A stretch of DNA of 64,000 nucleotides, taken from IMG/VR virus record IMGVR_UViG_3300030329_005658, positions 8,565 through 72,564 of that record. One strand, given 5' to 3'. The notes beneath the pieces are model-generated. The model was not told where the DNA came from and did no database searches. It saw only the letters and a program-made list of their open reading frames with translations. Both the position numbers and the translations under genes were made by a program. The DNA is from a virus. This document shows, piece after piece, positions 1-64,000 of this stretch; the stretch's first letter is position 1, and each line of letters begins with the position of its first letter.

Positions 1-1188
1 TCTCTTGCGTATAGAAATATGACGGTTAGGGGCTCTGGTTCTGGCGAGAGCGGAACGATTAGATCATCTGACGTCCATGAAAATCGCTTTGGGCTAAGAA
101 CACACCTCTCTCGCCACTCCGGTAAGTTTGGCAGTGATTCTGTCATCGGGTCGGTAACTGAAGCAAACTATGTCACCATCCCTTCTTACCACAAAATTCA
201 AAGAAATATAGCAAGAAAACCAGATTCAAACACTGAGAAGTCTTCTCCAATTTTTAATGAAGACCACAACAACGCATTTTTTCAAAGCCCAATACCGCAA
301 AGTGAATTCCAATATTCATGGCTCACAGCCTCCATTGGTAACAACTACAGTATACACAGTGGAAAACAAAGGGTTTATGGTTATGCTCCAAGGAACGGAG
401 AGGTTATTGATGGTCCGTCAAGCGCCGCCTTTGCTAATTTCAATGGCATTGATAGTTATATAAATATTGGAAATGCTGCTCGATGGCAAGCGTTGGTGGG
501 AACAGGAAACAGCAACAACGCGTTTACTGTGTCCGCGTGGATTAAGCTTAGGGATTATCAAAAATTTTCAAGCATTATTAGCTTTGGTGATGATATGATT
601 CTTTATGTGGATATCGTCGGCAGGCTTGTTTTTCGTGTTGGTAATGGATGGGATTCTGGTGGTTTTGTTTTTTGGGTTACTGATCCTGAGCTTATACCAA
701 AGTCTCTTTGGACTCATGTATCTATAACATATAATTATTCGTCCACTGGCAATAACCCAGTGTTGTATATCAATGGAGAGGCACAAACTGTGTATGAAAT
801 CGATGGCCCACCAGCCGGTAGTTTCACCGGGGTTAATACCGAAGATTCACATATTGGTAAATGGTCATCATCGTATTTTAATGGATTTATTAGCAATGTT
901 GCTATTTGGAGTAATGCGCTGTCAGCCGCACAAGTTTTAAGAATTTATAATGCTGGTATCTCTCCTACGGAGGTTTTAGCGAACCCGACGAATTTAGCAG
1001 CGTTTTATGAAATAACAAAAAGGACGCTTGGGCACATTCAGGGAGATACAGCCTCGCAGATTAATGATAGATCTGGGAACAGTTATAATTCTACTGCTAC
1101 TAATAATATATCATTAGTGGAGGAGAACCCGAATTCTCCTGTGGAGGCTTTGGTTTTCCCGTCAGCGTCAGAGATTTTTGGAGTATAA
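1..1188 (+). CDS. 5'-truncated virion structural protein with LamG/concanavalin-like domain
   Basis: Frame is open to the window edge; LamG motifs FTVSAWIK, WTHVSITY, LYINGE, FNGFISNVAIWSNALS. Confidence 0.75.
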   Translation, partial: SLAYRNMTVRGSGSGESGTIRSSDVHENRFGLRTHLSRHSGKFGSDSVIGSVTEANYVTIPSYHKIQRNIARKPDSNTEKSSPIFNEDHNNAFFQSPIPQSEFQYSWLTASIGNNYSIHSGKQRVYGYAPRNGEVIDGPSSAAFANFNGIDSYINIGNAARWQALVGTGNSNNAFTVSAWIKLRDYQKFSSIISFGDDMILYVDIVGRLVFRVGNGWDSGGFVFWVTDPELIPKSLWTHVSITYNYSSTGNNPVLYINGEAQTVYEIDGPPAGSFTGVNTEDSHIGKWSSSYFNGFISNVAIWSNALSAAQVLRIYNAGISPTEVLANPTNLAAFYEITKRTLGHIQGDTASQINDRSGNSYNSTATNNISLVEENPNSPVEALVFPSASEIFGV

Positions 1189-1189
1189 A

Positions 1190-4100
1190 ATGGCGAATTA
1201 TTATTTAGATTTTGTTGGATTGAACACATTTATTTACGAACCGGTTGGCTGGAAGCCAGAAGAGCAATATAGTATTGCCAACCAACAGGGCCGCGAGTCT
1301 CAATGGTTTGGTACTACTTTAAATTTTCAAGTTAAACAAAACCACATTGGTTGGGGTGATATTGCTTCTGGGTCTGCTGCTTATACAAAAAATTTCCGCT
1401 TCCCGGCACACTTGGTTGATCCGTACACCCAAGCGCATGCGGCTGATGCTGCTGGGCTTCTTCGGGCAACAGCATCTTTTTTTCCTGCTCTTATGATTCA
1501 CCGAAATGGGCCGTACGGGCACCCCACGTGGAAACAGATTAGAGTTGGTGATAACCCTCTTACACGCAGGCAAAAAAAGGAAAACGTTTTCACATATGTT
1601 GTTGAGCCCGGAGAAGAATTTGTTTCTAACCTTAATGGCATAACAGAAACCTTGACAGCCAAATATGGCCAGATAAAATCTCTTATTGAGACCCCGGTGA
1701 CATCCAAATATAAGCCTCTGACACTAACTTACTATAGCCAACCGGGAACACAGAACCAAGGAGTAGGACTTCTCAGGGCGCATGTATCTTTAGGTAACGA
1801 CACTCATCATTTTAATAATGAATCATTAGATACTTATTATAATTTATATAGTTGTGAAACTAGAGGCTGGAAGCGGCTAAAGGCAATGTATTTAGAAGGT
1901 GCCAAATCCATTGGCGCCTACTCCTCAAATGGGAGCCCCGTAAGCAGAGTGGATAAGTTAACTTATTCTGAAATAGTTTATCCACCTTCCGTTTATACAT
2001 ATAAAAAGTATACAAGACAAAGAACGACATTTGCTTTTAATTGGAGAGACAACCGAGAAAACAGGACTGAAGTTGTTTCACACAACTTTGTTGATGTTGG
2101 GTCTGCTGTTAATATAACGCAAAGCAAGTGGTCAATGGATGTTGAATCTACCTGGGGCACCCGAGTAGAAACAGGTGCTGGATTTTTCCGTCATCACGGA
2201 GTTGAGCAAGTTTTCGGTAAAGACCAGCGAGATTTTGGAATTCTTCAAAACTCTTATTCAAGATATCTTCTCGGGTTAAATTTTATTATTAGTCTTAGTG
2301 CGAGTGTACAACTTGATGATTATTTGAAGCCGGCCCCTCTTTACGCTTACCATCATACACTTACTGATTCGGCCTCTGTAGTTTCTCCCAATGGGATGAA
2401 AATACAGGGTGTTAGCTATGGTACTAGTATGGGGAATCTTGCCACCACGCAATTGCCTAGTGGCGAGGCCAAATGGGAAGCAAACACAACTAGGCAAATT
2501 ATATCCTCAAGCGCTGATGGTGAGTTTGTTTATATTGATGAAGCAAGAAACCCATTCTATGATTCTTATGATGAATACTGTGAAGAGCTTAGACTTAAAT
2601 ATAAAAATTATTCGATTGTTCCAGAATTTAGAATGAGTGGCCGAATTGGGACTGGGTTCATTTTTAATGTTCAACCAGAGCACTGGTCACACTTTGAGGT
2701 GACTGGTGGTTTAATACATAAAAAGAACAGCCGAGATGATGATTTTTATAAGATTTTCTCCAATTCTGACTTTTTAAAGCACTTCGATGCTGTTGCTTGG
2801 ACAAATAAAGATGTATTGGAACCGCACAGCATTACCCTAACTTGTAATGCGGCTATGAAATTTCTTCCGTACGAAGGGTTTTACCCGGCAGAGAGGACTG
2901 TACAATTATCTGAGCAGTTTTTTAATTCCTACAAAGGAGGATTATCTTTTGAGCAATCAGGTAGCAACCAGTACGAACCAAGAGATGTGGGGTATACGAT
3001 ACTGATGACACCCCTCTTCGCTCCAGGGGTACTGTTTAACTCAATTAAATCGGGTATTGCCTGTGACTACCCAATTATAACTGGTTCTTTTCTCTCTTTA
3101 ACAAACAAAATTACTAAAAGTAGTGGCAATTATTATTTACACGTAAACCAGCCTCACGACGGCACAGCGCTGTTTGATAAAAGGGTGCCATTTAGAGCCC
3201 TTTTGGAGCCGGAAAAATATTTAAAGAATGTTAGTCTTCCTAGCAACATACCACACGAATATGGCAATCTATCTTCATCTATTCTTTGGGCCCCGGAAGG
3301 TAGCGAAGACAGGCTATATAAAATGATGATGCATAATTTTGTTTCTGAAGTACCAGAATTCTTTTTGTCGGATGATAACTTTACAACATTTACTTCCTTG
3401 CCCTCTAACGATTCCAATTTTGGTAATCTGGTGAGTGGCAGCACTTATTTTATGAGAGTGGCCCTAAACAAGACAATGGGCGGAGCAAATATTCCTGTTG
3501 TGTCTGGGTCTTCTGAAGTAAAATACATACCTCCTCAATATGTAAATACAAATGATCGAGATACTATTTTGGACACTAGTTACGAAAATTTTACAATGTA
3601 TTCTAGGCCTACGGGTTTTGGCCCCCCTTCGATAATCCAGCATTTTTATCAAGGTGAAGGAGTTACTGGGTCTACAAATTCAGCTAATGGGGAAAACTAC
3701 CCCTTTACACCTCCGTATTATTATGGTGGGGGCTTCGCGGATATACAATTCACTCCTACTACAACCAAAAAACACACAGTTTATGAGATAATTGCCGGTG
3801 CGGAAGTAGAATATTATAGATATCACAACATCAACGGCAGAGACCAATGGCTCAAGACAGACGCGATCAATAAGAATGCCATGCATGTGGATGCTTCTCT
3901 TTCTTTATTTGGAATAGGTGAAGTAGACGATGATCGAATGATGTCAAGTAACGAGCCGAATGCTCGCTGGATAATACAGCCTTGGTTTGAGACACCGATG
4001 TTAAACTTTAATCATTTATCTGCTTCATCAGCGGTGACACTGCCAACAAATGCATCCCAGTCTGTACCGAGGGGAATGTGGCACCAATATGGAAGAATAG

Positions 4101-5383
4101 AGCAGGACCCAGCAAAGGGCATTTTTATGAGCGTCTCAGACATTCCTGCTGATTGGCACATAAATGCGATAGGCGGCAATTTTGCGCACATCCCACCAGC
4201 CGGAAATCACTCTGGTAGTCACAAGATCAGAAGCCTCGCAGAGGCCATTGGGATGCAGAACCAATCAAGGCGCCTTGGTGAATTAAAAGAAACTAAATTG
4301 GTCAAAGAGGCCATCGTCGCCGTGCCTTTCTTCGAACCACTCACTGGTGAAAGAAGTTTTTTTAGAATAGCAAGACAAGATTGGGATAACTCCGTTTTCA
4401 GGGCCGAAGAGGGCATAGGCATGTCCGCTAGGATGGCCCTGTCTGAGGAAGCAGTGAAGCTGGCTTCTCAAATGAAAGAGTTTGTGTTTCCACCACCAAT
4501 GGACTTTTACCACAATAGGCATATTCAGCCATTTGTTATGTACGTTTTCGAATTTGAGCATCTTTTTAATAAACAGGATTTGGCGGACATGTGGCAGAAT
4601 TTACCCCCTAAGCTCTCAAGGCAGTTTAAATCAGCCACTAGCACCATAACTCATGAGTTGTTTTCACATGAATTTCTGGGCAGTGGGGCCTTTTATGCTG
4701 ATGGCGGCAGCGACCAGATGATTCCAGGCATAAAGGACCCAAAAAAATTACGAGACCGCATTCAGTGGATGGTATTTAAAGTAAAACAGAGGGCAAAGTC
4801 TAATTGGTATGAGAAGGTTGCCATACAAGATCCAGAGGCCCCACCTGATTTCCAGGTATCAATTGGCAACGAAAACATTAAGAACGAAGCCCCAATTAAC
4901 TATAATTGGCCTTATGATTTCTTTTCTATGATCGAACTAGTTAACATCGAGGCAGCAATTGATATGAAGAAAATCCCCCCTGGTAGACAGGCCATCCCAG
5001 ATAGACCGCCCGAAGAAGAGCAGACTCCCTCAGAATCAGGTTATGCTGTTTTTGAAAACGAAACAGATATGATAACAGATTTTATGGAAAAACGGGATGA
5101 TTCCACCCCTCAGATGGAAATTGATCGAGGGCAGTTTGAAGCATTGCAGCCATCCTCGATTCACGGCCAGAATACTTCAGAGGTCATGGGGGCTGTTGTT
5201 AAAGTAACTCCGCAGTATGTAACGAATCAGATATCTGAAATTGAACAAAAGCTCACGGAGGGATCTTATCTGCCGGCTACAGCGAATCAAGCTCGAAATG
5301 AAATCCAGGCGATCAGTCAAATGAATACAAACTCCCCAGCAGTGCTTCAGCGCCTACAGGCATTAAAGAATATGTTGGAATAA
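1190..5383 (+). CDS. Large putative virion structural protein (~1400 aa)
   Basis: Long ORF; ATG at 1190 follows GGAG; structural gene context; no recognisable catalytic motif. Confidence 0.6.
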   Translation: MANYYLDFVGLNTFIYEPVGWKPEEQYSIANQQGRESQWFGTTLNFQVKQNHIGWGDIASGSAAYTKNFRFPAHLVDPYTQAHAADAAGLLRATASFFPALMIHRNGPYGHPTWKQIRVGDNPLTRRQKKENVFTYVVEPGEEFVSNLNGITETLTAKYGQIKSLIETPVTSKYKPLTLTYYSQPGTQNQGVGLLRAHVSLGNDTHHFNNESLDTYYNLYSCETRGWKRLKAMYLEGAKSIGAYSSNGSPVSRVDKLTYSEIVYPPSVYTYKKYTRQRTTFAFNWRDNRENRTEVVSHNFVDVGSAVNITQSKWSMDVESTWGTRVETGAGFFRHHGVEQVFGKDQRDFGILQNSYSRYLLGLNFIISLSASVQLDDYLKPAPLYAYHHTLTDSASVVSPNGMKIQGVSYGTSMGNLATTQLPSGEAKWEANTTRQIISSSADGEFVYIDEARNPFYDSYDEYCEELRLKYKNYSIVPEFRMSGRIGTGFIFNVQPEHWSHFEVTGGLIHKKNSRDDDFYKIFSNSDFLKHFDAVAWTNKDVLEPHSITLTCNAAMKFLPYEGFYPAERTVQLSEQFFNSYKGGLSFEQSGSNQYEPRDVGYTILMTPLFAPGVLFNSIKSGIACDYPIITGSFLSLTNKITKSSGNYYLHVNQPHDGTALFDKRVPFRALLEPEKYLKNVSLPSNIPHEYGNLSSSILWAPEGSEDRLYKMMMHNFVSEVPEFFLSDDNFTTFTSLPSNDSNFGNLVSGSTYFMRVALNKTMGGANIPVVSGSSEVKYIPPQYVNTNDRDTILDTSYENFTMYSRPTGFGPPSIIQHFYQGEGVTGSTNSANGENYPFTPPYYYGGGFADIQFTPTTTKKHTVYEIIAGAEVEYYRYHNINGRDQWLKTDAINKNAMHVDASLSLFGIGEVDDDRMMSSNEPNARWIIQPWFETPMLNFNHLSASSAVTLPTNASQSVPRGMWHQYGRIEQDPAKGIFMSVSDIPADWHINAIGGNFAHIPPAGNHSGSHKIRSLAEAIGMQNQSRRLGELKETKLVKEAIVAVPFFEPLTGERSFFRIARQDWDNSVFRAEEGIGMSARMALSEEAVKLASQMKEFVFPPPMDFYHNRHIQPFVMYVFEFEHLFNKQDLADMWQNLPPKLSRQFKSATSTITHELFSHEFLGSGAFYADGGSDQMIPGIKDPKKLRDRIQWMVFKVKQRAKSNWYEKVAIQDPEAPPDFQVSIGNENIKNEAPINYNWPYDFFSMIELVNIEAAIDMKKIPPGRQAIPDRPPEEEQTPSESGYAVFENETDMITDFMEKRDDSTPQMEIDRGQFEALQPSSIHGQNTSEVMGAVVKVTPQYVTNQISEIEQKLTEGSYLPATANQARNEIQAISQMNTNSPAVLQRLQALKNMLE

Positions 5384-5386
5384 AAA

Positions 5387-6277
5387 ATGACTTTTTTTAA
5401 TAGCAAAGAGGAAAGTGTAATCATAGAGCTAACAAAGCACGGCAGAGAGCTTTTGTCCAAAGGGCAAATGAAGCCGGTATATTATGCTTTTTCTGATGAC
5501 GATATTTTATATGATTCCCAAAAAGGAGGATTTTCAGAAGTTAACAGTGCTATCAAAACTAGAATTGTAGATGAGACCCCAAGGCTTAAACCAATTTCCT
5601 CTAAAAAGATAGAATCAGATCATTCAAACATTGTTGGCCATGAGGATTATGATCACGACAAAAGATCATTAATAGGGACGGTGTCTCACAATAATACACT
5701 ATTTTCTCCTTCCTGGGATGCTACACTATTAGACGGCGAAATTACATCAGTGACCAATACAATAGACTCAGTAGCTACAGTTGATTGTGTTTTCGAATAT
5801 TCAATGTCTTTTGGCCGGGTGTCAGATCGCAATGAGTCATTTTCAAATTATGGAATGAATCCTGTTAATTTTAAAGCCGACGGCTCCTTTCTAAATATAG
5901 AGGAAAACAATCTTCTGCTGCACCTTGAAGAGAAGAACACTGATATTAATAAAGACAATTTCGAGCTTGAGGTTTACATTTATGAACACGATGAGCAAAC
6001 AATGAATCAACTACACTTTATCAAAAGGCCCTCAAATGTAATTAACAATATTTATGTTGACGATGTGAAAGGCGCTATTGAGCCTACTCCGGACCATGTA
6101 GAATATTATTTTAATGTCACTTTTGATAGAGAGATACCAGATGAAGATGTCTGCGAGGGTATTAGCAATTTAAAAAGTAAAAACATTTATTTAGATTACG
6201 ATATAAAATGCCCTGATAGGGAGCCTGGTGAAATAAACATCTACGGTTCTGAAATTGAAGATTTGGAGGATTGCTAA
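5387..6277 (+). CDS. Putative baseplate/tail structural protein
   Basis: N-terminal LTKHGRELLSKG...FSDDDILYD is paralogous to the N-terminus of 11197..12144. Confidence 0.55.
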   Translation: MTFFNSKEESVIIELTKHGRELLSKGQMKPVYYAFSDDDILYDSQKGGFSEVNSAIKTRIVDETPRLKPISSKKIESDHSNIVGHEDYDHDKRSLIGTVSHNNTLFSPSWDATLLDGEITSVTNTIDSVATVDCVFEYSMSFGRVSDRNESFSNYGMNPVNFKADGSFLNIEENNLLLHLEEKNTDINKDNFELEVYIYEHDEQTMNQLHFIKRPSNVINNIYVDDVKGAIEPTPDHVEYYFNVTFDREIPDEDVCEGISNLKSKNIYLDYDIKCPDREPGEINIYGSEIEDLEDC

Positions 6278-6278
6278 T

Positions 6279-9161
6279 ATGTCAACTGAGCAGATAGGTT
6301 TTGAAATTTTACCAAACACATACATATCTAAAATCTCTTTACATGAGGGCACCAACAACTCATATTATGGACGAGCACATGTTTATGTTAGAGACCAAAC
6401 GCAAGATGATGGCCGTTTGGTGTGGTCGGGCGATAAAAATATAATGGAAAAACTTAAATTCATGTTTATGGATGTTCGCGCTTCTGCCTATATTGGCTCA
6501 ATCACCTCTGGTAGATATAAATTAAATGACTTGATGAAGCTGGAGTCGAGATCTGAAGGCAGGGTAAGAACACAATATAGAAATGTAAATAATTGTAAAA
6601 AGATTCAAAAGGGAAACGACATTTATTATAAAACTACTTTTGAGTTTAGTATAAATCAATATACTGCCGATCATGCGATTTTTTGCTGCCTTGTGATGGA
6701 TTCCTCAATGGCCTCAAGCGGAAATCCAATTATTGATAAATACACAATGAATCTAAAGGGCCCCACAACATCTGAATATATAATTCAAAATTTTAATTTA
6801 AATACAAAAAGCAATATTTTTACAAGACCAGACGGAAGCCAGTGGCATGGACCTGTTCATTATCACCAATCTGTGGGATATATGGAGGGAGCCACCCATA
6901 CCGATCAGGCCCATGGGGAGCTTCGAAGAAGAGCTATTAATAATCTTAAAATAATAAATCATATTGATTTCTTGTTTAAGCCGAAAACAACATTAAGAAA
7001 ACCAAGAAATACACCAGTTACAAAATTGTGGCACCTGTTTAGAAGCAACGGAAATTTAAATGGCCTCTTTGGTATAAATTACAAAAACATATTAATTCGA
7101 CACACGAAATATGGCCATAGTTTAGTCAATATAGATCCAGCAGATATGGTGTCTTTGATACAAAGTATCAAAGTAAACAAATTAGCTATTAAAAGAAACA
7201 AGGTTAAAGTCTCCATGGGCGCTGGTGTGGTTCCAAGGAGAAAAATTAATACAAAGATTCTAGAATCTAGTGACGTGATAAGCTCATTTAGTGATGATTT
7301 CGGCACGTTCAAAGAGGCCATGATCGTTGATGATGGTGTCGATAGAATGCTGTTTTCTGACGAGATACGAACCAAAGCAGGCCTTGAAGTGGTAGACGAG
7401 AGTAGAATATATGTTGAGGACCTTTCTTCATTAAAAATTAAATCTAATATAAAAGAGGTTTTTTTCAACATTAATGACAATATTAGATTTTATGAATTCC
7501 AAGATAACACTGTTGATAGAACCACTTACGGCGATTATACATATCATGCCTCTCTGTCTTTTAGAGATCCGACTATTGACTTTGTCAACAATCTGTTGAA
7601 AGAAGCCAAAGCAGGGCTCAGTTCTTTAAAAAATTATTTAAGTCGTCTTTTAGCGCATGACAATTATGATTATGATTTGGATTTAATAGAACAGCACTTT
7701 ATTGATAGTGAGCTTAAGAGGTATAAGGGCAGTTTAGATTCTGCGCCTTGGTCAAAGAGCGTAAAGAATTATTCAAAATATATAAACTTCCTTTTCCAAG
7801 TGACAGAGGAGCAGGTTGATTTTTTGCTAAACACTTCCATTCCCAAGGTACATCCTAAAACAGCAAGCATAGATTCGATTAAATTATTTATAAAACAATA
7901 TGAACAAGTGCTTAATAAATTATATAAACAATTTGATATTTCTGTAGCAAAAATAACCTCAGGTAGAGCAAGACAAACAGCCAGGCCCCTTAACAGCCAT
8001 CCTCATACTAATATTATTACATTATCTTTTGATTTTAAGAATGTTGTAGAGACAAAGGATAACAAGTTGTTTTATAATTTTTTACCAGCAAGCCCCGGCA
8101 GCGGAATAAGATCGGTGCTAAAACAAGACCTCTTACAAAGGCTTCAGTATGAACAAGGCAGATACAGTTCGCGTAATTTACTAACAGGGCTTACAGCGCA
8201 TTCGTTACAAAATGGAAGCGATGCCACCATGATTCGATTTCCAGACTGGGACAACGCATACATTAGGAAATTAAATAAAATATTTAGAAATTTAACATTA
8301 ATAACGTGGAATGATATTGTTATAACAGAGGAAGATGCTGAGGTTGACATTATTTCTGAAATTCCAGAGTCCGTATACGAACCAGCAGCAACATATTTGG
8401 ATGAGTCTTCAAAATTTATCACAAGTGAAGATTCAGATGATCGTTGTAACTATAACACTTGGCACACTTACAGGGAAGAGCGAATTTACCCTCAACAAGA
8501 TAGTATTGTAGCTTATGATGATCTTAGTGAAGTAGAGAAGTCACAACTTGTTGGAAGCGCAGATTTAATTATACGTGCTTATGTCAGCTACTGGACTTCT
8601 CATCAAATAGAAGTGCTTGACGGGTTCATGAGTAGCGAAAGAGACAGTCCGATTACTCATTTGGAAAACTGGAGATCCCTAAGTCTTGATGATTTAGCAA
8701 CGCAAGAGGGGGCCCTGTTGTGTAGGATAAGGTATGTTGGCCCAGGGTGGCAATCAAGTCCTGAAGAAAGGCCGCTGCTCCATGCTACAATGCTACCAGA
8801 CACAGTTAACAAGTATTTTTTTGTAATTTCTAACTTAAATGACTTAAATACAGAACCGAAAGGCCCAGGTAAAAGAAGCGACAAATATAATATTTCAATA
8901 CTTCAATCATTCGATTATAACTTGGACATTTCAACTAGTAATATTATAAAACAAAACATTACAACAGATAAAAAGAACATGGAGCCAACTTTACTCGAAA
9001 ATCTAAATGAAATGGTTGATGCGTCTGATATGGTGGCGACAGGAGTTAATATTATAGGGTCTTTTGCCGAGCCGACTCCATCGCAAGCCCCAGCAGCGAC
9101 TCCAACGAGTATTAGCCCCACTTCAATGGCAACACCTGTCGCTTCAGGAGGGGGATATTAA
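6279..9161 (+). CDS. Large hypothetical, probably virion, protein with His-rich module
   Basis: ATG at 6279 after GGAGG; contains WHGPVHYH..YMEGATHTDQAH. Confidence 0.55.
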   Translation: MSTEQIGFEILPNTYISKISLHEGTNNSYYGRAHVYVRDQTQDDGRLVWSGDKNIMEKLKFMFMDVRASAYIGSITSGRYKLNDLMKLESRSEGRVRTQYRNVNNCKKIQKGNDIYYKTTFEFSINQYTADHAIFCCLVMDSSMASSGNPIIDKYTMNLKGPTTSEYIIQNFNLNTKSNIFTRPDGSQWHGPVHYHQSVGYMEGATHTDQAHGELRRRAINNLKIINHIDFLFKPKTTLRKPRNTPVTKLWHLFRSNGNLNGLFGINYKNILIRHTKYGHSLVNIDPADMVSLIQSIKVNKLAIKRNKVKVSMGAGVVPRRKINTKILESSDVISSFSDDFGTFKEAMIVDDGVDRMLFSDEIRTKAGLEVVDESRIYVEDLSSLKIKSNIKEVFFNINDNIRFYEFQDNTVDRTTYGDYTYHASLSFRDPTIDFVNNLLKEAKAGLSSLKNYLSRLLAHDNYDYDLDLIEQHFIDSELKRYKGSLDSAPWSKSVKNYSKYINFLFQVTEEQVDFLLNTSIPKVHPKTASIDSIKLFIKQYEQVLNKLYKQFDISVAKITSGRARQTARPLNSHPHTNIITLSFDFKNVVETKDNKLFYNFLPASPGSGIRSVLKQDLLQRLQYEQGRYSSRNLLTGLTAHSLQNGSDATMIRFPDWDNAYIRKLNKIFRNLTLITWNDIVITEEDAEVDIISEIPESVYEPAATYLDESSKFITSEDSDDRCNYNTWHTYREERIYPQQDSIVAYDDLSEVEKSQLVGSADLIIRAYVSYWTSHQIEVLDGFMSSERDSPITHLENWRSLSLDDLATQEGALLCRIRYVGPGWQSSPEERPLLHATMLPDTVNKYFFVISNLNDLNTEPKGPGKRSDKYNISILQSFDYNLDISTSNIIKQNITTDKKNMEPTLLENLNEMVDASDMVATGVNIIGSFAEPTPSQAPAATPTSISPTSMATPVASGGGY

Positions 9162-11152
9162 TGAGTATAAAAAGACGGTTTCTTTCTAACAATGATCCAT
9201 TGCTGACAGATGCTATAATAGAAAAAACAATAATTAAGAATTATAGTATTATAAATGAGGGCCCTGTTCAAAAGATAATAGTACATTCTGAAGTTGGTGC
9301 TTTCAATAATATTGAACAGTGGGAGAATCAACTTAATTTATCTTTTTCTTTAGATACCGCAATTAGAAATTATGATTTTTCTTTTGCGTTCGCGGAAAAT
9401 GCTAAAGACAAAAACTCAACAGAACAAAATTTCTCAAGCCCATTTTATTCTATTGATGGTCAATTTAATTATTATTCTGATTATCTAGATAAGAGCGATA
9501 TCACTAACGAGAAAGACTTATTATCATTTTACTTATTTTACGAAAACGAAGAAAACAAAAAGTATAGAGACATATCCTCGTTGCCTATGGTCAAGCAGTT
9601 GAGCAAGCCTTTATTCTCTAATTTTGTTTACAATTACTCTTCACAATACATAATGAAATCAGATACTTCTTTGGGGGTTATATCTAATACGCTTTTTGGT
9701 ACGGATTACAATTTAACGAAAAACTTTAATAAAAAGGGCGATTTTCCAATTTATAATGAGGTTAAGTTTTCTTACCAAGATCATACAAATATACTTAAAT
9801 CAAATTTAAATAAAGCAAACTTACTTGAACATTTTATTTGTAATATGTTATATACCCCGATGGCAGTGGATACAATGTCAATCGGCCTCCAGCAGCCAGC
9901 TAGTATAAGATATACTGATTTGTTTAGTATTGTTGATAACTTTACAAACCACTCAGAAAATAAAATTATTTTATCAAAAAAAGATATGACAACTTTAACC
10001 TCTATGTCTTTTTTGAGGAGGTCGATCCTTACATCTGCTATTGTTGATATAACTTCAAAACATAGAACATTTCACCAATTAATTCTTCAAGAGGGTTGTG
10101 AAACCGAAATGTTATTTTTTAGAGTTGACAAATACGCTGGTAATGTTGGTGGGGTTCCGATACAAACATATCATGTCCCGGCTAACAGTGATGTTATAAG
10201 CATATTAGACACCCAAGTATTCCATGATACAACTTACTTTTATGTTGTAACGGCATATGTTATAGTTTACGGAACAGAGTATTCTTATTCAATTGATAAG
10301 AGTTACGAAGACCGTGGAAAGTTTAAGTCGGAAATTGTAGTCAATACAAAACCTAGTGCTAGAATATACGAGGTGGAAGTGTTTAGAGATAGCTCCACAA
10401 TAATAGAAACACCGCTCAATAAGCCAGGGGCCGTTTTTATAAATTCATCTGACAGTTCAAACAAAATAATATTTAAAATAGAGCAGCCTTTAATGGGCCT
10501 TGAGAGTGAATTTAATGAAATTTCATTCTCTGATGCCACACAGCGCGAATTGATGAAACAAAGTGTTACAGATTCTAGGAAATATAAATTCAAACACAGC
10601 AAGATCCAAACCAAATATCAAGTATACAGAATGAACACAAAACCAAAAAGCTATTTGGATTTTGATGCCAATCTTATTGATGAGATAGATTCTGAATATA
10701 ATTCTAGTATTTTGATATCAGAAGATTATATATTGCCGAATAAAAAATATTATTATACATTTAGGGCTATAAATATTACTGGGAAACTTTCAAACCCTTC
10801 AGCAGTTTACGAAGTTGAATTAGTTAAGAATGGTGATCAATCGAGAGTGGTGACCAAGGTAATTGATTTCGAGAGCCACAAGCCAGAAGTCAAATCTATG
10901 CCATTCAAGCAATTGATGCAGGTGCTCCCAGCAGATGAGCAACGTTTCTTTGACCCAGAAGACGAAATAATAGTTAATGCCAATAGTTATAGTGATTTGT
11001 TTCATTATATAAATTTGGGAGCAGGTTTGGATAGACAATTGTGGAATAGGAAATTTAAATTTCGAATCAAATCAAAATCAACAGGAAAAGTTTTGGACTT
11101 TAATATTAAATTTAAAATTAAGAAGATTAAGGACGTTGAAGATTTAAAATAA
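9161..11152 (+). CDS. Hypothetical structural protein with two FN3-like segments
   Basis: DTQVFHDTTYFYVVTAY and DYILPNKKYYYTFRAIN..SNPS resemble FN3 C-terminal strands; start overlaps the upstream stop. Confidence 0.55.
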   Translation: MSIKRRFLSNNDPLLTDAIIEKTIIKNYSIINEGPVQKIIVHSEVGAFNNIEQWENQLNLSFSLDTAIRNYDFSFAFAENAKDKNSTEQNFSSPFYSIDGQFNYYSDYLDKSDITNEKDLLSFYLFYENEENKKYRDISSLPMVKQLSKPLFSNFVYNYSSQYIMKSDTSLGVISNTLFGTDYNLTKNFNKKGDFPIYNEVKFSYQDHTNILKSNLNKANLLEHFICNMLYTPMAVDTMSIGLQQPASIRYTDLFSIVDNFTNHSENKIILSKKDMTTLTSMSFLRRSILTSAIVDITSKHRTFHQLILQEGCETEMLFFRVDKYAGNVGGVPIQTYHVPANSDVISILDTQVFHDTTYFYVVTAYVIVYGTEYSYSIDKSYEDRGKFKSEIVVNTKPSARIYEVEVFRDSSTIIETPLNKPGAVFINSSDSSNKIIFKIEQPLMGLESEFNEISFSDATQRELMKQSVTDSRKYKFKHSKIQTKYQVYRMNTKPKSYLDFDANLIDEIDSEYNSSILISEDYILPNKKYYYTFRAINITGKLSNPSAVYEVELVKNGDQSRVVTKVIDFESHKPEVKSMPFKQLMQVLPADEQRFFDPEDEIIVNANSYSDLFHYINLGAGLDRQLWNRKFKFRIKSKSTGKVLDFNIKFKIKKIKDVEDLK

Positions 11153-11156
11153 AGTT

Positions 11157-11163
11157 CTATTTA
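11157..11163 (+). promoter_or_regulatory. Putative phage late promoter motif CTATTTA
   Basis: The same heptamer recurs in intergenic gaps upstream of about 11 mostly structural genes. Confidence 0.6.
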
Positions 11164-11196
11164 TAGAGTGAATAAAATATTAATAGGAGCATTTAG

Positions 11197-12144
11197 ATGG
11201 GTTTTTTAGATAATAGCGGTGATATAATTTTGGATGCCGTTTTAACAGATCATGGAAGAAAGGTATTGGCAAAGGGAGATGGTTCCTTTCAAATTACAAA
11301 ATTCGCCGTTGGGGATGAAGAGATAGATTATTCTCTGTATAATATCAACCACGCTAGTGGATCTGCTTATTATGATTTAGAGATTTTGCAGACTCCTGTT
11401 TTGGAAGCGTTCACAAATAATGCCTCTTCCATGAAGACAAAACTAATTTCATATGATAATGAAAGGCTGTTATATTTGCCAATGTTAAAATTAAATACTA
11501 ACCTTAATGACACCAGGCAGCATACAAGCGGATCGTTTTTCATTGCCGTAGACCAAGAGACAGAGGGAACAGATGCCGCCGCCACTACTGCTGCTGTCGG
11601 GATTGATTCTGCTGGTGCCCATGTTCAGGGTATCTTGTTTGGAGTTTCGTTTGAGTCTTCGAATTCAATTAGAGTCGACCAGGGAATTGATTCCACTGAA
11701 GTAAGCGCACAAAACCCAGGCCTGATGCAAGGGCTAATTGATGATATGTATATTATTCAAATGGATAATCGTTTGGGGAGAATTGTAGATTTGACTGGTG
11801 GCCGAATCGGTTTAGACTATATCGACGACGATGATGTTGGATTCTATACCGTTGATGCGTCTCATGGAATCGTTTCTAGAAACAATGACACAACCAACTC
11901 AGCAACCCAAACAATTGCTGGTCCGCGCGGAACCATTTTACAATTTAAGGTTGCCGCGTCTTTGGATCTTAACACAAGTACATATTTGTTTAACCAACTT
12001 GGTGGGCAAACTACTATGGTCAATAAGGCAGGCTCAGTTAGTCAAAGTGTCCGATATATTGACACAATAATCAGAGTCACCGGTATGCAAACTGGATATA
12101 GTTTGGATATCCCTGTAAGATTCATCAAAACAATTACAACTTAA
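11197..12144 (+). CDS. Putative baseplate/tail structural protein
   Basis: RBS AGGAG; N-terminal LTDHGRKVLAKG..FQITKFAVGDEEIDY resembles tail-collar/fibre attachment N-termini. Confidence 0.6.
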   Translation: MGFLDNSGDIILDAVLTDHGRKVLAKGDGSFQITKFAVGDEEIDYSLYNINHASGSAYYDLEILQTPVLEAFTNNASSMKTKLISYDNERLLYLPMLKLNTNLNDTRQHTSGSFFIAVDQETEGTDAAATTAAVGIDSAGAHVQGILFGVSFESSNSIRVDQGIDSTEVSAQNPGLMQGLIDDMYIIQMDNRLGRIVDLTGGRIGLDYIDDDDVGFYTVDASHGIVSRNNDTTNSATQTIAGPRGTILQFKVAASLDLNTSTYLFNQLGGQTTMVNKAGSVSQSVRYIDTIIRVTGMQTGYSLDIPVRFIKTITT

Positions 12145-12157
12145 AAGAGAGAAAATT

Positions 12158-13255
12158 ATGGCTGAAAGTTTTTATAAACCACTGGATAATGCTAACGACA
12201 TTATCAACACCAGAACCCTACTTCATGAGGCGATACCTCTAACTGGTACGATTGTAAGTGGCACCTATGGCACAAACAATATTAAAGATTATACACATGG
12301 GATGTTTCAATCTGTATACGATTATCCGTATCTTAGCTCTTCTGCGAATCATATTTTCGATATCACCGTTGGAGTTGGCACGCAATCAGGTATTTATGGG
12401 TCTGTTACGAGTCAGCAATCAAAAAAGAAGAACATTTACAACCAAATGGCACAAGTGCTTATGGGCTATGATGCCACGGGGTCTATACTTCAGTTTGATG
12501 CGGACGGAAATATTATTGCTGGGGGTACCAAGATCAATGACGGGTTCTTTTTGAATTTCGCAAGGCTGTTGACCAAAGACGAAATTAAGAAAGGTTCTTT
12601 TAGATTAGATTTGGGTGTTGATGATGCTTACACAGAGGGCGGCGCCGTATTTAATAATAGAATTAAAATCACAGATGCCAGTGGTTCGGACGGATATCTT
12701 GTTAACTCACCTGCTGGTGAATATGGTATTCTTTATGCTACCGCCAGTTCTGGAACGAACGTTTTAGGCGCGAACCAGTCTTATGCTGTCGGGCTTTTGT
12801 TTTATCAAGCCGGAATCGCATTCATCTCTGGGTCTGTGTTCAATGATACGGATGACGGGGGTATTATTCACACCGACATCGGTTCCAACCATCTCGCATC
12901 GACTGCTGGGGCAACAGGGTTTCAGTTTGCTACAGCTTCTACCATTTCTAATGTTGCGAACGCAATCAGGACTAGAATTTACAATCTCCAATTCAATAAC
13001 ACAGTGGAGTTGAATTCTACAATTTATTTTTGCCGCGTTAACCACAACGAATATAACTATTCGACCAACCCGACATATCTAAACGCTAGCAAGATTAGAG
13101 TCAAGACAAAATCAACTGACGAGCCAGTTTCATATATTACGACAATAGGGCTCTATAGCGACAATAATGAGTTGATGGCAACAGCGAAACTCAGCGAACC
13201 TCTTAAGAAGACAAGCAACAACGAGTTTACTATTCGGGTTAGATTAGATTACTAA
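12158..13255 (+). CDS. Putative tail/baseplate structural protein
   Basis: C-terminal YITTIGLYSDNNELMATAKLSEPLKK..IRVRLDY is paralogous to the next gene. Confidence 0.6.
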   Translation: MAESFYKPLDNANDIINTRTLLHEAIPLTGTIVSGTYGTNNIKDYTHGMFQSVYDYPYLSSSANHIFDITVGVGTQSGIYGSVTSQQSKKKNIYNQMAQVLMGYDATGSILQFDADGNIIAGGTKINDGFFLNFARLLTKDEIKKGSFRLDLGVDDAYTEGGAVFNNRIKITDASGSDGYLVNSPAGEYGILYATASSGTNVLGANQSYAVGLLFYQAGIAFISGSVFNDTDDGGIIHTDIGSNHLASTAGATGFQFATASTISNVANAIRTRIYNLQFNNTVELNSTIYFCRVNHNEYNYSTNPTYLNASKIRVKTKSTDEPVSYITTIGLYSDNNELMATAKLSEPLKKTSNNEFTIRVRLDY

Positions 13256-13266
13256 AATAATATGTT

Positions 13267-14412
13267 ATGCTATACTACAAATTTGAAGAAGACGACATTT
13301 TTGTCAATACACTGAGAACTTATCCACTATACCAATATTATATTTATAGCGGCTCAATTTATTTTGATAATAGTCCAAAAGTTGTAGGCCAAAACACGAG
13401 CAACATATTATCAGTTGATGATAATCACATATCTTTATATGAGTATAATATTGACCGTAGCAGCAACTACATTTATCCCTTTATAATAAAAGGAGATGAA
13501 AGGCACTGCTTTAAGAAGATAACAAGAGAAGATTTCTCAACACAATATGCCTTGGGAGATCAAATCACATCTTCTTATCGCATGTCGGCTAGTATAATTC
13601 GATACCACTACGCAGCGAATGCCACTAGGGCCAGAATCAGGGCCATGAGAAATACAACAGATCATTATACATATAGGTCTCCGCATTATCAATATTCATC
13701 TTCGTTTGGGAATAAGGCAACCCAGCAATTAAACCTGGTGTCTATCCCATCCATATTGTATGGAAGCTCAATTAAAAAAGGCTCAGTCTCTCTTAAATAT
13801 TATATTACCGGGTCTTTGATCGGGGAGCTTTCAGATTATAGAATGAACGGGGAGCTTGTACAAATTGGCCCTGCCGGCTCAAATGGGTCTGGGTCTGTAG
13901 CAGGTGTTGTTCTATATAATGAAGGCCTTTTGGTATTAACAGGTAGTTGGGAGCTTAATTCTCAAACTATCGCATATGATGCCTCGGATAAATCAAAGTG
14001 GGTTTATTTTGGTTATGGCGCCAATGATGGCAATACCACTAATTTGACTTCTGTTTCTTCCTCATTTTATTTGGGCTATTCCGGGTCTCATGACACCCAA
14101 GTGGTAACAATGCTGGCTAAAGCCCCGTATGAAAATCTCAATTATAGCAATAACCCGACATATGTTTCGGCCTCGCAGGCGAATTCAATCATTTCAGGGT
14201 CAAATCGGTTTATTGAAATGCCGAGAGAGGTGAGGAACACTTCTGATTATAACTTCAATGATGTCACTGCCCCGATGGATCAATCAATCTATATTTCAAA
14301 AATTAATATTTATGATGATGACAAGAATTTAATTGGAGTTGCTAAACTCGCCAAGCCCATAAGAAAAACCAAAGATCGCCAATTTACATTTAAATTGAAG
14401 TTGGACATATAA
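13267..14412 (+). CDS. Putative tail/baseplate structural protein (paralogue of 12158..13255)
   Basis: Shared IKKGS, G.L.Y..G, YS.NPTY and YISKINIYDDDKNLIGVAKLAKPIRK motifs. Confidence 0.6.
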   Translation: MLYYKFEEDDIFVNTLRTYPLYQYYIYSGSIYFDNSPKVVGQNTSNILSVDDNHISLYEYNIDRSSNYIYPFIIKGDERHCFKKITREDFSTQYALGDQITSSYRMSASIIRYHYAANATRARIRAMRNTTDHYTYRSPHYQYSSSFGNKATQQLNLVSIPSILYGSSIKKGSVSLKYYITGSLIGELSDYRMNGELVQIGPAGSNGSGSVAGVVLYNEGLLVLTGSWELNSQTIAYDASDKSKWVYFGYGANDGNTTNLTSVSSSFYLGYSGSHDTQVVTMLAKAPYENLNYSNNPTYVSASQANSIISGSNRFIEMPREVRNTSDYNFNDVTAPMDQSIYISKINIYDDDKNLIGVAKLAKPIRKTKDRQFTFKLKLDI

Positions 14413-14430
14413 GATTTTACATTTTTTTAC

Positions 14431-14459
14431 TTGACAGAAGTTTGAAATTGTGTTATAAT
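14431..14459 (+). promoter_or_regulatory. Consensus sigma70 promoter
   Basis: TTGACA (14431-36), 17-nt spacer, TATAAT (14454-59) with TGn extended -10. Confidence 0.9.
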
Positions 14460-14466
14460 TTATATT

Positions 14467-14991
14467 ATGAAAGAATTTATTTTAGGCCTAGATGTTAGTA
14501 CAAGCCGAGTTGGAATAACTGTTTTAAGCCCTGAAGCAGACTTAATTGATTGTCAAGTGGTTAAGTTGAACTCTAAAGATGAATTAGAAGATAGATGTGA
14601 TCAATTAAAGAAACATTTACAGATAAATTATAATAAATATTATATAAAAGAAGTATATATAGAATCTCCATTTATTATGTTTTCTGGAGGGAAAACAACA
14701 GCAATGACAATGGCAAAGCTACAGCGATTCAATGGAATGGTGTCCTATATGGTGCGAGAATTGTATGGTGTGAATGCTGTATCTATCGCTGCTAATAAAG
14801 CAAGAGGACTTGTTGGTCTAAAGGTAAAGCGAGGTGAAAACACAAAGCTTAAGGTTATTGAGTGGGCACAAAAACAGTACCCAAAAAACTTTATTGTAGA
14901 ATACACAAGGCATGGAAACCCAAAGCCCGGAACTGATGATAAAGCAGATTCAATCGTAATTGCCAGAGCAGGACTACTTATTGAAAGATAG
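14467..14991 (+). CDS. RuvC-like Holliday junction resolvase
   Basis: RNase H-fold motifs ILGLDVSTSRVG, VYIES, DDKADSIVIA. Confidence 0.8.
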   Translation: MKEFILGLDVSTSRVGITVLSPEADLIDCQVVKLNSKDELEDRCDQLKKHLQINYNKYYIKEVYIESPFIMFSGGKTTAMTMAKLQRFNGMVSYMVRELYGVNAVSIAANKARGLVGLKVKRGENTKLKVIEWAQKQYPKNFIVEYTRHGNPKPGTDDKADSIVIARAGLLIER

Positions 14992-14999
14992 GAGTTTTT

Positions 15000-15140
15000 A
15001 TGAAGGCAATCTGTTTAACTTGTTTTTGGGTTAATGCTGGATTAGCATGGTATGCTGTTGCGAATGATGTGGGGATAGCCCCAGTGGCTTTGGCTCTGGT
15101 TTCTGCCGGGCTTTGTTTGGCTGGTTATTTACAGAAATAA
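15000..15140 (+). CDS. 46-aa small membrane protein (not in ORF track)
   Basis: GGAG RBS; MKAICLTCFWVNAGLAWYAVANDVGIAPVALALVSAGLCLAGYLQK has two hydrophobic segments. Confidence 0.6.
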   Translation: MKAICLTCFWVNAGLAWYAVANDVGIAPVALALVSAGLCLAGYLQK

Positions 15141-15141
15141 T

Positions 15142-15170
15142 TTGACAACTGCCTTGTGGCATGATATATG
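15142..15170 (+). promoter_or_regulatory. Possible sigma70 promoter
   Basis: Perfect TTGACA, 17-nt spacer, TGn + TATATG; the -10 is imperfect and overlaps the ATG at 15168. Confidence 0.4.
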
Positions 15171-15371
15171 GAGAATAAGCACTTAATAAAAGTTGGCTCA
15201 TTGGTAGTAGATGCCAATCCCTATAAGGCACCAGAGTTGTTTTATGGTTATGGAATTGTTCTCGAAGTAATAAGCGAATTTTATGTGATTGTCCATTGGG
15301 ATAAATATAATTTTACTCAAGCTGTAAGAATTTCTGATTTGGAGGTATTAGATGAAATTGAAGATAGGTGA
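15168..15371 (+). CDS. Small SH3/KOW-like array protein A1
   Basis: IKVGSLV..GIV..VHW..LEVLDE pattern. Confidence 0.7.
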   Translation: MENKHLIKVGSLVVDANPYKAPELFYGYGIVLEVISEFYVIVHWDKYNFTQAVRISDLEVLDEIEDR

Positions 15372-15525
15372 TAAGGTAGAGCGGAGGTGGAAACCGGCTT
15401 TAGGCCATGGGGTCATTACTCATATACTTGGGAATAAGATAGTAGTGACTTGGTACGGCCCGGAAAAACCAATAGTTGAATTTGAGCAAGCAAAATATCT
15501 AAGAGTGCTCAATGAAAGTCGGTGA
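15352..15525 (+). CDS. Small SH3/KOW-like array protein A2 (57 aa, not in ORF track)
   Basis: MKLKIGDKVERRWKPALGHGVITHILGNKIVVTWYGPEKPIVEFEQAKYLRVLNESR; GGAGG RBS. Confidence 0.75.
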   Translation: MKLKIGDKVERRWKPALGHGVITHILGNKIVVTWYGPEKPIVEFEQAKYLRVLNESR

Positions 15526-15688
15526 TCTTGTAAAAGTCAAGCCATCACCTTGGGTTTTTCGCTCTACGGACATTGGAATCATATATAATAAGACTAGCAC
15601 CTGTGTCCATGTGAATTGGTTTGAGTGGGGCTCTATTCGTTATAGCATTGGAACCACAGAAGACGAATTAGAAGTTATCTCATCATGA
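15512..15688 (+). CDS. Small SH3/KOW-like array protein A3 (58 aa, not in ORF track)
   Basis: MKVGDLVKVKPSPWVFRSTDIGIIYNKTSTCVHVNWFEWGSIRYSIGTTEDELEVISS. Confidence 0.75.
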   Translation: MKVGDLVKVKPSPWVFRSTDIGIIYNKTSTCVHVNWFEWGSIRYSIGTTEDELEVISS

Positions 15689-15900
15689 ATTCGGGAGATT
15701 TAATTCTAATTCGAGTATGGCCTTGCGATGAATTGAGGTTTGGGCTTTTGGTTCAACAACTAGGCTGGAGAGAAGTGATGGAGTTACAAATTAGATGTAG
15801 GCGAGCATGGTGGGTTCATTTCCCAGATATTAACAAAATGATGGCTTACGATGAAGACTTAATAATATTATTATCCGAGGACGAAAATGAACACGTTTAA
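15685..15900 (+). CDS. Small SH3/KOW-like array protein A4 (divergent)
   Basis: MNSGDLILIR..GLLV..WWVHF; ATGA overlap with A3. Confidence 0.65.
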   Translation: MNSGDLILIRVWPCDELRFGLLVQQLGWREVMELQIRCRRAWWVHFPDINKMMAYDEDLIILLSEDENEHV

Positions 15901-16591
15901 GACATATGAAACCTGCCAAGTATTTTATTCCAATTGGTCGCAGAAATTAAAAAAGGGTGACGAAAACTATTGGTGGACGATAGCTACCATTGCTGATTGG
16001 ATCGGTCATGCCCTTGAGGGAAGCCGCAGAATCCCAGGCCAGCAGCCCATATGGGCATCAACAATAGGAGTTGTCCAGACAAAAGAGAAGTTTGGGCAAG
16101 TTAGGGTGTATTGTTATTTTGCTCTTTCAGAAGCTGTTGAGGCGGAGTACAAATTATATGTAAGTAATATTAAGGAGGAAAATAGCAAATATTACGACTG
16201 GAAATCTTCAGGCCAACAAGCTCATATTAAAAAAGAAGAATATGAAAGCGGCAAGTATCCTATTAAATTGAAAACTATTGAAGACTTTTCTCAAGAATGT
16301 TATTTCAAGGACTTGCGACATTATAGAGAAGTTTATTATGAAGCTTTTAAGCTTTGGCCACAATACGAATCTGCCATCCGCGCAGGCGCTGACTTCTCTG
16401 AATACCTTCTTGAATTGGACGAGGTTGATGCGTATTTCGATTTTATTTTAAACAGCAACCTTAAATGGTATCGCGAATCCTCTACTTGGTCTGACCAGGG
16501 AGAAAATGGAATGAGGGAGTCCAATTTGAGAAGGAAGAACAAAGTTAAAAATATACTTGATTTCTTAAACAACGGAGAGGAAAATGCCTAA
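15887..16591 (+). CDS. Hypothetical protein with QxKEKFG motif
   Basis: 234-aa ORF; VQTKEKFGQVRVY; overlaps both neighbours. Confidence 0.6.
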   Translation: MNTFKTYETCQVFYSNWSQKLKKGDENYWWTIATIADWIGHALEGSRRIPGQQPIWASTIGVVQTKEKFGQVRVYCYFALSEAVEAEYKLYVSNIKEENSKYYDWKSSGQQAHIKKEEYESGKYPIKLKTIEDFSQECYFKDLRHYREVYYEAFKLWPQYESAIRAGADFSEYLLELDEVDAYFDFILNSNLKWYRESSTWSDQGENGMRESNLRRKNKVKNILDFLNNGEENA

Positions 16592-16904
16592 AAAAGGATT
16601 AGATAAAAAAGGCGATGTCGGACTTAAAGACAGGCAAAAACATAAGGTAGAGCCACCAAAGGAATATAAAGTTGTTTTTTATAATGACGATTATACACCA
16701 ATGGAATTTGTAACTCAGTTGTTGATGCAGATTTTTCATAAAGACTCAATGACAGCAAAAGCAATAACTCAGCACGTTCATAACAACGGTAGAGGTATCG
16801 CCGGAGTATATTCGAGAGAAATAGCGGAAACAAAGACACATGAATGTATGGCTATAGCTAAAAACTATGAGCACCCTTTAATGATTGATTTTGAGCCGGA
16901 GTGA
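16584..16904 (+). CDS. clpS: ATP-dependent Clp protease adaptor ClpS
   Basis: YKVVFYNDDYTPMEFV..VHNNGRGIAGVYSREIAETK..HPL. Confidence 0.95.
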   Translation: MPKKGLDKKGDVGLKDRQKHKVEPPKEYKVVFYNDDYTPMEFVTQLLMQIFHKDSMTAKAITQHVHNNGRGIAGVYSREIAETKTHECMAIAKNYEHPLMIDFEPE

Positions 16905-16952
16905 CTATTTAAGTGGTCTTACGAATGGCAAGAAAAAACAAAGGATAATAAT

Positions 16953-17555
16953 ATGATAACAGCAATGGGCGATGTAATGCGCCGGGCCTATGAGAGGGGC
17001 TGGATAACAACAAGAGATGGAAATATTTCACTGAGGCGAAAGGCGAGTGATATTTTTTACGTCACACCCTCAGGTTGGAGAAAGACGATTATCCATCCAG
17101 AGCACATGATCAAAATCAGACTAACTCCAGCCGGCCTTGATGTTTTAGATGGTCACGCAAAACCATCTGGAGAATTGGCTATGCACGGCAAACTACAGAG
17201 GTACCATAAAAGGACTAGGGCTGTTGTTCATCTTCATCCTACTAATATTATTGCTGCCATGTATGCTGGGTGGGATTTACAAACTTTAGCCGCCGAATTT
17301 CCTGAAGTTTCTAGATACACCAGGGTTGGGCCATCTGTTCCAGTTTTACCTGTAACTTCCGATGAATTAGCTTGCGCAACCTTTCAAGCAATGACAGCAG
17401 AACACTCGAATAGAGTCATTTATGATATAGTTGGGCAAGGTGCTCATGGGGTTTGTGCTATTGGGCCCAACCCTTGGGATGCTTATGAGCATATTGAGAG
17501 ACTGGAACACATATGCGAAATCGCCCTTAGGAGTGGGGTCAAGCCCAAAAAGTAA
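16953..17555 (+). CDS. Class II aldolase/adducin family protein (FucA/RhaD/MtnB-like)
   Basis: GNISLR, TPSG, KPSGELAMH, VVHLHP, HGV metal-binding motifs. Confidence 0.85.
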   Translation: MITAMGDVMRRAYERGWITTRDGNISLRRKASDIFYVTPSGWRKTIIHPEHMIKIRLTPAGLDVLDGHAKPSGELAMHGKLQRYHKRTRAVVHLHPTNIIAAMYAGWDLQTLAAEFPEVSRYTRVGPSVPVLPVTSDELACATFQAMTAEHSNRVIYDIVGQGAHGVCAIGPNPWDAYEHIERLEHICEIALRSGVKPKK

Positions 17556-17563
17556 AAAATAAT

Positions 17564-17593
17564 TTGACAAATTCTTCAAGCATGTTATATATT
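17564..17593 (+). promoter_or_regulatory. Sigma70-type promoter upstream of array B
   Basis: TTGACA 17564-69; TATATT 17588-93 (18-nt spacer) or TGn-TATATA 17586-91; GGAGG RBS follows. Confidence 0.7.
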
Positions 17594-17615
17594 CTATGTA
17601 CATCGGAGGTACATT

Positions 17616-17663
17616 ATGAATAGCAGTGGTGGAAAGCTTCGTGAAAATTGGCGACTTAGTTAG
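17616..17663 (+). CDS. Possible 15-aa leader peptide MNSSGGKLRENWRLS
   Basis: GGAGGT RBS at 17605-10; overlaps the first cassette in the same frame relation as the array junctions. Confidence 0.45.
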   Translation: MNSSGGKLRENWRLS

Positions 17664-17826
17664 AGGAACCTATTCCGGAAGAATTGGGATTATTGTGTCA
17701 CAACCTATTGAATTTGTTAAAGAGACAATAGTTATTAAGGCATTTGTTTCAGTTTTATGGTCAGACGGGCAGTATTCTAATTCTTATGAATCTCAATTTT
17801 TAGAGGTAATAAATGAAAGTAGGTGA
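17641..17826 (+). CDS. Small SH3/KOW-like array protein B1
   Basis: GTG-KIGDLVRG..GIIV..VLW..FLEVINESR. Confidence 0.75.
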   Translation: MKIGDLVRGTYSGRIGIIVSQPIEFVKETIVIKAFVSVLWSDGQYSNSYESQFLEVINESR

Positions 17827-18004
17827 TTTGGTACAAGAGCGCGAATCAGGCGAGGTTGGCATTATTATTGGGGGTCCAATAAACAAGCTCATAGACGGTC
17901 CATCGATCATGATACTATTTAATGTTCTATGGATCAATGGAGAGGAGGAGCTTGAGGATGTTGAGTTTCTAAAAGTAATAAATGAAAATAGGGGATCTGG
18001 TTAA
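17813..18004 (+). CDS. Small SH3/KOW-like array protein B2
   Basis: MKVGDLV..GIII..VLW..FLKVINE. Confidence 0.8.
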   Translation: MKVGDLVQERESGEVGIIIGGPINKLIDGPSIMILFNVLWINGEEELEDVEFLKVINENRGSG

Positions 18005-18170
18005 ATTAAAATGGAGCGGTAATGGTCGACCAAGTATCGGAATCGTTGTGAGGCTTTTAAGCGAAAAGCCATATAATAATAAAGTAGTTCAAATTTCGTG
18101 GGCAGGGTGGACTATAGCAAAATCCTATTGGGATATAGGTGACTTGGAAATAATCAGTGAAATTAGGTGA
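17982..18170 (+). CDS. Small SH3/KOW-like array protein B3
   Basis: MKIGDLVKL..GIVV..ISW..DLEIISE. Confidence 0.8.
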   Translation: MKIGDLVKLKWSGNGRPSIGIVVRLLSEKPYNNKVVQISWAGWTIAKSYWDIGDLEIISEIR

Positions 18171-18327
18171 TTTAGTAAGGGTGAGGGATAGATTCTCTAG
18201 TGGGGAGGATTATGGGTTTGGGATTATTCTTGAGCCGCCTAATCAGTATGGAGACGCTATAGTGTATTGGATTGATGACGGGGAGATAGTATGTATTTTA
18301 GATCTTTGTTTGGAGGTAGTTCAGTGA
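18157..18327 (+). CDS. Small SH3/KOW-like array protein B4 (56 aa, not in ORF track)
   Basis: GTG start; MKLGDLVRVRDRFSSGEDYGFGIILEPPNQYGDAIVYWIDDGEIVCILDLCLEVVQ. Confidence 0.75.
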   Translation: MKLGDLVRVRDRFSSGEDYGFGIILEPPNQYGDAIVYWIDDGEIVCILDLCLEVVQ

Positions 18328-18482
18328 AGATTGGCGACTTAGTAAAAATGAGCGTTTGGGAAGATGTCGGCATAGTCATTGAAATTGACGATCATATGGC
18401 CCTTGTTTATTGGATTAACGACAAGTTTCTTGAAAATTGGAATTGGATAAGCACCCTGGAGATAATCAATGAAAAAAGGTGA
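18324..18482 (+). CDS. Small SH3/KOW-like array protein B5
   Basis: GTG start after GGAGG; KIGDLVKM..GIVI..VYW..LEIINEKR. Confidence 0.8.
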   Translation: MKIGDLVKMSVWEDVGIVIEIDDHMALVYWINDKFLENWNWISTLEIINEKR

Positions 18483-18651
18483 TTTGGTTAAAGTGAAAGA
18501 AGAATTCGCCCAGACATATTATTATACGGAGATGTATGGTATTATTATATATCCCCGTGATGAATTTGGTGATGTTGTGGTCTGCTGGACTGACGGACAG
18601 ACTGAAGTAATTCAGTTTTTTGAGGTAGAGGTAATTAATGAAAATTGGTGA
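18469..18651 (+). CDS. Small SH3/KOW-like array protein B6
   Basis: MKKGDLVKV..GIII..VCWTDG..VEVINENW. Confidence 0.8.
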   Translation: MKKGDLVKVKEEFAQTYYYTEMYGIIIYPRDEFGDVVVCWTDGQTEVIQFFEVEVINENW

Positions 18652-18889
18652 TCTCATAAGATATAGAGGTAGAAAGCCCACAGATCCACATCCAGGAGTT
18701 GTCGGTAACCTTGGAACGTGGAAGACGCTTGGTGTTGTCGTACGCTTTACAAAAGCTGCGTATGATATAACAGGGGAAATGTTTCCCTCAGTTGAATATG
18801 TTGACTTTAATGGGGATCATATAATTTGTAAATGTGAAGATGTAGAGGTGATTAATGAAAAAAGGGTCCAAAGTAAGAACAACCTTTGA
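18638..18889 (+). CDS. Small SH3/KOW-like array protein B7
   Basis: MKIGDLIRY..GVVV..VEVINE. Confidence 0.8.
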   Translation: MKIGDLIRYRGRKPTDPHPGVVGNLGTWKTLGVVVRFTKAAYDITGEMFPSVEYVDFNGDHIICKCEDVEVINEKRVQSKNNL

Positions 18890-19019
18890 TGGCAAAGTAG
18901 GTATCTCAAAGGGTCCAATCTTTGCTCTTAGTGTTTGGTGGATTTTGGTTCAGTGGCCCGATGGGAGAGAAGCCATGGTTAAGGAGCAATTTCTAGAGGT
19001 GATAGATGCAGATCGGTGA
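18855..19019 (+). CDS. Small SH3/KOW-like array protein B8 (54 aa, not in ORF track)
   Basis: MKKGSKVRTTFDGKVGISKGPIFALSVWWILVQWPDGREAMVKEQFLEVIDADR. Confidence 0.75.
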   Translation: MKKGSKVRTTFDGKVGISKGPIFALSVWWILVQWPDGREAMVKEQFLEVIDADR

Positions 19020-19191
19020 TTTAGTAAGATGTAAGTATTTTCATACTATTGGCATTGTGGCATCACGACCTGAATACTGGCCTAATGATGGTACATCGAA
19101 TGTTGATAAGGTTGTCAAAGTATACTGGGCCCATGGCGCATATTCAAAATACAAGACTCAATACTTGGAGGTGATAAATGGAAGTCGGTGA
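19006..19191 (+). CDS. Small SH3/KOW-like array protein B9
   Basis: MQIGDLVRC..GIV..VYW..YLEVING. Confidence 0.8.
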   Translation: MQIGDLVRCKYFHTIGIVASRPEYWPNDGTSNVDKVVKVYWAHGAYSKYKTQYLEVINGSR

Positions 19192-19396
19192 CTTAGTAAA
19201 ATTTGTGAAATATTATGATTCGAATCTATTGGATCGGGTATCATATCATTTAGTTGGAAAAACAGGAGTCTTAATAAGAAAGGTTACCGATTCCATAGCA
19301 GAGGATTGGGGAGCAGCATGGGATGTTTTAGTTGGAGACGAGGTAGAACCCTTCTGTTATGAAAGGTGGATGGAGGTGATCAGTGAAAATAGGTGA
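19178..19396 (+). CDS. Small SH3/KOW-like array protein B10
   Basis: MEVGDLVKF..GVLI..WDV..MEVISE. Confidence 0.8.
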   Translation: MEVGDLVKFVKYYDSNLLDRVSYHLVGKTGVLIRKVTDSIAEDWGAAWDVLVGDEVEPFCYERWMEVISENR

Positions 19397-19580
19397 CTTG
19401 GTAAAACTAAAGAAGAAATGGAAAAATGTTGAATATAGCCCTCAAGAGGTTGAAAATCGAGTTGGGGTTGTTATTGCTCGTTCCCGAGAATATGGCTGGA
19501 AGGTTTATTGGATTACGAATGGAGACACAGCATTCAAGTTTGGTCAAGATTTGGAGGTGATCAATGGAAGAAAAGATTAA
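19383..19580 (+). CDS. Small SH3/KOW-like array protein B11
   Basis: GTG-KIGDLVKL..GVVI..VYW..DLEVING. Confidence 0.8.
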   Translation: MKIGDLVKLKKKWKNVEYSPQEVENRVGVVIARSREYGWKVYWITNGDTAFKFGQDLEVINGRKD

Positions 19581-20502
19581 AATACTGTCAGACATCCTTG
19601 GAAGACCCAACACCCCTCAAGGTGGAGAGCTTTACTATCATTGTCCGTATTGCAACCATCATAAGAAGAAGCTTGCCATTAACCTCAAGCGAGGCTGGCA
19701 CTGCTGGGTCTGCGACAAACGAGGCAAGAACGCTTATCGTATCGTTCGCAAGTTTGGAACATATCAGCAAAGACAGAAATGGCTTGAGCTTGAAGGCAGA
19801 CTCGATTTATCAGAGTTTGATGAAATCTTTAATGAAATTAACAACATAGAAGAAGAACAAGTGATCTCCTTACCAGACGAATTCGTTTCGCTCTGCAACA
19901 GACACCTGCCCCGGTCTTCAAAGAAAGCCCTCGATTACCTCAAGAGCAGAGGTATTGGCCCAAGTGAAATCCTGAGGTGGAAAATCGGCTATTGCCCTGA
20001 GGGCCGATACGGCGGTCGCATCATCATTCCCTCCTTCAACAACAGGGGCAACGTCAATTATTTCATTGCCAGATCATATGTCGGTCACTCTTGGAGATAC
20101 CTCAATCCCCCGGCAGAAAGAGACATAATTTTCAACGAATTGTATGTAGACTGGGATGAGCCGGTGACGCTCGTAGAAGGAGTTTTTGATGCCATTTCGG
20201 CCGGGGAAAACGCTATTCCCGTATTAGGCTCCACTCTCCGAGACAGAGCCAAGCTTTTCCAAGCGATTGTGCTGAATGATACTCCGGTTTACATGGCCTT
20301 TGACCAAGATGCAGAAAAAAAGACTGGACAAATCATCAAGAATATGTTATACTATGATATCGAGCTTTACAAAATTGACGTAGGTGGCTTTGAGGACATT
20401 GCCGAAATGCCGCCACGGATTTTTGCATCTCGAAAACAAATGGCGCAAGCTATCGATCATGATGATTATTTCTTGATGGATGAGCTTAGGAGGATCATGT
20501 GA
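19564..20502 (+). CDS. DNA primase (Zn-finger + TOPRIM)
   Basis: CPYC..CWVC zinc finger; RIIIP; LVEGVFDA and FDQD TOPRIM motifs. Confidence 0.9.
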   Translation: MEEKIKILSDILGRPNTPQGGELYYHCPYCNHHKKKLAINLKRGWHCWVCDKRGKNAYRIVRKFGTYQQRQKWLELEGRLDLSEFDEIFNEINNIEEEQVISLPDEFVSLCNRHLPRSSKKALDYLKSRGIGPSEILRWKIGYCPEGRYGGRIIIPSFNNRGNVNYFIARSYVGHSWRYLNPPAERDIIFNELYVDWDEPVTLVEGVFDAISAGENAIPVLGSTLRDRAKLFQAIVLNDTPVYMAFDQDAEKKTGQIIKNMLYYDIELYKIDVGGFEDIAEMPPRIFASRKQMAQAIDHDDYFLMDELRRIM

Positions 20503-21194
20503 AGAAGATTAAAATTGGTAAAACATGGAACGCTTGGTGCTGGGAAGACGAGAATGGGGTCAAGCACAAAGAGTGTACTAAGTGCAACACCCTATTGGAG
20601 CTAAGCGCAGAAAACTTCTACAAACAAAATACAACCAAATCTGGGTTTAGAGCCTCTTGCAAAAAGTGTTGTGATAAACAAACAATGGAAAAATATAAGA
20701 AAGACCCACAATATTTTAAAGAATGTGCCAAAAAATGGAAAGAAAACAACCCAGAAAGATATAGAAAGCTCTTAAATAAGCAAAGAGAAAAACAGAAACT
20801 GAAAAGAGCATCACTATCGCCCGAAGAATTAGAAGTTGTAAGAGAAGCAGAAAGAGAGAGAATAATGGATTGGAAAAGGAATAAATGTACTTCCGGAATC
20901 TATACAATAACAAACAAAGTCAACGGTAAAGTGTATGTCGGAGAATCTTATGCTATCGAGAACAGGTGGCACTCCCATAGAAGTGCTTTGAATCGCAAAG
21001 GCAAATGCAATAGACAATTATTAAGTGATTGGGAGACATACGGAGAGCAAGCTTTTGAATTTAAAATAATAAAAGAGTTGACAAACTCTTCAAAAATGAT
21101 TAGGTTGATTGAAGAAGAAAGAATAATTACAGAATTCGAAAATAGTGGCACCACTGTTTATAACGCAGATGACAGCAGAAATAAAATAGTTTAG
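20499..21194 (+). CDS. Free-standing GIY-YIG endonuclease with N-terminal Zn ribbon
   Basis: CTKC..CKKC; SGIYTITNKVNGKVYVGES..RW..H..E..YN. Confidence 0.85.
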   Translation: MKKIKIGKTWNAWCWEDENGVKHKECTKCNTLLELSAENFYKQNTTKSGFRASCKKCCDKQTMEKYKKDPQYFKECAKKWKENNPERYRKLLNKQREKQKLKRASLSPEELEVVREAERERIMDWKRNKCTSGIYTITNKVNGKVYVGESYAIENRWHSHRSALNRKGKCNRQLLSDWETYGEQAFEFKIIKELTNSSKMIRLIEEERIITEFENSGTTVYNADDSRNKIV

Positions 21195-21203
21195 GAGGAT
21201 AAT

Positions 21204-21416
21204 GTGAAAGAATTAGATTTACACGGAGCGAATTATGAAGAAGTTGTCATCAAATGTCACCGGTTTCTTAATGATAACTGGGGCAAAGAGATGAAAATTA
21301 TAACAGGCAAGTCAGACGAGATGAAGAAGTTGGTTTGCGAAATTATAGAAAAGTACAGACTCCAGTACCAAGTTGGAGGAGCCACAGGCTTTGAAGGCCA
21401 CATAACGATCCGATAG
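21204..21416 (+). CDS. Stand-alone Smr domain protein
   Basis: ELDLHG and IITGKS motifs; AGGAGG RBS. Confidence 0.8.
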   Translation: MKELDLHGANYEEVVIKCHRFLNDNWGKEMKIITGKSDEMKKLVCEIIEKYRLQYQVGGATGFEGHITIR

Positions 21417-21424
21417 GAGGGTTC

Positions 21425-24400
21425 ATGTTTAAAATTGTACATATGGCGGATATTCACATTCGCAACCTCAAGTATCACGAAGAGTACCGAGCGGTCTTCA
21501 GCAAAATGTATGAGTCTCTGCTCGAACAGCAGCCAGACTATATTACGGTTTGCGGTGATATCGCACACACGAAGACCCAACTGAGCCCTGAGTATTTTCA
21601 GCTTTGTACTGAGTATTTGCTTGGCTTGGCAAACATCGCACCAACAATTATAATTGCCGGTAACCATGATGGCAATCTAAAAAACGCAGATCGCCAAGAT
21701 GCTGTGACTCCTATTGTTAATGCGCTCAAGCACCCGAACCTTCATTATTTGAAGAATTCCGGGGAGTTTAGTCCAGAGCCGGGTATTTGTTTTAATGTTC
21801 TTTCGATTTTCGACCGAGGCAACTGGATTAAGCCGTCAAACGAAAGCGCAATCAATATCGCTCTTTATCACGGCGCGATGATTGGCAGCAAAACCGGATC
21901 AAATTGGACAATGTCACAAGGCGATGATGACATTAGCATTTTTAAGAATTTTGATTACGCAATGCTTGGAGATATACACCGGCAGCAAGAATTGGACCCT
22001 GAGGGCCGCGTTAGGTACTCTGGTAGCCTCATTCAGCAAAAGTTTAGCGAGAGCCCTCTTAAGGGCTATCTTCTTTGGGAAATAGAGTCGAAAGACAATT
22101 TTAAAGTAAAGAAAGTCAATCTTGCCAATCCAAGGCCATTTATTACAGTGCGTTTAAATTCTGATGGCACGATACCAGCAGGCACTCATGCCCCTCGTAA
22201 TTGCCGCTTGCGCCTTGTGTCTTCCACAAATCTCCCTTCAGATAAGCTCAGAAAAGCAAGGGCGATAGCAGAGGCAAATTGGAGGCCATATTCGATTACA
22301 ACTATTAACGGCAAAGAGGCTCATTCATCAAATGACGGCAGTTACGCGAATGTTGTATTAAAGGAAAATCTTAGAGACTTGTCTGTTCAGGAAAAATATA
22401 TTAGAGACTATTTATCGGGCATGGAACTGGACAATGCCGTAATCGACAAGGTTCTAGATCATAATAAAAAATATGACATCGTAGCACAACAGAATGAGGA
22501 GGTATCACGCAATGTTGTTTGGAAAATCAAAGAAGTCGAGTGGGAAAACTTATTTAATTACGGAGAAAAAAATAAAATCAATTTTGAAAACCTCCGGGGG
22601 CTTGTTGGCATCTTCGGCCGTAATTATTCCGGCAAGTCTAGTATTATTGACAGTATTTTATTCACACTATTTAATTCAACCTCAAAGGGTGAACGAAAGA
22701 ATGTACACGTAATTAACCAAAACCGAGAGAGAGCCAAGGGCAAAATTCAAATTCAAATCGGAGATAGGACGTACCAAGTTTGCCGCAACCTTGAGAAGTA
22801 TAAAAAGCGGTTGCGAGGAAAAGAGACGCAAGAAGCTAGGATCGATTTAGATTTCTCATTAATATCCGAAGACGAAAGTTTGAATGGCACCACCAGAAAC
22901 GAAACAGATGCCAATATCCGTAAAAGGTTTGGAACCATTGATGATTTTCTTTTGACATCAATGTCGAGCCAACTTGACTCTCTCTCTTTTGTTAAAGAGG
23001 GCTCAACAAAGCGCAAAGAGATTCTCGCCAAGTTTCTTGACTTGGAAATCTTTGATAAGAAATTCAAGATGGCTAAAAAAGATGCTGCGGAGATGCGTGG
23101 TGTTATAAAAAGAATGCAAGAAAAGCAGTGGGATCGCGAAATCATAAAAAACCAGGAGATTCTGGAAGAGATAGCAGAGGATAAGGCAAGGCAAGATGAG
23201 ATGTGCGATTTGTTGGGCAAGCAAGTGGTTAAGATTAGTAATGAGCTTGATGCCGTAGAGGCGCAAATTAGAAGTATTCCAGCCGAGATTCTTGACATTG
23301 AACAAATCAGATCTGAAATTGAACATAAGGAATCCCAGAGGGCTATTCTGCTTAAACGAAATTTGAATCTGACATCTGATATCTCGCAAGCCCTGGATGG
23401 AATCAAGAACAGTCAGGAAATAATTTCAAAAATAGACAAATCCATGCTCCTCTCTATTAAGAGCGAAGCCTCTGAGATTGAAGAGGGAATTAAAAAAATA
23501 AAAGATACTGCGAAGTCCTTATTGCGAGAACAACACCAAAATCAGAAAAAGATGAAATTACTTAATGGCATCCCATGCGGAGACCAGTACCCAAGTTGTA
23601 AATTTATCTGTGATGCCAACAAGGCCTTAAAAATACTTCCTGACCTCAGGGAGCAGTCCATACACCTTGAAAGCATGAAAAACGATTTATTGAGCGATTT
23701 GGCCGTTTTAGGGATTGGTGATGTGGATAGGCAATTGGCCCAGTATGAAGATTTAAGTAACAAGGTGAAAAAGCTCCAGAGGCAAGTAGAGACGAACCAG
23801 CTAATGTTGGAGTCTAATCGTGACAAGGCCAAGTTGTTCGCGAACGAGATTACTGACTTAAAAGTGAAATGTAAGTCCTATGAGGACAATCGAGAAGCAA
23901 TTGAAAATCTGGAAACGCTCCTGAGAGAAAAACAAGGGCTGGTTTCTTCTGTCAAAAACAAACAGGTTAAGCTTGACAGGTGTGAAGCAAAATTCCATGA
24001 CCTTTTGGTTGAAGAGGGAACAACTAAGCAAATTCTTAAATCCTTAATTGAAGGCAAGGCTGAAATGGAAGAGGTTGAAAAGGGTTGGGTTGCTTATGAC
24101 TTGTTCATGCAATGTATGCATCCAAGTGGTATCCCTTATAGCATTATCAAGAAGCGCCTTCCCCTTCTTAACGAAGAGATAAGCAAGGTTCTGGAAAATA
24201 TTGTTGATTTTGAGGTCTTTTTTATTAACAATGATAAAACGCTTGACATCATGATTAAGCACCCTGCTTATGATCCAAGGCCCCTCTCTATGGGCTCTGG
24301 TGCGGAAAAGACTCTTGCTTCTATGGCGATACGGCTGGCATTGATTTCAGTTACAAATTTGCCGAAATCCGAACTATTTATACTTGATGAACCAGCAACA

Positions 24401-24565
24401 GCTTTGGATCAAGACCATATGGAAGGGTTTACAAACCTTTTGCGAATTATTAAAAACCAGTTTAAGACTGTAATTTTGATCTCTCATCTTGACTCATTAA
24501 AAGACGTTGTTGATAAAGTCATTGATATTCAGAAAGAAGATGGGTATGCGAAGGTTGATATATAA
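21425..24565 (+). CDS. Fused SbcD/SbcC (Mre11-Rad50, T4 gp47-gp46-like) recombination nuclease-ATPase
   Basis: Phosphoesterase motifs ADIH, CGD, GNHD, YHG, GDIH; then Walker A GRNYSGKS, coiled coil, signature SGAEK, Walker B ILDEP, H-loop ISH. Confidence 0.9.
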   Translation: MFKIVHMADIHIRNLKYHEEYRAVFSKMYESLLEQQPDYITVCGDIAHTKTQLSPEYFQLCTEYLLGLANIAPTIIIAGNHDGNLKNADRQDAVTPIVNALKHPNLHYLKNSGEFSPEPGICFNVLSIFDRGNWIKPSNESAINIALYHGAMIGSKTGSNWTMSQGDDDISIFKNFDYAMLGDIHRQQELDPEGRVRYSGSLIQQKFSESPLKGYLLWEIESKDNFKVKKVNLANPRPFITVRLNSDGTIPAGTHAPRNCRLRLVSSTNLPSDKLRKARAIAEANWRPYSITTINGKEAHSSNDGSYANVVLKENLRDLSVQEKYIRDYLSGMELDNAVIDKVLDHNKKYDIVAQQNEEVSRNVVWKIKEVEWENLFNYGEKNKINFENLRGLVGIFGRNYSGKSSIIDSILFTLFNSTSKGERKNVHVINQNRERAKGKIQIQIGDRTYQVCRNLEKYKKRLRGKETQEARIDLDFSLISEDESLNGTTRNETDANIRKRFGTIDDFLLTSMSSQLDSLSFVKEGSTKRKEILAKFLDLEIFDKKFKMAKKDAAEMRGVIKRMQEKQWDREIIKNQEILEEIAEDKARQDEMCDLLGKQVVKISNELDAVEAQIRSIPAEILDIEQIRSEIEHKESQRAILLKRNLNLTSDISQALDGIKNSQEIISKIDKSMLLSIKSEASEIEEGIKKIKDTAKSLLREQHQNQKKMKLLNGIPCGDQYPSCKFICDANKALKILPDLREQSIHLESMKNDLLSDLAVLGIGDVDRQLAQYEDLSNKVKKLQRQVETNQLMLESNRDKAKLFANEITDLKVKCKSYEDNREAIENLETLLREKQGLVSSVKNKQVKLDRCEAKFHDLLVEEGTTKQILKSLIEGKAEMEEVEKGWVAYDLFMQCMHPSGIPYSIIKKRLPLLNEEISKVLENIVDFEVFFINNDKTLDIMIKHPAYDPRPLSMGSGAEKTLASMAIRLALISVTNLPKSELFILDEPATALDQDHMEGFTNLLRIIKNQFKTVILISHLDSLKDVVDKVIDIQKEDGYAKVDI

Positions 24566-24738
24566 TGAAGGCTGAGATTGACATAAAGACAATGATTGCT
24601 ATTGTTGCTAGCGTTGGGGTGCTTGGTGGCTTCTATTACACAACGCAAATGAGGCTTGATAATATCGAGCAAGATATAATCCAACTTCAGGCTGATATCA
24701 AAAAGACCAATAAGCTTGTAAGGAGGGCTAACAAATGA
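24565..24738 (+). CDS. 57-aa membrane protein, TM + coiled coil (not in ORF track)
   Basis: MKAEIDIKTMIAIVASVGVLGGFYYTTQMRLDNIEQDIIQLQADIKKTNKLVRRANK; TAATG and ATGA overlaps with neighbours. Confidence 0.7.
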   Translation: MKAEIDIKTMIAIVASVGVLGGFYYTTQMRLDNIEQDIIQLQADIKKTNKLVRRANK

Positions 24739-25073
24739 GTGAACAAAATGATATTGAAAAAGAAGAGTCATGTTGTGGAGCGGAGTGCTGCGAGGAAGGC
24801 TGCGTTTGTAAGGCAGAGTGCTGTAAAGGTGGTTGCGCATGTTGTAAGCGTGACAGCCAAGGCGATGTTAAGTATGAGAATAAGTTGGGCTGGGTTGACA
24901 AGTTTATGGGAAAGTTTGTGTCTCGTAAGCTTCTTGTGTTTTCAACAGCTACTGCTTTACTAGCAATGTCTGAATTAGACACAGAGACATGGGGCCTGAT
25001 CGCTATTATATATGTTGGTGGCCAATCGGTTATCGATGCCGTGAAGACATATAAGCACGGAGGCTCTGTGTGA
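24735..25073 (+). CDS. Putative holin with Cys-rich N-terminus
   Basis: AGGAGG RBS; 11 Cys in ~25 aa, then SRKLLV plus two hydrophobic segments. Confidence 0.55.
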   Translation: MSEQNDIEKEESCCGAECCEEGCVCKAECCKGGCACCKRDSQGDVKYENKLGWVDKFMGKFVSRKLLVFSTATALLAMSELDTETWGLIAIIYVGGQSVIDAVKTYKHGGSV

Positions 25074-25477
25074 TTTGGCTTGCGCTTCTAAAGCACCTTA
25101 AGATAGCAGCAGTCTTCTGCCGCCAGCATTGGCGCTGGTTGGTGGGGATTGTGGCTTTTGTTGTTGTCTATATGCTTGGCAGAAAAGGCGCAAGAGGTGT
25201 GATGGTTCAGGCTGAATTGGCTCGCAAACAATACAAAAGAGAAAGGGAAGCGATTGAAAGAGCGCATGAATTAGAGATTAAAAAGAGGCAAGAAGCTGAA
25301 AAGAGATACTCCGAAGCTTCGAAAATTATAGAACGGAGATATGAGAAAGACAAATCAAATATGTCAAAATCTAAAAAAGAAAGTATCAAACAAATGATCA
25401 AGAAAGCGAAGGACGATCCTGATGAAGTAAACAGGATATTACAAAACGAACTAGGAATCAAAATGGAGGGTAAATGA
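25070..25477 (+). CDS. Putative i-spanin-like protein
   Basis: N-terminal TM followed by a charged coiled coil; lies next to the holin-like gene. Confidence 0.45.
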   Translation: MIWLALLKHLKIAAVFCRQHWRWLVGIVAFVVVYMLGRKGARGVMVQAELARKQYKREREAIERAHELEIKKRQEAEKRYSEASKIIERRYEKDKSNMSKSKKESIKQMIKKAKDDPDEVNRILQNELGIKMEGK

Positions 25478-25887
25478 AATATTTTTTAATGGGATTTTTA
25501 ATCACTTGGTCTAACGCGGCCATTGCTAGCGAGCCTGTGTTTGCTCCCTTGAAGAAAGGAGAGAGGGCACCTTTTGATGGCCGCTTGTTTAACGATGCCG
25601 CTGTGTCAAAGCTAATAATTGAAAATCGTCTAAAAGCAGAGCAGTGTAATATTGAAATTGAGTTTCATAAGAGTAGGGCGATTGCCAAAGAAAACTACAA
25701 GTACGCTCTCCTTGAGGCGAAATCCCAAGCTGCTGATGAGCGTCTTAATGATTTAATTTCTATTAAGCAGGATGAAATAGATCGGATATCTAAGCAATTA
25801 AAGCCCAATAGGAATTCTTGGTGGCTGGCTGGTGGGTTTGTTACAGGTGTGCTAACATCGATTGGTATTATGCATGCTGTTAAGTAG
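25474..25887 (+). CDS. Secreted/membrane protein, possible spanin component
   Basis: Signal-peptide-like N-terminus, coiled coil, C-terminal hydrophobic helix. Confidence 0.45.
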   Translation: MKYFLMGFLITWSNAAIASEPVFAPLKKGERAPFDGRLFNDAAVSKLIIENRLKAEQCNIEIEFHKSRAIAKENYKYALLEAKSQAADERLNDLISIKQDEIDRISKQLKPNRNSWWLAGGFVTGVLTSIGIMHAVK

Positions 25888-25896
25888 GAGATCCAT

Positions 25897-26274
25897 ATGA
25901 AGAACAAAGATCCAAATTATGCTATTAAAGTCGAAAAGGCAATTGCCGACAAATACGGAGAAGAAGCCGTTCAGAATCCAAAAGCCAACTGGACAGACGA
26001 GAAGGAAAAAGAATACCTTGAACAGCTAAGCCAGGTTTATAAAAATTCCTTGTCTTCTGCATGTGGCGAAGAGCAAGTAAATGGAGTTTTTATATCCAAG
26101 AAACTACTTAAAAGAGAATCGAAGCGCTCTTGTCCGGTTTGTAATACTTATTCATTTAAATCAAACGATGACCTTTACATGTCTAAATTCGAATGTTGTG
26201 AAAAGTGCTATATCCAGTGGGTAGAGGGCAGAGAGGAAAGATGGAAACAAGGATGGAGACCCAACAATGGCTAA
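25897..26274 (+). CDS. Hypothetical Zn-finger protein
   Basis: CPVC..CCEKC; AGGAG RBS. Confidence 0.65.
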   Translation: MKNKDPNYAIKVEKAIADKYGEEAVQNPKANWTDEKEKEYLEQLSQVYKNSLSSACGEEQVNGVFISKKLLKRESKRSCPVCNTYSFKSNDDLYMSKFECCEKCYIQWVEGREERWKQGWRPNNG

Positions 26275-26812
26275 ATCAAATATTTTAGAAATAATTCAAG
26301 GACTTGCCCAAGCAGCATCAAATGGATATGATGGCGCCCATGACGAACGTTTTGTTCGCGATGGAGAGGTTAAAAAAGTCGGCCTTAAGAGAGAAGAGGG
26401 TTGCCCCATTATGGATAAGAGAGTTAATGATGGATTTAGCGTAAGGTTTATGGGCAACCAGATGTGTATTCATTATCAATCAGATGTTAAATTAAAAGAG
26501 ATTTATGCTGGTGGCTTTGAAGATGAAATGGCACGTGTAATTAATGAGATTAAGAAGTTTCTTCAAAAAGAATATAAAGCCATCACTGGTAACTCAGTTA
26601 CGTTGACTAAGGAAGGCGATATTAAGATCCTTGCTTCTTCAACCTCTAGAGTCAGAAGCTTCGTACAAGCTCATCAATATTTTTCGATTTCGGGCCTTAA
26701 AGTTGATCCGGATGCTGGTGGATCAGAGAACAGAAAAGTTGAAGATTCATGGCGCAGTTTTTTAGAACTGAGCAATAATAATAAAAGGCCCCCAAACGAT
26801 ACAAGGAAATAA
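26267..26812 (+). CDS. Hypothetical protein upstream of terminase
   Basis: 181-aa ORF overlapping the upstream gene; GGAG RBS. Confidence 0.65.
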   Translation: MAKSNILEIIQGLAQAASNGYDGAHDERFVRDGEVKKVGLKREEGCPIMDKRVNDGFSVRFMGNQMCIHYQSDVKLKEIYAGGFEDEMARVINEIKKFLQKEYKAITGNSVTLTKEGDIKILASSTSRVRSFVQAHQYFSISGLKVDPDAGGSENRKVEDSWRSFLELSNNNKRPPNDTRK

Positions 26813-26821
26813 TAGGATGGT

Positions 26822-28405
26822 ATGGCCTTTAAACTTTCGAAACAAGATATTGTAAAGGAAATTGTTAAATCTGGCAAAAGCCCAATCTACTTTATTAATA
26901 CGTATTGTAGAATTAGTCACCCCATGAGGGGCCTAATACAATTTAAGACATATCCGTATCAGGATGATTTGCTAGATGATTATAACGATTTTCGTTTTAA
27001 TATTATTTTAAAAGCAAGGCAGTTGGGGATTTCAACAATCACCGCTGCCTATTGCGTTTGGTTCATGCTGTTTCACAAAGAAAAGAACATTGTTGTTCTT
27101 GCGACGAAGTTTAGCACAGCAGCCAACCTCGTTAAGAAAGTCAAAAGCATCATGAAGCACTTACCAGAGTGGATGAAAGTTGCGAGAATTTCAGTTGATA
27201 ATAGAACATCTTTTGAGTTGTCTAATGGTTCCATAATCAAAGCGGTGCCGACATCAGAAGACGCAGGTCGCTCAGAGGCGCTATCTCTATTGGTTGTTGA
27301 TGAGGCTGCTCATATTGAGAAGATGACAGAAATATGGACTGCGGTCTATTCAACTCTCGCAACAGGTGGCCGTTGTATCGCCCTATCTACTCCAAAAGGA
27401 ACAGGTAACTGGTTTCATAAAACATACATCGGAGCAGTTGATGGAGAGAACGAATTCAACCCGATAGAGTTAATGTGGGATGTACACCCAGAGAGAGATG
27501 CTGAGTGGTTTGAGCGTGAAACTAAAAATATGTCCAAAAGACAAATCGCTCAAGAATTGCTTTGTAATTTTAATACTTCCGGAGATACAGTTATTCACCC
27601 GGACGATTTGACATGGTTACATAAATTATTAAAGGACCCAGATTACAGGACAGGCCATGATAGAAATTTCTGGATTTGGGAAAAGTACAATGAAGACAAC
27701 ACATATTTGCTCGTTGCGGATGTCGCAAGAGGCGATGGGGCGGACAATTCAGTGTTCCACATCATTAAACTTGAGACAATGGAAGTGATAGCAGAATATC
27801 AGGGCAAACCAAATTTGGATATGTATTCCCAGATGCTTTATTCCGCCGGCTCTGAGTACGGCGACTGCCTTCTGGTCGTTGAGAACAATGGCATTGGGAT
27901 ATCAATATTAGAAAAGCTGGTTACTTTAGGGTATCCAAATCTGTATTATTCTGTTAAATCAACACACGAATTTGTAACACAAATCCAGGGCGAAAATATG
28001 AATAATGCTGTCGCTGGTTTTACAACATCGACCAAAACCCGGCCACTGATAGTTGCCAAGTTGGAGGAATTCGTTAGAAATAAATTAATAAAAACTTATT
28101 CCTCAAGGTCTTATCATGAATTTAAAACTTTTATTTGGTCCAACGGGAAGCCCCAGGCGATGAGAAGCTATAACGACGATCTAGTTATGTCATTGGCAAT
28201 TGCGTGTTGGGTCAGAGACACCGCACTACAAGTTAATCAAAAGGAACAAGAATATAAAAAAGCAATGGTAAGCTCAATGTATATGAATACCACAAAGCTG
28301 AACACATCAATAAAGGGGATGGAAGGCTTTTCCCAGACTCATCAGGAGAAATATGTTGATGAAATTCAACAAGTAAAAGATTTTTTATGGATTTACAAAG
28401 GATAA
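26822..28405 (+). CDS. Terminase large subunit (T4 gp17-like)
   Basis: KARQLGIST Walker A, LVVDEAA Walker B, LSTPKG, VADVARGDG and NDDLVMS nuclease motifs. Confidence 0.95.
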   Translation: MAFKLSKQDIVKEIVKSGKSPIYFINTYCRISHPMRGLIQFKTYPYQDDLLDDYNDFRFNIILKARQLGISTITAAYCVWFMLFHKEKNIVVLATKFSTAANLVKKVKSIMKHLPEWMKVARISVDNRTSFELSNGSIIKAVPTSEDAGRSEALSLLVVDEAAHIEKMTEIWTAVYSTLATGGRCIALSTPKGTGNWFHKTYIGAVDGENEFNPIELMWDVHPERDAEWFERETKNMSKRQIAQELLCNFNTSGDTVIHPDDLTWLHKLLKDPDYRTGHDRNFWIWEKYNEDNTYLLVADVARGDGADNSVFHIIKLETMEVIAEYQGKPNLDMYSQMLYSAGSEYGDCLLVVENNGIGISILEKLVTLGYPNLYYSVKSTHEFVTQIQGENMNNAVAGFTTSTKTRPLIVAKLEEFVRNKLIKTYSSRSYHEFKTFIWSNGKPQAMRSYNDDLVMSLAIACWVRDTALQVNQKEQEYKKAMVSSMYMNTTKLNTSIKGMEGFSQTHQEKYVDEIQQVKDFLWIYKG

Positions 28406-28411
28406 TATAAT

Positions 28412-30304
28412 ATGGCTAAAAAATACAGAAAGGGTAATAACCCATACAATGAAGCAAGTGGATTATTTAAATCGCTAACAAGGCTGTTTTCAGGCCCGAT
28501 AGTCAACCGCAGAACGCAAACAGGCAGACAATTAAGACGGAGGCATTTAGATATATACGCTAATCGCTTTAAGTCTGCGACGGGCAAACAGTTTAAGAAA
28601 ACAGAATATAATCCCATGAACGTTCTCACGGTCAACATGATCTCCAATCGTAATAGGTCAGAGCGTTATGTTGATTTCGATCAAATGGAGTACGAACCGA
28701 TTATTGCTTCGGCTCTTGATATATACGCTGATGAGATGACAACATATTCAGGCCTAAATCCGATGCTTCGGATCAAGTGCCCGAATGATGAGATTAAATC
28801 AATTCTAGATTCATTGTACTTTAATGTTCTCAATATCAACCATAACTTGTTCGGATGGTCTAGAACAATGTGTAAATATGGTGATTTGTTTTTATATCTT
28901 GATATTGATGAGAAGGTTGGGATTAAGAGTGTTATTGGGTTGCCCCAACATGAAGTCGAAAGACTTGAAGGAGAGGACGAGAGCAATCCAAATTATGTCC
29001 AATACCAGTGGAATAGCGCCGGCCTGACATTAGAAAACTGGCAGGTGGCCCATTTCCGAGTATTGGGGAACGACAAGCATGTGCCTTATGGCACATCTGT
29101 CCTTGAGCCTGCTCGTCGTATTTGGAGGCAACTGACGCTTCTTGAGGACGCAATGATGGCCTATCGCATTGTTAGATCACCAGAGCGACGAGTATTTAAG
29201 ATTGATGTTGGAAATATTGCCCCTCAAGATGTAGAGCAGTATATGCAAAAGGTCATGACTCAGATGAAACGTCACCAGGTTGTTGACCCTAAAAGCGGCC
29301 GCGTGGACTTGAGATACAATCCGCTGTCTGTAGAAGAAGATTATTTTATTCCTGTTCGTGGTGGGTCTGCGTCGGAAATTACAAACTTGCCGGGTGGACA
29401 ATTTACTGGAACGGTTGAGGATGTTAAATACCTTAAGGATAAGCTCTTTGCAGCGATTAAGATTCCTCAGGCCTATCTCACAATGGGCGAGGGTGCGATG
29501 GAAGATAAGACCACATTGGCCCAAAAGGACATCCGCTTCTCAAGAACCATTCAGAGGCTACAACGAGTTGTAATTTCAGAGCTTGAGAAAATTGGTATTA
29601 TTCACCTGTTTACACTTGGGTTTAGAAGCGATGATCTTCTTTCGTTTTCTCTTCATCTTAACAATCCATCAAAAATAGCAGAATTACAAGAGCTTGAGCA
29701 TTGGAAAACAAAGTTTGAAGCCGCCGGAGCAGCCACAGAAGGATACTTCTCTAAGCGCTGGGTAGCGGAGCATATGCTTGGCATCTCAGAAGAAGAGTTT
29801 ATTCGAAACCAGAGAGAGATGTTTCATGATATGAAATTTGCTACCCAACTTCAAGGAGGGGAAGCAGAAGCCGCCGGTGGTGATTTGGGAGATCTTGGAG
29901 GCGGAGACTTGGGAGGTGGTCTTGGCGATCTTGGCGGTCTGGCCGGAGAAGACGCATCCCCTGAAGCAGAGCCACCAGCAGACGAAGAGGAGGATATTTT
30001 ATTAGCAGAGCCCCCAGCAAAACGAGATGATGCCCCTCAGTATAAGCGAGGCAAATACAAAAGGCACAAGAGTACTTATAATAAAGGCGGCAGAAAAAAG
30101 AATATTAAGAATCAAGCAACGGGCGAGTATGGCAATACTAATAGAAGTATGTGGATGGGAGCGTCTGAATTAAGACAGTTATCAAAAGGAATCACTGAAT
30201 CTCACCAACTTGAAGAAAATAAACTATTTAATACAAAACATGAAGTAAGCAAGTTGCTTTATGGCTTGCTAAAAAAGGAGAATAAAGATCATGAAACACA
30301 ATAA
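28412..30304 (+). CDS. Portal protein (T4 gp20-like)
   Basis: LLEDAMMAYRIVRSPERRVFKIDVGN, EEDYFIP, LPGG. Confidence 0.95.
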   Translation: MAKKYRKGNNPYNEASGLFKSLTRLFSGPIVNRRTQTGRQLRRRHLDIYANRFKSATGKQFKKTEYNPMNVLTVNMISNRNRSERYVDFDQMEYEPIIASALDIYADEMTTYSGLNPMLRIKCPNDEIKSILDSLYFNVLNINHNLFGWSRTMCKYGDLFLYLDIDEKVGIKSVIGLPQHEVERLEGEDESNPNYVQYQWNSAGLTLENWQVAHFRVLGNDKHVPYGTSVLEPARRIWRQLTLLEDAMMAYRIVRSPERRVFKIDVGNIAPQDVEQYMQKVMTQMKRHQVVDPKSGRVDLRYNPLSVEEDYFIPVRGGSASEITNLPGGQFTGTVEDVKYLKDKLFAAIKIPQAYLTMGEGAMEDKTTLAQKDIRFSRTIQRLQRVVISELEKIGIIHLFTLGFRSDDLLSFSLHLNNPSKIAELQELEHWKTKFEAAGAATEGYFSKRWVAEHMLGISEEEFIRNQREMFHDMKFATQLQGGEAEAAGGDLGDLGGGDLGGGLGDLGGLAGEDASPEAEPPADEEEDILLAEPPAKRDDAPQYKRGKYKRHKSTYNKGGRKKNIKNQATGEYGNTNRSMWMGASELRQLSKGITESHQLEENKLFNTKHEVSKLLYGLLKKENKDHETQ

Positions 30305-31106
30305 GAAAAGAAATACCGCTTTTCTTTATGAATGCCTTGTAAAGGAATTGACAAAAGCAATTGTTAGAAAGGAGAGTAAAAGGAAAAATAAAATCATTAA
30401 TATTTTAAAAGATAATTTTAAAAAAGGGTCTGCGCTTAAAGCAGAGCTTGATGTTTATAAATCGATTACTGAGTGTAAAAAACTTTCAAAGGACTTTGCG
30501 AGGCGACTCCTTGTGGAAACTAAAAAAGATTTTGACTCTATTGATAAGAGAAGGGTCTTCAACGAGCAGACTAATCTCATTAAGCAGATTAATGAATCTC
30601 TATCGAATAACGTATTCGCCAATTTTATTTCAAATTATAAAAACATTGCTTCTGTCGGGCAATATTTTCAATCCAATGACCTTAAAGCCAAGAGTCGTCT
30701 TTTGGTCGAGACAAGAGTTATGAATTTGCTGACCTCCGAAAAGAAACCAGAAGAGAAAATGCGGCATATTGATAATTTAACCTATAAGACCTTCACTGAT
30801 AAATTTAACAAGACGTATAATAAGTCTCTAAGACAAGAGCAGAAAGATTTGTTGATGAATTATATTGTTTCATTTTCTGACAACGGGTTGGCCCTTAAAT
30901 CGTTCTTAAACGAGGAAATTTTGCGTCTTAAAAATACCCTTAGGGAACATACCAAAAAAGAAAAAATCGCTAAAAATAAGGCCTTTTTGGCGAAAACAGA
31001 GCAAGTTTTAAACAAGCTTGAAAGTTTCAAGGGTATTCCAATCTCTGAGGAGATGGTCAAGGATGTGTTCTATATCCAAGATCTTGTTTTGGAGGTGGAA
31101 AAATAA
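30291..31106 (+). CDS. Hypothetical head-module protein
   Basis: 271-aa Lys-rich helical ORF after the portal; AAGGAG RBS. Confidence 0.7.
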   Translation: MKHNKKRNTAFLYECLVKELTKAIVRKESKRKNKIINILKDNFKKGSALKAELDVYKSITECKKLSKDFARRLLVETKKDFDSIDKRRVFNEQTNLIKQINESLSNNVFANFISNYKNIASVGQYFQSNDLKAKSRLLVETRVMNLLTSEKKPEEKMRHIDNLTYKTFTDKFNKTYNKSLRQEQKDLLMNYIVSFSDNGLALKSFLNEEILRLKNTLREHTKKEKIAKNKAFLAKTEQVLNKLESFKGIPISEEMVKDVFYIQDLVLEVEK

Positions 31107-31693
31107 TGGCAATCAAAGTTAAAGTTGAGCAGCCTCAGTTGCCCCCAATTAAAGTTAAACTAACAGAGCCAATCAAAGTTAAGGTCACAGACCCGAGCAA
31201 ACGTGTTGTTGAATTTAAACTGATGCTCCGCAGGGCTCTTAACGGTGACCTCATGATTTTTGATCATTCAGATATTGATATCGTTATAATGCCTGAAAAA
31301 AAGAAAATCATTGCTTTTGCCAAAGACCTTATGACTGAATCTGTTTACGGCGCTGAAAATCGACTCTTGGAGCATTTAAAAAGAAAGGGCATTATAGCTA
31401 TTGACTCAATCCAGGGTGGTAACGTATACGGCTCTCTTGAGGCGCAAATTCATGAATCCAATGAGCTTGACCCGATTAAAGCAACTCTTTACGAGGTGAG
31501 TCAGTGGATGGACCAAGAGCGTCCGTATTTTAAATCCAGGCAGGCCTTTGATGATATGATGGATGATCACCTCGTAGATCCAAGCGACGAAGAATCGACA
31601 GAGTTGGGTGAGGTTCCCCATGAAGAGCAAAAGGGATCAATTTTGCAACGTGGATTGTTTGCGCCCTATTTATATGGTAAATACACATACTAA
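31106..31693 (+). CDS. Hypothetical protein
   Basis: 195-aa ORF; three IKVK repeats at the N-terminus; GGAGG RBS. Confidence 0.7.
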   Translation: MAIKVKVEQPQLPPIKVKLTEPIKVKVTDPSKRVVEFKLMLRRALNGDLMIFDHSDIDIVIMPEKKKIIAFAKDLMTESVYGAENRLLEHLKRKGIIAIDSIQGGNVYGSLEAQIHESNELDPIKATLYEVSQWMDQERPYFKSRQAFDDMMDDHLVDPSDEESTELGEVPHEEQKGSILQRGLFAPYLYGKYTY

Positions 31694-31707
31694 AGGAGAT
31701 TATTATC

Positions 31708-32547
31708 ATGAAATTAACAAATAAGATGTTAGAACGATATATTAGAGAGGAAATTCAAAAAGAAGGATTTTTTGGAGATATTGTTTCAAAAGGCAAAAAA
31801 ATGATTGGCATGGGAGGCTTAGGTCTTGAACAAGAATTGGATAGATTGGAGACTAACTTGCAAAAATTAATTGATGCATCACCGGGGCTAAAGATGATTA
31901 ACTGGGGCTTTTTAAACGTGGTTCCTATTGATAGTCGTATCGCCAAAAGATTTGGGACTGTTCATGGCGGTGATGAAGGTCAAATTTTAAGATATATTAA
32001 ATCTAGAGGCAGTGGGTCTAATTGGAAAAGAACAATGTCTGTTCCTGGGGCGGCTCAAAATAATATGTATAGATTGGCTCAATATTTAGCACATGGCACA
32101 CAATCAGGCGCAATGAGTGGGTATTCTGGGGAAGGGCAATCTGGAAAAGATATCTCAAAAGTGATGAATAAGTTTAGAAGCAAACACGCAGAAAAATTTG
32201 GTTTAAGAAATTACTACAACCTATCATATATGACAGGTATGGCCATAGAACACATTAAGGCGCATATTTCTAAATTAGAGGCAAACGAAATGGGACACGG
32301 GCAGGCCGTAAAAGATGCACTTTCAGAAATGAATGAAAAAATAGAGAAATTAATTAAAAATTTAGCTATGTATTTGAAAAAATTAGCCTCTTATATTGGC
32401 ACTAGATTGGGAGCAGCGAAAGCATCGAGACAACAAGGGACACCCATAGAGCCAGTTTACGGCTTAGGGAAAACTGTTCCATATGGGGCTGCTGCTCAAG
32501 CCAAGGAGTGGGCTGAAAAAACCTCTGGTATATTGGGAATATCTTAA
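31708..32547 (+). CDS. Putative internal head protein
   Basis: N-terminus MKLTNKMLERYIREEIQKE is shared with 32978..33457. Confidence 0.55.
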   Translation: MKLTNKMLERYIREEIQKEGFFGDIVSKGKKMIGMGGLGLEQELDRLETNLQKLIDASPGLKMINWGFLNVVPIDSRIAKRFGTVHGGDEGQILRYIKSRGSGSNWKRTMSVPGAAQNNMYRLAQYLAHGTQSGAMSGYSGEGQSGKDISKVMNKFRSKHAEKFGLRNYYNLSYMTGMAIEHIKAHISKLEANEMGHGQAVKDALSEMNEKIEKLIKNLAMYLKKLASYIGTRLGAAKASRQQGTPIEPVYGLGKTVPYGAAAQAKEWAEKTSGILGIS

Positions 32548-32565
32548 TAAACAATAGGAAGATTA

Positions 32566-32886
32566 ATGAATTTACTTTACTTTATTCTAGCCTCGTATGG
32601 CATGACCTTTATTCTGGTATACGGCAAGATATTTGAAGATGTAAGGCCCAAAAAGGACTATACAAAAAAGTGGAATACCTTATGGCATTGTCCTCTTTGT
32701 TTGGGATTCTGGGTCGGATGTTTCTTATTTTTGATAAATGGTTTCACCGAACTATTTACTTTCGAGTATTCAATCGCAAACTTTTTTATTTGTGGTTGTA
32801 TCTCAGCCGGGTCATCTTATTTCCTATCAATGATAGTAAAAGACGAAGGCATCAATGTTAACCATATAGGAGTTGGTCATGACTAA
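32566..32886 (+). CDS. Membrane protein, DUF1360-like
   Basis: Three hydrophobic segments; HCPLCLGFW motif. Confidence 0.65.
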   Translation: MNLLYFILASYGMTFILVYGKIFEDVRPKKDYTKKWNTLWHCPLCLGFWVGCFLFLINGFTELFTFEYSIANFFICGCISAGSSYFLSMIVKDEGINVNHIGVGHD

Positions 32887-32932
32887 GAAATGGATGCTTC
32901 AACCAGTGAGACGTTGCTGTAGCGGAAGCTGA
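32879..32932 (+). CDS. Possible 17-aa peptide MTKKWMLQPVRRCCSGS
   Basis: AGGAG RBS at 32868-72; overlaps the upstream stop; followed by a hairpin. Confidence 0.45.
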   Translation: MTKKWMLQPVRRCCSGS

Positions 32933-32935
32933 ATC

Positions 32936-32963
32936 GTGGGGGTTGCGCCCCCCACATTTTTTT
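32936..32963 (+). terminator. Rho-independent terminator
   Basis: GTGGGGG/CCCCCAC stem followed by a T run. Confidence 0.7.
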
Positions 32964-32977
32964 AAGGAATTATTAAA

Positions 32978-33457
32978 GTGAAATTAACTAAGAAATTATT
33001 GGAACAATATATTAGAAAAGCGATGAAAGAGTCTAGGTGGGATCGGAGAGGCTACAGCCAATCCGCGGAAAGAAGACGTGAAATGAATATTGGCACTGGG
33101 GCAAGCCCCGGACCACAATCCGATTGGTATGTTGACGATAATTATGAGCCACCACCTGCGCCCATCTACAAATCTCATATTGAGAGAGCGCAGAGAATTG
33201 CGGCTGGAAATAAAATGACAGTGCAATTGATGGTCGATCAGTGTATAGAGTTAGCTCCCACAGTGCAAGACGAAGATCGTGAGCCAACGATAGAGCATAT
33301 CGCTGCCGAGGTTGCTGCTAAAATATCATCACAAAGGCGCTATACGATAACAAAAGAAGACCTTCTAACACCCACTCATCGCCGAACAATCGGAAATTTG
33401 CTGGATGCGGCCATTAAGGATCACCGAGGTATACCTTTAGAGCCGAGGAAGACCTAA
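32978..33457 (+). CDS. Putative internal head protein
   Basis: GTG start; MKLTKKLLEQYIRKAMKES N-terminus. Confidence 0.55.
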   Translation: MKLTKKLLEQYIRKAMKESRWDRRGYSQSAERRREMNIGTGASPGPQSDWYVDDNYEPPPAPIYKSHIERAQRIAAGNKMTVQLMVDQCIELAPTVQDEDREPTIEHIAAEVAAKISSQRRYTITKEDLLTPTHRRTIGNLLDAAIKDHRGIPLEPRKT

Positions 33458-33458
33458 C

Positions 33459-34082
33459 ATGCCAAAGCAATTACTAACAGAATTTTATGAATTATGTAAA
33501 GACGGGGTCTGCCAAGACCTCCTAACCGAGAGAGAAAAAAGAGAGGTGCAAAATGGCGCACTTTACCTTTCCGGACGAATGCAGACCTGTGAGATGAAGA
33601 ACGGAAACGGAAGAATTTATCCTTGCGATGTTCTCAGAAAGGAAATACAAAATTACCAAACTGTCATCAAAGACAACAGGGCACTCGGAGAATTAGACCA
33701 CCCAGACGACTCTGTTATTAATTTAAGAAATGTGTCTCATGTTGTAACCGACATGTGGTGGGAAGGTAAGGATGTCATGGGCAAGATTAAGATTCTTGAC
33801 ACCCCTTCCGGTAAAATTTTGAAAGGCCTCATTCATTCTGGAATCAAACTTGGGATATCCAGTAGAGGGTTGGGCTCGGTTAAGGAGTCAGCCCAAGGCA
33901 CGATTGTCCAAGAGGACTTCGAGCTAATTTGTTTTGATATTGTATCCGAGCCTTCAACTCCAAATGCTTATATTTATCCCGACGGACAATCGGAAAAAAC
34001 ATTTAAAGTATATGAGAACAAAATAAATCAGAAAAGTGATCTAATTATAAACGATTTATTTAATAAAATTTTGAGAGACTAA
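33459..34082 (+). CDS. Prohead core protease (T4 gp21-like)
   Basis: NGNGRIYP, GELDHP, GISSRGLGS, DIVSEPSTPNA. Confidence 0.95.
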   Translation: MPKQLLTEFYELCKDGVCQDLLTEREKREVQNGALYLSGRMQTCEMKNGNGRIYPCDVLRKEIQNYQTVIKDNRALGELDHPDDSVINLRNVSHVVTDMWWEGKDVMGKIKILDTPSGKILKGLIHSGIKLGISSRGLGSVKESAQGTIVQEDFELICFDIVSEPSTPNAYIYPDGQSEKTFKVYENKINQKSDLIINDLFNKILRD

Positions 34083-34489
34083 TGGACAAAAAACAACTTA
34101 AAAGGGTTTTAAGACCCTTGATCAAAGAATGTATTAGGGAGGTTTTGTTTGAAGAGAAAGGCGCCCTATCTCACATTATAAACGAAGTCGCCACTGGGCT
34201 TGGCACCACAACAAAACAAGTCGTCAAGGAAGCTGCCCCTCCGCCACCGAAACAGAATAATACAGAAAGCTTAAGAGAGCACAAGAAAAAACTTCTTAAT
34301 GCTATAGGGGCCGACGCTTACAGAGGCATTAACATCTTCGAGGGAACAACTCCGATGGATAACCCTGGTGGCCCTTCTGCGGCAGGGGCGCTATCTGATG
34401 TCGCCCCAAATGATCCGGGGGTAGATATTTCAAATTTGTTTGGCAACAAGTCTTCTGCCATATTTAATAAAATGATGGAGAAGAAATAA
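34082..34489 (+). CDS. Hypothetical head-module protein
   Basis: MDKKQLKRVLRPLIKECIREVLFEE; coupled to both neighbours. Confidence 0.65.
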   Translation: MDKKQLKRVLRPLIKECIREVLFEEKGALSHIINEVATGLGTTTKQVVKEAAPPPPKQNNTESLREHKKKLLNAIGADAYRGINIFEGTTPMDNPGGPSAAGALSDVAPNDPGVDISNLFGNKSSAIFNKMMEKK

Positions 34490-34695
34490 TGGCAACAAAT
34501 TATATAGTTTATCCAAGACGGAATGAGAGTCCTGAGCGCCTGATCAAGCGATTCGGAAAAAAGGTCAAGAAACTTGGCATTATTGATGATTATAGAGAAA
34601 AGCAAAGATATATGAAACCTTCTGAGAAAAGAAGACGTGCTAAAAAACGATCTGATAGAAGAAGGGCAAAAGAATTAGCAAAACAAAAAAGATAA
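34489..34695 (+). CDS. rpsU: Phage-encoded ribosomal protein bS21
   Basis: ESPERLIKRFGKKVKKLGIIDDYREKQRYMKPSEKRRR matches the bS21 pattern; 68 aa, very basic. Confidence 0.85.
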   Translation: MATNYIVYPRRNESPERLIKRFGKKVKKLGIIDDYREKQRYMKPSEKRRRAKKRSDRRRAKELAKQKR

Positions 34696-34702
34696 CTATT
34701 TA
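34696..34702 (+). promoter_or_regulatory. Putative late promoter CTATTTA
   Basis: Recurrent intergenic motif, 21 nt before the ATG. Confidence 0.6.
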
Positions 34703-34723
34703 TAGGAAGTTGGAGATTTTATT

Positions 34724-35122
34724 ATGTCAAATTATGTAGCACAAAGCTGGGGGAGAACAAGAAGCCCTAAAAATATAGCTGGTAAACAAGGCACGGCGGC
34801 AACAGTTATTGACCACGGTGCATCGTTTAGTGGAATAACGGCGACTGATGGAACTGCTGGGTATGTAACTGAAAACCAAAGATATCTTCATGTGACTGTG
34901 GATGTTGGTGGCGGAAATCCCGGAAGGGATATAGAGGTTGCGGTTTATAATCATGCGTCTGGCCAGTGGGCGGAATTTACTGTGATAGACTGTGATGCGA
35001 TTACTGTTAATACCACATATGTGATAGAGATTTATGGCGCTGATAGAGTTGGATTAAAACGAGCCGGGGGTACTTGGACAAATGCGCCAACTGCTGTTTA
35101 CGCTGCTTGTAGTACTTTTTAA
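34724..35122 (+). CDS. Hypothetical virion protein (beta-rich)
   Basis: 132-aa ORF; GGAG RBS; late motif upstream. Confidence 0.6.
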   Translation: MSNYVAQSWGRTRSPKNIAGKQGTAATVIDHGASFSGITATDGTAGYVTENQRYLHVTVDVGGGNPGRDIEVAVYNHASGQWAEFTVIDCDAITVNTTYVIEIYGADRVGLKRAGGTWTNAPTAVYAACSTF

Positions 35123-35134
35123 CGGAATTATATA

Positions 35135-35743
35135 ATGGGTGAATTTGGATGGGCATATTTAAATGATGTAATAACTGGGCAAGGCCCTGAAGGCGCCTTA
35201 CAGTACGTCTCTGGTACTTCTGGGATGATTTCTGGGAGCAATAAGTTTGTATATAATAATGCCAGCAGCACACTGTCGTTAACAGGCAGCATGATTATCA
35301 GCGGCACGCTTCAAGCCCACACATTTGATGTTGTTCATACCAACAAGATTGAGCTTAACTCCAGTGGGAGTACCAATTTTGGCAACGATTCATCGGATAC
35401 ACATGTCTTTACTGGTTCGGTTTCTATTGTTTCTGGAGGGGTCAAGCAAGCTTATCACAAGCTAGTCGCTTCTTCCTATACTGTAACAACAGCCAATTCT
35501 ATAATAGGTGTTAGTTCAAGTGCCTACGTATCCATCCAATTGCCATCGGCTTCTGTTGTCGGTGCTGGTCATACTTTAATCATTAAAGATGAGTATAATG
35601 CTACAAGAGTCACAGCTACTCAAATAGTAGTATCAGCCTCTGGTGGGAATACAATAGACCATGCAACTACTTATAGTATAACTGGGGATAGCGCAGCCCT
35701 CACCCTTTATAGTGATGGCACGACGAATTGGTTTATTTACTAA
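35135..35743 (+). CDS. Fibre-like virion protein
   Basis: G/S/T-rich; C-terminal LP...G...IKDE..TID...WFIY module. Confidence 0.65.
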   Translation: MGEFGWAYLNDVITGQGPEGALQYVSGTSGMISGSNKFVYNNASSTLSLTGSMIISGTLQAHTFDVVHTNKIELNSSGSTNFGNDSSDTHVFTGSVSIVSGGVKQAYHKLVASSYTVTTANSIIGVSSSAYVSIQLPSASVVGAGHTLIIKDEYNATRVTATQIVVSASGGNTIDHATTYSITGDSAALTLYSDGTTNWFIY

Positions 35744-35758
35744 AGGGAGGCTTGATGA

Positions 35759-36613
35759 ATGGGTTACAACGTATTAAGCGGAAGTACCTCTGCAATCGGT
35801 GTAATTTCTAGTGGGTCCTTTATTGGTGACGGCTCTGGGCTTGAGAATGTAAAGCAGTTTGAATTATATAATGCTGGTGATACTAGAATACCATTTTATA
35901 AAGTAGTAAATGCCGAATATACCCTGGATGCTGATTCTGTTTTTACGTATAATACGTCTACCGATACAGTTAATATCCCACATCTAAATGCCTCCAAGGG
36001 AATAACGGGATCAGCAGGCATGATCATGTCTGGTAACATTGTTCTGACAGGGTCTTTTTTACCAGGGCAAAGCAATGTATATGACTTAGGATCACCCAGT
36101 AAGCAGTGGAAGTCTTTATATGTTTCAAGCAGTACAATTTACTTTGGGGGAGAAGCGCTTAGTGTTAAAGACGGCAGCATGAAATTCGGTTCCGGTAGCG
36201 CCACAAAGGGTTTCCATGTTGGGCACATGCATCTTCTTGATCGCGGCATTGTTATGGACCCCAATAGGGTATTTCAAATGAAGGCCTTTCAAATGCAGTT
36301 TCACGGAGGCCTTGCTTATAAAAGAAATGTTGTTTCTTGGGATTATCAAGTGCTGAAAACAGATTATATGATAGGCATTCAGAGCAACACACTAACAGCC
36401 TCAGTCAGATTAACTTTGCCTGATGCGAGTATTTGTGTACCAGGACAGACATTTATTTTTAAGGATGAGGGTGGAAATTGTCATACCCACAATATTGTAA
36501 TAAGTACGTCAAACGGCGACCAAATTGATGGAAACACTGTTATTACATTAGAAAGTCCATACTCTTCTGTTAATATTTACACAAACGGAATTAATAAGTA
36601 CTTTATCTACTGA
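35759..36613 (+). CDS. Fibre-like virion protein
   Basis: YDLGSPSKQWKSLYVS; C-terminal LP..GQTFIFKDEGG..IDG..LESP module. Confidence 0.65.
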   Translation: MGYNVLSGSTSAIGVISSGSFIGDGSGLENVKQFELYNAGDTRIPFYKVVNAEYTLDADSVFTYNTSTDTVNIPHLNASKGITGSAGMIMSGNIVLTGSFLPGQSNVYDLGSPSKQWKSLYVSSSTIYFGGEALSVKDGSMKFGSGSATKGFHVGHMHLLDRGIVMDPNRVFQMKAFQMQFHGGLAYKRNVVSWDYQVLKTDYMIGIQSNTLTASVRLTLPDASICVPGQTFIFKDEGGNCHTHNIVISTSNGDQIDGNTVITLESPYSSVNIYTNGINKYFIY

Positions 36614-36643
36614 TCAGAAGTGTTTCTGTTGGGTAATATTAGC

Positions 36644-36650
36644 CTATTTA
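36644..36650 (+). promoter_or_regulatory. Putative late promoter CTATTTA, followed by hairpin AAGGCC-TGCG-GGCCTT
   Basis: Recurrent intergenic motif. Confidence 0.6.
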
Positions 36651-36699
36651 TAATCGAAGGCCTGCGGGCCTTTTAGTCTATATTTTGGAGGATTATAAT

Positions 36700-38556
36700 A
36701 TGGCTTATAAATTTCAATTGGGAGCGTTTACCGCTTCCGGTTCTATTAAAGCAGAGGACGGACTCGTTGCAACTGACGTTGACGATGCTACCGCTGCTAA
36801 TGTTGTAGCACAAATCGATGCTGGTGAAATTCCAATCGCTAAATTGGCTGCTACTACCATCTCTGGAAAAGCTCTTGGTGCCAACCTTGATGCTCTTTCT
36901 GTTGATGATTCATCTATTGAATTCAGCGCTGGTTCTGCTTTCAATGGTTCTGCTGCTTCTGCTATTCGTGTAAAAGCTGCTGGTATCACCGACGCAATGT
37001 TGGCTGGTTCTATTTCTAATGCAAAGCTTTCTAACTCTACCATCTCTGGAAAAGCTCTTGGTGCTAACCTTGACGCTCTTTCAGTTTCTGCTAACAAAGG
37101 TCTCTCTATGAGTTCTTACAATGGTTCTGCTGCTGTATCTGATCTTCAGGTTGTTCTTGATGGTAATGGTGGTCTTGAATTCAATGGTGGTTCGGGAATT
37201 CGTCTTGAAGCTGCTGTTGCTGGTAATGGTTTAACACACAATGCTGGTGTTCTTGCTGTTGTTGGGGCTGCTGCTGGTGGTATCGACGTTCAAGCAAATG
37301 ACATCAAGCTTGACTTTGGCGCTTTGACTGCTGCTGATGTAGCTGTTGCTAATGACTCTTTTGCGTTCTGGGATAATGACGCAACCGCAGTTAGAAAAGA
37401 ATCTATGGCTGATTATGCTGCTGCTATCGCTGGTAATGGTCTTGCTGCTTCTGCTGGTGTTCTTGCTGTTGGAGTTGACGCTTCTTCAATCGAGATTAAC
37501 TCTGATGCTCTTAGAGTAAAAGCTGCTGGTATCACCAATGCTATGCTTTCTGGCTCTATTGCTGATAGCAAAATGTTGAAAATTTCAAGCGCGAACAAGG
37601 TTGACCTTTCTGCTCTTGATTTGGATGGCGGAACTGATATCGGTGCTGCTCTTGTTGATGCTGACTTGTTCATCGTTGATGATGGCGCAGGCGGAACAAA
37701 CAGAAAATCTGCTATGTCTCGTGTTGCTACTTACGCAAAAAGCAAATTCAGTGCTGCTTCTACTGGTGGCAAAGCTGAAGGCTCTCTTGCTTATAACGAT
37801 GGTGTTTACACCTTTACTCAGATGAGTGTTGCTGAATTGCGTGCTCATCTTTCTGTTTCTGATAGCAACTCTATTGACATGAGCTACTCCGGTGGTGCTT
37901 TCTCTGGTGATCTTCGTTTAGGATCTGCTGATGCTCTCGAAGTTGATGGTGACGGTCTTGATCTTAAAAGCACTATTGCTGGTAACAGAACCTTTTCTGG
38001 TAACCTTATCGTTAGTGGTGACTTGACTGTTAACGGAACCAACACCATTCTTAACACTACTACTCTTGAAGTAGAAGATCTTAATATCAAAGTTGCTAAG
38101 AATGCTGCTAACTCTTCTGCTGCTGATGGCGCTGGTATCACCATTGAAATGGGATCTGATGATCTTACATTCGCTTGGGCTCACGCTACAAGCAGAATGG
38201 AGCTTAAATTGGGTGCCGCTTACACTAACATGAAAGCTAATAAATTCATTGGTGATCTTGAAGGTGCTGTTGCGCAAACTATTACTGCTATTGGTGATGC
38301 TGATGGCTCCTTAGCTGTTGGTTTCAATTACGGCTCTGCTGATACTACTGCTCTTCGTACCTGGACCCTTCCAGCTTCTCCGGAAATTGGTCAGGTTGTT
38401 CATGTTAAAGCTCCTGCTGCTGTACACGCGGATGGCATCAAGATTCTAAAAGCTGGATCTCAGACCATTGATGGTGCTACTTTTATCGTTCTTGAATCTC
38501 CATTTGCTGCTGTTAACCTCATGTACGTTGCTAACAACACTTGGAGAGTATACTAA
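36700..38556 (+). CDS. Ala/Gly-rich fibre protein with internal repeats
   Basis: ATG at 36700 after GGAGG; TISGKALGANLDALSV x2 and RVKAAGIT.AML.GSI x2; C-terminal LPASP..G..IDG..LESP module. Confidence 0.75.
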   Translation: MAYKFQLGAFTASGSIKAEDGLVATDVDDATAANVVAQIDAGEIPIAKLAATTISGKALGANLDALSVDDSSIEFSAGSAFNGSAASAIRVKAAGITDAMLAGSISNAKLSNSTISGKALGANLDALSVSANKGLSMSSYNGSAAVSDLQVVLDGNGGLEFNGGSGIRLEAAVAGNGLTHNAGVLAVVGAAAGGIDVQANDIKLDFGALTAADVAVANDSFAFWDNDATAVRKESMADYAAAIAGNGLAASAGVLAVGVDASSIEINSDALRVKAAGITNAMLSGSIADSKMLKISSANKVDLSALDLDGGTDIGAALVDADLFIVDDGAGGTNRKSAMSRVATYAKSKFSAASTGGKAEGSLAYNDGVYTFTQMSVAELRAHLSVSDSNSIDMSYSGGAFSGDLRLGSADALEVDGDGLDLKSTIAGNRTFSGNLIVSGDLTVNGTNTILNTTTLEVEDLNIKVAKNAANSSAADGAGITIEMGSDDLTFAWAHATSRMELKLGAAYTNMKANKFIGDLEGAVAQTITAIGDADGSLAVGFNYGSADTTALRTWTLPASPEIGQVVHVKAPAAVHADGIKILKAGSQTIDGATFIVLESPFAAVNLMYVANNTWRVY

Positions 38557-38598
38557 GATCGACCTTCGGGACGATTTGAGTTTTGCTCAATGATATTT

Positions 38599-38634
38599 GG
38601 TGGGGGCCCTTCATTGGGTTCCCGCCTTTTTTTT
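38599..38634 (+). terminator. Rho-independent terminator
   Basis: 11-bp stem GGTGGGGGCCC/GGGTTCCCGCC (with G-U pairs) + T8. Confidence 0.8.
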
Positions 38635-38671
38635 AAAAACGCTTTTTTAATTTTATAGGAGGACAAATTAA

Positions 38672-40138
38672 ATGGCTTATAAATTTCAACTAGGAGATGC
38701 TCGCTTGAGCGGCTCTTTAATTCAGGAGGGGTCGATCCAGACATCTGGTGACATCACTCCATTAAATGCTGATGGCGCACGGCTTGGTAGCGCATCAAAA
38801 GAATGGGCAGATTTATATCTCGCTGATGAGGGAATAATCTATTGGGGTGCTGATAACGAGGTCATGTTACAACATGAGCACAACGATGGAGTGACGCTAA
38901 TTTCATCTGTTGCTTCAAAGCCGGTTCTTAGAGTTAAGAACACAAACGATGATGCTAATGGTGCTAAGATTAGAATTGTCAAAGACACTAGTAATTCCGC
39001 TTCAAACAATGATGTTCTAGGAATTATTGACTTTACCGGTGAAGATGCTGGTCATGCTGGACACATTTATGCGTCAATGACAGCTAAATCAAGAGTTGTG
39101 ACTGCCGGGAGCGAAGAGGGTGCTATTGTTTTTGCGGTTACTGACGGCGGAAATGACGAAACAAATCTCTTAGATATTAACAACACTCTTGATGGTGGTG
39201 TTTCTATTGCCAATGATCTACAGGTTGGGGATGATATTTTTATGAAGTCCGACAGTGCCGCTATCCGCTTCGGAGCAGATTCTGAAGTCGTATTGGAGCA
39301 TGAGCATGACGATGGCTTGACATTAATTTCATCTGTTGCTTCAAAGCCGGTTCTTAGAGTTAAGAACACAAATAATGATGCTAATGGTGCTAAGATTAGA
39401 ATTGTTAAAGACACTAGCAATTCTGCTGCCAATGGCGACACTTTGGGGATTATTGACTTCACTGGTGAAGATGCCGGCCACGCTGGGCACATTTATGCAT
39501 CAATGATAGTTAAATCAAGAATTGTGACTGCCGGGAGTGAAGAGGGTGCTTTTGTTTTCGCGGTGACTGATGGTGGAAGTGACGAAACAAATCTCTTAGA
39601 TATTAATAACACTCTTGATGGTGGTGTTAATGTCACTAATGGGCTGAATGTAAACGGCCACAATGGATCGAACGAGGGTTTGCGATTGGGCGGAACCTTG
39701 ATAACATCAACTGCTGCTGAATTAAATCTTATAGACGGCGGAACCGCTGTTGGGTCTTCAATTGCGCTAGCAGATGGCGATGGGATTATCGTTGATGATG
39801 GCGGAACAATGAAAAAGATCCCAGCTTCTGATTTCAAAACGTATCTTGCTGATAACAGCATGAACGTTGCTATTAAAGATAACGGCCAGACTCTCGCAAA
39901 TGGTATTAATTATTTTGCTGATTTAGGCGGAGCAGAATCAGTAAACCTACCAGCATCACCTGATGTAGGGGATTCCGTTTACGTTAAAGCGCCAAGCAAT
40001 TGTAATTCCACGAGAACCTTGACTATTAGCAAGCAAGGCTCTCATACCATTGATGGACTTACTTCAATTGTTCTTGAATCACCTCATGCTGCTGTCATGA
40101 TAGTTTACGTTACAGCAAACACTTGGAAAGTATTCTAA
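38672..40138 (+). CDS. Fibre protein with 142-aa internal duplication
   Basis: MAYKFQLG N-terminus and C-terminal module shared with 36700..38556. Confidence 0.75.
   Translation: MAYKFQLGDARLSGSLIQEGSIQTSGDITPLNADGARLGSASKEWADLYLADEGIIYWGADNEVMLQHEHNDGVTLISSVASKPVLRVKNTNDDANGAKIRIVKDTSNSASNNDVLGIIDFTGEDAGHAGHIYASMTAKSRVVTAGSEEGAIVFAVTDGGNDETNLLDINNTLDGGVSIANDLQVGDDIFMKSDSAAIRFGADSEVVLEHEHDDGLTLISSVASKPVLRVKNTNNDANGAKIRIVKDTSNSAANGDTLGIIDFTGEDAGHAGHIYASMIVKSRIVTAGSEEGAFVFAVTDGGSDETNLLDINNTLDGGVNVTNGLNVNGHNGSNEGLRLGGTLITSTAAELNLIDGGTAVGSSIALADGDGIIVDDGGTMKKIPASDFKTYLADNSMNVAIKDNGQTLANGINYFADLGGAESVNLPASPDVGDSVYVKAPSNCNSTRTLTISKQGSHTIDGLTSIVLESPHAAVMIVYVTANTWKVF
38846..39628 (+). repeat. Intragenic direct repeat, 426-nt period
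   Basis: 38846-39202 vs 39272-39628; long identical stretches such as ATTTCATCTGTTGCTTCAAAGCCGGTTCTTAGAGTTAAGAACACAAA. Confidence 0.9.
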
Positions 40139-40160
40139 TCCTTATTGGGTTATTTACTTG

Positions 40161-40190
40161 GGCTGGTGCTTCCGGGCACCAGCCTTTTTT
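40161..40190 (+). terminator. Rho-independent terminator
   Basis: GGCTGGTGCT-TCCG-GGCACCAGCC + T6. Confidence 0.85.
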
Positions 40191-40200
40191 ATTTTAAAAT

Positions 40201-40207
40201 CTATTTA
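40201..40207 (+). promoter_or_regulatory. Putative late promoter CTATTTA
   Basis: Directly after the terminator, 23 nt before the ATG. Confidence 0.6.
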
Positions 40208-40230
40208 TGTACAAAAACAGAGGTTTATAA

Positions 40231-43155
40231 ATGTCATATAATATTCTTAACAAAAACGTTAATTTCCAAGGACCAACACAGGGGCAAATTGAAGATATCG
40301 TTGATACTCACACTAATCAAGTCGTTTCTGGTAGCAAAGACTTTAATGCTTTAACAGGGTCCAATACGTATGTTAGAAATACGTTAAGTGTTTCAACTCA
40401 TGCTGTTGATCATGCTATATCTGTCGCTGGTGCTGTTAGCGCATCATTAAACATTTCAGCCTCTGCTTTTTATGCTAACGGTGAAGAGGTTACAGGTGGT
40501 TCAGTTAGTGCTGTTGCTAACGGAGCAAACAATAGAATAGCAACTTTTTCTTCTGCGGATGCTTTGAACGGGGAAGCTAATCTTGAATTCAATGGCTCTG
40601 TTCTTGATTTTAAAGCAACATCCATCTCTGGGTCTGGTAACATTTCCGGATCTCAGTTTTATGGTACCTGGGCCGGAGCAAATATAAACGGCTCCCAAGT
40701 CCAATTAGCTTCCGGTGGCGGTATAACAGATTCAAGTGGTCTAAAATTGAATTCTGGGGTTTCGGCAGTCGGGTCACTAAACACAGCAGATAAGATTTTA
40801 ATTTTTGATGCTGATGACGGTGATGCTGTGAAGAGAACAACCGCAGGCACTATTGCCAACTTATTCTCAGCAGCAGTCACTTCATATAGTGGAGATACAG
40901 ACAATAGGATTATAACATCTGGCGGTTCCAAGGCGCTAGTTGGAGAGGCCAATCTTACGTTTGACGGAACAGATCTACTATTAACTGGTAATGTGTCAGG
41001 GTCTGGTAATTTGCAATTAGGGGGCACAGTTAGGGCTGATGGAATTGCCGCAGCGGCTCCAGCTTACGCAAACGATCATATTATTATTGTGGACGCAGGG
41101 GATAGTTTACTTAAGAAATCAACATTTTCAAATTTTTCAACTCAAATCGCTGGTAATGGACTTATTAACGATGGTGGCAAATTGGAAGTGCAGGTTTCTG
41201 GTGCTGTAAAAATTACTTCAGATAAGATTGGCATTACGGGTTCCGTTGCTGGAGATGGTCTGTCTTTCGGCGGAGGAGCCGACAGCATTAACGAGCTTAG
41301 TGTCGAATTACAGTCTAATTCGGGACTCACGGTCGCAGCTACAGGCCTAAAGACAAATATGAATGGCCTTGCCTCAGCAACCCCGGCACCAGCATCAGAT
41401 AGTTTGGCTTTTATTGATTCTGACGGGGATAAAAAGTGCTCATTTGATACTTTCTTGACGGCTATCGCTGGAGCTAATATTGGAGTATCGGGTAGTCAAT
41501 TGACAGCATCTGCTGGTGGTGGTAGTGGGGCGGTATCTTCTGTTGCCAATGGGGCAGACAATAGAATAGCAACTTTCTCCTCTTCAGACGCTCTAAACGG
41601 AGAAGAAACTTTAACATTCGATCTTTATCGATTGAGTATTGTTCAAGATCAAAATAATATTAGTGGCTCTTTCCTGCGCCTTAATAATACACATGCTGGT
41701 AATGACGGAACGGATGCGGACATTTGCGGCACCATTGAGTTTTATGGCCAAGATGATGGAACACCAACCGCTACTGAATATGCTCGAATCAGGGGAGAGA
41801 TTGAAGATGCCTCTAGTGGAGCAGAGGGGGGAAGGCTGACTCTTTCTGTTGCTAGCCACAACGGCTCTTTGGCTGATGGTTTGGTCTTGGTAGATGGTGA
41901 TGCCGTTGGGGAGGTTGATGTAACTGTTGGGGCTGGGGCTAATTCCGTAACCACTGTTGCAGGTCAATTAAATGTTCCTCTATACATTACTCATGAAGGA
42001 GACGAGGACACTAGATTAAAATTTCAAGATGATCAACTTTATATTGAAGTTGGCGGTGTGGCCTTTATGAAAATGCTTGAAGACGGATCACAAGATATGA
42101 CTGTTTTCAATGAGGCTGGAAACGATATTGATTTCCGAATCGAAGCACCAGGAAAAGACCACATGTTCTACATTGATGCTGGGAATGACCGTGTATATAT
42201 CAATAGGCAAGGCGCTAGCCCCTTAACTTCAACTGATGTCAATATTGTTGGTGACCTTTCGTTTGCGAAAAATTCTAATGACAATATTGGTTGTGAAATT
42301 ATTTTTGAGAAATCACGTCATGGAACTGCCGGTGGTCATACTGCGGTGCAGCATGGAGACGTCTTGGGCGCTATAAAGGCTAAAGGCTCTGACGGAACCA
42401 ATAGTGAATTTGCTTGCGCAATTGAGATGATAGCTGGCTCCGGATCAGCCGGAAGCAATGATATGCCTGGGTCGATTGTTTTTAGCACAACTGCCGATGG
42501 AGCTAACACCACCACAGAGGCTATGAAAATTACCCAAGGACAGGGGATTTTGGTGCCTAATGGCAGTCTAGCAATCTTTGGGACAAATAGTGGTCTAGAA
42601 GTTTCAGACAGCGGCACAAACAATTATTCTGGCCTACAAGTAAGTTATGGCCACAGAGGTGTGACCGGAAGAGGTGGTATAATAATTCGAGGTCAAAATA
42701 GTAGTACTGTTGGTACATTTGGAATTACTATTGAAGAATCAGACGCTGGAGGGACTGCTGATGTGATGATTATTGCTACAAATGAAAATGTTACTTTTAC
42801 TGGAACAGTCTCTGATGGTTCTGATGCTAGAATTAAAACAAACATTAGAAGCATGCCTGATAATATATTAGCAAAAGTCATGCAATTACGACCAGTGAAT
42901 TACAATCGTATTAATCAGCCCAACGACGATGAACAATCGTCGGCAGAATATACTGGATTTGTTGCGCAAGAGGTTGAGGAAGTTTTTCCTGATATGGTTC
43001 ACACCACGGAATTGGCTGCTGGGGTCTCTGATGTCATTCCTGACTTTAAATCACTGGCTCAAAAAGAATTGATCGCCGTACTTACAAAAGCAATCCAAGA
43101 ACAACAAGAAATTATAGATGATCTTAAGGAAAGGGTTGCTGTATTGGAAGGATAA
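40231..43155 (+). CDS. Fibre/spike protein with C-terminal peptidase S74 intramolecular chaperone
   Basis: SDARIKTNI..LRPVNY..GFVAQEVEEVFP..KAIQEQQ; NRI.T...L.GE..L.F repeats x3. Confidence 0.85.
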   Translation: MSYNILNKNVNFQGPTQGQIEDIVDTHTNQVVSGSKDFNALTGSNTYVRNTLSVSTHAVDHAISVAGAVSASLNISASAFYANGEEVTGGSVSAVANGANNRIATFSSADALNGEANLEFNGSVLDFKATSISGSGNISGSQFYGTWAGANINGSQVQLASGGGITDSSGLKLNSGVSAVGSLNTADKILIFDADDGDAVKRTTAGTIANLFSAAVTSYSGDTDNRIITSGGSKALVGEANLTFDGTDLLLTGNVSGSGNLQLGGTVRADGIAAAAPAYANDHIIIVDAGDSLLKKSTFSNFSTQIAGNGLINDGGKLEVQVSGAVKITSDKIGITGSVAGDGLSFGGGADSINELSVELQSNSGLTVAATGLKTNMNGLASATPAPASDSLAFIDSDGDKKCSFDTFLTAIAGANIGVSGSQLTASAGGGSGAVSSVANGADNRIATFSSSDALNGEETLTFDLYRLSIVQDQNNISGSFLRLNNTHAGNDGTDADICGTIEFYGQDDGTPTATEYARIRGEIEDASSGAEGGRLTLSVASHNGSLADGLVLVDGDAVGEVDVTVGAGANSVTTVAGQLNVPLYITHEGDEDTRLKFQDDQLYIEVGGVAFMKMLEDGSQDMTVFNEAGNDIDFRIEAPGKDHMFYIDAGNDRVYINRQGASPLTSTDVNIVGDLSFAKNSNDNIGCEIIFEKSRHGTAGGHTAVQHGDVLGAIKAKGSDGTNSEFACAIEMIAGSGSAGSNDMPGSIVFSTTADGANTTTEAMKITQGQGILVPNGSLAIFGTNSGLEVSDSGTNNYSGLQVSYGHRGVTGRGGIIIRGQNSSTVGTFGITIEESDAGGTADVMIIATNENVTFTGTVSDGSDARIKTNIRSMPDNILAKVMQLRPVNYNRINQPNDDEQSSAEYTGFVAQEVEEVFPDMVHTTELAAGVSDVIPDFKSLAQKELIAVLTKAIQEQQEIIDDLKERVAVLEG

Positions 43156-43186
43156 TCGATCATACTTCCTTTTCCTGTTGTTGACA

Positions 43187-43193
43187 CTATTTA
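43187..43193 (+). promoter_or_regulatory. Putative late promoter CTATTTA
   Basis: Recurrent motif upstream of the scaffold/capsid genes. Confidence 0.6.
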
Positions 43194-43227
43194 TCTTTGA
43201 TAATATTATTACCAGGAGAAAGCTTTA

Positions 43228-44433
43228 ATGTCCTCAATGTTAGAACAAGCGATTGTTGATGCCGCTGCGCTAAGAGAAGCGGCTCTTAAAAATGCTGAAC
43301 AGGCAATTATTGATAAATACGCACCCCAAATCAAAGCCGCTGTCGATACTCTGCTTGAAAGTGAGACAAGAACCCTTAACAGGGGCGATCTAGTCAAATA
43401 TGAGGGCCGATATGCCCGAGTTACTACTGAGTCCGATAATGGAAAGGTGGGGATTACTATGATTGGAGAAGAAAAAACAAATTTAGTTTTGGAATCTGAT
43501 CTTGAAGAGGCTACAGAGGGAGATTTGCTGTCGGAACAAGAAGAAGTAGACCCATTGGGCGGTTCAGTGCCAGGGTCCGCACCAGAAGCAGTTTTTGATC
43601 CTGGTTTTGCGGCTGCTGATTTAAGCCCAGATGAAGCCGTTGATCTTGAGATGGAGTTGGAGTTTGATCCAGAAGACTTTAAGCTGGACCTTGAGCAGTT
43701 GAAGCATATTGCTGCTGTTGATCAGCCTGATCCAGAAGAAATAGAAGGAACAGAAGATCTCTTAGGAGACCTTGACTTGCCGGGAGGTGATGATTTAGAA
43801 GCCGAGGTACCAGAGACAGATGAAGAGGATTTAGCTCTTCAGGAAATTATGAATATTATAAGTGAGATTGAAGAAGAAGAAGTTTTAGAAGAAGAACTGG
43901 TTGTAGATATGGCCGGTGAACACAAAAATGGCACTTTTGAGACCAGCAAAGAGACGCTGGGCTATCAACAGGAAATGGAATTGGCTAAAATGGAATCAAG
44001 CGAACATAAAGAAGAAAAAGAGGCTCTTGAAAAAAGAATTCAAGAGCTTGATGAAGCTCTATCCCTATCTCAAACCCAAACAAAAGATTTTGAAAGCATT
44101 ATTGAAAAATTGGAAGATGTTTTGAACGAAACTCTTCTATCAAATGCTAAATTGCTTTATAGCAACAATACACTAAGCGATGCCTCCTTGAATGAGCGAC
44201 AAAAACGAAAAATTGTTGAAGCCATCGCAAAGGCAAACACACCAGAAGAGGCGAAAGCTCTACAAGAGACTCTTAGGGCTACAGTGGGCTCTACTAAAAA
44301 GTATAAGCCACAATCACTTAGCGAGTCAATCCAGAGAAAATCAACCTTATCAGGTATTTTGCCAAGAAAAAATAAACCAAGCCAAGAGCTTACATTCGCA
44401 GATCGAATGAAGAAGTTGGCTGGTATTGATTAA
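43228..44433 (+). CDS. Prohead core scaffolding protein (gp22-like)
   Basis: Very acidic coiled coil immediately upstream of the major capsid gene; ends RMKKLAGI. Confidence 0.75.
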   Translation: MSSMLEQAIVDAAALREAALKNAEQAIIDKYAPQIKAAVDTLLESETRTLNRGDLVKYEGRYARVTTESDNGKVGITMIGEEKTNLVLESDLEEATEGDLLSEQEEVDPLGGSVPGSAPEAVFDPGFAAADLSPDEAVDLEMELEFDPEDFKLDLEQLKHIAAVDQPDPEEIEGTEDLLGDLDLPGGDDLEAEVPETDEEDLALQEIMNIISEIEEEEVLEEELVVDMAGEHKNGTFETSKETLGYQQEMELAKMESSEHKEEKEALEKRIQELDEALSLSQTQTKDFESIIEKLEDVLNETLLSNAKLLYSNNTLSDASLNERQKRKIVEAIAKANTPEEAKALQETLRATVGSTKKYKPQSLSESIQRKSTLSGILPRKNKPSQELTFADRMKKLAGID

Positions 44434-44456
44434 GACATACTGTAGGAGGTATTAAA

Positions 44457-46271
44457 ATGTCTATTGTACAAAAACTTACTGAAGGCATCGTAAACCGTGA
44501 TATGAAAGCAGAGGGCGCAGCCCTTTTGGATAAATGGTCACAAACAGGTTTACTTGAAGGCCTTGACGGCGAGCGCAACAAGCACAACATGGCTCGCCTG
44601 CTTGAAAACCAAGCAAAAGAGCTTCTTCGAGAAGCTTCTTCCATGAGTGCTGGTGATGTTGAAGGATTCGCTGCTGTTGCATTCCCAATTGTTCGTCGTG
44701 TATTCGCCGGACTTATCGCTAACGAATTGGTTAGTGTTCAACCAATGAGTCTTCCTTCAGGGCTCATTTTCTTCCTTGATTTCACTTTTGGTGATTCCGA
44801 AGGTGGTTCCGCTGTTTCTGGGGCTCGCCTTGGTAACACACAAGGGGGTACTGCTTCGATTTACGGCACTGATGCTCTTGGTGCTGGAGTGATCGACGGT
44901 GTTAACATCGTTGGTTCTAGCAAAGAAGACCAATCTGGTCCCCGTGGAATGACCGGTTATGCTTATTCTTCACCAAGTGGTTCTAACAACGCAGCACTTA
45001 CAGATGGTGCTGGTGGCATGGATATGAAAGCAGCATTTACTCTTGATGGCGCAGTTAGCGAAGCTAACAAAAAACTTATCCAGTATGACCCAGACCTTCT
45101 TTCTATTACTGATTCTTCCCAAGGTATTATTGTAATTGATATCGAAGAAGAAGAAATCAGTGCTAAAGTTTCTGAAGGCGACCCAGATTTTGATAATCTT
45201 TCTGCGTTTATCTTGGATGCTGCTGCTGCTCAGGCTTATTCTGATGCTGCTGGGGCCGCTGTGACACAGATCCGTCGTTTGACTGCTTTAGTTTCTGCTG
45301 CTGACGCTGCGACCGACAAAAAGGCTGTTCGCCTTGTATTTACTGGTGGAATTATCTCTGCTGGTACCTTGACTAGTACAACCGCTGTTGCTGCGGAAAA
45401 GTTGGTTTTTCCAGTTAAGGATCAATATGATAATGCTGGTGCTGCTAAGCAAGGAGCAATTGTCGGTGACTTGTTCGAACTTGAAGCAAACTCAAACATC
45501 CCAGAGATTGACATCAAGGTTGATTCAACCGCGATCACCGCTCAAACCAAGAAGCTTAAAGCTAAGTGGACCCCTGAGCTTGGTCAAGACTTGAATGCTT
45601 ACCATAATCTTGATGCTGAAGTTGAATTGACTTCTATTCTCTCTGAGCAAATTGCTCTTGAGATCGACCGCGAGATCCTCGCTGACCTTGTAAATGGCGC
45701 TACTGCTGCGACCTATTACTGGTCTCGTTCACCCGGTCTTTTCGTTAATCGTCAAACTGGTGCGGAACTGGGCGCTACTGCTGCTGCTCCTGACTTCACC
45801 GGAACTGTTAGCGAATGGTATGAGACTCTCATTGAGACCATCAATGACGTTTCTGCCCAAATCCACAGAAAGACTCTTCGTGGTGGTGCTAACTTCGTAG
45901 TTTGTTCTCCAGAAGTTGCTAACATCCTTGAGTTTACCTCTGGATTCCGTGCTAATGTTACCGCTGATGCAGACAAAGGCGAGATCGGCGCTGTTAAAGT
46001 TGGTGCCTTGAGCCGTAAGTTCGACGTTATGGTCGATCCTTACTTCCCAAGAAACGTTGTCCTTGTCGGTCGTCGTGGTAACTCTTTCCTTGAAAGCGGT
46101 TATGTATACGCACCTTACGTGCCTCTACAAACCACACCAACGATCTTCGGTGTAGAAGACTTCGTTCCTCGTAAAGGGGTAATGACTCGCTACGCTAAGA
46201 AGATGGTTCGTCCTGATATGTACGGTCTTGTTATCGTTCGAGGGCTTCTTGGAGAGAGCGGCGCAAGCTAA
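44457..46271 (+). CDS. Major capsid protein (T4 gp23-like)
   Basis: LLENQ, VQPMSLPSGLIF, KLKAKWTPELGQDL.AYH.LDAE.EL..ILSEQIALEIDREI, YAPYVPL, GVMTRY. Confidence 0.95.
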   Translation: MSIVQKLTEGIVNRDMKAEGAALLDKWSQTGLLEGLDGERNKHNMARLLENQAKELLREASSMSAGDVEGFAAVAFPIVRRVFAGLIANELVSVQPMSLPSGLIFFLDFTFGDSEGGSAVSGARLGNTQGGTASIYGTDALGAGVIDGVNIVGSSKEDQSGPRGMTGYAYSSPSGSNNAALTDGAGGMDMKAAFTLDGAVSEANKKLIQYDPDLLSITDSSQGIIVIDIEEEEISAKVSEGDPDFDNLSAFILDAAAAQAYSDAAGAAVTQIRRLTALVSAADAATDKKAVRLVFTGGIISAGTLTSTTAVAAEKLVFPVKDQYDNAGAAKQGAIVGDLFELEANSNIPEIDIKVDSTAITAQTKKLKAKWTPELGQDLNAYHNLDAEVELTSILSEQIALEIDREILADLVNGATAATYYWSRSPGLFVNRQTGAELGATAAAPDFTGTVSEWYETLIETINDVSAQIHRKTLRGGANFVVCSPEVANILEFTSGFRANVTADADKGEIGAVKVGALSRKFDVMVDPYFPRNVVLVGRRGNSFLESGYVYAPYVPLQTTPTIFGVEDFVPRKGVMTRYAKKMVRPDMYGLVIVRGLLGESGAS

Positions 46272-46295
46272 TCTAAGCCAATAGGTTAAAAAGAT

Positions 46296-46324
46296 ACCCC
46301 CTTCCATTTCGGTTGGGGGTTTTC
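46296..46324 (+). terminator. Rho-independent terminator
   Basis: ACCCCC..GGGGGT stem + T run after the capsid gene. Confidence 0.7.
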
Positions 46325-46398
46325 TATTTGGGGGCACTATTTACTAATGATTGCGAGTTACGCAAATAAGATTTATTGATTATAAGGAGATTAATTAA

Positions 46399-46833
46399 AT
46401 GGCTAAATTAGGAAGATATGCTGCGAACCGTTTTAAAACAGAAGCGTTGGCGGCAAACAAGACCGTTGATGTTTCAGATTGCGGAACCATGTTCATGTAT
46501 AGTGAAACCGCTAGTTTTACAAGTATTCAGTTGCCAACCGTTGCCGAAGCAGGAGCAGGATGGTGGTGTCGTGTTGTTGTCACTTCAATGAATGGTGGTG
46601 CTGATGTTGATTGCTCTATTAAACAATCAACAAGCGACTCTAACAACATTGTTAAAGTTAGGTTCTTAGACGGCTCTGGTGGTTCGGTTACACAAACTGC
46701 TGGTGATGGTGTAACTATTATTGGAAATACTGCTGTCGTTGGTGATTATGTTGAGTTGTGGTGTGACGGAACAACTTGGCATGGTGTTGCTGTTTGTTCT
46801 GCCGCTGGTGGTCTTGTAAAGTATGACGCATAA
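46399..46833 (+). CDS. Putative capsid decoration protein
   Basis: Follows the MCP; CTATTTA at 46337; LP...GAGW...GDYVELWCDGTTW resembles the fibre C-terminal module. Confidence 0.55.
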   Translation: MAKLGRYAANRFKTEALAANKTVDVSDCGTMFMYSETASFTSIQLPTVAEAGAGWWCRVVVTSMNGGADVDCSIKQSTSDSNNIVKVRFLDGSGGSVTQTAGDGVTIIGNTAVVGDYVELWCDGTTWHGVAVCSAAGGLVKYDA

Positions 46834-46859
46834 TCCCTAATCTCCGCAACATTAAGACT

Positions 46860-46883
46860 AAGCTCACTTCGGTGGGCTTTTTC
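46860..46883 (+). terminator. Rho-independent terminator with cUUCGg loop
   Basis: AAGCTCAC-TTCG-GTGGGCTT + T run. Confidence 0.85.
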
Positions 46884-46964
46884 TATTTGGGGAATATCCA
46901 AAATTTTATTTTCGACCAATTTTCCAGATTTGAAACTAATTACAGAAGCTAACAAGGAGTTACC

Positions 46965-47369
46965 ATGGCTAAAAGATCACAACGCTTGAGGCGACAACAA
47001 AGAATCGAGCGAATAAAAGCAAGAGAGCAAGAGGCAAAAATGACAAAGGTTGTTGAAGACAATTCGGTCATTCTAGAGCGAATGAAAGACGTGTCAAATT
47101 CTTGTGACAAAATTTTACAAACTTTTAATATGGACGCAGACGTCATGGGCACTGATGAGGCCGATGTGACCGAGACAGCGGAAACTAACACCCCGTTATT
47201 GAAAGCCACCCAAACAGAGCCAGAATTAAAAGAAACCACACCTACTGTTCCAAATTTAAAGAAAATGACAAAGAAAAAACTAATCACTTTGGCGAAAGAA
47301 CAAAATATTAAGGTTTCCGCATCTATGACAAAGGCCAACATTATCAAGACCATCGAAGCCGAACAATAG
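46965..47369 (+). CDS. Hypothetical protein with C-terminal HeH/Rho-N-like domain
   Basis: LKKMTKKKLITLAKEQNIKVSASMTKANIIKTI. Confidence 0.65.
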   Translation: MAKRSQRLRRQQRIERIKAREQEAKMTKVVEDNSVILERMKDVSNSCDKILQTFNMDADVMGTDEADVTETAETNTPLLKATQTEPELKETTPTVPNLKKMTKKKLITLAKEQNIKVSASMTKANIIKTIEAEQ

Positions 47370-47405
47370 ATATAAGACTATTTACTTTGATTGGAGGTTT
47401 CATGA

Positions 47406-48653
47406 ATGTCATTACCAACTTTAACACCAACTTCGACAACTAGCGCAATTGTGCTTCCCATAACAGGGACAGCATCTAATGTAGCAGCAGCATGTCCTAT
47501 AGGATTTTATACCGCTTCAGCGGCATTTGTCACTGGGGCTGTGGCGCAAGTGGCCTTTACTTATAAAAAGTTAGGCGGAGATGTCCTTGATATTGAATTA
47601 AAAGAGCAAAATGTCTATGCTAATTACGAAGAGGCCGTATTAGAATATTCTTATATTGTAAACTTACATCAATCAAAAAACGTTTTGGGAACAGCGCTTG
47701 GAACAGAAACTGGGTCATTTAACCACAAGGGGGAAAGAACAGATAGCGGCACAAAAAATATTGAGTTAAAATATCCTAAGTTTAAATTCCAAACAGCGTT
47801 TAAGATATCGGATACCTTTTCTACAGAAGCAGGTGTCGGTGGCACCACTCCTATATATTCTGCCTCGTTCGCCCCTGTTAGTAATCAGCAGGATTATGAT
47901 TTACAAAGCATTGTAGAGACACTAGACACTGCTGGTGGTGCCACATTCTCCGGAAAAGTGGGAAATAAACGAGTTTTTGTGCGCCAGGTATACTATGTGA
48001 CCCCTCGACAGATGTGGAGATTTTACGGCTATTACGGCGGAATAAACGTGGTTGGCGATATGCATACTTATGGGCAATATGCTGACGATTCAACGTTCCA
48101 AGTTATACCTGCTTGGCATAACAAGGCCCAAGCAATTGCTTATGAAGACCACCTGTATACAAGAACAAGTCACTATTCATATGAGATCATCGATAATAAA
48201 TTAAGGATATATCCCACACCTACTAGCGTTTCACCAGAGAAATTTTGGTTTAGATTTTCAATTGATGAAAACCCGTTTACAGATGACGATGATGCCGGAC
48301 AGGATGGTGTCAATAATATGAACACACTTCCTTTTGAGAATATAGCGTACGAGAGTATTAATTCAATTGGCAAGCAGTGGATTCGAAGATTCTCTCTTGC
48401 TTTATCAAAAGAGACTCTTGGGCAAATTAGAGGGAAGTTTGGAGGCTCTATACCTATACCTGGCGATAATATTACACTTAATTCTGCTGATCTTTTGTCG
48501 CAAGCCAAAGACGAGCAAAATCAACTTAGAGATGAATTAAAAACACAACTTGACGAGATAACTTATCCAAAATTATTAGCCACTGATAACGAAATGACTG
48601 AGAATGCCAAAAATATATTAACTGATGTTCCTCTTAAGGTCTTTGTAGGATAA
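47406..48653 (+). CDS. Neck/head-tail adaptor protein (gp13-like)
   Basis: KLGGDVLDIEL, WIRRFSLALSKETLGQIRGKF..IPG..ITLN; synteny. Confidence 0.75.
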   Translation: MSLPTLTPTSTTSAIVLPITGTASNVAAACPIGFYTASAAFVTGAVAQVAFTYKKLGGDVLDIELKEQNVYANYEEAVLEYSYIVNLHQSKNVLGTALGTETGSFNHKGERTDSGTKNIELKYPKFKFQTAFKISDTFSTEAGVGGTTPIYSASFAPVSNQQDYDLQSIVETLDTAGGATFSGKVGNKRVFVRQVYYVTPRQMWRFYGYYGGINVVGDMHTYGQYADDSTFQVIPAWHNKAQAIAYEDHLYTRTSHYSYEIIDNKLRIYPTPTSVSPEKFWFRFSIDENPFTDDDDAGQDGVNNMNTLPFENIAYESINSIGKQWIRRFSLALSKETLGQIRGKFGGSIPIPGDNITLNSADLLSQAKDEQNQLRDELKTQLDEITYPKLLATDNEMTENAKNILTDVPLKVFVG

Positions 48654-48657
48654 TATA

Positions 48658-49149
48658 ATGTCTGATAACAAATGGAAAAAACCAAACCAACCGCCCCCAC
48701 CGCTGTTTTTGGGAGAAAAAGAGCGTGATCTTGTAAAGCAGGTCAATGATGAAATTATAGAAAGGGTCGTGGGGCAGCAAATACTATATTTTGCTATTGA
48801 CACAGATTATACAAATTACCATCACTTGTATGGCGAGGCTATGGAGAAAACTTTTCTCCCACCAATAAGGGTTCATGCCCTTGTAGAATACCAAGGTGTT
48901 GAGAGCACATATACAAGCAACATTGGTGTCGACAAGTTAACCAAAATTAGTGTTAAGTTTCATAAAAGGCGCTTAACAGAAGACCAGGATCTTTTTGTGA
49001 GGGAAGGCGACTTCGTTAGATACGGGGAGATATTTTACGAAGTTGTTAAGCTAATAGAGCCAAAATTACTCTTCGGACAACCGGAACACAGATTTGAAAT
49101 ACAAGCAGAATGCATAAGAGCAAGGGATGGATTATTTAATGCCAACTAA
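48658..49149 (+). CDS. Neck/head closure protein (gp14-like)
   Basis: LYGE, EGDFV..YEV..LFGQ; synteny. Confidence 0.65.
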   Translation: MSDNKWKKPNQPPPPLFLGEKERDLVKQVNDEIIERVVGQQILYFAIDTDYTNYHHLYGEAMEKTFLPPIRVHALVEYQGVESTYTSNIGVDKLTKISVKFHKRRLTEDQDLFVREGDFVRYGEIFYEVVKLIEPKLLFGQPEHRFEIQAECIRARDGLFNAN

Positions 49150-49960
49150 AAAGCAACTAAAACCCTCAACTATAGAGAATATTGATGTTGGATTTTACAA
49201 TTGGGTAAAAGAGGATATTAATATTTCTGTAAACACAAATGAGGGATATAAAAAAGTACCAGTCTTATGGCTAGGGGCAGAAAGGGCCTTTCAGATTAAA
49301 AACGATAAATTAATCAGAGACAGCGCAGGAAAATTAATTATGCCTCTCATGACTGTCCATAGAGATTCCATCTCAAAAGATCCCAATTTCAAAGGAACGT
49401 TTCAGGCACACATTGAAGAATTCAGCGATATTAAGGGTGGGGTTATTTCTGTTCACCAAGAAGTAAATCAAGAAAAAAGCAGAAATCTAGAAAATGCTGC
49501 CAAAGCAAAAATACTGAAGAACGCAAATGAAACTGGAACCAACAGGGAGGGGTTTAAAACCAAATCAGTTACGGTTTATAACAATTACAGCATGCCTATT
49601 CCGACTTATATCACGGTCATGTATACAATAACCCTCAGGGCCGAATATCAACAGCAAATGAATGATTTAATAACACCATTTATAATATCAACTGGTCAAA
49701 TTAATGGTTTCATTTTCAAAAACGACAACTGGCCCTACGAAGCGTTTATACAACAAGATTTTTCCGAAAATAAAAACTTAGAGAATATGGGCGAAGAAGA
49801 GCGCATGTTTGAGACTAAAGTACAAGTTAAGGTTTCGGGGTATTTAATTGGAGACCCCAATAATAGAGACAAACCCATATTAACTAAAAGAGAGAGCATT
49901 ATTAAAGTTGAAATAGGCTCAGAGCGAGCTATTATTGGTGATCCATTTGTAAAAAGATAG
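49139..49960 (+). CDS. Tail terminator/sheath stabiliser (gp15-like)
   Basis: KVPV, PLMTV, P.YITVMY.I..QQQMNDLI; precedes the sheath. Confidence 0.65.
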   Translation: MPTKKQLKPSTIENIDVGFYNWVKEDINISVNTNEGYKKVPVLWLGAERAFQIKNDKLIRDSAGKLIMPLMTVHRDSISKDPNFKGTFQAHIEEFSDIKGGVISVHQEVNQEKSRNLENAAKAKILKNANETGTNREGFKTKSVTVYNNYSMPIPTYITVMYTITLRAEYQQQMNDLITPFIISTGQINGFIFKNDNWPYEAFIQQDFSENKNLENMGEEERMFETKVQVKVSGYLIGDPNNRDKPILTKRESIIKVEIGSERAIIGDPFVKR

Positions 49961-50006
49961 AAATAAAATGCTTTTTTTATTAAAATGCGTTTACAGCAAT
50001 AAAGCA

Positions 50007-50013
50007 CTATTTA
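50007..50013 (+). promoter_or_regulatory. Putative late promoter CTATTTA
   Basis: Recurrent motif upstream of the sheath gene. Confidence 0.6.
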
Positions 50014-50044
50014 GTTTAGATAAAATTATAAGGAGAATATTTTA

Positions 50045-53000
50045 ATGGCTATTTCAGATTTCGATTTCAAGTCACCGGGTGTTCAAATCCGAGAGGTAGA
50101 CAAGTCTACTTTCCCACAAGCTCCAGACGAGCCAGGTATTGTAATCATTGGCAGGGCGCCTTCAGGCCCCGGAATGACTCCAGTTAAAGTTAATAGTTTA
50201 GAGCAATTTGAATTAATTTTCGGTAAGCCGATCAATGGTTTAAGCTCTGGAAAGGGTGACGTATATAGAAACGGGAATACACAGGGCCCCACATACGGGA
50301 TGTATGCTGCTAAGGCTTGGTTAGCCTCTGGTGAATCTCCTGTCACATTCATAAGATTGCTTGGTGAGGATAATGCTGAATCCACAGCCGCAGCAACAAA
50401 AGCCGGATGGAATTTAGGAGGAGCAGCGCTCCATACCAGTGCCCCAGAGTCCAATACTAGCGCGTATGGTCTTTTTGTAATGCCGTCGTCTTCGGCCACT
50501 GCGGATGGCAAAGGTACGTTGGCTGCGATTATTTACACAACTGGCTCCGCTTTGACTCTTAGCGGTACTGCTGTTGAGGGCAGTCCTGTTTCTGAGGCTG
50601 GTACTCTTATTAAATCAGTTGGCTCTAACAATTCTTTTATTTTGGATATTTGGGATGACGCTAGCACATTGAATGAATCTCTTACATTCCATTTTAATCC
50701 CGACAACAGAGATGGTTATATTAGAAATGTTCTCAATACAAATCCGCAAAGAATTTACACCACAAACTATGCCTCTTCAGAAGCTAAAACATATTTTCTT
50801 GGTGAGACTTTCGAAGAAAGCTATAATAGGTTCGCATCGGCGACAACTGCTGATAATTACGCAATGTTGTTGCCCCTGGAGTTAAAAAGTGGGGGCGCAT
50901 CCGACAACTTTATTAACCACCTAGGTGATGCTGCCGCTCCCAAAACAGGGTGGATCATTTCAAAAGATCCGAGTCCACAGGCTGCTTCATATGCTTCATG
51001 GAAAGCGGAAGATATGAAAAAGCTATTTAGAATTCATTCTCGTCATGACGGGGAGTGGATGCATAAATATCACATTAGAGTGACTGATTTGGCCATTGGG
51101 AACACCATAAACCCGGATTCGTCTTTTACAATTGAAGTTGTAAGAGGAGAAACCGTTGTTGAAAGATTCTCCAACCTTAATCTTAATGCGGAAAGCAGCA
51201 ACTTTGTTGCCAGAAGAATTGGAGATGCTAAACTGAATTGGGATACGGTGAATCGTGTATTTAATACGGAAGGCGAATTTCCAAATCGTTCAAACTATAT
51301 TAGAATTGAACAAAGTGATGCTCTGAAGGCCAATGCTCTTTCTGATGATTACGCAATTCCTTGGGGCTTTTATGGCCCTGCGAGACCAAAAGGCTTTACT
51401 TTGGTACAGGGCTCCAGCGGACCAAACGCGTTTGGAGATACAGTTAATGATGGCGCATCGGCAGCAGCCGCCAAAGTGACTCTTACTTTTGCCGGTCAGG
51501 CGCACGCAAACAATAATGATGAATTTAAGCTTACTGTGGATGGGATTGAATATAAGATTTTGGCGAATAATGGTGGCTCAACCGCTACGGATTGGTCCGC
51601 TGATGGGGCTAATTTCACTGCTACTATTGACGGATCACCGGGTAATGCCGAAGGTTATAGAGATGAAGTATTCGTTCTTGTAAACAAAATTGATACTGAT
51701 AACTGGGTTGCTGCAAAGCCTACCAGCACTTCGCTAACACTGACAGCCAAATCTACAGGGCCTGGATTTACTGTGACTTATTCTGAAACCACCGACGATA
51801 ATAATGCCCTTTCAGCGTCGGCAGTTGTTGGTGTAGACGATGACGATGTAACCAACGTATATATAAAAGGCAACGATGCGGTGCCAAAAACTGGTGGTAG
51901 TACTAATATTTTTGCGCAACTAGCAAATGATATGTCTGCCTCCTTTAGATTCCCAAGAATGAAATTGACAGAACAAAGCACAGCTAATGGTGCTGATTAC
52001 ACCAAGAACGATGATATGGGTGTCAGGCAAGCGTTCTCCACTGATAAGAAAAAGAATGCCGCTGGTGTTAAATATCGCGGCGATTACGGAGATCTCTGTA
52101 GGGAACAAGTCTTCGGGCTCCACAGTGATGCTGGTACAAATACAGAGCACTCTTTCATCTTTAGTATGGATGATGTTAAGTCTGATCCTACTAAAAGCGA
52201 TGGAACCAATACCGCAAGATGGTATTGGGCATCTGGCTCTCATGCTGCCGGAACAGCTTATACTTACCTTTCTGGTAGCAACAAGCTGCTTACTAACGGG
52301 CCAAGGTCGTTTAACATTCCTATTTTTGGTGGAAGGGACGGACTTGATATCACTCATGTAGATCCTTTTTCTAACCTTAATGTTTTGGCCACTGCTAATA
52401 TTTCTGAAACATCCCATTACGCATACAACTCTATCGCAAAAGCATTCGATATGCTTAGAGATGAAGAGCAACTTCCTGCTAGTCTTATTGCTATGCCTGG
52501 TCTTACAAACAATGCTCTATTAACTGAATTGGTTGAGATCGTCGAAACAAGAAAAGACACTATGGCGATTGTTGATTATGCCGATGGTTACAAGGAAAAG
52601 TATGAAAATAATGGCGCATTTGATACTTCTGGTGGAACGGTGGCAACCGTCAAAGACACCTCTGATACATTGGAGATTGATTCCTCAAGAGTAGCGACTT
52701 ACTTCCCAAGAGTTAGAATCACAGATGGAGCATTTAACTTCATTGCTCCTGCTTCTGTTGCTGCCATTGGCGCTTTGGCCTTTAACGACGCTAATTCTTC
52801 TGGTCCTTGGTTTGCTCCAGCAGGGTTTAACAGGGGTGGGCTTTCCATTCTTGGCGGACGAGATTCAGGGCTATCTGTTGTTAACACACTGAAAAATTTG
52901 ACCAAAGCCAATAGAGATGATTTGTACGATAGCCGATACCATATCAATCCTATTGCGAGATTCCCTGCGGTTGGTGAGATTGTAATCTTTGGTCAAAAGA

Positions 53001-53341
53001 CTCTGTATAAAGCAGAGCCGACTTCAGCGCTTACAAGAGTAAACGTAAGAAGGCTTTTGATTTATTTAAGAGAAAAGATAGGCGCAATCGCAGATACTGT
53101 ATTGTTTGAACAAAGTGTAGCAGCTACGTTTAATAACTTCTCAGCAAGAGTAAGAAGCGTCTTGGATGATGTCAAGTCTAATTTTGGTATCACGCAATAC
53201 AAAATTGACCTTGATGAAAGTCTAACTGCCGAGGCGCAAGATAAAAACATGATGTATGTCAAGATTTTTATCAAGCCTGCGCGCGCAATTGAGTTCATCG
53301 CTATCGATTTTATTATAAGTCGATCTGACGCAGAATTGTAA
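50045..53341 (+). CDS. Tail sheath protein (gp18-like)
   Basis: SPGVQIREVD, PWFAPAGFNRG, INPI, IFGQKTL, RVNVRRLL, IKPARAIEFI. Confidence 0.95.
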   Translation: MAISDFDFKSPGVQIREVDKSTFPQAPDEPGIVIIGRAPSGPGMTPVKVNSLEQFELIFGKPINGLSSGKGDVYRNGNTQGPTYGMYAAKAWLASGESPVTFIRLLGEDNAESTAAATKAGWNLGGAALHTSAPESNTSAYGLFVMPSSSATADGKGTLAAIIYTTGSALTLSGTAVEGSPVSEAGTLIKSVGSNNSFILDIWDDASTLNESLTFHFNPDNRDGYIRNVLNTNPQRIYTTNYASSEAKTYFLGETFEESYNRFASATTADNYAMLLPLELKSGGASDNFINHLGDAAAPKTGWIISKDPSPQAASYASWKAEDMKKLFRIHSRHDGEWMHKYHIRVTDLAIGNTINPDSSFTIEVVRGETVVERFSNLNLNAESSNFVARRIGDAKLNWDTVNRVFNTEGEFPNRSNYIRIEQSDALKANALSDDYAIPWGFYGPARPKGFTLVQGSSGPNAFGDTVNDGASAAAAKVTLTFAGQAHANNNDEFKLTVDGIEYKILANNGGSTATDWSADGANFTATIDGSPGNAEGYRDEVFVLVNKIDTDNWVAAKPTSTSLTLTAKSTGPGFTVTYSETTDDNNALSASAVVGVDDDDVTNVYIKGNDAVPKTGGSTNIFAQLANDMSASFRFPRMKLTEQSTANGADYTKNDDMGVRQAFSTDKKKNAAGVKYRGDYGDLCREQVFGLHSDAGTNTEHSFIFSMDDVKSDPTKSDGTNTARWYWASGSHAAGTAYTYLSGSNKLLTNGPRSFNIPIFGGRDGLDITHVDPFSNLNVLATANISETSHYAYNSIAKAFDMLRDEEQLPASLIAMPGLTNNALLTELVEIVETRKDTMAIVDYADGYKEKYENNGAFDTSGGTVATVKDTSDTLEIDSSRVATYFPRVRITDGAFNFIAPASVAAIGALAFNDANSSGPWFAPAGFNRGGLSILGGRDSGLSVVNTLKNLTKANRDDLYDSRYHINPIARFPAVGEIVIFGQKTLYKAEPTSALTRVNVRRLLIYLREKIGAIADTVLFEQSVAATFNNFSARVRSVLDDVKSNFGITQYKIDLDESLTAEAQDKNMMYVKIFIKPARAIEFIAIDFIISRSDAEL

Positions 53342-53381
53342 TCTGTGTACTATTTAAAGTAAAAGTAGGAGATTTTTTAAT

Positions 53382-53969
53382 ATGGCATTTTGGCACACGG
53401 GTGATGTAGAGCCCAAAAGAAATTATAGGTTTTTAGTAGAACTTGGAGCTACCACCGACAGCATGGGCGGTACCCAATGGTGGGCAAAAACCTGCGATAC
53501 TCCCTCTTGGGATGTTAGCGAGGTCGAGCACAATTTCTATGATAATAAGTATTATTATCCTGGTCGTGTTTCGTGGAATGAGATCTCAATGACTGTTGTT
53601 GACCCCAAGGCAACTAATGTTGTTTGGAAACTTAACAAAACTCTCCAGAAAGGAAATTATAATATTAAGGATGAAGCGGACGTAAACGACGCTCCAACGT
53701 CGATGTCGAAACCTTCTATGAACGGGGCCCTGGGCCAAGTGACTATAACTGTTTATGATGCTGAGGGCAACCAGGTAGAAAAGTGGACACTTAAAAACGC
53801 ATGGTTGAAATCCGCTAAATTCGGAACACTAGACTATAGTAGCGACGAATTAAAGCAAGTAGATTTAACAATTAGATATGACTGGTGTCTTGTACAAGGA
53901 GAAACCGGCGGAGAAACAATACATGATAACGGCTCTGCGCCATCAGGTCCAGGCACACCAACAATATAG
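53382..53969 (+). CDS. Tail tube protein 1 (gp19-like)
   Basis: EPKRNYRF, YPGRVSW, WTLKNAW..FGTLDYS..LTIRYDW; CTATTTA at 53350. Confidence 0.85.
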   Translation: MAFWHTGDVEPKRNYRFLVELGATTDSMGGTQWWAKTCDTPSWDVSEVEHNFYDNKYYYPGRVSWNEISMTVVDPKATNVVWKLNKTLQKGNYNIKDEADVNDAPTSMSKPSMNGALGQVTITVYDAEGNQVEKWTLKNAWLKSAKFGTLDYSSDELKQVDLTIRYDWCLVQGETGGETIHDNGSAPSGPGTPTI

Positions 53970-53978
53970 AGGTAAGTA

Positions 53979-54497
53979 ATGGCCTTCTGGAATTTAGGCG
54001 ACGTAACACCAGTTAGAAAATATAGATTTTCCTTTTCGCTGGGTGGCTCCAATAAAGAGAAAGAGCAGACTCCATGGTGGTGGGCGAAAACCGTTTCAAA
54101 GCCCTCATATGAGGTTAATACGTCCGAATACCAACTGATTAATCATAAATTTAAATATCCTGGTGTTTTAGTGTGGCAGGATGTTAATATTGTTATTGTT
54201 GATGTTGGCGGAAAAGCCAAATCCCTTATGGATGAAATAAAAGGTTTTGGATATAAAAAGCCTACTGATAAGTCAAAAGGCATTGAGAAGCAAAAAGCGA
54301 ATTGTAATATTATTCAATACGATGATCAAGGGGCCTCCATCGAAAAATGGACTTTGAATAATGTGTTCATTAAATCAATTAATTTTGGAGATTTGGATTA
54401 TTCAAGCGATGAATTTGTTGAATTACAGCTAACTTTAATGTATGATTGGGCTGAGCTTGAATCGGCAGACTCTAAAGATAAAAAAACAACTAAATAA
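53979..54497 (+). CDS. Tail tube protein 2 (paralogue)
   Basis: MAFW..P.RKYRF, WWAKT, YPG..W, FGDLDYSSDE, YDW shared with tube 1. Confidence 0.85.
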   Translation: MAFWNLGDVTPVRKYRFSFSLGGSNKEKEQTPWWWAKTVSKPSYEVNTSEYQLINHKFKYPGVLVWQDVNIVIVDVGGKAKSLMDEIKGFGYKKPTDKSKGIEKQKANCNIIQYDDQGASIEKWTLNNVFIKSINFGDLDYSSDEFVELQLTLMYDWAELESADSKDKKTTK

Positions 54498-54508
54498 CAG
54501 GAGTTTAA

Positions 54509-55357
54509 ATGAGTAGAAATAGTAGCAGACTTGGGGCAGAGCAACCACAAAACTCTGACGCACCTCCAAGGGAAAAGTCTTTTGACCCTCTGCATTTTGT
54601 AGCACCAACGGAGTTTGTAGAACTCCCGTCGAAAGGAATGGGGTATCCTGAAAACCACCCACTACACAACCAAGAAACAGTCGAGATAAGATACATGACT
54701 GCTAAAGACGAAGACATTTTGTCCTCAAGGGCTTTGCTAAAAAAGGGTGTCGCTCTTGAGAGGTTTATGGAAAATATCATTGTTGACAAGAGCATCAAAC
54801 CAGAAGGGCTTTTGACTGGAGACCGCAATGCTATAATCATTGCTGCTCGCGTTTCTGGATATGGGTCCAATTACGAAACCTTGGTTACTTGTCCAGCTTG
54901 CGGATCAAAGGAGACGTATTCATTTGATCTAAATAACAGAAAGGTCCATGAACCAACATTCACTGACGAGTTGAACATCACCAAGACTGAGAACGGAACG
55001 TTCACCACAGTCATGCCGCATACCAAATTTAATGTTGAATTTAAATTGCTGCGAGGACAAGACGAAACGTATCTTGCGACGCTACTTGAAGACAAGAGAA
55101 GAAGGAAGATTGTGGAAAGCGCACTCTCTGATCAATACAGGACGATGATCGTCTCGATTGAGGGGCACACAGATGGAGCAATCATCAACAGGTATGTTCA
55201 GAATATGCCGACCCTTGACTCTCGACATCTCCGGATGTGTTATAAAATGATGTCTCCAGATGTCAAAATCGAAAACAATTTTGTATGCTCCACTTGCGAT
55301 CATGCTGAGGAGGTAAATGTTCCGTTCGGAACGGACTTTTTTTGGCCTGACCGATAA
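54509..55357 (+). CDS. Baseplate hub assembly/tail assembly chaperone (gp26-like)
   Basis: VELPSKG, YMTAKDEDIL, CPAC, CSTC; ends FFWP. Confidence 0.75.
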   Translation: MSRNSSRLGAEQPQNSDAPPREKSFDPLHFVAPTEFVELPSKGMGYPENHPLHNQETVEIRYMTAKDEDILSSRALLKKGVALERFMENIIVDKSIKPEGLLTGDRNAIIIAARVSGYGSNYETLVTCPACGSKETYSFDLNNRKVHEPTFTDELNITKTENGTFTTVMPHTKFNVEFKLLRGQDETYLATLLEDKRRRKIVESALSDQYRTMIVSIEGHTDGAIINRYVQNMPTLDSRHLRMCYKMMSPDVKIENNFVCSTCDHAEEVNVPFGTDFFWPDR

Positions 55358-55532
55358 GTACCAAGAAGCATTGTATGAGCAATTCTTTTTGCTCAAGCAC
55401 TTTGGGGGATGGTCATTAATGGAATTATATAATCTCCCAGTTGGTTTAAGGCTTTGGTTTTTAAAGCGCCTTGAGAGGCAATTTGAAGAAGAAAAGAAAG
55501 AAATGGAAAAAGCAAAAAAGCGAAGCAGATAA
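55317..55532 (+). CDS. Small tail/baseplate assembly chaperone (gp51/GT-like)
   Basis: WSLMELYNLPVGLRLWFLKRL; overlaps the upstream gene across a T7 run. Confidence 0.7.
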   Translation: MFRSERTFFGLTDKYQEALYEQFFLLKHFGGWSLMELYNLPVGLRLWFLKRLERQFEEEKKEMEKAKKRSR

Positions 55533-55556
55533 ATGCCCTTTATGGGCATTTTTTTG
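55531..55556 (+). terminator. Rho-independent terminator
   Basis: AAATGCCC-TTTAT-GGGCATTT + T run; CTATTTA follows at 55563. Confidence 0.75.
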
Positions 55557-55591
55557 TTTAGACTATTTATCTTTGATTGAGGGATTATAAT

Positions 55592-55963
55592 ATGAAAAAT
55601 AAGAAGTTATTGAAAGAATCATGGCTTAAGATGTTTGGAGAGTGGAACAAGACGCTCTTAAAGTACATGTATGGCGATGATGTCAAGATGATGGCTAAAT
55701 TGAAAGAACCGGAATTGGCTGATTTGATGAAAGAAGATGATGAAGACGAGGCGCCAAAGTTGAAATTCTCAATAACCGGGAAAAAAAGAGATGTTAAGGC
55801 ATATGCTGACGCTATTGTATCAGAGAAAAATTACTTGGACGCGTACATCGAATATGGCAAAGAACACCCCCAAACAGTTAAGACAAGAGAGATTCTTGAC
55901 CAGGCAGTGAGAGAGTTCGAAGGAACCACAGGTATTATGTGGCCCTTTAAAGACGAGGAATAA
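55592..55963 (+). CDS. Hypothetical protein
   Basis: ATG at 55592 after GAGGG; late motif upstream. Confidence 0.65.
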   Translation: MKNKKLLKESWLKMFGEWNKTLLKYMYGDDVKMMAKLKEPELADLMKEDDEDEAPKLKFSITGKKRDVKAYADAIVSEKNYLDAYIEYGKEHPQTVKTREILDQAVREFEGTTGIMWPFKDEE

Positions 55964-55966
55964 TGA

Positions 55967-58519
55967 ATGGCTTTAAATAAGGAGCAAATTAATGAAATCA
56001 TCGAAGGCATAAAGTCAGCAGATGCTAGCCAAAAAAAGCAATTAGCCGCTGCTTTAGGGGTGAAGGGCACCACAACTAGCGCAACTGGTGCTTTGAGCGA
56101 TGAGGAAATAAGTGAACAACTTCTTAAACAACTCGCTCTAAAGAAGCGGATAGCAGAAGCCAATGGCCAAATAGGTGAATCAGAAAGGCTAATTTTAGAA
56201 ATTTATAAGGAATTGAAAAAGGCCTCCGAGGAAGGAATGGCCGGCATGTCCCAGGAGCAGGAAGAGCTACTAAAAAACCTTGGCCTGTCTAAAGAAAATA
56301 TCGAAGAGACAGCAAAGAAAATAGAGAAAAAACTATCCCCAGCATTTAAAGCAGGTCAGGACATCGGAGATAAATTCGCAGGATCTATCGCGAGAAAGCT
56401 GGGTATGGCTTCCGATAGTACAAATACCTTTATTGGCAAAGCGCGCGAAATGATGACGACATTAGGCGACCCAGAGGCACTTAGTGGGTTCGTCCAAAGG
56501 GTCAAGGAAATATTTACATTCCAGAATATGGCGATTGGCTTATATTCAAAAATTATCGAAGCTTCGGCGGCGATGATGTTTGCGGTTGACACAGCTTCTG
56601 CTGGCTTTGCGGCACAAACTGGTGCCGGGAGGATGTTCACCGCTCAGATAAGAGAAGTCACGGGCGACATGATGCAGCTTGGAATCACTGCTGACGATTC
56701 CGGGAAAGCCATGGGCGCTTTATTTAGCAAATTTCCCGGATTTATAAACCTTTCACACGAAAGTCAAGTAGAATTAGGCAAAAACGTTGTCGCTCTTGGG
56801 AAACTTGGAGTTGCCGCTGATGTTTCTGCTGGATTGATGGGGGGCTTATCTAAATCTTTGAAAATTTCATCAACTGATGCTGCTAAAATGGTTAAAGGGT
56901 TGGCTATGAGCGCTAAAGCCATCGGAAAAACAATGGCAACAACCACAGCAGAGTTCCAAGAGGCCAGCAAGTATCTTATGACTTATGGGAAAGACTCCGT
57001 TGATGTGTTTAACAAAATTGCGTCAGCAGCAATGGCAGCAGGTGTTGAGGTTTCTGATGTTTTGGCATTGTCAAAGAAATTTGATACATTTAGCTCAGCC
57101 GCGCAAACAGCAGCACAGTTTAATGCCGTGTTCGGGTCCTCTTTATCTGCCTTGAACCTTGTTACGATGGATGTAGCAGATAGGCTTCCATATTTGATTG
57201 ATCAATTCAAAGCAACGGGGCAAAATTTTGATGAAATGGACAGATACAGCCAATTAGCTGCTGCTCAGATTCTTGGCTTTGGGGATGATGTTGACAAGAC
57301 GAGAAAAATTCTAAACATGTCAACGTCAGATTTTACAAAGTATAATGAGGAACAAAAAAGAGCCGCAGAGACACAAAAAGAGTATGATGAGGCCTTGAAA
57401 GCTGCGCTGCCGGTTATGCAAAAATTTAAAGTGGCGGCAATGAAGATATTTACAGCAATTGTTCCAGCAGGAGAGGCTTTAAACTCTTTTGCTGATTTTG
57501 TAATAGATGCTGCTGAGGTTCTTAAAGCATATTTTCTGCCGGGCTTGGGCGCAGTTACTATTGCTCTCTTGTTTCTGACTCCTGTGGCATGGAAAGCTAT
57601 ATTCCCATTTACAGCAATGGCCAAGAGTCTTACAGTAATTGCTGGTGCTCTTACAGGAACGGCAGCGGCTGCGCCTCCTGCTGCTGCTGGGATTATAGGG
57701 GCCGGTGGGGCTTCTCAAGCAGCCGTTATACCGGTTTCTGAATTGGCCTTAGGGTTTGGTGCCCTGGCGCTTGGAATTGGTGTTGCCGCTGCTGGACTGG
57801 CGGTATTGGTATTTGCCATCGACGGGGTTAATAATCCTGCCCAAACGGCCATTGGCACGATAGTCGCGCTTGGTCTTGTCTTGGGGGCTATGGCTGTTGT
57901 ATCAGCGATGGCGGCAAAGCCAATTATGCTAACAGCAGGGGCGATTATGGCCATCGGTGGTGCCGTAGCGGTTGCTTCTTTAGGGGTCGCTAGCATTGTT
58001 ATGGCTTTTGGGTTTTTAATTGGCCAATTCCAAACACTTAATGGCATCGGGCCGTCGGCAGTCTTGGTTCTTCTTGGTTTTGCCGGCGCTATTTATGCGT
58101 TGGGGGCAGCGTTCGCAACTATGACAATTGGTGTTGCTGGTATGTTAGCGTTTACAGCGATGTTGGGGGTTATGGCCCTCGTTGCCGATAGTATCGCGAG
58201 AATAACAGAAAGTTTGGCAGAGATATCAGTCACAGGTCTCTCCGCAGGCCTATTAGGCTTATCCAATATGCTGGATACAATAGATGCTAAAATCGGAGGA
58301 GCGGATAAAGTTGAAGTCAGATCTACAATTGAGAATTTAGCCTTGATATCAACAGGGCAAAGCTCGAATACAATCGCTAAAGGAGCAGATACTGTTTCCG
58401 CTATCCAGCAGGCCCTGGTTGGGCTTGAAAAGGTTTTTGAGCCAAAAATTGATCTCACTGTTGAATTAGAAGGAAGAGAGTTGACCGCTTTCGTCAAGAG
58501 AGTCGGCGGAAAAGGATAA
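55967..58519 (+). CDS. Tape measure protein
   Basis: 850 aa, Ala-rich and helical with hydrophobic C-terminal segments; follows the tubes and chaperones. Confidence 0.8.
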   Translation: MALNKEQINEIIEGIKSADASQKKQLAAALGVKGTTTSATGALSDEEISEQLLKQLALKKRIAEANGQIGESERLILEIYKELKKASEEGMAGMSQEQEELLKNLGLSKENIEETAKKIEKKLSPAFKAGQDIGDKFAGSIARKLGMASDSTNTFIGKAREMMTTLGDPEALSGFVQRVKEIFTFQNMAIGLYSKIIEASAAMMFAVDTASAGFAAQTGAGRMFTAQIREVTGDMMQLGITADDSGKAMGALFSKFPGFINLSHESQVELGKNVVALGKLGVAADVSAGLMGGLSKSLKISSTDAAKMVKGLAMSAKAIGKTMATTTAEFQEASKYLMTYGKDSVDVFNKIASAAMAAGVEVSDVLALSKKFDTFSSAAQTAAQFNAVFGSSLSALNLVTMDVADRLPYLIDQFKATGQNFDEMDRYSQLAAAQILGFGDDVDKTRKILNMSTSDFTKYNEEQKRAAETQKEYDEALKAALPVMQKFKVAAMKIFTAIVPAGEALNSFADFVIDAAEVLKAYFLPGLGAVTIALLFLTPVAWKAIFPFTAMAKSLTVIAGALTGTAAAAPPAAAGIIGAGGASQAAVIPVSELALGFGALALGIGVAAAGLAVLVFAIDGVNNPAQTAIGTIVALGLVLGAMAVVSAMAAKPIMLTAGAIMAIGGAVAVASLGVASIVMAFGFLIGQFQTLNGIGPSAVLVLLGFAGAIYALGAAFATMTIGVAGMLAFTAMLGVMALVADSIARITESLAEISVTGLSAGLLGLSNMLDTIDAKIGGADKVEVRSTIENLALISTGQSSNTIAKGADTVSAIQQALVGLEKVFEPKIDLTVELEGRELTAFVKRVGGKG

Positions 58520-58534
58520 AAAGGAGGTAAATAG

Positions 58535-59344
58535 ATGGGATTTGGAATTGGATATGGCGCTGAGGATTACGCAAAAACAAGCGGCGCTGTCTTAGTGATC
58601 AAGAGTGAAGCCGGAGGAGGATCTGTTGATTTCCCAGCATTTTTAACTGATTTTACGCAGACCTTTAGCTCAGAATGGGCAACAGAAAGAGTCTTTGGCA
58701 GGAATGATCCGATAGCGACATTCCAAGGCACCAAGAGGACTATTTCGCTGGCATGGGATATTCCATCGGCAACGCTTGCCGACGCAAAACAAAATCTTAA
58801 AAAATGTGGAGATTTATCACAATTTTTATATCCGGGCTACATGAGCATCTTGCCTCCTCTTCCGAAGAAAAAGGGAAATAAGGTAATGACAGCCCAGGAA
58901 AAAAAGAAAGCAGCCGCAGCGCAAATTGCTTTGAAGAAAAAGCAGTCCTTGAGCGCTAGCATTATGTCTAAGCCCCCGTTGGTCAGAGTTACATTCGCAA
59001 ATTTGATTTCTACGGATAGCCCTGTCAAGAAGCAAAGCGGAAAAAAGACAGAGGCCCAGAAGGCCAAAGATAATAATGAAACAAAGAAAGTTGACACAAC
59101 AGATCCTAAAAAAGATAAAGATACAAAAGAAGTTAAGCAGGCCTTAGCAGCTACTGGCTTGTTGGGCTATATTGATTCATTAACCTGGAAGCCGGTTTTG
59201 GAAATGGGGATGTTTAGCGACGGACAAAGTTTTTACCCCAAGGTCGTTTCCCTCAATTTTAACTTGAATGTTCTTCATGAGCATTTCTTGGGGTGGAGTG
59301 ACGGCAGTTGGATGGGCAACAGATTCCCATTTAAAATAGGATAG
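58535..59344 (+). CDS. Baseplate tail-tube initiator-like protein
   Basis: W..ERVFGRNDPIATFQGTKRTISL, LYPGY, KPPLVRV; synteny. Confidence 0.65.
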   Translation: MGFGIGYGAEDYAKTSGAVLVIKSEAGGGSVDFPAFLTDFTQTFSSEWATERVFGRNDPIATFQGTKRTISLAWDIPSATLADAKQNLKKCGDLSQFLYPGYMSILPPLPKKKGNKVMTAQEKKKAAAAQIALKKKQSLSASIMSKPPLVRVTFANLISTDSPVKKQSGKKTEAQKAKDNNETKKVDTTDPKKDKDTKEVKQALAATGLLGYIDSLTWKPVLEMGMFSDGQSFYPKVVSLNFNLNVLHEHFLGWSDGSWMGNRFPFKIG

Positions 59345-59354
59345 GAGACGTAAA

Positions 59355-59684
59355 ATGTCACGATATTTTGATAGAGACAAAATGGTAAATGATCATTTAA
59401 TGTACAAAAAGAAATTCAAAAAAAGAGGAGTTTCAAAGATAGAGCATTATAAGACACCCGAATTCAGCATTATTGACCAAGGCGATTTAGATTCGGTTGA
59501 TGTATACGAGTATGTGTGGAAAATAGGTGATTCATATTGGAAATTAGCAGCAGCGTTCTATAATGCTCCCGAAGAGTGGTGGGTTATAGCAGCTTTCAAT
59601 CGAAAGCCAACCGAGGCGCATATTGAAGTTGGCGAGACAATAAAGATTCCTGTTAATTTGGGCGACATATTGAGGTTGTTGTAA
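59355..59684 (+). CDS. LysM-domain baseplate wedge protein (gp53-like)
   Basis: YVWKIGDSYWKLAAAFY..WWVIAAFN..IEVGETIKIP. Confidence 0.8.
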   Translation: MSRYFDRDKMVNDHLMYKKKFKKRGVSKIEHYKTPEFSIIDQGDLDSVDVYEYVWKIGDSYWKLAAAFYNAPEEWWVIAAFNRKPTEAHIEVGETIKIPVNLGDILRLL

Positions 59685-62600
59685 TGGCTAATGGTGTTAC
59701 CAATAAAGGCAAAATACATTATTTAAAAAACCACCCTGGTGGGTGGTTTGGTGTTGGCGCTGGTAATAAGTGGACCGGTAGCGACGCAGAAAAAGTAAAA
59801 GTCTTCAAAACAGAAGCGGCAAATATACCTTGGAGCGATGAGGATTACCAGTGGGTATCCAATAACCTCCCCATCGCAGAAAGTTATTCAACTCTCAGTG
59901 CCCCCACTCCAGGGCAAGGGCAACAATATGCTTACGGTGCTGTTGTAATATATACAAAAGATCTTGTTGACGGGGGAGTTAGACAACTTAACGGCAAAAG
60001 CGGAGATTACAGTCAGGCTGAAAAAAACTTTATTAAGAAGTACGAAGATTACATTAGGACAAAGCACCTCAGCTTTTATAATAGTTATATTGACGGCGGC
60101 AAAGACATTGATAAAGACTTGGAGGGCATATTAGCGGCGGCTCTGGGCGGAACAAAGGAGACTTTATATCATAGCTTTAAAGAAATGGTCAAAGAGAAAG
60201 CAAATGAATATATTTCAACTAACCCGACTATCGATATATATGCTCAAATAAGGTCGTTTCATGATAGCACTGGTGGTGGGGGGATAGCATTACAAATTGC
60301 TGGGGCCATAAATGCTGATTTGGCTGACTATGCAGAAGAGACAACCGAAACAGATAAGAAAAATCATGCTTTAATAAAAGACTACAAATATAACGCTGCC
60401 AAATTAAATCAAAACCTTGCTCCTCCGCCAAGTAGCGTGCCTCCAATCGAGAATATAGACAATCTCCAGGAATCGTGGAACCAACAGTGGGGAATACAAT
60501 ATGAAGCAGCCCAAGGGTGGCACGCGACTATAGTTGAAATTTTTCAAGGGGTAAAGACCGGAAAGGCCTCAGCAAGATTAGATTTAAAAGGCGGCCTCAA
60601 AACAGGAAACCTCCCAGTAATAGACAACACCGATTACAAAGAAGAAATACAGAACAAATTTAATGAGCTAAAGAATGTTAGCGCCACGGACGACGAAACC
60701 GTTCGGGGTTCCGCAAACAGGCTGGTCAAGGAAGTAGGAGATAAGATAGGAAGACTCCAAGTTATTTACTTTCAGATTTTTGAAGTTTCTAGAATGTATC
60801 TTCAGTTTCTTCATGCCTTTAAACAAAACGAAAAACTTAAAAAGGACGGCACAAAATACTCGGCCGAAGAGATCTTCGACAGATTAGCTGCTCATGGAAA
60901 AAAGCAGATCGAAAACGCACTCAAAGAGGCGCAAGAAGAAATAAATAAAAACAAACAGCAAACGGCGGCTGCTACTTTATCAAAAGAATCTGTTGAGGCC
61001 AAACAGAGAGCAAATTTACAATGTGCCTTGTTAATGAATTTGAAAATGTTTGCTGATGACTTTGAAGAAAAGTTGTTTGTTGGGAAAAGGCCTAATCGGA
61101 GACAATTAATAAGAGCATGGCTTGGGGATGATAAAAAAGACCCAGATGAGTTGATTAATTATTTGATGACCCAAGAGGGCAAAGAGATAGACCCATTTCT
61201 CAATATAACACCAGAGATCGCATCGGCATTGGTGCCCATGGTTCGTCTTTTTAAAGTTGAGACTTTAGGCAAAAAGTTAAAACAAACTGAATTTGTTTTT
61301 GATAGTTACACAAATCAAAACCCAGATAGAAATTTTACCTTGAACGATATTGACAGGGGGGATGGCGCTGGTATAAAAGAGTTTTCATTCTCTTTTCACG
61401 GGGGAAACCCAACAATGTCAAGAAAGGATATTAAAGCAAAATTGGTCATGACTTTCCAGACATTCAAGGATTTCATATCTGTTCGTAACAGAGGGCAAAA
61501 GGGAAATAAATATAGATTTGTTGATTTGATGCTCTTCCAAGAAACAGATGGCAAGAAAAAGATTGGATTTGGCAAGCATTCCATAAATCAATATGATCCA
61601 AGCTATTATAGAATAAGAGCGGACGTTGGGTGGGCAATTAGAGATGATAAGGAATTCAGCAATCTTTTGAGAAATAGAAATACGGAAAAAACAGGACAAA
61701 AGAGCCTTCTAAAAACATTTAAGGGGTCATTGGAAAAAATAAATCAATCGTTCTTTTTGAATATGGTTGAGCACAACATCAATATTAAAAAAGACGGAAC
61801 AATAGAAGTCACTGCTGAATACCAGGCTTATATTGAGAGTGTGGCAAAGACAGCAATTTTAGATGGTCTTTCAACTCCAAAGCTGTTAGCAAAACGAAAA
61901 GAGCTTCACAACGAAGTTGAGGGGGTGTTGTATACTAAATGTACAAAGAAATCAAATGGCAAGATTAACAGTCAGAAGGAAAATTTAATGAGATTGGCCG
62001 GGATGCTGGAGGATAAATATATACAAGAAGCATATCAATCCGTAATGAAAAGATTAATCGAAAGGGGATTGATATTTCGAAAATATATTAGACAAGGAGA
62101 CCTAGATCCTGGTGCTCCTGGTAAATTTTCTAAAGTGCCCGAGTTTATAAGTGTCGCTAAAGCCAACAAAGAAATTGAGCTTTTTAATACGAAGGGCGCA
62201 AAGGCAAAAGCTAAAAAAAGAAAGTCCGCTAAAAAACAGGCTGAAAAGGCAGGTGCTGCGCCATCCATGACTGATTTTAAATTATTACCTCCCGGAATTC
62301 CCTTGATTCAAGTAAGTTATTTTTACATGAATGATTTAATTGATGTGTTGCTGGATTCTAGATTAAATTTACAAGAGGGTGATAAAACCCCTGAGCCTCG
62401 ACCTGAATTACAAAAGGTTAAAGTTATTTTGGGCTCTTTCATGTATGAAGGAAAGTCTATAAATATAGGCCAGATACCGATTTCTACTCAGTACTTCTTC
62501 GAATGGTTTACAGACGAAGTGATCTCGAAGAATTTGAAAAAATTACCTCTAATGAATTTTATAAGGTCCCTAACCACTCACTTGATAAAGGATATGCTTG

Positions 62601-63364
62601 GGGAGGCCTGCGTGGTGGAAAAATCAGACACATCAGTCGAATTCCGAACCACGGTTGCCTCGCATATTAAAGATATACAGCCCCATAAAACACCTCCGTA
62701 TAAATTGAATATCTCTTCCGGAGATTATAGGCTACAATCATATATGAAGCCTGGGAAGAATATAAATGATGATTTATGGCAATATATTATTGTCTATACG
62801 ATGAAGCCAGGAAAATCAAAAGAAAAAACAGGCAGGGGTGATCCTGTTGCTGATTCTAAAAAGGGGATACACCATTTACACATTGGCGCCAATCGAGGAA
62901 TAGTAAAAAGTATCTCATTTGAAAAAACAGATATCCCATATGCTAGAGAGGCAAGATACTACAGACACGGGTTTGACGGACTTGGGCAAATCGGTGCGGT
63001 ATATAATGCCAAAATTGATATGATTGGTAATACAATATTTTATCCGGGGATGCTTGTATTTGTCAACCCCATGGGAATTGGTGGTAGAGATTTCGACCCG
63101 ACAAAATTAAATACAGCAGCGAATGCTTTAGGGTTTGGCGGATACCACCTCATAACAAAAGTAGATTCAGTGCTGACCCCTGGGTCGTTTAAAACCACTG
63201 TAACTGCTATGCATAATTACACAGGAGAGCAAACGTCCAAAAAACCAAAGGAAGGAACCTCAAAGAAGCAAAACAAACAAAAAGAATCAGTAGAATGTAA
63301 TAAATTAATTAAGAAGTATGAAGATATATTAATTGAAATGAAAATGAAAAAGAAGGGTGGATAA
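59684..63364 (+). CDS. Large baseplate hub-like protein
   Basis: C-terminal IDMIGNTIFYPG...GGYHLITKVDS..FKTTV resembles hub (gp27/gpD-type) C-termini; synteny. Confidence 0.6.
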   Translation: MANGVTNKGKIHYLKNHPGGWFGVGAGNKWTGSDAEKVKVFKTEAANIPWSDEDYQWVSNNLPIAESYSTLSAPTPGQGQQYAYGAVVIYTKDLVDGGVRQLNGKSGDYSQAEKNFIKKYEDYIRTKHLSFYNSYIDGGKDIDKDLEGILAAALGGTKETLYHSFKEMVKEKANEYISTNPTIDIYAQIRSFHDSTGGGGIALQIAGAINADLADYAEETTETDKKNHALIKDYKYNAAKLNQNLAPPPSSVPPIENIDNLQESWNQQWGIQYEAAQGWHATIVEIFQGVKTGKASARLDLKGGLKTGNLPVIDNTDYKEEIQNKFNELKNVSATDDETVRGSANRLVKEVGDKIGRLQVIYFQIFEVSRMYLQFLHAFKQNEKLKKDGTKYSAEEIFDRLAAHGKKQIENALKEAQEEINKNKQQTAAATLSKESVEAKQRANLQCALLMNLKMFADDFEEKLFVGKRPNRRQLIRAWLGDDKKDPDELINYLMTQEGKEIDPFLNITPEIASALVPMVRLFKVETLGKKLKQTEFVFDSYTNQNPDRNFTLNDIDRGDGAGIKEFSFSFHGGNPTMSRKDIKAKLVMTFQTFKDFISVRNRGQKGNKYRFVDLMLFQETDGKKKIGFGKHSINQYDPSYYRIRADVGWAIRDDKEFSNLLRNRNTEKTGQKSLLKTFKGSLEKINQSFFLNMVEHNINIKKDGTIEVTAEYQAYIESVAKTAILDGLSTPKLLAKRKELHNEVEGVLYTKCTKKSNGKINSQKENLMRLAGMLEDKYIQEAYQSVMKRLIERGLIFRKYIRQGDLDPGAPGKFSKVPEFISVAKANKEIELFNTKGAKAKAKKRKSAKKQAEKAGAAPSMTDFKLLPPGIPLIQVSYFYMNDLIDVLLDSRLNLQEGDKTPEPRPELQKVKVILGSFMYEGKSINIGQIPISTQYFFEWFTDEVISKNLKKLPLMNFIRSLTTHLIKDMLGEACVVEKSDTSVEFRTTVASHIKDIQPHKTPPYKLNISSGDYRLQSYMKPGKNINDDLWQYIIVYTMKPGKSKEKTGRGDPVADSKKGIHHLHIGANRGIVKSISFEKTDIPYAREARYYRHGFDGLGQIGAVYNAKIDMIGNTIFYPGMLVFVNPMGIGGRDFDPTKLNTAANALGFGGYHLITKVDSVLTPGSFKTTVTAMHNYTGEQTSKKPKEGTSKKQNKQKESVECNKLIKKYEDILIEMKMKKKGG

Positions 63365-63370
63365 CATATT

Positions 63371-64000
63371 ATGGCAAAGTTTAACGGAAGCAACAAAATA
63401 GAGTCGACAAAGACACTATTTTATGAAAGATTAGATTACAATTATAATGCTTTTGCTGAGAGAGAGGGCGCTGGACCTGTCGGTGTAACTGATTTAAACT
63501 TTTTCGAAAAAAGCTATTATGGAAGAGTTGACGTCAATTTGAATTCTGTTGTTCCGGACACACAACACATAGCACAGCTAAAATACGCTTACAATGTAGA
63601 CATCACTCATGGTGCGATGGATTTTGTAGTAGACGCATTTTATAATTTAACAACATTGTTTAAAAATGCGTCCAATGACCGCAGAATACCTGCTGACGAT
63701 ATTAATCTGTCCATGTTGGTGGGAAAAAAAGCATATTCTGATCCGCTTGTCGATTATAGAGAGTATATTCAAGAAATGTTAAATATTTTTACAAATATTT
63801 ACATTCCACAAAATAACCTTGGACCCTCTGTCATGAATGTAAAGTCGTTTGCCGATAATCTAATGATATTTATCGATCGAATGACCGACCATTACCCGAT
63901 AACGCTCACAGGGTGGCATAGAAGCAACAGGGCGAGCCCCTTTTATTCTGGTTTATTTATAAATCTTGCCTCATATGCGTTGGATCAGGACTCGTTTAAA
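63371..64000 (+). CDS. 3'-truncated hypothetical protein (not in ORF track)
   Basis: ATG at 63371; frame open for 210 codons to the window end (MAKFNGSNKIESTKTLFYERLDY...). Confidence 0.7.
   Translation, partial: MAKFNGSNKIESTKTLFYERLDYNYNAFAEREGAGPVGVTDLNFFEKSYYGRVDVNLNSVVPDTQHIAQLKYAYNVDITHGAMDFVVDAFYNLTTLFKNASNDRRIPADDINLSMLVGKKAYSDPLVDYREYIQEMLNIFTNIYIPQNNLGPSVMNVKSFADNLMIFIDRMTDHYPITLTGWHRSNRASPFYSGLFINLASYALDQDSFK

Follow-up and report, generated by a model that had tools for sequence, protein, structure and literature searches.

A row of small genes that runs into the primase gene on a contig of an uncultured marine phage, and a second row upstream of it, are built from one recurrent junction in which the end of each gene also encodes signals for the next. 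We assign a probability of roughly 70% to the reading that these are two operon-like rows of a single hypervariable barrel family, joined head to tail through a dual-coded, selected junction of ~32 nt at which cassettes are exchanged. The junction sequences, codon usage across the family, comparisons with related loci and a structural model of one cassette each bear on this reading.

Two rows of paralogous small genes

A profile search of the 72.6-kb phage contig identified exactly 15 paralogous small genes of 52-83 aa, where row A contains 4 cassettes (15168-15900) and row B contains 11 (17626-19580) and runs into a DnaG-type primase gene. Table 1 gives their positions in the window, which is the whole 64,000-nt stretch of DNA analysed here. 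Cassette spacing within the rows is variable, at 159-252 nt. None of the window cassettes is more than 31% identical to A1 in a protein alignment, so no recent duplication within a row is seen. An earlier note, made from the sequence alone, had placed the junction repeats from 17800 onward; the repeats are indeed there, but row B begins at ~17600 and row A had been omitted. B1 has its family-type start at GTG 17641, whereas the ORF finder had chosen the GTG at 17626, and the B1 orthologue in a relative, locus L005, starts with a GTG inside a GTGA overlap. The same relative carries an A2 orthologue that is 62% identical and placed differently, in the primase-proximal row. At the other end of row A, an unrelated 234-aa gene overlaps A4 by 14 nt and has GAGGA 5 nt upstream of its ATG.

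Inspection of the flanking DNA reveals a promoter-like element at the head of row B that matches consensus at 11/12 positions, and its 11-mer ATAATTTGACA is also found upstream of row A, at 15137. The same promoter type directly precedes the primase in more distant relatives, and the element at 17564-17593 may well function as a promoter. Within the row there is no strong internal promoter-like site, the region having 23 promoter-like hits versus 21.5 expected. The junctions likewise contain no promoter-like site; such sites occur only at 17564-17593 and, as the shared 11-mer, at 15137. No terminator-like site is present on the + strand within the rows, the nearest being at 15095-15121, just upstream of row A. 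The leader ORF downstream of the row B element crosses the B1 start in the frame of an upstream cassette. In L005, a gene of ~150 aa separates the B1 orthologue from the same SD/ATGAATA, where the window has 18 nt (17623-17640).

Table 1. Positions of cassettes and associated features in the window.
Feature	Position	Strand	Evidence
Cassette A1, 67 aa, N-terminal extension MENKHLIKVGSLVV...	15168..15371	+	ORF, profile match; 20-nt overlap with A2
Cassette A2, 57 aa	15352..15525	+	ORF, profile match, overlap
Cassette A3, 58 aa	15512..15688	+	Overlaps: A2 14 nt, A4 4 nt (ATGA)
Cassette A4, 71 aa, divergent C-terminus	15685..15900	+	ORF, profile match
Promoter-like element heading row B: TTGACA, 18 nt, TATATT	17564..17593	+	11/12 consensus matches
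SD GGAGGT and 15-codon leader ORF (ATG 17616 to TAG 17663)	17606..17663	+	Sequence
Cassette B1, 61 aa from GTG 17641	17641..17826	+	ORF; L005 orthologue 74% identical
Cassette B2, 63 aa, extended tail NENRGSG	17813..18004	+	23-nt overlap with B3
Cassette B3, 62 aa	17982..18170	+	ORF, profile match, overlap
Cassette B4, 56 aa, early end, GTGA overlap	18157..18327	+	ORF, overlap
Cassette B5, 52 aa from GTG 18324	18324..18482	+	Sequence, overlap
Cassette B6, 60 aa	18469..18651	+	ORF, profile match, overlap
Cassette B7, 83 aa, extended tail NEKRVQSKNNL	18638..18889	+	35-nt overlap with B8
Cassette B8, 54 aa	18855..19019	+	ORF, profile match, overlap
Cassette B9, 61 aa, the one structurally modelled	19006..19191	+	AlphaFold2 model, VIA
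Cassette B10, 72 aa	19178..19396	+	ORF, overlap
Cassette B11, 65 aa, tail NGRKD set by primase codons	19383..19580	+	ORF, overlap
Junction left half at primase, GGAGGTGATC + one A + ATG	19553..19566	+	Sequence
DnaG-type DNA primase, 312 aa	19564..20502	+	phrog_47 1.7e-36; Pfam DNAG_N 29.3 bits (cutoff 26)

Junction architecture and synonymous-site constraint

Inspection of the junctions reveals that C-terminus, Shine-Dalgarno (SD), start, N-terminus and stop are interlocked in one stretch, as the earlier note had described from two sequences that are both found where it put them: TTGGAGGTGATAAATGGAAGTCGGTGACTTAGTA at ~19165-19198 (the B9/B10 junction) and TTGGAGGTGATCAATG, which ends at the primase ATG 19564. 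The Leu-Glu-Val-Ile codons of one cassette spell the next SD, up to GGAGGTGATC, with GAGGT in the Leu-Glu-Val codons at 8/11 B-row junctions. The next cassette starts 1 nt 3' of the Ile codon, and its GGT GAY codons give the upstream TGA. All 13 intra-row junctions and B11/primase overlap, in a range of 4-35 nt. The 14-nt overlap that had been proposed occurs at 8/13 intra-row junctions (A2/A3, B1/B2, B3/B4, B5/B6, B6/B7, B8/B9, B9/B10 and B10/B11), a 4-nt overlap at 2/13 (A3/A4 and B4/B5), and overlaps of 20, 23 and 35 nt once each, while B11/primase overlap by 17 nt. A degenerate junction pattern has 7 matches in the window at <=2 mismatches, compared with 0.01 expected (none of 100 shuffles reached 7). 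Information content exceeds 1 bit only at -12 to +19 around the start, and within this range the wobble bases -5, -2 and +8 stay free. The conserved letters are presumably those that pair with the 16S 3' end.

The exceptions predicted from this architecture are also present. B3 has GGG GAT, which leaves B2 with no TGA, so that B2 ends ...NENRGSG after a 23-nt overlap; B8 has GGG TCC, and B7 ends ...NEKRVQSKNNL with an overlap of 35 nt. The Gly codon of B5 is GGC, at a place where the upstream gene needs no stop. The four residues of the tail (NESR/SESR) are nothing but MK[VI]GD of the next gene read in the other frame. The residues after LEVI are fully dictated by the first codons of the next gene, and B10 orthologues have four tails (ISENR, INESR, ISESR and INGRKD) that vary with the neighbour, which bears out the suggestion that the end motifs are partly nucleotide-driven.

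A total of 630 unique family genes was collected, 527 of which have a TGA stop. The 14-nt overlap is present at 202/233 junctions in loci found through the junction pattern, a count inflated by that route, by which most loci were found; in the unbiased sample of 22 junctions, drawn from pattern-free sets, it is present at 8/12 window junctions and at 7/10 in loci found through the primase. An ATG or GTG lies exactly 1 nt past the Ile codon at 442/506 unique C-terminal junctions and at 31/35 in the unbiased sets.

Free variation of synonymous positions at the junctions had been named in the earlier note as an outcome that would count against this architecture, and codon usage reveals that they do not vary freely. 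Glu53 at the junction is encoded by GAG in 386 cases and GAA in 9, versus 42% GAG for interior Glu (n=1700; Fisher p = 4e-110), and because the search pattern permitted GAR, the GAG excess is no ascertainment effect. Leu52 ends in G in 79% versus 38% in interiors, and Ile55 is ATC in 55% versus 30%. At Gly4, genes that have a family member upstream use GGT in 94% (n=250), and removal of pattern matches leaves 92% (n=169). This compares with 68% of 108 first-of-row genes (94% versus 68%, Fisher p = 3e-10) and 30% of 2589 interior Gly codons. Since first-of-row genes exceed the 30% background, the stop function is not the sole cause of the bias; other contributions may come from GGTGAT itself, which is SD-like, or from a recent origin of these genes among internal cassettes. 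At the level of codon counts, these data demonstrate that the synonymous sites from which SD and stop are built are strongly selected. Protein-level constraint acts on GDLV and LEVI too, since the predicted barrel begins with the one and ends with the other.

Cassette proteins and their exchange

The cassette core has a dN/dS of 0.18 across 137 orthologue-like pairs, which establishes, as far as substitution patterns can, that the cassettes are real proteins under purifying selection. A non-coding reading of the repeats, as iterons or as an origin beside the primase, was considered and rejected; the dN/dS, a confident fold and the spacing of 159-252 nt argue against it. An AlphaFold2 model of B9 (98 sequences) has a pLDDT of 89.3 and forms a six-strand barrel that begins with the GDLV strand and ends with the LEVI strand. 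Of the tail positions, only the final residue was scored individually, at a pLDDT of 58. With VIA, the B9 model matches an Spt5 KOW domain at Z 8.2 (rmsd 1.3 A over 52 residues) and a NusG KOW domain at Z 7.3, with an rmsd of 1.2-1.3 A across both KOW matches, although Z values of 7-8 are common among small barrels and so indicate fold class, not function. In BFVD the model reaches a TM of 0.78 to Gp30.5 of phage TuIa. A Foldseek search against PDB returned TM values of 0.63-0.70 at E above 0.01 and no match at E<=1e-3. We conclude that the cassettes are probably KOW/Tudor/SH3-like small beta-barrels of ~60 aa, with a predicted fold like that of Spt5, NusG KOW, PsaE, R67 DHFR and T-even Gp30.5.

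In contrast to the KOW/Tudor/SH3 families, the cassettes have no Pfam threshold score and no significant PDB sequence match. In Pfam, 0/15 cassettes reach threshold, the best scores being 14-15 bits versus 27 (SH3_CYT4, Phage_tudor), and the PDB sequence search gave only weak matches to uL24 and NusG KOW profiles (E 0.2-0.6). No significant PHROGs family was found, with 4/98 members matching phrog_1690 (function unknown), and a protein atlas search matched cassettes only to unnamed viral clusters. One natural two-barrel protein, P0017, of 126 aa, was also observed.

Comparison with related loci indicates where cassettes have been replaced. Primase homology to 7 relatives begins at 19546-19563 in 7/7. 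Orthologue-like cassettes have non-homologous neighbours downstream in 39/47 cases and upstream in 35/41, part of which could result from fast divergence rather than exchange. Homology blocks in family genes end <=25 nt from a cassette boundary in 19/19 cases (>=90% identity, >=300 bp) and in 65/67 (>=85% identity, >=200 bp), where a uniform null gives 42% and the loci may be redundant, so that the counts are not all independent. Cassettes that are otherwise unalignable share identity islands of 32-42 nt, at 86-94%, at the junction only. A near-identical contig, X2, has 2 differences from the window among those listed over 15000-19197 and yet carries a diverged allele of B10, with 35 substitutions and 11 insertions among the differences listed. 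Breaks in the assembly contigs of four runs fall at 17622/17623, 19163/19177, 19385-19400 and 19562. The swapping of cassettes at junctions is upheld by the primase homology starts, the non-homologous neighbours and the block ends at boundaries; these comparisons of sequence demonstrate mosaic exchange of whole cassettes with breakpoints at junctions. Read joints such as 15526 to 17812 and 17832 to 19384 were rejected as deletion variants, the sides being only 20-30 nt at 88% likeness; other phages with the same repeat are their probable source.

Coupling to the primase, alternative readings and known systems

Under the reading we favor, the TTG GAG GTG ATC with which gene n encodes its last strand, Leu-Glu-Val-Ile, would act as an extended SD for gene n+1, and codons 4-5 of gene n+1 (GGT GAY) would supply the TGA of gene n, 14 nt into gene n+1. 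That is to say, each cassette would bring a ribosome-binding site for its follower and a stop for its predecessor. The junction would also give phage recombination a short stretch of homology for swapping, adding or deleting cassettes, a gene inserted there would be translated at once, and ribosomes terminating 14 nt beyond a start may reinitiate at that start. In this clade the row may have grown between an early promoter and the primase, which would make the primase the final member of the chain in transcription and perhaps also in translation.

The primase itself has a zinc-binding Cys motif, CPYC...CWVC, in its translation, with Toprim_2 below threshold (E 0.092). It has 396 relatives in IMG/VR, and the closest match among 50,697 phage records of cultured phages is 33% identical, in Microcystis phage Mel-JY01. 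As had been claimed, its start uses the left half of the junction, GGAGGTGATC followed by one A and the ATG at 19564, which gives it a 9-nt SD match, longer than at any other of the 42 non-cassette gene starts examined in the window. Besides the primase, other unrelated genes that use the left half are a GIY-YIG gene and the genes for a gp32-like SSB, UvdE and 2-thiouracil desulfurase. In L001, L003 and L007 the gene before the primase is an unrelated one and the 17-nt overlap is retained; the primase junction of L008 differs and has a 1-nt overlap. The primase as the last link holds in this clade but is not general, because 17/25 loci of distant relatives have the primase directly behind a promoter-like element and other rows end differently.

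Translational coupling, together with a dependence of the primase on it, is conceivable from these arrangements. A strong SD of its own precedes each cassette start, and the RNA around these starts is unstructured. RNA folding of the 15 junctions gave a mean z of 0.03, with 13/15 z above -1, and revealed no consistent structure for an RNA-unfolding model of coupling. Given strong SDs and no consistent RNA structure, independent initiation would suffice. According to a review (PMC12548453), the overlap spacings enriched in prokaryotes are -4, -1 and -8, and one study cited there found that coupling drops with overlap length and is gone at -25. Here, the -4 class accounts for only 2/13 junctions and -14 for 8/13. 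A strict chain, in which ribosomes handed on through termination-reinitiation do most of the translating of the downstream cassettes and, at the end, of the primase, and primase output depends on translation of the whole row, is rather unlikely on our assessment. Overlap at all junctions, a row with no strong internal promoter-like site and selection on stop position would fit such a chain, as would a deletion that left the 15-codon leader ORF, with original SD and ATG, still crossing the B1 start, and a 17-nt primase overlap kept whatever the upstream gene. Against it stand strong SDs at optimal spacing and unstructured starts, which permit de novo initiation, an overlap length outside the enriched spacings reported in the review, the primase alone behind a promoter-like element in 17/25 distant loci, and the differing arrangement of L008 with its 1-nt overlap.

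The remaining alternatives concern how the junction is maintained and read. Crossovers might both need and recopy the junction as a self-maintaining hot spot, with translation signals secondary; the identity islands of 32-42 nt (86-94%) between unalignable cassettes, and mosaic boundaries and contig breaks in four runs at junctions, agree with such homogenisation. However, the conserved letters are start, stop and what we take to be the 16S 3' end pairing, and conservation is position-specific, with wobble -5, -2 and +8 free, which fits function better than blanket copying and makes this account improbable. We give still less credence to protein constraint and common descent as the only causes, where the ends would be kept as barrel strands and the overlaps would be an incidental legacy of tandem duplication. 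GDLV and LEVI are predicted barrel strands, KOW-type barrels have similar motifs (weak uL24 and NusG KOW profile matches, E 0.2-0.6) and first-of-row genes retain 68% GGT; nevertheless, codon choice is extreme exactly at SD and stop (GAG 386:9; GGT 92-94% vs 30%), GGT bias is lower where no upstream gene needs a stop (p = 3e-10), the left half is common to unrelated genes and tails switch with the neighbour. As codon counts go, this account is already largely refuted. Hardly credible is junction frameshifting, whereby ribosomes sometimes read into the next cassette and produce multi-barrel fusions: the next gene is always in the +1 frame, 1 nt past the Ile codon, and P0017 is a natural two-barrel protein, yet the junctions display no slippery motif or stimulatory structure, the stop 14 nt on is under selection, and P0017 is the single such protein among 60 sequences inspected.

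Returning to the selected, dual-coded junction, we rate the system as a variation on overlap coupling and modular shuffling of the PeSL type, both already known. In Arbiol et al. 2010 (PMC2839356) and Comeau et al. 2014 (PMC4122927), the promoter-early stem-loop (PeSL) cassettes of T4-type phages are likewise short conserved motifs that separate small and variable genes whose function is unknown, in the plastic parts of large myovirus genomes, marking insertion, deletion or replacement boundaries and providing an expression signal for the neighbouring gene. As described there, PeSL is non-coding and transcriptional, with a sigma-70-like promoter and a terminator hairpin, whereas the junction is two-frame coding and translational (SD, start, stop), has neither hairpin nor promoter, and leaves promoter-like elements only at the head of each row. 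Of the PeSL hallmarks, the junction thus has the indel/replacement boundary mark and lacks the promoter and the stem-loop terminator. Coupled overlapping pairs, as covered in PMC12548453, also have a same-strand stop/start overlap with the SD inside the upstream gene. Their classic NTGA form occurs here only at A3/A4 and B4/B5; the junction overlap is mostly 14 nt, kept across hundreds of paralogues, chained up to 11 times and built from conserved protein ends of both partners. A literature search found no description of such a system of overlapping cassettes, although supplements of the PeSL papers might list other junction motifs, and a text search for the peptide motifs KVGDLV, KIGDLV and EVISESR found no occurrence in the papers listed.

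Integron cassettes with attC sites carry no promoters of their own; a single promoter precedes the stack, and exchange takes place at a conserved boundary element. The phage cassettes resemble them in the promoterless stack and in exchange at a conserved boundary; in contrast to integrons, that boundary lies inside coding sequence, the cassettes are one protein family, and exchange would use general homologous recombination. More tentatively, the 32-nt module could combine a protein end with ribosome-binding site, start and stop and with a site of recombination, a coding-embedded counterpart of PeSL or attC with which a widespread lineage of large marine myoviruses builds up and reshuffles libraries of hypervariable KOW/SH3-like binders. 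In that scenario the binders, positioned between an early promoter and core replication genes, would probably be early host-takeover or counter-defence factors.

If these readings hold, core-gene expression would depend on a cassette library whose length and translation could tune it, and the junction would offer newly gained small phage genes a translational, in-frame-independent route to expression that complements the transcriptional PeSL. Conserved protein termini would be shaped jointly by the fold and by the translation and termination signals of neighbours, for which motif annotation and dN/dS scans should allow. The conserved 14-nt overlap would offer a natural series for the study of reinitiation at non-canonical spacings. 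The family itself is a large, unnamed group of marine phage proteins with fixed ends and hypervariable interiors, which makes its members candidate host-interaction or anti-defence binders.

Among 50,697 cultured-phage records, blastn with 15000-22000 and tblastn with a typical cassette (P0014) gave no match. A search of RNA runs listed none that contains the stretch. Host assignment from MAG bins with the pattern was discarded as inconsistent (Halobacteriovorax, Legionellales, Flavobacteriales and others), these being probably mis-binned phage contigs. The junction DNA pattern fetches the family straight from metagenomes: it is present in at least 120 IMG/VR stretches and in only 16 stretches across the genomes of 185,579 species. 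A profile search returned 216 proteins at E<=1e-3, all unnamed, and across the family the ends MKVGDLV and LEVISESR are nearly invariant while the interiors are hypervariable.

Contig and cassette rows

The window spans bases 8565-72564 of one contig, 72,564 bp long; its plus strand carries all long open reading frames (ORFs), its GC content is ~0.40, and no tRNA genes were found in it. The PHROG matches, among them terminase, portal, major head protein, tail sheath and tail fibre, a RuvC-like resolvase, an SbcC-like nuclease subunit and DNA primase, mark the contig by gene content as part of a large myovirus genome. The related contigs in IMG/VR are as long as about 185-204 kb. A blastn search found no cultured phage relatives, none is close, and the best cultured relative of the primase has 33% identity. 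The 1046-aa ORF in the table below may encode a fused nuclease-ATPase; its N-terminal third resembles, by eye, an SbcD/Mre11-type phosphoesterase start (MADIHIRN).

Inspection of the ORF listing reveals two runs of small cassette genes, the second overlapping run leading directly into the primase. When all six-frame ORFs of the contig are searched with a profile built from the 15 cassettes, these 15 and no others are recovered (next best E = 0.06). The proteins, of 52-83 aa, share an MK[IV]GDLV start, a central Gly-[IV]-[IV] and Trp, and LEV[IV] with a short tail at the end; otherwise, identity to the first cassette, A1, is 16-31%. The 11 cassettes of row B form the longest uninterrupted family run seen, the runner-up having 8.

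Features of the cassette region and its surroundings, in window coordinates
Feature	Position	Context	Match or detail
Row A head	15095-15147	5' of row A	terminator-like hairpin (15105-15121), promoter-like 11-mer ATAATTTGACA directly after
Row A cassettes	15168-15900
A4/234-aa gene overlap	15887-15900	3' end of row A	14 nt
ClpS protease-adaptor homologue	16584-16904	between rows A and B	Pfam ClpS 5.6e-29
Class II aldolase-family gene	16953-17555	between rows A and B	2.8e-28; kept in relatives immediately 5' of the primase-proximal row's promoter
Promoter-like element	17564-17593	head of row B	TTGACA, 18 nt, TATATT; 11/12 matches
15-codon ORF	17616-17663	reads across B1's GTG	begins at old SD and ATG
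Row B cassettes	~17626-19580
Fullest SD-like LEVI spelling	19553-19562	B11/primase junction	GGAGGTGATC
Primase	19564-20502	directly after row B
GIY-YIG homing-endonuclease-like gene	20499-21194	between primase and Smr-like gene	Pfam GIY-YIG 8.9e-10; phrog_7168 2e-20
1046-aa ORF	21425-24565		residues 336-1044 match SbcC-like ATPase (phrog_77 1.3e-52)

Searched against 5.8 billion proteins, the profile returns 216 at E<=1e-3, all of them without a name or Pfam domain, and their ends are near-invariant while their interiors are not. At least 120 IMG/VR stretches contain the 24-nt junction pattern, often with 2-5 matches each, 150-350 bp apart, and it is present in only 16 stretches among 185,579 species represented by one genome each, mostly marine MAG bins with inconsistent taxonomy. 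Scanning 200 loci plus the window yielded 743 domains and 630 unique genes (median 62 aa), of which 527 have a TGA stop; the start codon is ATG in 394 and GTG in 228. In one database protein, P0017 (126 aa; ...LEIILPEEGNTLKVGDLV...), two family barrels are naturally fused in one ORF, an example of how junction loss can yield a tandem-domain protein.

On present evidence the cassettes encode real proteins. Comparison of 137 orthologue-like pairs (60-95% core identity) shows protein-level purifying selection, with a core dN/dS of 0.18 (pS 0.56, pN 0.17). The AlphaFold2 model of B9, built from 98 sequences, is a six-strand barrel (pLDDT 89.3) that opens with the strand (D)LV.. and closes with (Y)LEVI; the final residue alone, scored separately, has a pLDDT of 58. 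Structural comparison of this model by VIA matches an Spt5 KOW domain (Z 8.2, rmsd 1.3 A over 52 residues), a NusG KOW domain (Z 7.3), PsaE, Tudor domains and R67 DHFR, and BFVD returns four unnamed viral matches at E<=1e-3 and a TM of 0.78 to Gp30.5 of a T-even phage. The predicted structure thus groups with KOW/Tudor/SH3-like barrels, an assignment of fold class and not of function. Since GDLV and LEVI are strands of this predicted barrel, both fold and junction constrain them, unlike the tail, which is free of fold constraint.

Dual coding at the junction

Overlaps at the 13 internal junctions measure 14 nt in eight cases, 4 nt (NTGA) in two, and 20, 23 and 35 nt once each; B11 and the primase overlap by 17 nt. 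The junction sequences quoted in the earlier note are present where it placed them, and a degenerate junction pattern has 7 window matches (<=2 mismatches) against 0.01 expected. The consensus, ...YTG GAG GTN ATH A followed by RTG AAA RTN GGT GAY, reads L-E-V-I-[N/S]-E-[S/N]-R-stop in the upstream frame and M-K-[V/I]-G-D in the downstream frame. Asn or Ser after LEVI reflects only ATG or GTG as the next start, the residues beyond follow from the Lys and Val/Ile codons of the next gene, and the stop consists of the T of GGT and the GA of the Asp codon. That is to say, the C-terminal tail is, at the nucleotide level, a shadow of the neighbouring gene's codons, because the sequence itself dictates it. 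B10 orthologues (56-68% identity) agree, with tails of ISENR, INESR, ISESR or INGRKD, the last being the tail imposed by the primase start. The earlier prediction of longer tails was borne out, these occurring (B2 ...NENRGSG, B7 ...NEKRVQSKNNL) exactly where the next gene has GGG and not GGT. In close relatives the primase is preceded by a cassette of the family, by an HNH gene or by an unrelated gene of 66 aa, and whichever gene it is ends 17 nt inside the primase, at a TAA or TAG that the [AG]TT A[AG]A codons of the primase create. At the other row, the unrelated 234-aa gene overlaps A4 through other letters (GAGGA SD, TAA stop from TTT AAG), its 14-nt spacing arising without the family motif.

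Synonymous sites at junctions do not vary freely, free variation being the outcome that the earlier note considered incompatible with its interlocked junction. At 442 junctions with the start at the canonical place, the LEVI Glu codon is GAG in 386 and GAA in 9, although the locus-finding pattern permitted both, versus 42% GAG for interior Glu of the same genes (n=1700; p = 4e-110). Junction Leu ends in G in 79% (38% interior), Ile is ATC in 55% (30%) and Val is GTG in 41% (24%). All four shifts extend the predicted anti-SD pairing; the fullest SD-like spelling of these codons is one that we take to be the complement of the 16S rRNA 3' end, and this is the sole basis for the term 'extended SD'.

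The stop-forming Gly codon of MKVGD is likewise biased. GGT is used in 94% of genes with a family member upstream (n=250), 92% when pattern-matching junctions are excluded (n=169), 92% where another long ORF reads in from upstream (n=182), 68% in first-of-row genes (n=108; p = 3e-10 against 94%) and 30% of interior Gly codons (n=2589). All three window cassettes needing no such stop (A1, B1 and B5) use GGC. Information content exceeds 1 bit only from -12 to +19 around the start. The overlap is 14 nt at 202/233 junctions in pattern-derived loci, whose derivation inflates this count, and at 8/12 (window) and 7/10 (primase-derived loci) in sets unbiased for the pattern. The dual-coded architecture of the junction is thereby established by its sequence, and selection on its SD-forming and stop-forming synonymous sites by these codon comparisons.

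Cassette exchange and downstream genes

Primase nucleotide homology starts at 19546-19563 in 7/7 close relatives, and within rows the DNA common with these seven consists only of junction islands (32-42 nt, 86-94% identity), except for the B1 orthologue in L005, a related IMG/VR locus. Before its primase, L005 carries B1-like, A2-like and third cassettes, whereas the window's A2 sits in the other row. Among orthologue-like pairs with family neighbours on both sides of the comparison, the neighbour is non-homologous downstream in 39/47 and upstream in 35/41. Where high-identity blocks between loci end within family genes, the ends lie <=25 nt from a cassette boundary in 19/19 cases (>=90%, >=300 bp) and 65/67 (>=85%, >=200 bp), with some redundancy among loci remaining, against 42% under a uniform null. 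One contig from the public marine runs differs from the window by 2 listed changes across 15000-19197 and then carries a strongly diverged B10, whose listed changes include 35 substitutions and 11 insertions; contigs from four such runs break at junctions. Together these comparisons show cassette-wise mosaicism, and we infer that recombination occurs inside the junction itself and is not merely visible there.

Between promoter/SD/ATGAATA and the B1 orthologue, L005 has a ~150-aa gene (MNIFVLHTDP..., L005 5050-5510) where the window has 18 nt, leaving the 15-codon ORF; this window deletion (or L005 insertion) has its endpoints immediately behind the start codon and immediately ahead of the following gene's start. 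The GIY-YIG gene is missing at the same place in related loci L002, L003 and L005, where homology jumps from ~20503 to ~21190, and in contigs of marine runs X3 and X4 (joint 20485 to 21191), a pattern of presence and absence such as mobile endonuclease genes typically show.

The 442 canonical downstream starts comprise 214 profile-detected family genes, 154 with a family-like N-terminus and 74 other ORFs (63 of >=40 codons), including primase, gp32-like single-strand-binding protein, UvdE, 2-thiouracil desulfurase, a SWIM protein and a GIY-YIG gene. Because such unrelated ORFs start there, the junction's left half serves any gene, in line with the earlier note's proposal; the primase, however, is just one of several end genes. 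A TTGAC-N15-19-TAnnnT element lies <=65 nt from the primase start in 17/25 primase loci of more distant relatives, and the same element type heads row B; in the window's clade the row would have grown between promoter and primase. Related loci L012, L013, L017, L018 and L076 (~6936-7097; primase identity 62-64%) have one family member directly 3' of the primase and none 5'.

Coupling and known systems

We favour, at a probability of roughly 0.7, the junction as a portable translation-and-exchange module. The SD in the LEVI codons would be used for the next gene, and termination 14 nt beyond its start would feed reinitiation. A strict chain, in which translation of each cassette is obligatorily coupled to that of the one before, appears unlikely because the phage uses SDs generally (match >=4 nt at 35/42 other gene starts), junction RNA is unstructured (mean z 0.03) and the spacing is not an enriched one, the enriched coupling spacings being -4, -1 and -8 according to a review (PMC12548453), which also cites a study where coupling fell with overlap and was absent at -25.

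Literature searches on the peptide motifs and related terms found no description of the junction. Relative to overlapping-gene translation it is a special, chained and conserved case. By analogy, the nearest described system is the promoter-early stem-loop (PeSL) of T4-type phages, which two papers describe as a cassette of promoter plus hairpin that recurs between small, variable genes and mediates modular shuffling (PMC2839356, PMC4122927). The junction too marks exchange boundaries and would provide expression, but it is coding and translational and is without the two defining PeSL features, promoter and stem-loop. The hairpin and the following promoter-like 11-mer that head row A resemble a PeSL in their arrangement.
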